Source of the DNA: a virus
Taxonomy: Duplodnaviria; Caudoviricetes
DNA length: 26,915 nucleotides
Virus record (IMG/VR): IMGVR_UViG_3300010052_000134
Coordinates: 1 to 26,915 of that record
Strand: one strand, 5' to 3'
Both the position numbers and the translations under genes were made by a program. Below, piece by piece: positions 1 through 26,915 of the stretch; the stretch's first letter is position 1, and each line of letters begins with the position of its first letter. The notes under the pieces are model-generated. The model was not told the DNA's origin, searched no databases, and saw only the letters and a program-made list of their open reading frames with translations.

Positions 1-99
1 CATGCCGCCGACGCGCTGCACCGCCCGGCCGACGGCGGCCAACGGGCCGGTCGCGCGATCGATGGCTTGCAGCACCATCCGGACGGTGAAGTTGAACAT
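1..99 (-). CDS. Tail tape measure protein, N-terminal 33 aa (runs off the window)
   Basis: Manual translation MFNFTVRMVLQAIDRATGPLAAVGRAVQRVGGM; AAGGAG RBS upstream; AIDRATGPL resembles common myophage tape-measure N-termini; follows the chaperone gene. Confidence 0.8.
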   Translation of the reverse strand, partial: MFNFTVRMVLQAIDRATGPLAAVGRAVQRVGGM

Positions 100-105
100 C
101 GTTCT

Positions 106-264
106 CTAAGGCTCCTTTTGCTCGGTCAATCGCCGCGCTTGGCCGTGCCAGAACATCAGCTCGTCGCGCGTGAAGTCGCCGATATCGCGCGGCGGGAACT
201 TGAAGACGAAGCCTACGTCTCCAACGACGTCGTCTGTGTCTTCAGGCCACCCGGCACGAAAGGG
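106..264 (-). CDS. GpE'-like frameshift extension of the tail assembly chaperone (-1 frame)
   Basis: -1 frame from slippery C CCT TTC (258-264) reads PFRAGWPEDTDDVVGDVGFVFKFPPRDIGDFTRDELMFWHGQARRLTEQKEP*, resembling the P2 GpE family pattern (D-I-A-x-x-F-H-W-P-P...EL-x-x-W). Confidence 0.75.
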   Translation of the reverse strand, partial: PFRAGWPEDTDDVVGDVGFVFKFPPRDIGDFTRDELMFWHGQARRLTEQKEP

Positions 265-515
265 CCGAGCTTTTCCATGATCGCCGAGAAATCCGTCGCC
301 GAAAGATCGTCGATCGTCGAAGGTGGAAGTTCCGCGAGCTTGGCCAGCAAGCGGATGCCTTTCGCGACTTCGCCTTTCGCGGCGTCGGTCGAAGCAAGAT
401 CGCGCGCGCGAATGTCGGTGCGCACCTTCAGCTCGGTGATCTTTTCGTCCGGCTTGGGACCGGCCACCGGCACGGTGAGGGTGTGGACGAAAAACTTCGG
501 GGTCTCGGCGGCCAT
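213..515 (-). CDS. Tail assembly chaperone (Mu gp41 / P2 GpE-like), 100 aa
   Basis: MAAETPKFF...IDDLSATDFSAIMEKLGPF; AAGGGAG RBS; located between tube and tape measure. It is the true 3' part of the tracked 213..1682 ORF. Confidence 0.85.
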   Translation of the reverse strand: MAAETPKFFVHTLTVPVAGPKPDEKITELKVRTDIRARDLASTDAAKGEVAKGIRLLAKLAELPPSTIDDLSATDFSAIMEKLGPFVPGGLKTQTTSLET

Positions 516-532
516 GGTCGTCTCCCTTCGCG

Positions 533-898
533 TTAAGCTGCCTGACGCTCGGTCGCGGTCTTGGCCGCGATCTTGAGCGTGAACTTGCCGTCGCCGAGAT
601 CGCCGACTTCGGCGACCCAGGCGTTGGCGAGCACCCAGGTTGGGCCGCTGTCGGTCTCGAAGGTGGCGGTCGTATCGTTCAGCTTCGACAGTTCGTTGAA
701 CGACACACCGGGCCCATGCGCGATATCGCATTCGATCTCGGGCGACATGACCTCTTCGGTGTAGCCGTAGACCTTGTTGCCGACGACGCTGGTGCGCTTC
801 GGCACGACGCCGCGCAGCTTGGCACCCGGCAAGCTTTCGAGTTGCTTGCCGTTGAGCGAGATGTAGACCTGCCCGGTGCGCTGATTGGGGTTTGCCAT
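533..898 (-). CDS. Tail tube protein (Mu gpM-like)
   Basis: 121 aa, RTGQVYISLNG...GYTEE...PEIECDI...TATFETDSG.TWVLANAW; AAGGAG RBS; directly after the sheath gene. Confidence 0.9.
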   Translation of the reverse strand: MANPNQRTGQVYISLNGKQLESLPGAKLRGVVPKRTSVVGNKVYGYTEEVMSPEIECDIAHGPGVSFNELSKLNDTTATFETDSGPTWVLANAWVAEVGDLGDGKFTLKIAAKTATERQAA

Positions 899-916
899 CG
901 AGAAATCTCCTTGGCG

Positions 917-2377
917 TTAGACGAGGAACTGGAGCAACGCGGCGATCGTGACCAAGTTGTTCACGAGGTCCGGGCGGAACAGGATGTTCACGCGGTTCGC
1001 ATCGTTCGGATCGCGCACGACTTGCAACGATTCGATGAACCCGTTGACGTCTTCGATCAGGCCCGCCGCCTGCCATTCGACGGCGAGCGCGATCATCTCG
1101 GCGCGAATGTCCTTCGGCCGCGCGATCGTCGGGCCGCCGGGATGATCGTCGTTCGCGAGCTTGTGGCGCGGGAAGCGCAGCTGCACGCGCGTCCACATCG
1201 ACCAGCGCACATAGGCGAGCGTGCGCATCGTCGTCACGTCGAAATACGAGCGATCGAGCGCGCCGGCGGGGTTGGTCTTGTAGTTCGTGCACAGGCGCTC
1301 GATCGCCACCGTGCCGTCGTCGTGCACGATCGTCGTGGCGATGCCGGCGTTCAACAGCGTCTCGCGCTCGTTGCGCGTGCGCCACAGCTCGCGCGACGGC
1401 GCCATGACGGCGGGCAGTGTGAGGGTCTTGCGCTGGCGCGCGGGATCCGGCTCGAACGAGTCTCGCGCGGCGACCTGCGCCGCCTTCAGCCAAGGCGTGG
1501 TGGCTTCGTTGCCCGCGTCGGTGAACGAGAAATGCGGCGTGTTGTGCAGATTGCCGAGCGTCGTCAACGTGCCCACGGATCCGCGCACGCCGGCATGGGC
1601 GTAGCTGTCGTTCATCTGCATGGCGATGAAGCGACGCGCGAGCTCGGTCTTGATGTCGGCCAGGGCGGCGGCGGAGGTCCACGGCCAGACGATCGTGTCG
1701 TAACGCGCATCGCCCATCGCGGCGATCAGAGCCGACGGCGAGGGGTCCGACGTGCCGCCGGACATGGCGACGATCGCCAGACCGACCCCCGCCGGCAAGG
1801 CCTGGCCGGCGTAGTAGGAATGGCGCACGTCGATCGCGTTGCCGATCTCGCCCTTGTGTTTGGACGTGAGCGTTACGACGGCGTTGACGGCGGCGGCCGT
1901 CACCAAAAGATCGAGATCGGCCGTGATCGCGGCGACGAGGGCGGCGGCGATCGTGTTGGCCGAGTCGGCGGCGGCCACGCCGACGCGGACGTTGCGCCCG
2001 CCGATATACATCTCGATCGTGCCGGCGGCCGTGGCCGGGCCGGTGACGGTGACGGTGCCGGTTGCCGACGCGCCCGCGTTCGCGTCGTCGATCGGCAAGG
2101 CGAAGGTCTCGGTGTAGTCGTCGAGCGCCTTGAAGTTCGCGACGATCTGCGCGAGCTGCGAGCCGCGACCGAACATCGCGGTCGCCTCGGGGCCGTTGAA
2201 AATCGGCTGGATAACGCCCGACGGCGCCGTTCCGGTGGAGTGCCGTTGGCCGACCAGGAGCGCGCGCGGGCGGCGCACCGGCAAACCGCGCATCGCGCGG
2301 CTCGGGTCGATCTCGATGAACGTACCGCCCGTCAACAGGGAGACGGGCACTTGGGCGAACGCGGAGGAACTAAGCAT
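917..2377 (-). CDS. Tail sheath protein (Mu gpL-like)
   Basis: 486 aa with FGRGSQLA, DPARQ, TNPAGALDRSYFDV..RTL.Y.R, RFPRHKLAND and RVNILFRPDLVN motifs typical of Mu-type sheaths; AAGGAG RBS. Confidence 0.95.
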   Translation of the reverse strand: MLSSSAFAQVPVSLLTGGTFIEIDPSRAMRGLPVRRPRALLVGQRHSTGTAPSGVIQPIFNGPEATAMFGRGSQLAQIVANFKALDDYTETFALPIDDANAGASATGTVTVTGPATAAGTIEMYIGGRNVRVGVAAADSANTIAAALVAAITADLDLLVTAAAVNAVVTLTSKHKGEIGNAIDVRHSYYAGQALPAGVGLAIVAMSGGTSDPSPSALIAAMGDARYDTIVWPWTSAAALADIKTELARRFIAMQMNDSYAHAGVRGSVGTLTTLGNLHNTPHFSFTDAGNEATTPWLKAAQVAARDSFEPDPARQRKTLTLPAVMAPSRELWRTRNERETLLNAGIATTIVHDDGTVAIERLCTNYKTNPAGALDRSYFDVTTMRTLAYVRWSMWTRVQLRFPRHKLANDDHPGGPTIARPKDIRAEMIALAVEWQAAGLIEDVNGFIESLQVVRDPNDANRVNILFRPDLVNNLVTIAALLQFLV

Positions 2378-2398
2378 CGTCGTCTCCTTGAGTTGCGG

Positions 2399-2572
2399 TT
2401 AAGCCTTCTTCTTCGGCTCGACGATCGGCATGATCGTCACGTCGCCTTCCATCAGGCGCCGCTGCCAATGCGGCGAATCCGAAAGATCCTCGCCGCCGGC
2501 TTTCAGGACGCGCTTGCCGTCCTCGAAATGGACGGTCCGGCCTTCCGCCGGCGTGATGCGAAACAGGTTCAT
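2399..2572 (-). CDS. DUF2635 / Mu gp38-like small protein, 57 aa (absent from ORF track)
   Basis: Manual translation MNLFRITPAEGRTVHFEDGKRVLKAGGEDLSDSPHWQRRLMEGDVTIMPIVEPKKKA*; PxxGRxV and WxRRLxxGDV motifs; canonical position before the sheath gene. Confidence 0.88.
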   Translation of the reverse strand: MNLFRITPAEGRTVHFEDGKRVLKAGGEDLSDSPHWQRRLMEGDVTIMPIVEPKKKA

Positions 2573-2763
2573 TCGTGGATCCTCACGGGTTCGGGAGCGG
2601 CGGGACTACGGGGCGACAAAGGGATCAGGACGTTCACGCGGCTTGGATCCGCCGCGTCGCGTTCGACGCGCACACCGGCGATCATCTTCTGGACGGCGTC
2701 GTAGACGAGTGCCGCGCGGATGGCGCGTGCACGGCGTGCGGCGGCGAATTCGCTGCGCATCAT
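2569..2763 (-). CDS. Hypothetical 64-aa protein resembling the tail sheath C-terminus
   Basis: MMRSEF...IRAALV...VRVERDAADPSRVNVLIP...; ATGA overlaps with both neighbours; GTGAGG RBS. Confidence 0.7.
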   Translation of the reverse strand: MMRSEFAAARRARAIRAALVYDAVQKMIAGVRVERDAADPSRVNVLIPLSPRSPAAPEPVRIHE

Positions 2764-3383
2764 TCGGTCCTCACGTTGCCGGTTTGCGAAAAGTCGGGAT
2801 CGTTCGGCGGGATGGCCTGATGCGGCGCGATGTCCCAGTCGGCGCGCACCTTCAGGAAATCGTCGAGCACGAGGCCGCGCCGCGTGCGATCGGCGATGGC
2901 CGTACATTCGGCTTCGATGACGTAAACGACGAGGCGCTGTTTCTTGATGATCCCGTTGCGCAGCTGGAGAACGCGCTTCACGTCCATCGCTTCGACAAGA
3001 CCGTCTTCGCCTTCGATCCCGAGGAACGACCCTTCGAGTGCTGCCATCGCATCGCCCGAGATCAGGTAGGCGCCCGGCGCTTTGAGGTCTTCGCTCTTGC
3101 GCCCTTCGTCGGCGCCGCGCGTCGAAGTCGTCGCGATGATGATCTGCCAACGCAGCGGGACGTGCTTCTTCGCGCCGACATTCAGCATGTCGCCGGTGCC
3201 GGCGAAATTGACCAGCACGCCGGGCAGCTGCTTCAGCGCCGCCGCGACCGACGATTCGTCGTCCACGTCGAAGGATCCGGCATAGCCTTGGATGTCGCGC
3301 ACCGTGTAGCCGATCTTCTCGTGCGTTAGAAACGCGCGCAGCCGGCCGATGATCGCGTCCTCGATCTTGGCGAACTTGATCAT
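2760..3383 (-). CDS. Mu gp37-like (DUF1834) tail completion/terminator protein
   Basis: MIKFAKIEDAIIGRLR...YAGSFD...LPGVLVNFAG...PGAYLI; GGAGG RBS; ATGA overlap with the upstream gene; synteny. Confidence 0.85.
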   Translation of the reverse strand: MIKFAKIEDAIIGRLRAFLTHEKIGYTVRDIQGYAGSFDVDDESSVAAALKQLPGVLVNFAGTGDMLNVGAKKHVPLRWQIIIATTSTRGADEGRKSEDLKAPGAYLISGDAMAALEGSFLGIEGEDGLVEAMDVKRVLQLRNGIIKKQRLVVYVIEAECTAIADRTRRGLVLDDFLKVRADWDIAPHQAIPPNDPDFSQTGNVRTE

Positions 3384-3847
3384 TTCCCACCGCCTCCAGA
3401 CAAGGGCTCCGCCAGCCAGTCGCCGAGGATGGCGCGCGTCTCGGTGGCGTCGTCCTTCGACATGCCGATGAAGGGACGCGCGGGGATCGTCGCGGATCCG
3501 CCGCGCCCGGCCTTGCCGCCGAATTGATGGATCGCCGCATAGACGCGGTTCGTGCCGACCGTCACCTTGTCGCGTTCGGCGCGATGCGTGACCGACTGGC
3601 GCATGTGGCCGGTATCGACGAGCGTTTGCCCGTTGGTCTGAAGCGCGCGGATCGAGGGGCGCCACGGCGAGCCTTCGGGATCGACGCCCTTCTCGAAGCG
3701 ATGCAGGGTCGAAGTGACGAGCGAGCCGCCGATCTCGTCGTAGACCGGCGTCATGTCCGCGATGCGGCCGCGCAAGCGATAGAGCCGCTTGCCGATATCG
3801 GCCAGCGCCACTTGATCGACGGTGACGGGGAGCGATACGCCGGCCAT
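3380..3847 (-). CDS. Virion morphogenesis protein (Mu gpG / P2 gpS family)
   Basis: RFEKGVDPEGSPW, LVDTGHMRQSV, VGTNRVYAAIHQFGG and IPARPFIGMS signature motifs; ATG at 3847 overlaps the upstream stop. Confidence 0.93.
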   Translation of the reverse strand: MAGVSLPVTVDQVALADIGKRLYRLRGRIADMTPVYDEIGGSLVTSTLHRFEKGVDPEGSPWRPSIRALQTNGQTLVDTGHMRQSVTHRAERDKVTVGTNRVYAAIHQFGGKAGRGGSATIPARPFIGMSKDDATETRAILGDWLAEPLSGGGGK

Positions 3848-4275
3848 CAATAGCCCCGCATCGATCGGTCGGAGAAGATGCGATCGGGCCCGGAAGTCAA
3901 AACTTCGTCGGCGCCATCCGTCGCGGGCAAGGCCGCCGGCACGTTGAGCTTGAACAGCCCTTGCGCGATCTCGCGCAGCCGGGCGATCGCGTTCTTGTAC
4001 GCGTCCTTGATATCGTCGCCGGCCAGGTGGCGATGCATGCGGAAGCGCGCGATGTCTTCGCATGCCGTGACCAGCGGCGCCGGAAAGGGGGACGCGAGCG
4101 GGAGCGCGTAGCGGCCGATCAGATAGCCGTCGATCTCCGCGCTCGCGTCGGCGAGCGCCTTCGCCACGACGACAGGATCGATCTCGCCGGTCGGCGGATC
4201 GGCGTAATCGGAGATGCGCCGTATCTCGTCGGCGCCGAACCGATCTTCCATGTCCTGTTGCGTGGCGTAAGGCAT
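3847..4275 (-). CDS. Head-tail adaptor, Mu gp36/DUF1320 family
   Basis: MPYATQQDM..RFG, ALADASAEIDGYLIGRYALPL, CEDIARFRM and YKNAIARLREIAQG motifs. Confidence 0.93.
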   Translation of the reverse strand: MPYATQQDMEDRFGADEIRRISDYADPPTGEIDPVVVAKALADASAEIDGYLIGRYALPLASPFPAPLVTACEDIARFRMHRHLAGDDIKDAYKNAIARLREIAQGLFKLNVPAALPATDGADEVLTSGPDRIFSDRSMRGY

Positions 4276-4287
4276 CGCGGGCTCGCG

Positions 4288-4743
4288 TTAGTTCGGGGCG
4301 CCGAAGTCGTGGACGACTTCTTCGACCGTGAGCTCGGCGTCGTCGCGGATCGCCTTGATCTTCGCGGGATGCTCGGACAGCCGGACGTAGACAGGTTCCA
4401 CGCCGAAGATGATCTTCGAGCGCTCGTGGCCATCCTTCTTCGCGACGACGCGCAGCGCGTTCGGCTTGGGCCCATCCGACTTAGCCGCGGCGCTTTCCGC
4501 CGGCGCCTTCGCCAAGGTCGCCGGCGCTTGCTGCTGTTGCTGCTGCTGCTGCTGCGCGTCGTCTTCGAAGTCGTGCTGCACGGCTTCGACGATCAGTTGA
4601 CCGTTCGGTTTGCCTTCGGCTTCGAGGGCTTCGCCCTGCGATTTCGAAAGGTCGGTGAACTTGATGAAGCGCGGCGTGCGCGTGAAGACGAAGCCGGCGC
4701 GGCGGAACGACTCGGGGCGAGAGGTGATCTTGAAGGCGTTCAT
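4288..4743 (-). CDS. HI1506/Mu gp35-like protein, apparently two tandem domains joined by a poly-Q/Ala linker
   Basis: ITSRPESFRRAGFVF...QGEALEAE...LIVE N-domain; follows the capsid gene; GAGGA RBS. Confidence 0.7.
   Translation of the reverse strand: MNAFKITSRPESFRRAGFVFTRTPRFIKFTDLSKSQGEALEAEGKPNGQLIVEAVQHDFEDDAQQQQQQQQQAPATLAKAPAESAAAKSDGPKPNALRVVAKKDGHERSKIIFGVEPVYVRLSEHPAKIKAIRDDAELTVEEVVHDFGAPN
4528..4554 (-). repeat. (CAG/CAA) trinucleotide tract encoding poly-Q (nine codons by my count)
   Basis: Plus strand ttg ctg ctg ttg ctg ctg ctg ctg ctg. Confidence 0.9.
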
Positions 4744-4801
4744 GTCTGGATCCTCGATCGAGATTTCGGAAAGGCGTTGCCGTCGTTACTGCGACACATG
4801 C

Positions 4802-4829
4802 CGTCCGCGCCGGCGAACCGGCGCGGACG
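4802..4829 (-). terminator. GC-rich stem-loop after the capsid gene (terminator/attenuator or mRNA 3' stabiliser)
   Basis: Perfect 12-bp stem CGTCCGCGCCGG-TTCG-CCGGCGCGGACG about 10 nt after the capsid stop; no U-tract follows. Confidence 0.55.
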
Positions 4830-4838
4830 CGCGTGCCG

Positions 4839-5741
4839 TTAGTCGAGATACGGCTCGACGACGAGCTGGGCCGTGCCCTTCCAGGGGTTGGAGCCGCCGC
4901 CGTCGAGGTTCTCCGCGATCACGCATTTGCGGCCATCGCCTTCGAGCGCTTGGGGCACGAACAAGTGCGTGCCACGAGCGCCGATGGGATCGGCCGTGAA
5001 GTCCTTCTTGAATGTCGCGAACTTCGCGCGCGCAGCGGCATAGTTGTCCGGCGTGAGTGCGGCCTTCGACATCACGATCAGCTGCCAGATGCCGGCACCG
5101 ACATTCGCTCGGCCGTCCGCGCCGTAAAGGTATTGCTTCTGGTTGAAGACGTTGTCGTCTTCCTCCTTGTCCTTTCGGATCAACTTGTCGAAAGGCTTGC
5201 GCTTCTGCCAGATGACCGGCTTCAGCGTGCGCGAGAGATCCATCAGGAACCACGCGGGGCCGGCACCCGTGATGAAGTTGGAGACCTGTTCCTCGGTGCC
5301 GTCCGGCTTGATCTGCGGGTGGTCGGTATCGCAGAGATACTGGCCGTCGTAGCAGATCTGCGCGTTGGCGGTTTTCAGGAAGCCGAAAACCAGGCGCGAC
5401 GGGAAGCGCGCGGCTTCCTCACCCATCGCCTTGAACAGCGTCGTGTAAGTGCCGTACTGATCGTCCTCGAACTTGTCGCGATCGATGCCGATCGTCTGCT
5501 CGAAAGGCTTGTTCTTGATCCCGTAGTCATGCGCCGCGACGTTGTTTACGACGCGCTCGCCGAGCCATTCGCGGAAGCCCGGCAGATCCTTCAGCCAGCC
5601 GTACTTCTCCTCGGACGTGGTCGAGTTCACGGTCATGGCGACTTGATCGAGGCTGCTCGAACTAACGGCGCCGATACCCTGCTGAAATGCAGAGTTGAAG
5701 CCGATGAACGCAGCCGCCATCGAAGCTCTGGTGATGATCAT
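4839..5741 (-). CDS. Major capsid protein (Mu gpT family), 300 aa
   Basis: EKYGWLKDLPGFREWLGER, NKPFEQTIGIDRDKFEDDQYG, CYDGQYLCDTDHP, WFLMDLSRTLKPVIWQKRK, YLYGADGRANVG; start MIIT at 5741 with GAGGA RBS. Confidence 0.96.
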   Translation of the reverse strand: MIITRASMAAAFIGFNSAFQQGIGAVSSSSLDQVAMTVNSTTSEEKYGWLKDLPGFREWLGERVVNNVAAHDYGIKNKPFEQTIGIDRDKFEDDQYGTYTTLFKAMGEEAARFPSRLVFGFLKTANAQICYDGQYLCDTDHPQIKPDGTEEQVSNFITGAGPAWFLMDLSRTLKPVIWQKRKPFDKLIRKDKEEDDNVFNQKQYLYGADGRANVGAGIWQLIVMSKAALTPDNYAAARAKFATFKKDFTADPIGARGTHLFVPQALEGDGRKCVIAENLDGGGSNPWKGTAQLVVEPYLD

Positions 5742-5769
5742 GTTTGCTTGTCCTCTGGGGTTTGTGGGG

Positions 5770-6177
5770 TTACGGCGTCTCGACCCAGACGCCGGCGGCG
5801 TCCACGTCCCAGACCTTGCCGGCGGCCGAACGTGTGTTCGTGCCGTTGGTCTTCGCCACCTGCTCGTCATCAACGATGTAGATCGTCGCGCCGATCTCCG
5901 ACCGCGTGATGGCATCGCCCGAGGCCGAGTTCTTGAAGGCGGCGATCGTGCGCTTCACTTTCGCGTTGATCGCGCCATCGGCGCCGCCGGTGTTGTCGGC
6001 GTCGGCTTGCGCGACGCCGACGCAAACGTCGGTGGTCGCCGTGCGCGCCGGGCGCACATAGCCGCCATAAGCGACCACGAGACCGCCCTGTTTGATGAAG
6101 ACGCCGGCCGCGACGGGCAGATCGCGGTACTTGTTGTCGCCTTTCTCGGGAGTGTTGCGCGGGCCGGAGAGGGCCAT
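5770..6177 (-). CDS. Probable head decoration/cement protein
   Basis: 135 aa Gly/Ala-rich (PVAAG..IKQG.LV, DNTGGADGA, YIVDDEQVAKT, RSAAGKV.DVD..GVWV); lies between protease and capsid; AGGAG RBS. Confidence 0.7.
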   Translation of the reverse strand: MALSGPRNTPEKGDNKYRDLPVAAGVFIKQGGLVVAYGGYVRPARTATTDVCVGVAQADADNTGGADGAINAKVKRTIAAFKNSASGDAITRSEIGATIYIVDDEQVAKTNGTNTRSAAGKVWDVDAAGVWVETP

Positions 6178-6226
6178 TGGAAGCTCCTAGCTTGGGTTCT
6201 GGGGGTGGGTTCGATCGAGGGCCGCG

Positions 6227-6829
6227 TTAGACGGCGACCCCCTTGGTGATCTGTTCCTTCGACGTTTTGTAGTCGGCGGGCGAGAGACCCATGCGCGAGG
6301 CGATCTCGGTTTCGATCGCCGACAAGCCGCCTTCGCCTTGCGACGCCAACGACGGCTGGCCGGTGGCGGGATCGAGCAACGCAGGCATTGCCTTCAGATA
6401 CGCATCGAAGCCGGCGGGATCCTTCGTCGCGTAGTCCAGCGCCCAGGCTTTCGCGGCGGGCGCGACTTTGCCTTGCTCGATCGCGGACGCGACGACGGTC
6501 TCGGCCGTGTTCGTGGCCGCCTTCGTCCGCATGGTCGCGAGTTCCGTGTTGAGATTGCCGACGGTTTGGTTGAGCGAGGCGACTTGCGTCTTCAGCTGGC
6601 CGAGCTCGGTTGCATCGCCGGCGGTGTTCGCCTTCGCGATGACCGCTGCGGCGACCTGCTCGAGCGTGGCGTCCTTCGGCAATGCGAGTGCCACGGCCGT
6701 CGCGGCAACTTGCGAAGCCACCGTCGTCGTCTTGCTTTGCAGATCCTTGATCGCGGCGATCACGTCGTCGGTGGTGGCGCCAACGGCGAGGCCGAGCAGC
6801 GCGATCAGTTGCTTCAGAAATTCTTCCAT
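6227..6829 (-). CDS. Nested in-frame scaffolding protein (Mu gpZ-like), 200 aa
   Basis: Internal ATG (MEEFLKQLIALLGL) preceded by GAAGGA; Ala-rich coiled-coil; Mu I/Z precedent. Confidence 0.65.
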   Translation of the reverse strand: MEEFLKQLIALLGLAVGATTDDVIAAIKDLQSKTTTVASQVAATAVALALPKDATLEQVAAAVIAKANTAGDATELGQLKTQVASLNQTVGNLNTELATMRTKAATNTAETVVASAIEQGKVAPAAKAWALDYATKDPAGFDAYLKAMPALLDPATGQPSLASQGEGGLSAIETEIASRMGLSPADYKTSKEQITKGVAV

Positions 6830-7324
6830 GTCTGCGGTTCCTTCGGTTTGGTTTTGCGAAGCGAGGGCGGTCAGGTTTTCGAAGTTCGGCATGTTCGTGA
6901 GCCCGGCGCGCACGATGTGCAGGATGCGGCCGGTGTTCGGCTCGGGCTTGAACGCCGGCGAGATGTAGCGGTACTCGCGCGAAGCGATGGCGACGCCGCC
7001 GCGTTCGGTCCACTCGACGCGAACCCAGATGCCGTCGTCGCGCGCCTCGGCATCGTTGAACCAACCGGCGGCCGGGGCTTGCTGTCCGGCCTTTGCACCG
7101 AACGCCAGATCGAGCGCGTGGTCGTAGTCGATCGGCAACGGCCGCTTCGCGGCTTTGATCGACGCGGCAATGCGCTCGGCGTTCGGCCGATCGAGGCGAT
7201 AAGGCCCCTGGCCATTGACGCCGTACCATTGACCGATCGGCATGAGATGCACCCACTCGGGCGGCTTGCTGCCGTCCGCCGAAGCGATCTCGATAGAGGT
7301 GCCTTGCGCGATCTCGGGTTTCAT
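6227..7324 (-). CDS. Mu gpI-like prohead protease (with C-terminal scaffold)
   Basis: PEWVHLMP.G, LPIDYDH, APAAGW, VEWTERG..IASREYRYISPAF, AGLTNMP; AAGGAGG RBS. Confidence 0.95.
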   Translation of the reverse strand: MKPEIAQGTSIEIASADGSKPPEWVHLMPIGQWYGVNGQGPYRLDRPNAERIAASIKAAKRPLPIDYDHALDLAFGAKAGQQAPAAGWFNDAEARDDGIWVRVEWTERGGVAIASREYRYISPAFKPEPNTGRILHIVRAGLTNMPNFENLTALASQNQTEGTADMEEFLKQLIALLGLAVGATTDDVIAAIKDLQSKTTTVASQVAATAVALALPKDATLEQVAAAVIAKANTAGDATELGQLKTQVASLNQTVGNLNTELATMRTKAATNTAETVVASAIEQGKVAPAAKAWALDYATKDPAGFDAYLKAMPALLDPATGQPSLASQGEGGLSAIETEIASRMGLSPADYKTSKEQITKGVAV

Positions 7325-7389
7325 CGGGCCACGAGTTCCTCCTTGGCGTTTGGAACAGCTCCGACTTGCGAAGCGAGCGAGTGACTGCC

Positions 7390-7436
7390 ACGGTAGGAAC
7401 AGGACGGGTTTTGAGGCAGGACGACGCGCGTCATCC
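7390..7436 (-). promoter_or_regulatory. Putative activator-dependent late promoter (PI-like)
   Basis: GGATGACGCGCGTCGTCCTGC (7436-7416) + 20 nt + TACCGT (7395-7390); identical 21-mer at 15240-15260. Confidence 0.75.
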
Positions 7437-7778
7437 GGGACGGGACAGGGAGGCAGAACCCCGCGCGAAGGCGACGCCCGGCAGGGGGGACCGGACCGAT
7501 TCCGATCCCCCGGCGCGGATTGCGCCCCAAGGCTCCCTGGAAAATGCCGCCGTCTAACGCAGAATCGTGCGCTTCTAACGCTTGTCCCGCCCCGGTCCGC
7601 ACCCTGTGGGGCGCCCCAGGGGCCGGGAGCGTTAGAAAACGAAGTCGGTTTTCGGCCGCCGGACGGCCCCGGTCTTGACCCGGCCGAGGGGGTGGCGCAT
7701 CTTGATCGCCTCGTCGCCGGGTGGGCCGTGCCCCGATATCCGGTTGGCGATGTAGGGCCTCGCCGGGAGTGCCGTTAC

Positions 7779-9017
7779 TCATCCCCGATCCCCCGTCTTC
7801 GGCTTGCGCGCGTAAACGCGATGACCGCGTCGCGCGCCGGCGAGCGCTTCGTTGCCCTGGAAGATCGTGAAGGCCGACCAGATTCCATCATCCTGATCGG
7901 CGACCAGCGCCAAGGGCCGCTTGCGTTCGTCGAGCACGACGCGCACGAAGCGACGGCGCAAACGCACGGCGCCGGTTTCCACCGATCGCGCGAAGGCCGT
8001 CCAGATTTCCGCCGGATCCTCGATCAGCTCGCGCAGCAACGGGAAGAACCGCTCGCGATGCGCGTCCATCCGTTTCGGATCGCCAAGCAAATGATCGACG
8101 ATCGCTTGATTGATCTTCACGCGCTGGCCCGTGGGATCCGCGTAGATCGCTTCGTCGCCGCCGATCGCTTTGCGCAACGCATCGCGCATCGCCTTCTCGC
8201 TGCCATCGCCGACGGGCGGTGCGAGCTCGGCTTTCGCTTCGTCGATCGGCAAGGGCGCGCGCACCTGCGGCGGCGCCACCGGCGAGACGACTTCCTCGAA
8301 CGACGCGTGCCGTTCCATCGCCAAGCGCTCTTGCGTGAAGCCTTCGCCGGCGGATTGCCCGACGTTGTAGCCAAAGCCGGTGTCGATGCCCTTGGGCACC
8401 TCGATCGTCACGTCGCCCGTCTCGGTGCGCAGTGTGCGCTGTTCCATTTCGACGGGCGGCGATTCGCCGAGCTCGTAGCCGTAGCGTTCGAGATCGCGAT
8501 CGTTCAGCGTCTGCACGGTGCAGCGGCAGTTCCAGCCGTTCGGCGGGTAATGCGTCTGCCAGAAGGGATCGTCGATCGGCAGAACCAGGCCGTGCCACGC
8601 TTGATGCTCGGGCCGCGTGCGATCGTCCAGCACGGCGACGTAGCGCATATACGGGCGGCGTTCCTTCGTGCGCTGCGCCTGTTCCCACTTGCCCGCCTGA
8701 TGCGCCATGCGGACGTTCGTGTCGAAGATCACGCGGGTGCGCCAGTTGCGACCGCCGTTGTAGGACCAGCCGTGTTGCTCGACGATGCTGTCGAAGTCCT
8801 TACGGAAGTCGCCGATCGTCGTGCCGGCCGAGATCGCCTTGTCGATCGCCGCGCGGAAATCGGCGAGCATCGCCGCATCCGTGGCGCCCGCGATGACGAA
8901 GGCGCGCGCGTGCTGCGCTTCCCACAGATCGCGCCATGTCTTCGTCGGCATCGAGTTCTTCTGACGGAAGAACTTGATCGCCTCGTCGAACGGCAAGCTG
9001 ATCGGGGATGCGGTCAT
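7779..9017 (-). CDS. Head morphogenesis protein MuF (gpF/SPP1 gp7 family) with C-terminal PBECR2-like nuclease domain
   Basis: PFDEAIKFFRQK, HARAFVIAG, WRTRVIFDTN, DDRTRPEH, DDPFW..HYPPNGWNCRC, GIDTGFGYNVG; extension with EDPAEIW...LRRRFV...FTIF...ARRGHRVYAR. Confidence 0.9.
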   Translation of the reverse strand: MTASPISLPFDEAIKFFRQKNSMPTKTWRDLWEAQHARAFVIAGATDAAMLADFRAAIDKAISAGTTIGDFRKDFDSIVEQHGWSYNGGRNWRTRVIFDTNVRMAHQAGKWEQAQRTKERRPYMRYVAVLDDRTRPEHQAWHGLVLPIDDPFWQTHYPPNGWNCRCTVQTLNDRDLERYGYELGESPPVEMEQRTLRTETGDVTIEVPKGIDTGFGYNVGQSAGEGFTQERLAMERHASFEEVVSPVAPPQVRAPLPIDEAKAELAPPVGDGSEKAMRDALRKAIGGDEAIYADPTGQRVKINQAIVDHLLGDPKRMDAHRERFFPLLRELIEDPAEIWTAFARSVETGAVRLRRRFVRVVLDERKRPLALVADQDDGIWSAFTIFQGNEALAGARRGHRVYARKPKTGDRG

Positions 9018-10615
9018 GTCGCCTCATCCGCGCCGGCGAGGCGGCCGAGCAGATTGGCGTCGCGCAGCACGGCCGCGAGCTCGTCGGGTTTGAACTCGGC
9101 CGAGAGGATCAGCAGGTCGCGGTTCAGATCCTCGAGCGATGCGGCCGAGGCGACGATCGCGCGGATCCGCTCGATGCGTGCGGCGATGATCTTCTCGGCC
9201 GCCTTGTCGCCCTTCGCTGCGATCTGGTCGGGCACGTCGCGCGCGGCCGCGTTGATCGAAGCGAGCGCAGTCGCGAGCTGATCGAGCGGCGTGCCGCCCT
9301 GCGGCGGCGCACCGGGGAAAACAGGCGCGGGTGTCGCCGGCGCGCGCAATAGCTTCCCGTCCTTCGCGGGCTCGGGCCAGCCGAGCTTGTCGCGTACGAC
9401 CGAGGCTTCGACCTCCATCCCCATCGGCACAAGCTTCTCCAGCGCGCTCGTCATCTTTTCGATGTCGAACACTTCGGGCGCCTGGAAGCGCAGCTGCGGA
9501 ACCTTGGCGTCGGGACCGAAATTGAAAGCGACCGCCGGCGTCAGCAGACATTTGCGGATCGCCATCGCGAGCATCATCGCGTCGGCGTCGCGGATGTCGC
9601 CCCGGACTTCGTTGTGTTCCTTCGAGACGGCATGGCCGCCGGACACCGCATCCGTCGTCGTGGTCTGGCCGAGCACCAGTTTCGAGAGCAGGAGATCGCA
9701 ATAGTCGGCGAGATCGCGATAGAGCTTGCCGTCGCGATTGCCGCCGGCTTCGACGAACTCGATCAGCATCGAGGCGGGGATGATCGCGCCGGCATCGCTG
9801 GCCATCTGCGCGACCGCGCGCATCAAGGTGCGTTTCTGTTCGGGCGTCGCGTTGTTCGGATACTTACCGATCCGAACCGGCATGCCGTAGACCTCGGCGA
9901 ATTGGACCCACGCCTTCATGTCGAACGACTTGAACAGCCATAGCCAGGCCGCCGTGCGCGCGATGCCCGAGCGCGGCGTCGTGCCCGACTTCGACTTGAT
10001 CGCAAGGGTGATGAACTTGCCGGGCGCGAGCGGCTTGTAGCCCGGCACGCCTCGGCCGCCCGGACGCGCGGGCTCGCCGTGGCCCTGCTCGCCGGGCGTG
10101 GCGCGGATCAGCGGCGTGCTGCGATCGTCGGGATCGAAGCCGAGATGGCGCGGGTCCACCCAGGCATAACCCTTCGGGGTCCATCGCGCCGTCGTGTTCC
10201 ACAGCGTCTCGGTGACGCTGAAGCCTTTGCCGATCGCGTCGAGCATATCGAACAGCGATGCCCGGAATACGTCGTCGCCGACGATCTCGCGGCAGAACTC
10301 CGCGATCTCAACGTCGCGCGCATCGTCGGTGACGGCTTCGATGACGGGATCGAGTGCGGCGACGGCGAGCTTGCGCGTGCGCAGCACGGCGACGTAATGC
10401 GCGTCGCGCTCTTCGATGCGCTCGGCGAGCGCGTAATAGGCGGACGTGTCGCCGTCCTCGGCTTCGCGCAGCAGCTGCGCCAGTGCCACCGGCGTGATGC
10501 CGGTCGCCGGATCCTCGGCCTCCGGCCGGCGCACGCCCATGACGGTGGGTTCGGCTTCGCGATCGCGCAAGCGCGACATGTCGATCGGGAAGCCATCGGC
10601 ATCGAGCAGCGGCAT
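9014..10615 (-). CDS. Portal protein (DUF935 / Mu gp29)
   Basis: EERDAHY..VLRTRKLAV, DAIGKGFSVTE..W, WVQFAEVYGMPVRIGKY, SKLVLGQTTTT, HNEVRGDI. Confidence 0.95.
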   Translation of the reverse strand: MPLLDADGFPIDMSRLRDREAEPTVMGVRRPEAEDPATGITPVALAQLLREAEDGDTSAYYALAERIEERDAHYVAVLRTRKLAVAALDPVIEAVTDDARDVEIAEFCREIVGDDVFRASLFDMLDAIGKGFSVTETLWNTTARWTPKGYAWVDPRHLGFDPDDRSTPLIRATPGEQGHGEPARPGGRGVPGYKPLAPGKFITLAIKSKSGTTPRSGIARTAAWLWLFKSFDMKAWVQFAEVYGMPVRIGKYPNNATPEQKRTLMRAVAQMASDAGAIIPASMLIEFVEAGGNRDGKLYRDLADYCDLLLSKLVLGQTTTTDAVSGGHAVSKEHNEVRGDIRDADAMMLAMAIRKCLLTPAVAFNFGPDAKVPQLRFQAPEVFDIEKMTSALEKLVPMGMEVEASVVRDKLGWPEPAKDGKLLRAPATPAPVFPGAPPQGGTPLDQLATALASINAAARDVPDQIAAKGDKAAEKIIAARIERIRAIVASAASLEDLNRDLLILSAEFKPDELAAVLRDANLLGRLAGADEAT

Positions 10616-12288
10616 CAGTAGGCTCCCCCGGCGAACAGGCCGTGATGTTGATCGTCGTCGTCTTCGCGCGGGCGCATCGACATGCGGTCACCGTCGGCCG
10701 GTGCTTCGGGTTTGGGCAACGCGTCGTAGCCAAAGGCGACCGGGTTAATCAGGCAGGCGTATCGTGCGAGCGCTGCCGCGATACCGGCGTCGGCGTGACG
10801 CTTCTGGCCATCGCTGCCGTCGCGTTCCGCGTTATCGGGAAGGCGTGCGACACCCTTGACCAATTGGAACTGAAGCAGATCGCCGGCGACGTCCGTATCT
10901 CTCGGCACGTCGAAGAGATCGTCGTCGAGCCCCGCTTTGAGCTTGGGCATGTTGTCGCGATACCAGCCCTCGTTGAGCTGGATCGTGTGAACGTTCTCGC
11001 CGTAACGATCGCGCGCGGCCTCGGCCAACTGCGCGCCGTTGCCGCCGGCATCCATCGCGCCTCCGTCGAATCGATCGGCGATCGCATCGACGATGTGAAA
11101 CAAGATTTGTTCCTGCTGCACGAAGGGGACGTTGCGCATCTCCAGAAGGAAGGGCGGCGACCAGCCGAGATCGTCACGTTGCTGAATCGGCCAGAGAACG
11201 GAGCGGTGGACCTTGCGCGCGAAGTCCCAGCCGAATGCGCAACGCCGCGTCGGATGAAGCGAGGCGAGGATAGGATCGACATTGGCGATCAGCCAATCCG
11301 CCATTTCCTGTTTGCGCTCTTGCTTCGTCCGCAGGGCGAACGCGTCGTCGAGGGAAAGTCGAAGGACCGGCACGTCGATCGCGCGCCGCTCGATCAGGCT
11401 GCGGTTCAGCCATGTGCCCGTGCCTTGCGACGGGATCACGTCGAGTTCCTCGGCGGCACCGGCGGCATAGTAGCCGTAGATGTCGTCGGCCCATTCCTTC
11501 TCGGCCTCGGCCGACCACTTCTTGCCGGTGACGTAACAGACGCGCTTGTAGAGCCCGGCGGCGAGCGCATCCTTGAACGTCGTGCGGATGACCTTGCCCT
11601 TGCGGCGCTTCGCGCGGATATCTTCGATCAGCTTGTTGAACGGGTTCTCGGTCCCGTTATGCGACGAGATGACGACGACGCTGCCGCCCCAGATCAGCAG
11701 CGCCAGAGCCGCCTTCAGCACTTCGTCCAGATCGTCGTGGAACGCGGCTTCGTCGATGATGACGATGCCCTGGCGGCCGCGCAGCGATCGAGGCTTGGAC
11801 GTGAGCGCCACGATCTCGAAACCCGATGCGAACTTGATGCGGAAGGCGCCGACGCCCTTCTCCGATCCGTCGTCGAACAGGAACTCCTGCACCGACGCAG
11901 CGGCAGGCTCGATCGCTCGCGCGAAGGCGGCGCACACGTCCACGAACTCGCGGGTCATGTCGAGCGCGTAGCCAAGATACAGCACGTCCTGGCCACCGCT
12001 CGTCTTCGCCTTCGCCGCGTTCAATACGGCAAACGAAGCGACTGCCCAGGTGATGCCGATGCGTCGCGACTTCTCGTAGACCAACAGGGCTTCGGTCGAG
12101 GCGCTGCTAAACAGGTTCTTCTGATAGGACAGCAGAACGTCTTCGACCTGGCGCCCGGCAACGGCCTGCTCGACTTGGCGCTGTACCTCGGCCGCGTCGT
12201 ACTTCGCGCGCTCCGGTGCCTCGCGCGCCGGCGCCTTGGCTTTCGGAGCCTTGGCCTTCGATGCCTTGGGTTTGCGCGCGGCGGTCAT
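10615..12288 (-). CDS. Terminase large subunit (Mu gp28-like)
   Basis: YQ motif, EKSRRIGITW (Walker A), LRGRQG.VIIDEAAFH (Walker B), ISSHNG, GWDFAR, MDAGGNG, HAD nuclease motifs. Confidence 0.95.
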   Translation of the reverse strand: MTAARKPKASKAKAPKAKAPAREAPERAKYDAAEVQRQVEQAVAGRQVEDVLLSYQKNLFSSASTEALLVYEKSRRIGITWAVASFAVLNAAKAKTSGGQDVLYLGYALDMTREFVDVCAAFARAIEPAAASVQEFLFDDGSEKGVGAFRIKFASGFEIVALTSKPRSLRGRQGIVIIDEAAFHDDLDEVLKAALALLIWGGSVVVISSHNGTENPFNKLIEDIRAKRRKGKVIRTTFKDALAAGLYKRVCYVTGKKWSAEAEKEWADDIYGYYAAGAAEELDVIPSQGTGTWLNRSLIERRAIDVPVLRLSLDDAFALRTKQERKQEMADWLIANVDPILASLHPTRRCAFGWDFARKVHRSVLWPIQQRDDLGWSPPFLLEMRNVPFVQQEQILFHIVDAIADRFDGGAMDAGGNGAQLAEAARDRYGENVHTIQLNEGWYRDNMPKLKAGLDDDLFDVPRDTDVAGDLLQFQLVKGVARLPDNAERDGSDGQKRHADAGIAAALARYACLINPVAFGYDALPKPEAPADGDRMSMRPREDDDDQHHGLFAGGAY

Positions 12289-12842
12289 ACGGACTTCGAA
12301 GCCGGGGGCGTCACGCCGAGGATCCGCGCGGCGATCGTGTCGGCGAGTTGCGCCGAGATGCCGCCTTCGCGCGCCGTGGTCTTCGCGATTTCCGCCGCAC
12401 GTTCGCGGACACGCTTCTCGACCTTCTCGGTGAACGCGGCGTTGTCGCGGCTGGCGGCCGTCAACGACTTGATCGCGGATCCCAGGAACATCGCTTCCTG
12501 CGGATCGAGGGAAAGCGCCTTGCCGTCTTCGCCCATCATCAGCCGCGTTAGAAGCGACTGCGCGAGCTCGGTGTTCAAACGCTGCACGTCGCCTTCGCCG
12601 CGCTCGCCCAGACCCGAGACCAGCGCCGTCGCGGCCTCGCGGCTTTCCTTGAGAAGCTCCTGCATTGCGTCGATCCGCTTAGTGTAGCGGCCCATCGCGG
12701 AACGCGAGATCGTCACGTCGGGCGTAGCGCCTTTCAGGCGTTCGAGGATGTCGTCGATCGACAGCCCTTCCTCCGAGCGGAGACGGCCGATCTCCTTGCG
12801 GATGGACAGCGGGAGTTTCTCGATCGACGATTTGCGCGCCAC
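12285..12842 (-). CDS. DUF3486 / Mu gp27-like (probable terminase small subunit)
   Basis: GTG start, (M)ARKSSIEKLP...ISRSAMGRY...GISAQLADTIAARILG; GAGGG RBS. Confidence 0.88.
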   Translation of the reverse strand: MARKSSIEKLPLSIRKEIGRLRSEEGLSIDDILERLKGATPDVTISRSAMGRYTKRIDAMQELLKESREAATALVSGLGERGEGDVQRLNTELAQSLLTRLMMGEDGKALSLDPQEAMFLGSAIKSLTAASRDNAAFTEKVEKRVRERAAEIAKTTAREGGISAQLADTIAARILGVTPPASKSV

Positions 12843-12849
12843 GTCGCCC

Positions 12850-13143
12850 TCACTTCGCCGAGGGCTTTTTGACGCCGGGCACGGTCGAGCGGCCGGCGGC
12901 AACATCCTCGCCGCGCTCCGTCATCGTGGCGACGATCAGCGCGTCGAAAGCTTGGGTGCGGATCAGCCCTTGCTCCTTGAGCCAGGCCATCTCCGTCCGG
13001 ACCTGATCGCGCGACGCATTGATGCCCACGGAGCGGACCACGTCGGTGACGATCGAATCGTTCGCGCTGTACTCCGGCGAATTCTTCAGCGTGCGCAAAA
13101 TCGAGCTGCGCAAATGCTGGCGCCATTGTTCGTGCAGATCCAT
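12850..13143 (-). CDS. Mu gp26-like winged-helix protein
   Basis: R.SILRTL...YSANDS, SRDQVRTEMAWLKEQGL, TERGEDVAAGR..VPGVKKP; ATG at 13143 in a TGATG overlap (track uses TTG at 13146). Confidence 0.88.
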   Translation of the reverse strand: MDLHEQWRQHLRSSILRTLKNSPEYSANDSIVTDVVRSVGINASRDQVRTEMAWLKEQGLIRTQAFDALIVATMTERGEDVAAGRSTVPGVKKPSAK

Positions 13144-13526
13144 CAACGTGCCCCCCGCGCGTCGGCAATGATGTTCTCGTGGCGCACGACGGTGTCGCGA
13201 AGTTCGACGATGTCTTTCTCGATGGCCGTCGTCGAAACGCGCATCGCTTTCAACTCGCCGCCCACATCGCGCACGGCGAGCGCCAGTTCGTGCAGATCGT
13301 CTTTGGTCGGCAGGTTCTCGACCGCGTGGCTAAGCCGCTCGATGATCGATGTCAGCTTGCCCATGCGCTCGGACCCCGCTTCGAAGCGGGTGTTCGTTTC
13401 GCGCACGTAGGCCTCGAAATCCTCTTTCGAGACGAACTTGCCCTTCAGCGTCCAAAGGACATACGTGCCGACGGCACCGACGATGCCGACGAGGTAGTAG
13501 CCGATCGAAGCGAAGTCCCAATTCAT
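13143..13526 (-). CDS. DUF2730 / Mu gp25-like membrane-anchored coiled-coil protein
   Basis: N-terminal hydrophobic segment, FVSKEDF, VENLPTKDDLHEL.L.V..V.GELK. Confidence 0.8.
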   Translation of the reverse strand: MNWDFASIGYYLVGIVGAVGTYVLWTLKGKFVSKEDFEAYVRETNTRFEAGSERMGKLTSIIERLSHAVENLPTKDDLHELALAVRDVGGELKAMRVSTTAIEKDIVELRDTVVRHENIIADARGAR

Positions 13527-13711
13527 CACGCGCCTTTCCCACATTGCCCGCCGCAGTCGAGCGAGTCGGGCGCTTCATCAAGCAGATCGGCCGAAAGCGG
13601 ATCGCCGCAGCGAACGCACATGCGGCCCTTCGGCCGCGCGCGCACGACGGCGATGCGCGCATCGCGTTCGAGAATTTCACGCGTCTGCGCTTCGTCGGCT
13701 TCGCTGCTCAC
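13526..13711 (-). CDS. Small TraR/DksA-like C4 zinc-finger protein, 61 aa
   Basis: GTG start in a GTGA overlap; SEADEAQTREILERDARIA...CVRCGDPL...P...CGGQC. Confidence 0.65.
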   Translation of the reverse strand: MSSEADEAQTREILERDARIAVVRARPKGRMCVRCGDPLSADLLDEAPDSLDCGGQCGKGA

Positions 13712-14325
13712 GATTTCTTCCCCGTCGCCGGCGGCGCGGCGGCCGCGGGGTTTCGCTTCGTCACGCGATCGATGATCGTCTCGAACATCGAAGGCACCCC
13801 GGCGGCGCGCGCTTTGTCGCGCGAGCGTTGATAGACGCCGACGCCCAGCACGGCGAGCGCCACCATCCACATTTCGCTCATCGCCTCGAACAGCGCGGCG
13901 AGCCCCTCGAAGATGATCCGGGCCTTGTCCGCTTCGCCGAAGATCACGATTCCGATCGCGGCGATGACGGCGACGCACGCCGTGTAGGTTTGGACCTGCC
14001 ACGCATAGGCCGAGGCATAGCCCCAGAACGGGCGCCAGCGCCGGGTGTACTCGTCATCGGCCTGCGCTTCGACGCGCATCGTCGCGTTAACTTCGCGCAG
14101 GACCTCGCGATATTCTTCGCTGTCGAGCTTGGCCATCGCTTCGACGTGGCGGTTCGCTTCGGCGAGTTGCTCGGGCGTGATCTGCTTGGTGGAGATCGCA
14201 GCCGTCACGTCGGCCAGGGCGCCGGCGGCCGCCTTGGCGGCCGGATGCTCGACCTTCTCCAGCGCGCCGCCGATCCATTTTGCGAGAAGCGGAAGACCGG
14301 CTTGAAGCAAGAGTGCGGGGATCAT
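13708..14325 (-). CDS. 3TM-type holin (GTA holin-like)
   Basis: VNATMRVEAQADDEYTRRWRPFWGY, hydrophobic helices, LAVLGVGVYQRSRDK. Confidence 0.85.
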   Translation of the reverse strand: MIPALLLQAGLPLLAKWIGGALEKVEHPAAKAAAGALADVTAAISTKQITPEQLAEANRHVEAMAKLDSEEYREVLREVNATMRVEAQADDEYTRRWRPFWGYASAYAWQVQTYTACVAVIAAIGIVIFGEADKARIIFEGLAALFEAMSEMWMVALAVLGVGVYQRSRDKARAAGVPSMFETIIDRVTKRNPAAAAPPATGKKS

Positions 14326-14332
14326 GGCGCGT

Positions 14333-14512
14333 TCACCCGAACAGCGCGACAAAGGCGTCGATGAAGAACGCCCCGCCGGCGACGGCGACGAGACCGGCGA
14401 CCACGTAATGCGTGACGGTCCGGCAATCCTCGAACCAGCTCGCGCCCGTGTAGACGAGACCCGTGCCGGCGCAGAGTTCGAGAATGCGCGCGATCTGGTT
14501 GATTGCTTCCAT
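14333..14512 (-). CDS. Small two-helix membrane protein, 59 aa (absent from ORF track)
   Basis: Manual translation MEAINQIARILELCAGTGLVYTGASWFEDCRTVTHYVVAGLVAVAGGAFFIDAFVALFG*; exactly fills the gap in the lysis cassette. Confidence 0.65.
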   Translation of the reverse strand: MEAINQIARILELCAGTGLVYTGASWFEDCRTVTHYVVAGLVAVAGGAFFIDAFVALFG

Positions 14513-14521
14513 CTGCGCGCT

Positions 14522-14695
14522 TCAGCCGACTAAGGATTTCAGGGCGCTGATGGCGATGACCACGCCGCAGATGAAAAGCACGATGCCGAAGATGGCACCG
14601 GACGTGTTACCCGAGCTCTTGGCACCGGCACCGCCGATAAGCGCAAGCAGGGCGCCAATGATGAGAAGGAAAACGTCGAGGGCATTGGCGAACAT
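14522..14695 (-). CDS. Small two-TM membrane protein, 57 aa
   Basis: MFANALDVFLLIIGALLALIGGAGAKSSGNTSGAIFGIVLFICGVVIAISALKSLVG*; GAGGT RBS. Confidence 0.75.
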   Translation of the reverse strand: MFANALDVFLLIIGALLALIGGAGAKSSGNTSGAIFGIVLFICGVVIAISALKSLVG

Positions 14696-14703
14696 GATTG
14701 ACC

Positions 14704-15207
14704 TCACGCGACGATGACGGGGACGCGGGCGACCGCTTGCATCAATCCGGAATCGAACTCGCGCGCGTCGATCAGCGCGGCTTGTTCGTGCCCGCATTCC
14801 ATGCGGAAGATCGTGTTGAGTGCCAAGCGCAGCTTCGTGATGTTGACGCGCGAGTCGCCATCGCGAAGGCCGAAGTCCTCGTCGCGGCCGACATTCATTT
14901 CCTTCGCGAAGAACGAAATATAGGCTTCGGTGTTGTTGCCGACGTTCACGCCCGCGCTGTTCACATGATTCGGCGGCGCGTACTCGGTGATGATCGTGCT
15001 GGGCGTACGCTTGCGCTTCTTGCCGTAGTCGTTGAGCAGATCGAGGCCGGCGGCGCGAATGCCCTTGGCCATCGTTTTGAAGATGCAGCGGCCTTCCGAG
15101 TCACGGCCCACCAGGCCTTCCCACGGAATGCCGTTGTCCATCAGGTTGCCGGGATTGTTGTTCCGGATACCGGCGACGAGCTTCGCGGGGAAGGGTTTGC
15201 TTTCCAT
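14704..15207 (-). CDS. Probable endolysin, lysozyme-like 'structural protein P5' family
   Basis: GIRNNNPGNL, F.T...GIRA, IITEYAPP, NNTEAYI, RMECG motifs; first gene of the lysis/late operon. Confidence 0.8.
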   Translation of the reverse strand: MESKPFPAKLVAGIRNNNPGNLMDNGIPWEGLVGRDSEGRCIFKTMAKGIRAAGLDLLNDYGKKRKRTPSTIITEYAPPNHVNSAGVNVGNNTEAYISFFAKEMNVGRDEDFGLRDGDSRVNITKLRLALNTIFRMECGHEQAALIDAREFDSGLMQAVARVPVIVA

Positions 15208-15213
15208 CCCGCG

Positions 15214-15260
15214 ACGATGGCGGGCTTTGCGTCACGAACGCAGGACGACGCGCGTCATCC
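15214..15260 (-). promoter_or_regulatory. Putative activator-dependent late promoter (Plys-like)
   Basis: GGATGACGCGCGTCGTCCTGC (15260-15240) + 20 nt + CATCGT (15219-15214) + 6 nt + ATG. Confidence 0.75.
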
Positions 15261-15336
15261 CGCGCCACGCCTTCGGATCGAATGCAGGCTTCGCCGTTAG
15301 AGCGCTTTGAGTCAAGCGCCCCGCACGGGGCCGTTT

Positions 15337-15567
15337 CTAACGCTTAAGCTTCGCGGCGAGGCGTTGCATACGCACGGCGCGGGCTTCGAGTGCGGCGGCC
15401 AGCGCCAGGCGCCGCGCGCGCGGCATCTTGCGCTCCCCCGACGCGAAGGCTTGCGTGCGACGAACGGAGATGCCGAGGATCCGTGCAACCTCGGTCGCTC
15501 CGCCGGCAATCTCGATCGCCAGATACGGGATCATGTAATCGTCGAACTTCGTGCGCGCCTTCTTCAT
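15337..15567 (-). CDS. Small Cro/XRE-like HTH protein, 76 aa
   Basis: AGGATEVARILGISVRRTQAFASGERKMP; ATGA overlap with the upstream gene. Confidence 0.72.
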   Translation of the reverse strand: MKKARTKFDDYMIPYLAIEIAGGATEVARILGISVRRTQAFASGERKMPRARRLALAAALEARAVRMQRLAAKLKR

Positions 15568-15944
15568 TCGCCGGCGAGCTTCAGGCTTAGCTGCTCGTGC
15601 GCCTCGGGCGGCGCGTCCCAACGCTGCAACGTGCGCAGCGAGACGCGCGCGCGACGGCAAATCTCGGCGCGCGGCACGCCTTGCGCCTTCAACCATTGCA
15701 CGAGGTGGTAATCGCCGAGCGGAACATAGATCCGCACACCGACGCCCATCTTCTCGACGATCGCCGTGGCGGCTTCGGCGCCGACGATCTCGCGCAGCAC
15801 GGCGCTATCGCGCGCGATCTCCAATCGGTTGCCGCCGCGCGCCTCGGCGATCTTCATGGCGGCGTCGATGCCGGCGGCATCCGCGATCTGCGAGAGCGCC
15901 CAAGGCAAGGGCCGGCCGTAGGGATGTTGGCGCGGCTGGGTCAT
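15564..15944 (-). CDS. Mor/C-like transcription activator, 126 aa
   Basis: LP..LSQIADAAGIDAAMKIAEARGGNRLEI, IVGAEAATAIVE..G..IYVP, C-terminal HTH (GVPRAEICRRARVSLRTLQRW); follows gemA as in Mu. Confidence 0.8.
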   Translation of the reverse strand: MTQPRQHPYGRPLPWALSQIADAAGIDAAMKIAEARGGNRLEIARDSAVLREIVGAEAATAIVEKMGVGVRIYVPLGDYHLVQWLKAQGVPRAEICRRARVSLRTLQRWDAPPEAHEQLSLKLAGE

Positions 15945-16624
15945 TTCGCGGCCGGCGCCCACTTCAATTCGTAGGCCAGCCATTTGCGCGCGCGATCGAG
16001 GCAGCGTTCGACGCCTTCGCCGTCGAGCGTCGCGAAGCTGCATTGATGCTCGGTCGTTTGCATGATCCAGTTGTCGAAGTGCCATTTGTCGTGCTGATAC
16101 GAGGGCTCCTTTACGCGCTTGGTCTTTAGCCAGATCGTCTTCAGCAATTCCTTTTCGTAGTCGAGCTTCGACGCGTCGGCCGGGATTTCTTGAACGAGAT
16201 AGCCTTCGCGCAAGCACCAGTCCTTCAGCGCCTCGATCACGGCGTGCGTCTGTTGCGGCTTCAGCCAAGCCAGCGAGTCCACCTTCGCGATGCGCTTCAC
16301 AAAGCTTTCGAGCGCGTCTTCGCTCGGGTCGCGCACGGCGTTGAGATGCCACAGCGATAGCCACAGCGCGCGGATCTTCCTGGCGGTCGGCGTATCGACC
16401 AGCGGCCGGTTGCCGGCGCGGCGGGGCTTCGCACCCTTCGGCTTGAAGCCGAGGCGCCGGAATTCCTCCAGCACCTTGGCGCGCTCGGCCGCGTCGAGAT
16501 CGGCGGCGGAACGCTTGCCGGTGATGCGCTGGAGAAGATCGCGATAGGAATCGTCCGTTAGCGCCAGATCGCGCTGGCCGGTCTTGATCGCGCGGATATC
16601 GCGATTGCGGTTCGCGTCGGTCAT
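15941..16624 (-). CDS. gemA: GemA / Mu gp16 (DUF1018) protein
   Basis: LALTDDSYRDLLQRITGKRSAADL, RRLGFKP, RKIRALWLSL...VRDPSEDALESFVKR, VIEALKDW. Confidence 0.92.
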   Translation of the reverse strand: MTDANRNRDIRAIKTGQRDLALTDDSYRDLLQRITGKRSAADLDAAERAKVLEEFRRLGFKPKGAKPRRAGNRPLVDTPTARKIRALWLSLWHLNAVRDPSEDALESFVKRIAKVDSLAWLKPQQTHAVIEALKDWCLREGYLVQEIPADASKLDYEKELLKTIWLKTKRVKEPSYQHDKWHFDNWIMQTTEHQCSFATLDGEGVERCLDRARKWLAYELKWAPAAK

Positions 16625-16830
16625 GCGAGGTTTCCCTTTTTCCAATACGGAAGCTCCGGCTCGGGATCGGCGGACTTCCCGCCGGAATTCAGTTCGGCGA
16701 GCTCGGCCGCGAGCTGCGCCGCGACGGCATGGCGAAGCGCGGCTTCGCGTGCGGCGCGCGATCCGCGCGGGGCAGCGATCCATTTCTCCCTGGCGGCGAT
16801 CGCCGCCTTGCGCGCTTCATCCGCGTTCAT
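16621..16830 (-). CDS. Hypothetical protein, 69 aa
   Basis: MNADEARKAA...ELPYWKKGNLA; GAGGA RBS; ATGA overlaps on both sides. Confidence 0.7.
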   Translation of the reverse strand: MNADEARKAAIAAREKWIAAPRGSRAAREAALRHAVAAQLAAELAELNSGGKSADPEPELPYWKKGNLA

Positions 16831-17222
16831 CGCTTCCTCGCGATCCCGAGTTTGGCATCGGCCTTGCGGGCGAGATCGAGAAGCCGCCGCGCGATCGGCC
16901 CGACGCCGTTGGGCCGGTGCGCGTCGCGTACGCAGTTGAGATCGACGAGCATCACCAGATCGGCGAGGGTCGGCAGCGACGCCGCCTTGCGCGCATTGCA
17001 GGGCGCGCAGGCCAGAACCTTGTTGAAGCGGTTGTTGTCGCCGCCGGCCGCCACGGGAACGAAGTGATCGCAGCTCGCGGCGCGCACCTTGCGCTGGGCC
17101 TCGGCCGCCGCCGTGACGCGCACATTGCCGGGGCTGCGCAGATCGAGCTCGGCCGGGCAGTAGAAGCACAAGCCGCGCTGACGGCGGAGTTGCGTTTGGC
17201 GCCAGCGTTGATGGTCGTTCAT
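16827..17222 (-). CDS. HNH endonuclease-domain protein
   Basis: CFYC...SCDHFVPVAAGGDNNRFNKVLACAPCNARKA. Confidence 0.9.
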   Translation of the reverse strand: MNDHQRWRQTQLRRQRGLCFYCPAELDLRSPGNVRVTAAAEAQRKVRAASCDHFVPVAAGGDNNRFNKVLACAPCNARKAASLPTLADLVMLVDLNCVRDAHRPNGVGPIARRLLDLARKADAKLGIARKR

Positions 17223-17443
17223 TGCACCGGCCGCCGGTGATAGTCGAGACGCTTGCGCGAGCGCAGCGGCACGGCTTTGGTGAAGGCGTCCTTTGCACGC
17301 ACGAGTGCATTGGCGATGCGCGTGTCTTCGCGATCGATGACGTGCATGTCCGTGAGCCGGTTGTCGATCAGGTCCTGCACGGCCTCGGCCGCGTCGCGAT
17401 CGAGCCCAACGGTGAAGCGCGTTTTCGGGGCGGGCGGTTTCAT
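17219..17443 (-). CDS. Hypothetical protein, 74 aa
   Basis: ATGA-coupled on both sides; GAGG RBS. Confidence 0.7.
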   Translation of the reverse strand: MKPPAPKTRFTVGLDRDAAEAVQDLIDNRLTDMHVIDREDTRIANALVRAKDAFTKAVPLRSRKRLDYHRRPVQ

Positions 17444-17643
17444 CGCGACGCCTCGCTGATCTCGACTGGAAGACGCTTGTGCGCGATCTGGCGGGCTAGC
17501 TCATGGGCATCGTGAAACGCCATTGCATCGGCGACCGTTCGCCGCTTTCGATCGCGGATCGCGTCGCGTGCCGGCCAGACGAAGGTTTTCACCAGGAACG
17601 CCACGGCCGCTTGTTCGGGCGAACCCTCGTATCCGTTCGTCAT
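17440..17643 (-). CDS. Hypothetical protein, 67 aa
   Basis: ATGA-coupled on both sides. Confidence 0.68.
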   Translation of the reverse strand: MTNGYEGSPEQAAVAFLVKTFVWPARDAIRDRKRRTVADAMAFHDAHELARQIAHKRLPVEISEASR

Positions 17644-17846
17644 CGGCGGCCGCCTTGGCGATTGGCGCGCGCCATCTGCCGTTCCTTGGCCTCGGCCACC
17701 AGCGCGGCCGCGAGATCGAGCGACGAGATCCCGAAATAGTCGATCGCCTCGGCATGCGTGCGGCCGTCATCGAGCACGGCGCACGCGGCCTCGCGGGCGT
17801 AGATGGCGCGATCGTCGGGTGCAGCCGAGGCGTCCGCCATCGTCAC
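17640..17846 (-). CDS. Hypothetical protein, 68 aa (possible HTH)
   Basis: GGGAGGG RBS; GRTHAEAIDYFGISS is HTH-like; coupled on both sides. Confidence 0.65.
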   Translation of the reverse strand: MTMADASAAPDDRAIYAREAACAVLDDGRTHAEAIDYFGISSLDLAAALVAEAKERQMARANRQGGRR

Positions 17847-18205
17847 GCCCTCCCAGGTTCGTGGATGTGCGAGCGCCAGGGCAACGGCGCGTCACCCGGC
17901 AGCGCGGCGAGGCGTAAGCGCGCATACTGGGCTGCGCCGAGCAGAACCTCTTCGGGCGTCGGTACGAGAGCGTTCTCGTCGCCGAGCTGATCGGCCATCG
18001 CGCGTGAGCCTTCGCTGAAGAATTTCGCGCCGACAATCATGAGATGGGCGAGCGCCGCGATCAGCACGTCGGCGCGGTGCCTGCCGCCGCCCGTGTTACC
18101 GCACACGTCGTACATCGCCATGGAAAGCGCTGTGACCTTATCGGCCTCTGCCGCCAACAGAACTTGATGGATGGTCGATATGGCTTGCGGGTTCGGCTGT
18201 TCCAT
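17843..18205 (-). CDS. Hypothetical protein, 120 aa
   Basis: GGAGGG RBS; tiles between neighbours; protein-like composition. Confidence 0.72.
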   Translation of the reverse strand: MEQPNPQAISTIHQVLLAAEADKVTALSMAMYDVCGNTGGGRHRADVLIAALAHLMIVGAKFFSEGSRAMADQLGDENALVPTPEEVLLGAAQYARLRLAALPGDAPLPWRSHIHEPGRA

Positions 18206-18208
18206 CGA

Positions 18209-18628
18209 TCAGCCCTCCGCCGGTGCGCGGCGATTGTCGATCGCCTCGCCGGCGCTGGCGCCGGTATGGCCGGGATCGCGCAGTCGGCCATGCGATGCGA
18301 GCGCCTCGTAGAGCGGCAGCTTGTTGGGTGCGATCAGCTCGATCTTCGCCGGCCAGGTGCAAGGCTCGGTGCGATAGGCGCGGCTGCCGACCGCTTTTGC
18401 CGTCGTGTCGATATGCGCGGGATTGCCGAGCGTCGGCGGGCAAGCGCTCTTGTGCTTCGCGCCTTCGCCGTCGATCCAGACGTAGACGAAGATGTCGGGC
18501 CAGCCGTGCCGGCCGTCAGGAATCGAGTGGCGGTGCCGCTCGGCCTCGGCGAGATCGTGACGCACGTCGCGCAGCATGTTGTGCGGGGGCGGCGGCTTGA
18601 TGCCGGCGCGGGGTTGCGTGTCCATCAC
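18209..18628 (-). CDS. Hypothetical protein, about 139 aa
   Basis: Overlaps the upstream stop; AAGGGA RBS; tiles the operon. Confidence 0.65.
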   Translation of the reverse strand: MMDTQPRAGIKPPPPHNMLRDVRHDLAEAERHRHSIPDGRHGWPDIFVYVWIDGEGAKHKSACPPTLGNPAHIDTTAKAVGSRAYRTEPCTWPAKIELIAPNKLPLYEALASHGRLRDPGHTGASAGEAIDNRRAPAEG

Positions 18629-19161
18629 TTCGTTCCCTTCCTGTGGTTCTCAACGTCCTTGAGCGCCGCGCGCACGCGCGCGTCCGCCGGCGTCGGGCCG
18701 GGATGCGGGCGCGCGATCGAGCCGCTCATCAGCGAGCCGGATTGCGGCACGGGCGTGCGGGCGGGCGTCGCGGTTGGCGGTACGACAGCGTCGAAGCGCG
18801 GGATGCGCAGCACGACGTGGTTCTCCGAAATCTCCACGATCTCGACCGGCCGGCGGCTGCACGACCTGCGCGGGATGCCGACGCCGTCGGGGAACGCCGC
18901 CATCAGACGGATGCCGTTCGTCGCTTCGCCATCCGGTTGCAGCTTGTAGCCGGCCGGCGCGCGCTCGACGCGCAGCATGCCGGCATGTTCGGCCGTGCCG
19001 AAGCGCAGCGACACCAGCGCGCCCTTCACGAAGGTCTTCGGCCGGGTGTCGCCGAACGCGATGTACAGCTTCTTGCCGTGCGGCCCGTCGCGGCTAACGC
19101 TCACGACACCGATCCGGGTGTCGGCGCTGCGGCTCCGCGATTTGAACTCGAACCACGCCAT
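18625..19161 (-). CDS. Hypothetical protein, 178 aa
   Basis: Start MAWFEFKSRS immediately after the gam stop; AAGGGA RBS; beta-rich N-terminal part and Pro-rich tail. Confidence 0.72.
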   Translation of the reverse strand: MAWFEFKSRSRSADTRIGVVSVSRDGPHGKKLYIAFGDTRPKTFVKGALVSLRFGTAEHAGMLRVERAPAGYKLQPDGEATNGIRLMAAFPDGVGIPRRSCSRRPVEIVEISENHVVLRIPRFDAVVPPTATPARTPVPQSGSLMSGSIARPHPGPTPADARVRAALKDVENHRKGTK

Positions 19162-19162
19162 G

Positions 19163-19765
19163 TCACTTTCCCTTCGCTTTGGATTTCTTGGGCGTGGCGT
19201 CGGGTGCCACCGTGGCGGCGGCACCCTTCAGCTTGCGCGCCTTGCCCGAGATGTCGTCGGTCACTTCGAGCGGACGGACGAAGAACCGCTCGACCTGCTC
19301 GATCTCGATGCCGTTGATCGCCTCGACTTCCTCGGGCGCGGCGAGCATCGATTGCTTGTCGATCGTCTCGGTCGTGCGGATATGGTGGTCGAGCTTGAAG
19401 CGCCGCAGCCGTGCGATCAGTTCGGGTTCGTCGTCGGCGTCGAACTTCAAAGACGGGTTGCCGTAGCGCCAGCCGAAGACGCCCGACATGAACGTGACCG
19501 AGCGTTTGCCGTCCTTCAGCAGTTCGTCCTTGTTGGCCTCTGCATAGGCTTGCAGCGAGTCCACGTTGGCCTGGAGCGCTTCGGCCGCGTCGGCGATCTG
19601 CTTGACGAATTTCTCGGTCGCGACGGCGACCGCCTCGTCGCGTTTCAGGATCAGGGTATCGAGCGCGCGTTTGTGCTGGCCGATGATGTGGAGGACGTTG
19701 TCGGCTTGCGTCGCGTTCTGCGGCACCGGCAAAGCGGGCACCGTCAGGGATTTCTTCTTGGCCAT
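19163..19765 (-). CDS. gam: Mu Gam-like host-nuclease inhibitor, 200 aa
   Basis: LQAYAEANKDELLKDGKRSVTFMSGVFGWR.GNPSL, IRTTETIDKQSML, GIEIEQVERFFVRP; AAGGAG RBS. Confidence 0.93.
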   Translation of the reverse strand: MAKKKSLTVPALPVPQNATQADNVLHIIGQHKRALDTLILKRDEAVAVATEKFVKQIADAAEALQANVDSLQAYAEANKDELLKDGKRSVTFMSGVFGWRYGNPSLKFDADDEPELIARLRRFKLDHHIRTTETIDKQSMLAAPEEVEAINGIEIEQVERFFVRPLEVTDDISGKARKLKGAAATVAPDATPKKSKAKGK

Positions 19766-19923
19766 CACAGCGCTCCTTTGCGCAGATAGACGTTCGACGT
19801 GTTGAGGGCGATGTGCATGGCGAAGCGCTTGGCCTCGCGTTCGCGCACCGCGCGTTCGGCGCGCGCTTGGGCACGCGCTGCTCGCCAGTTGGCGAGAAGG
19901 TTCGTGAACCAACGCATGGTCAT
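19765..19923 (-). CDS. Hypothetical protein, 52 aa
   Basis: MTMRWFTNLL...LRKGAL; AAGGGAG RBS; coupled on both sides. Confidence 0.6.
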   Translation of the reverse strand: MTMRWFTNLLANWRAARAQARAERAVREREAKRFAMHIALNTSNVYLRKGAL

Positions 19924-20189
19924 GCTCCCTTCGGTTTGGCTTTGTGTTCGGGCGGCAGATGGGTGTGGACGGCGCGGCGGGCGAAGGCGATCGCATCGGC
20001 ATCGCCGCCGAGAACGCCGACGAGCAGCTCGCGCCAGGCGTAGACGCCCTGGGCGGCGGCCTTCAGTTGAAGGTTCTCGGGGAAGTGCATCGGCCCGCCG
20101 GCGAGCGCGCGGCGCGCGATGCGCGTACCCACGCTCAAACGCTCCTCGAGCGTGGCGGCTTCCTTGGCGGTCGGATCGATATCGGTCAT
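19920..20189 (-). CDS. Hypothetical protein, 89 aa
   Basis: GGGAG RBS; ATGA overlaps. Confidence 0.7.
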   Translation of the reverse strand: MTDIDPTAKEAATLEERLSVGTRIARRALAGGPMHFPENLQLKAAAQGVYAWRELLVGVLGGDADAIAFARRAVHTHLPPEHKAKPKGA

Positions 20190-20857
20190 CGGGCGCTCCC
20201 ATGCTTCGTTGCGTGATGGGCGCGCAGCTTGGCGGCCGTCGCCTGATGCGCGGTTCGCAGATGGCCAAGGGCCCGCAGATCGGTCGGAACGCGCATGGAG
20301 ATGGCGGTCAGCAGCGGGCCCGTGTGGCGAAGGTTCGGGCGCGGCGCCGGCGGCGTCTTCATCAGGCGCACGTCGTTCGGGTGCATTCGGTCGATCGGTC
20401 GGGGCGCAATCGAGCGCAGCCGTTGCAGAAAGGCTTCAGGTTCGTTAAGCGCACCGGCCGTGATTTGGGCGCGGACTTCTTCGGCGACCCTGGTGGCATA
20501 GAGATCGATGGCTTGAAGGGCGTGGTCGAGTTCGGCCGCCGGCAAGGGCGGCAACGCCGCCTTGGCCGCGTCGAGCAATTCGCGATACTCGCGATCGATC
20601 TTCGAATCGCGACGACGCCGTTCGGCAACGGCCTTCACGGCGTGCATCACCGTCGTGTGGTCGCGCATGAAGGCGAGGCCGATCGCCGGCAAGCTCTGCT
20701 CCGGCAGGAGTTCGCGGCAAATCGTCATGGCGATCTGGCGCGGATGGGCGAGGATACGCGAGCGGCGCGGGCCAACGAGCAAAGCCGGGTCCAGACTGAA
20801 CGCGCGGGCGACGAGGTTCTTGATCGTCGCGATCCTGCCGAGCGGGGCTTCAGTCAC
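20186..20857 (-). CDS. Protein with DnaA C-terminal (domain IV) DNA-binding domain plus unknown C-terminal half
   Basis: IKNLVARAFSL...GPRRSRILAHPRQIAMTICREL...SLPAIGLAFMRDHTTVMHAVKAV closely follows the DnaA domain IV signature; no AAA+ domain. Confidence 0.88.
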   Translation of the reverse strand: MTEAPLGRIATIKNLVARAFSLDPALLVGPRRSRILAHPRQIAMTICRELLPEQSLPAIGLAFMRDHTTVMHAVKAVAERRRRDSKIDREYRELLDAAKAALPPLPAAELDHALQAIDLYATRVAEEVRAQITAGALNEPEAFLQRLRSIAPRPIDRMHPNDVRLMKTPPAPRPNLRHTGPLLTAISMRVPTDLRALGHLRTAHQATAAKLRAHHATKHGSAR

Positions 20858-21111
20858 GACGCACCGCCCTGTCGGCCGAGGCGCACCTCGCCGGCGTGCG
20901 TTAGAGCGCGGCCGAATGCGCAGACCCGATCGCGGGGCACAAGGCGGTCTTCGAGATCGCGAAGCAGCATCCGCACTTCGTGCACTTCGCTGATCGTCGT
21001 ATCGAGTTGGTTCTCGGTGAGCGGGCGGCCCGTGCGCATCTGGCGCAGCCGCTTCAACACCGCATCGAGACGGTCGCTCGGCATCACCGTCGGCGTCATC
21101 TGGTCGGGCAT
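20854..21111 (-). CDS. Hypothetical protein, 85 aa
   Basis: MPDQMTPT...; AAGGAG RBS; TGATG overlap. Confidence 0.7.
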   Translation of the reverse strand: MPDQMTPTVMPSDRLDAVLKRLRQMRTGRPLTENQLDTTISEVHEVRMLLRDLEDRLVPRDRVCAFGRALTHAGEVRLGRQGGAS

Positions 21112-21497
21112 CAGGCGCGCTCCTTCAGGTTCGACGCGTGCGCGAACTTGCAATTCGTGCAGGCGTTCCAGTGTTTGATGGCGTCGGGGTTGGCGCGCGG
21201 CATCGGCCGCGTCTGCCATGTGCGGCAGACCGATCCTTCGATCGTCGCGTCGAGATAGGGGCAGCGGTGCTTGCCGAGACCGAAGACCTCGAACACCTTG
21301 GCTTCGAGCTTGTGCGTGCTGCCGCAGTACTTGCCCGTTAGCGCGAGCGTGACGGCGACCCGCGAATAGCCGATCGTTTTGGCGACGGCGGTGATGCCGC
21401 CGCGCTTGCCGTTGCGCTTCGCCGTCTCGTCGGCGACGGCGCGCGACAGCAGCACAAGCCAATCCTCCGACGGCGGCGGGACGGTCGCGTCGGTCAT
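21111..21497 (-). CDS. HTH plus Cys-rich protein, 128 aa
   Basis: GITAVAKTIGYSRVAVTLALTGKY HTH; CPYL...C...HWNACTNC; AAGGA RBS. Confidence 0.8.
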   Translation of the reverse strand: MTDATVPPPSEDWLVLLSRAVADETAKRNGKRGGITAVAKTIGYSRVAVTLALTGKYCGSTHKLEAKVFEVFGLGKHRCPYLDATIEGSVCRTWQTRPMPRANPDAIKHWNACTNCKFAHASNLKERA

Positions 21498-22114
21498 TGC
21501 GCGGGTTCCTTCAGGAAGGCTTGCGCGTTCGGGTCCCACAGCAGACGGCCGCCTTGCACCTCGCGCGGGGCGTGGAAGCCGATGTCGCGGATAAGGAACC
21601 ATGTCGGGATCGAGCCGCCGCGCGAGCCGCGCTTGACGACTAGGCCGAAGCGCACCCAGCGCCGCAAGCTGCGCGTGGCGACGGATTGACCATTCTCGTC
21701 ATCGCGCGCGGCGAGTTCGAGCAGCTGCGCCGTGGTGGCCTTGCGCAGTTTGCGCAAGGCTTCCCACACGCGGACGGCTAAAGTGCGCTCCTTGCGTAAG
21801 CGCGGCGCATTGACCTTCGCGCCCCGTTGTGGCGATGCGCATTTATCGCGATGCGTCTCGGCCCGCCGGCGCGGCGTCGTGCCGATCTCGGCGCCTTTGG
21901 CACGCAGTTGCACGGCGCGGCGTGTCAGCGCGTAAACTCCCGGCTTCGCCGAGTAGACGTAACCGCGCTCGATCAGCCGGAGAAGCCGCCGGCGCAACGC
22001 CTCGCGATCGCCGCCGATCTTGGCGATGACATCGTCGATCCGCGCGTGCCGGCGCCCGCATTCGAGTGCGGGCGGCGGCAGCGCGTCGAGGACTTGTTGA
22101 AGCGTCGCGGGCAT
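21494..22114 (-). CDS. Probable tandem winged-helix DNA-binding protein
   Basis: LLRLIERGYV...PGVYALT and RVWEALRKLRKATTAQLLELA...LRRWVRFGLV...DIGFHAP...LWDPN; directly after the ATPase gene. Confidence 0.75.
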   Translation of the reverse strand: MPATLQQVLDALPPPALECGRRHARIDDVIAKIGGDREALRRRLLRLIERGYVYSAKPGVYALTRRAVQLRAKGAEIGTTPRRRAETHRDKCASPQRGAKVNAPRLRKERTLAVRVWEALRKLRKATTAQLLELAARDDENGQSVATRSLRRWVRFGLVVKRGSRGGSIPTWFLIRDIGFHAPREVQGGRLLWDPNAQAFLKEPAQ

Positions 22115-22872
22115 CAGGCTTCCTCCGCCGGCGCCGTCACGGCCTGCTCGCGCGCCTTGGCGCTGTCGGCCTTCACCAGTTCGCGCTTCGCGAGATCGAC
22201 CGCGCGCACGAGCTTGACGCTGGCGCGGCTGGCATAGCGCTTGATTTCATCGACCGCGCCGAGCGCCAGACGGATGCGCCCCTCGCTTTCGCGAATCAGA
22301 CGCTCGATCAGATCGGCGTCGGCTTTGACGCCGGCGCGTTCTTCGACCAGCTTCGCCATGTCGGCCGCGTCGAGCGGCTTGAAGGTGACCTTCGCGGAGA
22401 CGCGCGACCAGACGGCCGGGTGACGCTTCAGGCGCTGGTCGATGTATTCGCGCCCCATGAAGACGCACGGGATTTCAACCGTATCGACCACGCCCCGGAT
22501 GCTGTCGATCACCTTGCCGTTGGAAAGCGCGTGTTCGACTTCGTCGAAGATCACGGCGCGCGGCTTCTTGGCGAGCAGTTCGACCAGCTGATTGTGAAGC
22601 GCCTCGCAGCTATGCGCCGGCTTCTCGCCGAGCTCGGTCACCCAATCGGACAGCACCCAGTGCGGCGTGGCGGCCGCCTGGATGCGCACGAAGGGGATGT
22701 TGTTGGCGATGGCGTAGGCGATACCCGCATGGGTCTTGCCGTAACCGGGATGCCCCTTGATGACGACGAACGCCGCCTCGGGCGCGGTCCGATTTTCGAT
22801 CGCCTTGACGCCTTCGCGGAAGAAGCGGAGGTTTGCGGTCTCGACGGTTTTGGTGTAACGTCCTGCTGTCAC
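22114..22872 (-). CDS. Transposition AAA+ ATPase (MuB-like)
   Basis: Walker A GHPGYGKT, Walker B VIFDEVEH, IRGVVD, WSRV; AAGGAG RBS with GTG start; follows the transposase. Confidence 0.92.
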   Translation of the reverse strand: MTAGRYTKTVETANLRFFREGVKAIENRTAPEAAFVVIKGHPGYGKTHAGIAYAIANNIPFVRIQAAATPHWVLSDWVTELGEKPAHSCEALHNQLVELLAKKPRAVIFDEVEHALSNGKVIDSIRGVVDTVEIPCVFMGREYIDQRLKRHPAVWSRVSAKVTFKPLDAADMAKLVEERAGVKADADLIERLIRESEGRIRLALGAVDEIKRYASRASVKLVRAVDLAKRELVKADSAKAREQAVTAPAEEA

Positions 22873-22890
22873 AGTTCAGTCTCCTTCGAC

Positions 22891-25068
22891 TTAAGCCACC
22901 GCCGCCGGGCCCAATCCGGCGGCGGTTTGCGTTTCGGCCGCACGCATGCGCGCGACCGTTTCAAGACGCGCTTCGACGATCCCCTTCCAAACGGGGTCGG
23001 CCATCGCGGTCTCGAATTCCTCGATGTGATGGGGTTTGGCGGTGTCGCGGTTCTGCGCGACCCACTGGTAGAAAGCGGCCTCGGGTGCTGCGGCGACATC
23101 GGCCAATTTCCAGCCCGCCAGATCGTGCACGTCGTTCCAGTCGATCTCCTTCGCGGGTGCCGGTTCTTCGCGCGCGGGTGCGCTGTCGATCACGCGTGGT
23201 TCCCAGGCGCGCGGCGCTTCGAGCGCGTCGGCCGCCTTCGCGGCTTCGCGCAAGGCTGCGCTGTCGTGTTCGATCGCGGGGATGACGGCGAGGTTTGCGC
23301 GCGCGCGCGTCGTGGCGTCGTCGAGGATTTCGGCGATCGACAATTCCGGGCGATGCGTGCGCTTGGCGATGCGCGCCGCCTCGCGGAAAGTCCGGTCGAT
23401 CTGCTGCTGCGCAGAGCGCGCCTTGGCGGCGATCTCGGCGCGGCTCGCACCCGTGCGCGCCGGATCCTCGGCCACGCACAAGAACGCGCCGGCGAGATCG
23501 TGCACGATGATTCGGCCGGCATCGGCCGCGTCGAAGCGCACCTGCACGCGCTGGCCGATCAGCGGGACAAGCGCTTCGTGGATGTAGAAGCCGGCATCGA
23601 CCGCGATGCCGCGCTTGCCGACGACGCGGAGGCCGCCGCCGGCGGGCTCGGCGAGCAGCACGTCGAGCGCGCGCGGATCGACGACGCGGCGCGCTTCGTG
23701 CGCGTGCATCGCCGCAACCTCGGCCGGCTTCATGCCGTCGAGCCCTTCGTGTTCGTCGAGCTCGTAGATCCCGGCGATGTACGCGTCGATCGCCTGTTGA
23801 AGCTGCGCGGACGAAAGGCGGACGTTGAAGACTTCGGCGTCGCTTTCGCCCAGGCGCGAGCTGAAGGCGGCCCGCGCGCGGATGGCCTGGCGATCGGCGA
23901 CGCTGTGCCCGACATAGCCGGGCAGCATCTCGAACAGCCGCCGCGTCATCGTGCCGAAGAACCGCTCGATATGCGGCTTGCCTTCCGGCGTGAAGGGCGG
24001 GCAAAGCCGATGCTCGATGCCGGCGGCCGCGAGTCCGGCCGTGACCCAGCGGCTTTTGAATTCCTGGCCGTTGTCGGTCTTCAGTTCTTCGGGGAAGCCC
24101 CAGTCGATGATGCAGCGGCGCGTGAGCGCCATGACGCCGGCGGCCTTGGAAGTCCTCGTCACCAGCACGCGCGTGCGGCGCGTGAACACATCGATCGTGC
24201 CGACCAGCGCGAAACGCCCGTCGGTGCACATGGCGTCCGATGGGGTCGCGTCGCTTTCCCAGGTCTGATTGATGCGGATGACGCGCTCGGACTGCGAGCC
24301 GAACGACGCGCGATAGAGGTTCTTCGCGCTGTCGGGGTTCGCGAGCATCTCGGCGCCGCGCGGGTTCTCGTCGCGCCAGCGCTTCATCCAGCGTTCGAGC
24401 GTTTTGCAGCTGGGGATGTGAAGGCCCTTGAAGCGCGCCTTCATCGCGTCGCGCACGGCGCCCGGCTTCAGATGCGGACCATGCGCGATCTGCGCGATGA
24501 CGAAGTCGCGCATCACCGGGTTGCCTTCGACCAGCCCCGTGGTGCGATCGCCCTTGTACTTGCCGCCCAAGCCCGACGCGTCGCCGGCGGCGACGGCGAT
24601 GCGCCAGCGGCGCAGCGAGGAACCCGACAGCGTCGGCAACGCATCGCGCAGCCAGCTTTCGGCTTCGACGCGGTTCGCGTTCCACTCGTCGGCGAAGCGC
24701 TTGTCGGCATCGGTCTCGCGAAGGCCGACGCGGGCGCGATAGGCGTCCGCCAGCTGCACGGCGCAGAGCCGGGCTTCGGCACGGCCGCGCGCCGATGGGG
24801 CAAGGCTGGCGAGCGTTAGAACGGGCGCCTGGCGCGTGGGTTCGATAACGCTCGCGGCGAGTTCGGGAAGGTTGCGCGCGACGAGCTCGGCGCGGGCTTC
24901 GGTGGGCAGTGCTTCGATCGGATACTCGACGGCGCCGCCCTTGGCGCCTGGGCGCTTGCGCCCTTCCCAGCGTTCGGCGTTCGCCCGGATGTTGATTCCG
25001 CGCTTGCTGGTCGGCAGGCCCGGCAAGGCGAGGGCGGCGAGTTCCTTGGCGGTGAACATCGTCTTCAT
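22891..25068 (-). CDS. Mu-like DDE transposase (MuA-like), 725 aa
   Basis: N-terminal Mu-type HTH (FTAKELA..LPGLP...GGAVEYPI..LP), catalytic WESD / KTDNGQEF / KPHIERFF, C-terminal RVVGKRGI...VQVRFD domain. Confidence 0.96.
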   Translation of the reverse strand: MKTMFTAKELAALALPGLPTSKRGINIRANAERWEGRKRPGAKGGAVEYPIEALPTEARAELVARNLPELAASVIEPTRQAPVLTLASLAPSARGRAEARLCAVQLADAYRARVGLRETDADKRFADEWNANRVEAESWLRDALPTLSGSSLRRWRIAVAAGDASGLGGKYKGDRTTGLVEGNPVMRDFVIAQIAHGPHLKPGAVRDAMKARFKGLHIPSCKTLERWMKRWRDENPRGAEMLANPDSAKNLYRASFGSQSERVIRINQTWESDATPSDAMCTDGRFALVGTIDVFTRRTRVLVTRTSKAAGVMALTRRCIIDWGFPEELKTDNGQEFKSRWVTAGLAAAGIEHRLCPPFTPEGKPHIERFFGTMTRRLFEMLPGYVGHSVADRQAIRARAAFSSRLGESDAEVFNVRLSSAQLQQAIDAYIAGIYELDEHEGLDGMKPAEVAAMHAHEARRVVDPRALDVLLAEPAGGGLRVVGKRGIAVDAGFYIHEALVPLIGQRVQVRFDAADAGRIIVHDLAGAFLCVAEDPARTGASRAEIAAKARSAQQQIDRTFREAARIAKRTHRPELSIAEILDDATTRARANLAVIPAIEHDSAALREAAKAADALEAPRAWEPRVIDSAPAREEPAPAKEIDWNDVHDLAGWKLADVAAAPEAAFYQWVAQNRDTAKPHHIEEFETAMADPVWKGIVEARLETVARMRAAETQTAAGLGPAAVA

Positions 25069-25526
25069 CGCCGGCCGCTCCGCAGCGCTTTACGGATTAT
25101 CGACTTGCGCGCCTTCAGGTCTTCTTCCTGGCCGATCAGTTCGGCGAGCTCGGCGTGGAGCGCATCGGTGCCGGCGACGACTTTGTGTCCGCACTTCGAT
25201 GCGACGCGCGCGAGCAGCCATGTCGCACCGGTCACTTGAATGAACGCTGGTAGGTAGACCAGCGGGAAGCGCCAGTCGGTGCGTGACGGCGCGGTCCATG
25301 CGTCGAGTTGGGAAACCGAGATCGGGTAATTCGGATCGGCGCCGAGCGCCTCTTCCATGCGCGCGGCGATCTCTTCGCGCTTGATGCCGCTGTCCTTGAT
25401 CGCTTGCGCCAGCGCCGCGCGAAGTTCGCCATCCCATTGCAGCGATCCGGCGGGGGTGGCGGTGCGTTCGTTCTCGTCGAGAGCGAGCACGCGTTGGCGC
25501 GGATCGAGGGGGCGATTGCGCGTCAT
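25065..25526 (-). CDS. Conserved phage protein between ner and transposase (probable DNA-binding, CII-like)
   Basis: REEIAARMEEALG...ISVSQLDAWTAPSR..WRFPL.YLPAF..VTG; ATGA overlap with ner; AAGGGG RBS. Confidence 0.78.
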   Translation of the reverse strand: MTRNRPLDPRQRVLALDENERTATPAGSLQWDGELRAALAQAIKDSGIKREEIAARMEEALGADPNYPISVSQLDAWTAPSRTDWRFPLVYLPAFIQVTGATWLLARVASKCGHKVVAGTDALHAELAELIGQEEDLKARKSIIRKALRSGRR

Positions 25527-25825
25527 GCCGCCGCCCCTTTGTATGTGCGGCATATATTGCGCGTACGGCGATTCCCGTGAGACCTTTTGACCCGCACGAG
25601 GGGTCGGGCTTCGCCGTTCGCATCGAACAGGCTGGGCCAGATTTCCTGGGGCGCATGACCGAGGAGCTCGGCGATCTTCGCTTTGACCTTCGGCCAGCGC
25701 CTGTAGTGCAGCGCCTTATGACCGGCCGAACGGTGTAAACCGATCGACGGACCCACCTTGTCCAAGTGCACGCCCCGCTTCTTCAGCGCGGCGTGGATGT
25801 CGGCGGGGTGCCAGTCTTGTTGCAT
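25523..25825 (-). CDS. ner: Ner-like DNA-binding regulator
   Basis: DWHPADIHAALKKRG...WPK...IAELLG..PQEIWPS signature; start 25825 preferred because the ATG at 25879 lies inside the predicted promoter. Confidence 0.9.
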   Translation of the reverse strand: MQQDWHPADIHAALKKRGVHLDKVGPSIGLHRSAGHKALHYRRWPKVKAKIAELLGHAPQEIWPSLFDANGEARPLVRVKRSHGNRRTRNICRTYKGAAA

Positions 25826-25865
25826 CGGTGCAAAGAGGCCTGGGGTGAGGTGTCTACTTGTGGAC

Positions 25866-25895
25866 ACTGTGCCGTACATCTGCGGAGTCCGTCAA
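25866..25895 (-). promoter_or_regulatory. Putative early (Pe-like) promoter
   Basis: TTGACG (25895-25890), 18 nt, CACAGT (25871-25866); the spacer contains an operator-like palindrome. Confidence 0.5.
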
Positions 25896-25941
25896 CGCAG
25901 ATATGCGGAGTTCCCAGTTCAAAGAGTCCGCAGTTACGCGG
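25872..25941. promoter_or_regulatory. Three 14-bp operator-like palindromes between ner and the repressor
   Basis: CCGTACATCTGCGG (25872-85), ACGCAGATATGCGG (25895-908), CCGCAGTTACGCGG (25928-41). Confidence 0.7.
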
Positions 25942-25967
25942 TAATGCCGAATAAATCAGGTTTTTCA

Positions 25968-26459
25968 ATGAGCAACGGCGCGAGCGAAAAAATCGGAGAT
26001 CTGAGAAATTCCGTTCCCAGTTGGACTAGCGAAGTGGGAATCCGCTTCGGGCGAGTCGTTGCGCTCTATCCGAGTCGCCGGGCCGCTGCGCAGATTTGCG
26101 GCAAATCCGAAGATATGCTGTCGCGCTACGAGAAGGCTTTGTCGGATGCGCCGTTCGCCGTGGTCGCGTTCCTGGCCGCGCAAAAGGGCGTATCGCTGTC
26201 GTGGATATTCGACGGCCGCGAGCCGATGATGGAAGGCGATGTGGCGCCACCCCATATTCTTCCACTTAATCCCGATCTTCTAACGCTTGTGGTCGTTGTG
26301 GTTGAAGATGCGCTGGCCCAGCGGGGGCGCACCCTCAACTCGTCCCAGAAGGGCGAAGCCATCGCCACGCTGTACGAGCTGGCAATCGATCAACCCGAGG
26401 GCGATCGTGCCGCGTGGATTAGGAGCTCCGGATTGAAAGTTCTTCGCCTCGTGAAATAA
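25968..26459 (+). CDS. Immunity repressor (XRE-type HTH, no S24 peptidase domain)
   Basis: Divergent from ner; SRRAAAQICGKSEDMLSRYEK...P...LA...GVSLSWIFDG; start uncertain (ATG 25944 or 25968). Confidence 0.82.
   Translation: MSNGASEKIGDLRNSVPSWTSEVGIRFGRVVALYPSRRAAAQICGKSEDMLSRYEKALSDAPFAVVAFLAAQKGVSLSWIFDGREPMMEGDVAPPHILPLNPDLLTLVVVVVEDALAQRGRTLNSSQKGEAIATLYELAIDQPEGDRAAWIRSSGLKVLRLVK
26088..26120. promoter_or_regulatory. Two operator-like palindromes inside the repressor gene
   Basis: GCGCAGATTTGCGG (26088-101) and CCGAAGATATGCTG (26107-120), each 12/14 to CCGCAGATATGCGG. Confidence 0.55.
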
Positions 26460-26540
26460 CCACCACGCGTCTTGTCTGTGGCGCTATCGCGTCAACCTGT
26501 GGTCATATTTTCGTGACCATATGGCTCGGGGTGGTGGCGG

Positions 26541-26915
26541 ATGGACGGCCTAGAAAAAATCAATCGGTTAGCGGGTTTGATCAATAACGCGCCGCCGGTT
26601 ACGGCGGGCCAAGGCTGGGTGATGCGGTTGCTTACGAGCATCCGGACCGGCGGCCTGTTCAACCGCGTGCACAACACGATCATCGTGAACATGGAAGGCG
26701 AGCGCTCAGCGCAGCCGCGTATGTGGTCGCGCGAGAAGACGCGGCGCATCTACGCCGAAGTGCGCGACATCGCCAAGCGATTCCCTGATGTTCCCGATGT
26801 AAAGCGCCGCGCGATGCGCGCGTTGCTTTCCCACTTCGGCGTCAGCGGCCCGCGCTACATCGCGGCCGCCCGCTTGGACGAAGCCATCGCGTTCCTTCGC
26901 GCGTGGCGGCCCTAG
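26541..26915 (+). CDS. Hypothetical protein with ORF6C-like C-terminus
   Basis: IYAEVR...ALLSHFGVSGPRYIAAARLDEAIAFLRAWRP resembles the ORF6C pattern (F.V..Y..I....EA..F...W.P); co-oriented with the repressor. Confidence 0.6.
   Translation: MDGLEKINRLAGLINNAPPVTAGQGWVMRLLTSIRTGGLFNRVHNTIIVNMEGERSAQPRMWSREKTRRIYAEVRDIAKRFPDVPDVKRRAMRALLSHFGVSGPRYIAAARLDEAIAFLRAWRP

Follow-up and report, generated by a model that had tools for sequence, protein, structure and literature searches.

Why does a Mu-like phage carry a small sheath-like gene in the middle of its tail operon? The window analyzed here (the whole 26,915-nucleotide stretch) is a provirus record of 26.9 kb, with a tool-estimated completeness of 70%, from a Mu-like transposable myophage. 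It encodes a transposase, a transposition protein, a Gam-like protein, terminase, portal, protease, and capsid, and the tail region after the capsid gene is ordered gp36, gpG-like, gp37, gp38, sheath, tube, and tail chaperone. An alphaproteobacterial host is hinted at, because the closest sheath cluster includes a member labeled Tagaea sp. by its source. An earlier note on this DNA had reported a 64-amino-acid open reading frame (ORF) between the gp37-like and gp38-like genes, coupled to each by an ATGA overlap. This arrangement is confirmed: the ORF (P0001, here the mini-ORF) lies on the minus strand, its neighbors match PF08873 and DUF2635, and both overlaps are present in the sequence (Table 1).

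Table 1. Features of the mini-ORF and neighboring tail genes, by position in the window
Feature	Positions	Strand	Remarks
Mu gp37-like tail terminator gene	2760..3383	-	PF08873, E 3.5e-17
GAGGA site and ATGA overlap, gp37/mini-ORF junction	2760..2775	-	Sequence
Mini-ORF, 64 aa (P0001)	2569..2763	-	Between gp37 and gp38 genes, upstream of sheath
Mini-ORF residues 3-29, predicted single helix	2677..2757	-	Arg/Ala-rich, then amphipathic; coding-like codons; sheath likeness borderline at most
Mini-ORF residues 31-48, sheath-type beta-hairpin motif	2620..2673	-	Equivalent to sheath 451-468; predicted strands 32-35 and 43-46
Mini-ORF residues 49-64, Pro-rich tail	2572..2619	-	Non-coding-like codons; contains gp38 ribosome-binding-like site
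GAGGA site and ATGA overlap, mini-ORF/gp38 junction	2569..2587	-	Sequence
Mu gp38-like gene (DUF2635)	2399..2572	-	PF10948, E 3.8e-9
Resident tail sheath gene (P0002)	917..2377	-	PF17482/PF17481/PF04984; C-terminal domain, hairpin, and C-arm diverge from family consensus
Resident sheath hairpin (residues 451-468)	974..1027	-	37/54 identical to mini-ORF hairpin

The mini-ORF is the sole ORF in the insertion and is co-oriented with the late operon to which its overlaps couple it. An alternative in-frame ATG at positions 2760-2758 is better spaced from the GAGGA ribosome-binding-like site. By eye, the two junctions are imperfect gapped repeats of one another; the repeat is absent from the list of an ungapped repeat finder, and any two start regions may look alike. 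Because neither a sigma-70-like promoter nor a terminator was found in positions 2200-3600 by a scan that misses nonconsensus promoters, the mini-protein would likely be made with the late genes and only in the lytic phase. In the RNA runs, just 6% of the words were present. An assembly artifact does not account for the insert, because contigs from two different studies bridge its junctions without gaps: a contig of run X7 spans positions 2686-2838 with 5 differences, and a contig of run X2 spans 2440-2697 with 24 differences, each covering part of the mini-ORF and neither the whole. A joint in run X1 that omits 2077-2825 was disregarded, as one of its sides is only 24 nt long.

The earlier note had likened this ORF to the tail sheath's C terminus and had proposed a profile search. 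Against hidden Markov models of 116 related sheaths (resident sheath excluded), the mini-ORF scored 17-24 bits, compared with at most 11.4 bits for 5,000 shuffles. It was also the top non-sheath ORF among 36,062 ORFs of 242 loci, with the runner-up at 8.2 bits once one frameshifted sheath end (in locus L236) is set aside; in that locus, the sheath C-arm (positions 4341-4424) is encoded in a different frame next to an ambiguous base, which probably reflects a frameshift from sequencing. The score is concentrated in residues 31-48, which fit the conserved V-E-R-D-x-x-D-P-N/S-R-V-N motif at sheath positions 451-468 and reach 35.9 bits, compared with 35.1 bits for the resident sheath and 43 ± 10 bits for 294 real sheath ends (19th percentile). 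One position departs from the motif: S41 stands where 86% of aligned sheaths have a conserved Asn.

Could such a short match have arisen by chance, or through an assembly chimera? Just 16-18 residues match, and the library-wide E values are weak: phrog_165 matches residues 20-49 with 14 bits (E 0.026), and a Pfam search returned no family at E ≤ 1, so that the curated score of PF17482 was not reached. Nevertheless, this explanation is highly improbable and is largely refuted by several lines of evidence. Among about 2 million non-sheath 18-mers, the runner-up reaches no more than 7.2 bits, and a DNA profile (nhmmer) matches positions 2679-2621 with an E value of 1.2e-6 within the window. The motif is also specific to sheaths: it has at least 119 matches in IMG/VR, and the 80 examined, one per locus, all lie in sheath ORFs, none stand-alone. 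The contigs of two other studies that bridge both junctions argue against a chimera. A tblastn search of 2.3 Gb of phage genomes gave nine weak records (E 1-9), all nine in sheath C termini.

The likeness is far beyond chance for residues 31-48 and does not clearly extend to the flanks. Residues 1-30 score 0.1 bit against the sheath domain I helices, where real sheaths score 62 ± 16 bits (P = 0.26), and the previously proposed alignment of IRAALV with IRAEMI is not upheld; pairwise BLOSUM comparison of residues 2-32 gives a borderline signal (P about 0.05-0.06) in a different register, RSEF with RAEL. Residues 49-64 score -71 bits against the sheath C-arm (residues 469-484). Both donor arms of the sheath (N- and C-terminal) and its domains II and III are absent from the 64-amino-acid product, and the match begins and ends with the predicted two-strand hairpin, stopping just before the PD/C-arm motif. 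Judged from its sequence, the feature is a sheath hairpin and not a sheath C-terminal domain, because the sheath-like part comprises 16-18 residues, preceded by residues that are borderline at most.

A single-sequence AlphaFold2 model (mean pLDDT 80, pTM 0.45) shows a helix at residues 3-29 and strands at 32-35 and 43-46; the helix is one long helix, and the domain I helices that brace the hairpin in sheaths are not recognizable in the mini-ORF. The ESM Atlas model is poorer (pLDDT 0.50). Searched with the mini-ORF model, Foldseek returned no match at E ≤ 0.001 and the best VIA-align Z score was 3.4; a Mu chain of sheath length ranked fourth in the fold search, without significance (E 2.4, root mean square deviation 14).

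We considered whether the hairpin derives from the phage's own sheath gene. The 15-of-16-nucleotide match between the two genes that had been noticed earlier exists, and that exact 16-mer reaches at most 14/16 in 185 other sheath ends. It is nonetheless no sign of copying from the resident sheath: when any 16-nt window is allowed, 5 of 187 sheath ends attain 15/16. When sheath ends are ordered by identity over the whole 54-nt hairpin, the resident one comes 17th of 187 (best, 40/54), and by pairwise protein score to the mini-ORF hairpin it comes about 226th of 362; these ranks led us to reject a recent duplication from the resident gene. Among the 187 sheath ends, no donor was closer than 40/54 nt, and nothing convincing in the window or the loci matched the 5' and tail parts of the insert. 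The mini-ORF retains equivalents of consensus residues E454, P460, I467, and P468, which the resident sheath lacks.

The resident sheath has itself departed from its family in this region. In a tree of 20 of the 120-odd sheaths, P0002 groups with its closest relatives, P0003/P0125 and P0007/P0126, in one clade (support 98/98 for residues 1-375 and 100/98 for the last 111 residues), whose stem measures 0.074 for residues 1-375 and 0.26 for the last 111. Relative to the outgroup consensus, the clade carries 16-26 derived changes in residues 376-485, compared with 3-5 in sister sheaths; in residues 29-375, P0003 and P0007 are nearly even with their sisters (e.g., 22/23 and 23/21) and P0002 is moderately raised (30/18). 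Hairpin scores for P0002, P0003, and P0007 are 23, 17, and 11 bits, compared with 39-51 bits in nine other close sheaths, and C-arm scores are 24, 27, and 22 bits, compared with 47-54 bits in the same nine. The C-terminal positions changed in this clade are otherwise 70-90% conserved. This faster change of the resident handshake domain indicates some pressure acting on a surface that is ordinarily conserved. The pairing seen here, a mini-gene that keeps the family-consensus hairpin while the C-terminal domain of the resident sheath has diverged fastest, is a new observation; the link between the mini-gene and the re-keyed sheath is a single coincidence, not a correlation.

A separate observation concerns gp37. 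At its C terminus (window positions 2760-2860), the last predicted strand does not show the D-A-x-D-x-V-x-L-P pattern that is common among 139 gp37 ends aligned; this strand may track the re-keyed sheath.

Codon use divides the mini-ORF at the end of the hairpin. The coding-like bias in frame is 0.54 for codons 2-30 and 0.35 for codons 31-48 (off-frame 99th percentiles, -0.08 and 0.25, respectively) and -0.69 for codons 49-64; the score of the whole ORF, 0.18, falls under the 1st percentile of real genes (0.29). Residues 49-64 look like a read-through spacer. Strain variation agrees for this tail. Among the X2 differences listed, seven nucleotides change in its 48 nt, with four of five changed codons nonsynonymous, and the ratio of synonymous to nonsynonymous codons is 1:4, compared with 17:3 in the sheath (Fisher's exact test on listed variants only, P = 0.012). 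The last 16 codons thus change neutrally. In the hairpin, the listed X2 differences amount to two nucleotides, one synonymous and one giving S41N, towards the sheath consensus; conservation of the hairpin between strains is suggested, because 14 of the 24 X2 differences lie beyond those listed and may fall in codons 23-40. The X7 contig shows no change in the ORF among the differences listed (three of five).

It had been proposed earlier that the mini-ORF might be a retained fragment of a replaced sheath gene. We simulated the decay of sheath codons 425-468 (44 codons) from 127 donors at seven rates, which gave 13,734 stop-free runs. An intact hairpin together with erased helices occurred in only 2 of these and never above 1 in about 2,000 at any rate; even decay of one sheath fragment was rejected. 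The simulation does not cover the recent capture of a short (about 20-codon) piece, and in that form an inert remnant is quite possible: a short piece of another Mu-like phage's sheath, captured with unrelated DNA, now drifting, and read through only because it is located behind the gp37 stop. An intact hairpin between unrelated flanks is also what recent capture into a chimeric ORF would produce, and the neutral, non-coding-like tail and the loss of the conserved Asn at position 41 are in keeping with drift. Such a chimera, however, needs a start, a coding-like helix, and the hairpin in one frame ending at the gp38 ATGA (about 1 in 27, a frame-only estimate), and the piece captured must have been just the acceptor hairpin; the want of a donor closer than the best sheath end also counts against it.

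The distribution of the mini-ORF likewise bears on the inert-remnant explanation. Our set comprised 242 loci including the window (with duplicates), of which 181 had gp37, gp38, and sheath matches; the other 61 had no gp37 or gp38 match, often at contig edges, and were left out of the gap count. In 174 of the 180 other loci of this redundant set, the gp37-gp38 gap is at most 94 nt, with no room for a gene, and 21 of those 174 have the same ATGA overlap between gp37 and gp38. The nearest syntenic relatives (64-66% sheath identity) have gaps of 4-5 nt and no mini-gene. The junction tolerates insertions, a point in favor of an inert piece: six of the 180 loci, representing three distinct cases, carry unrelated inserts. 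These consist of small genes of about 100-110 amino acids, one or two per locus (L139, 2471-2770; L023, 2451-2791; L029/L034/L176 and L031). No second sheath-hairpin ORF was present in the 241 other loci within 3-4 kb flanks.

In the collections searched, the mini-ORF is a singleton, which also favors an inert remnant. A search of 5.8 billion proteins gave three candidates near its length, of which only the mini-ORF itself matched, and 509 candidates at longer length, none with E ≤ 10. Among 1.84 billion representatives, we found the mini-ORF itself and three fibronectin-repeat proteins, which were rejected as repeat artifacts; because P0001 is its own 50% representative, cluster mates at 50% would be hidden in this search. 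IMG/VR contained no homolog by protein or by two DNA patterns, and none was found in phage and plasmid collections, the ESM Atlas, or PDB sequences; NCBIfam and PADLOC 2.0 (library dated 2023) gave no match. A match to phrog_23432 (E 0.025) was rejected, as this family also turns up in 5 of 14 control genomes and in all 4 of the unrelated ones examined. Genome searches for the closest relatives of the sheath returned no sheath above 47% identity. The earlier note had held that a lack of intact homologs or neutral evolution would speak against a functional gene. The first was found in part, in that no full-length homolog turned up in any protein or DNA collection searched, and the second applies to the last 16 codons only.

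What might a free sheath hairpin do? In Mu, domain I contains a two-stranded sheet that takes up the N-arm and C-arm from subunits in the adjacent ring and, in the last ring, the C-terminal hairpin of gp37 (PMC11915804). In the Milano sheath, gp20, the first 23 residues form one arm and the last 18 the other, with the C-arm as donor arm, and BW1 accepts sheath arms by the same mechanism (PMC10811340); in AlgoCIS, Alg9 and Alg16 mimic the handshake (PMC8894135). To start and stop sheaths, gp25-like initiators and caps rely on such mimicry (PMC8894135, PMC11915804). By the Mu gp39 alignment, the mini-protein model, and the Mu and Milano structure papers, sheath residues 451-468 probably form the two-stranded acceptor sheet. 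The mini-protein is predicted to be a sheath-type hairpin on a helical stalk, and we infer that it would work like a handshake mimic and that selection retained the hairpin while the flanks diverged. Because it would accept strands and could not donate them, it would be a terminator or a sink.

The best reading, which we hold tentatively and rate somewhat short of an even chance, is a putative late-expressed, acceptor-only handshake mimic that acts as a decoy or sink for non-self partners. The idea of a sheath mimic, already raised in the earlier note, fits in that the match is confined to the hairpin, both donor arms are missing, and uniform decay is rejected, although the sheath-like part is no longer than 16-18 residues. 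A self partner is less likely than a non-self one, because the mini-ORF hairpin is of the consensus type and the resident handshake has moved on. Likely partners would be the consensus-type sheath arms of co-replicating myophages or, alternatively, a host or prophage factor that recognizes the consensus hairpin; the re-keyed sheath of the phage itself would escape. Interference with competing phages had also been suggested before, and its prophage-state form (superinfection interference) is disfavored, because the gene is co-oriented with and overlap-coupled into the late operon and a promoter was not found. A 2026 preprint mentions that bacterial STAND receptors might sense sheaths, but only as a possibility (10.64898/2026.01.04.697583).

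A bolder version of this reading, which we consider doubtful, is that the re-keyed sheath and the ancestral acceptor hairpin kept as a late mini-protein form a lock-and-decoy pair, in which the mini-protein would soak up a sheath-recognizing host factor or jam the sheaths of competing myophages while the phage's own tail is spared.

Capping or assembly control of the phage's own tail, another of the functions proposed earlier, is unlikely in our estimation. Here the mini-protein would transiently bind the C-terminal hairpin of its own gp37 or the arms of its own sheath, as a chaperone, cap, or brake on sheath polymerization. Translational coupling directly behind the terminator gene would suit such a factor, as would the starting and stopping of sheaths by known initiators and caps (PMC8894135, PMC11915804). 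Against it, the gene is dispensable in at least 174 of 180 syntenic loci, and its hairpin is nearer the family consensus than is the resident sheath, whose own hairpin and C-arm have left the consensus retained in the mini-gene; one would expect a self-partner to change along with the resident sheath.

The features tested place the mini-ORF outside the sheath, gp25/gp46, and Tab families. It resembles domain I of the Mu gp39-type sheath (PF17482, phrog_165, PDB 9KHY) in the residue 31-48 motif, but that sheath has about 490 amino acids with arms and domains II and III, which a 64-amino-acid product lacks. The gp25/gp46-like wedge initiators and caps (Mu gp46, Milano BW1, Alg9, and Alg16) are stand-alone handshake mimics that accept or donate beta strands (PMC10811340, PMC8894135, PMC11915804); they are, however, conserved, full folded domains of the baseplate or cap, whereas the mini-ORF is lineage-restricted, has a sheath-like sequence, and sits at the gp37-gp38 site. 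No gp25/gp46 family profile was found in it, either in Pfam at E ≤ 1 or among the PHROG matches listed. In the literature examined, the only known users of handshake mimicry are fixed parts of the tail (initiators, caps, and terminators).

Tab/anti-Tab of Pseudomonas phage JBD26 and Tai/anti-Tai offer a different parallel, as small accessory genes in or near temperate late operons that act on tail assembly (PMC10884400, PMC11364771). Tab is encoded on the opposite strand and has a promoter of its own; its target is the tape measure protein, and it resembles no known domain (PMC10884400). The mini-ORF, in contrast, is co-oriented and ATGA-coupled, with no partner gene or sigma-70-like promoter found in positions 2200-3600; in placement (overlap-coupled, within a late operon) it is like anti-Tab and unlike Tab (PMC10884400). 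A sheath-derived Tab or Tai was not found in the literature examined. Reuse of a sheath-like region outside the virion has a precedent in an E. coli defense protein in which a RelE-like domain is joined to one that is phage-sheath-like (Vassallo et al. 2022; PMC9519451), which is host-side and a nuclease-like fusion, unlike the mini-ORF (PMC9519451). No description of a stand-alone sheath-hairpin gene was found in the open-license papers and preprints searched. If a free 18-residue acceptor hairpin works, it would represent a minimal means of inhibiting or decoying contractile-sheath assembly, and a new way for phages to be in conflict with other phages or with hosts; if inert, the mini-ORF would be an ordinary gene-fragment capture at a permissive junction.

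Some further features of the window and the comparison set were observed. In the early/middle region of the window, positions 16827-19224 hold an HNH endonuclease gene and three ORFs of 120-199 amino acids without a PHROG match. A small hydrophobic ORF (14522-14797), also without a PHROG match at E ≤ 1e-4, lies between the endolysin gene and a phrog_1544 gene and is possibly a holin. The gp35-like gene (4288-4743; weak FluMu_N match) contains a nine-glutamine run within a low-complexity linker. Among the comparison loci, L124-L129 and L131 are seven copies of apparently one Mu-like prophage tail region in a single metagenome-assembled genome (MAG), as expected for replicative transposition or assembly duplication.
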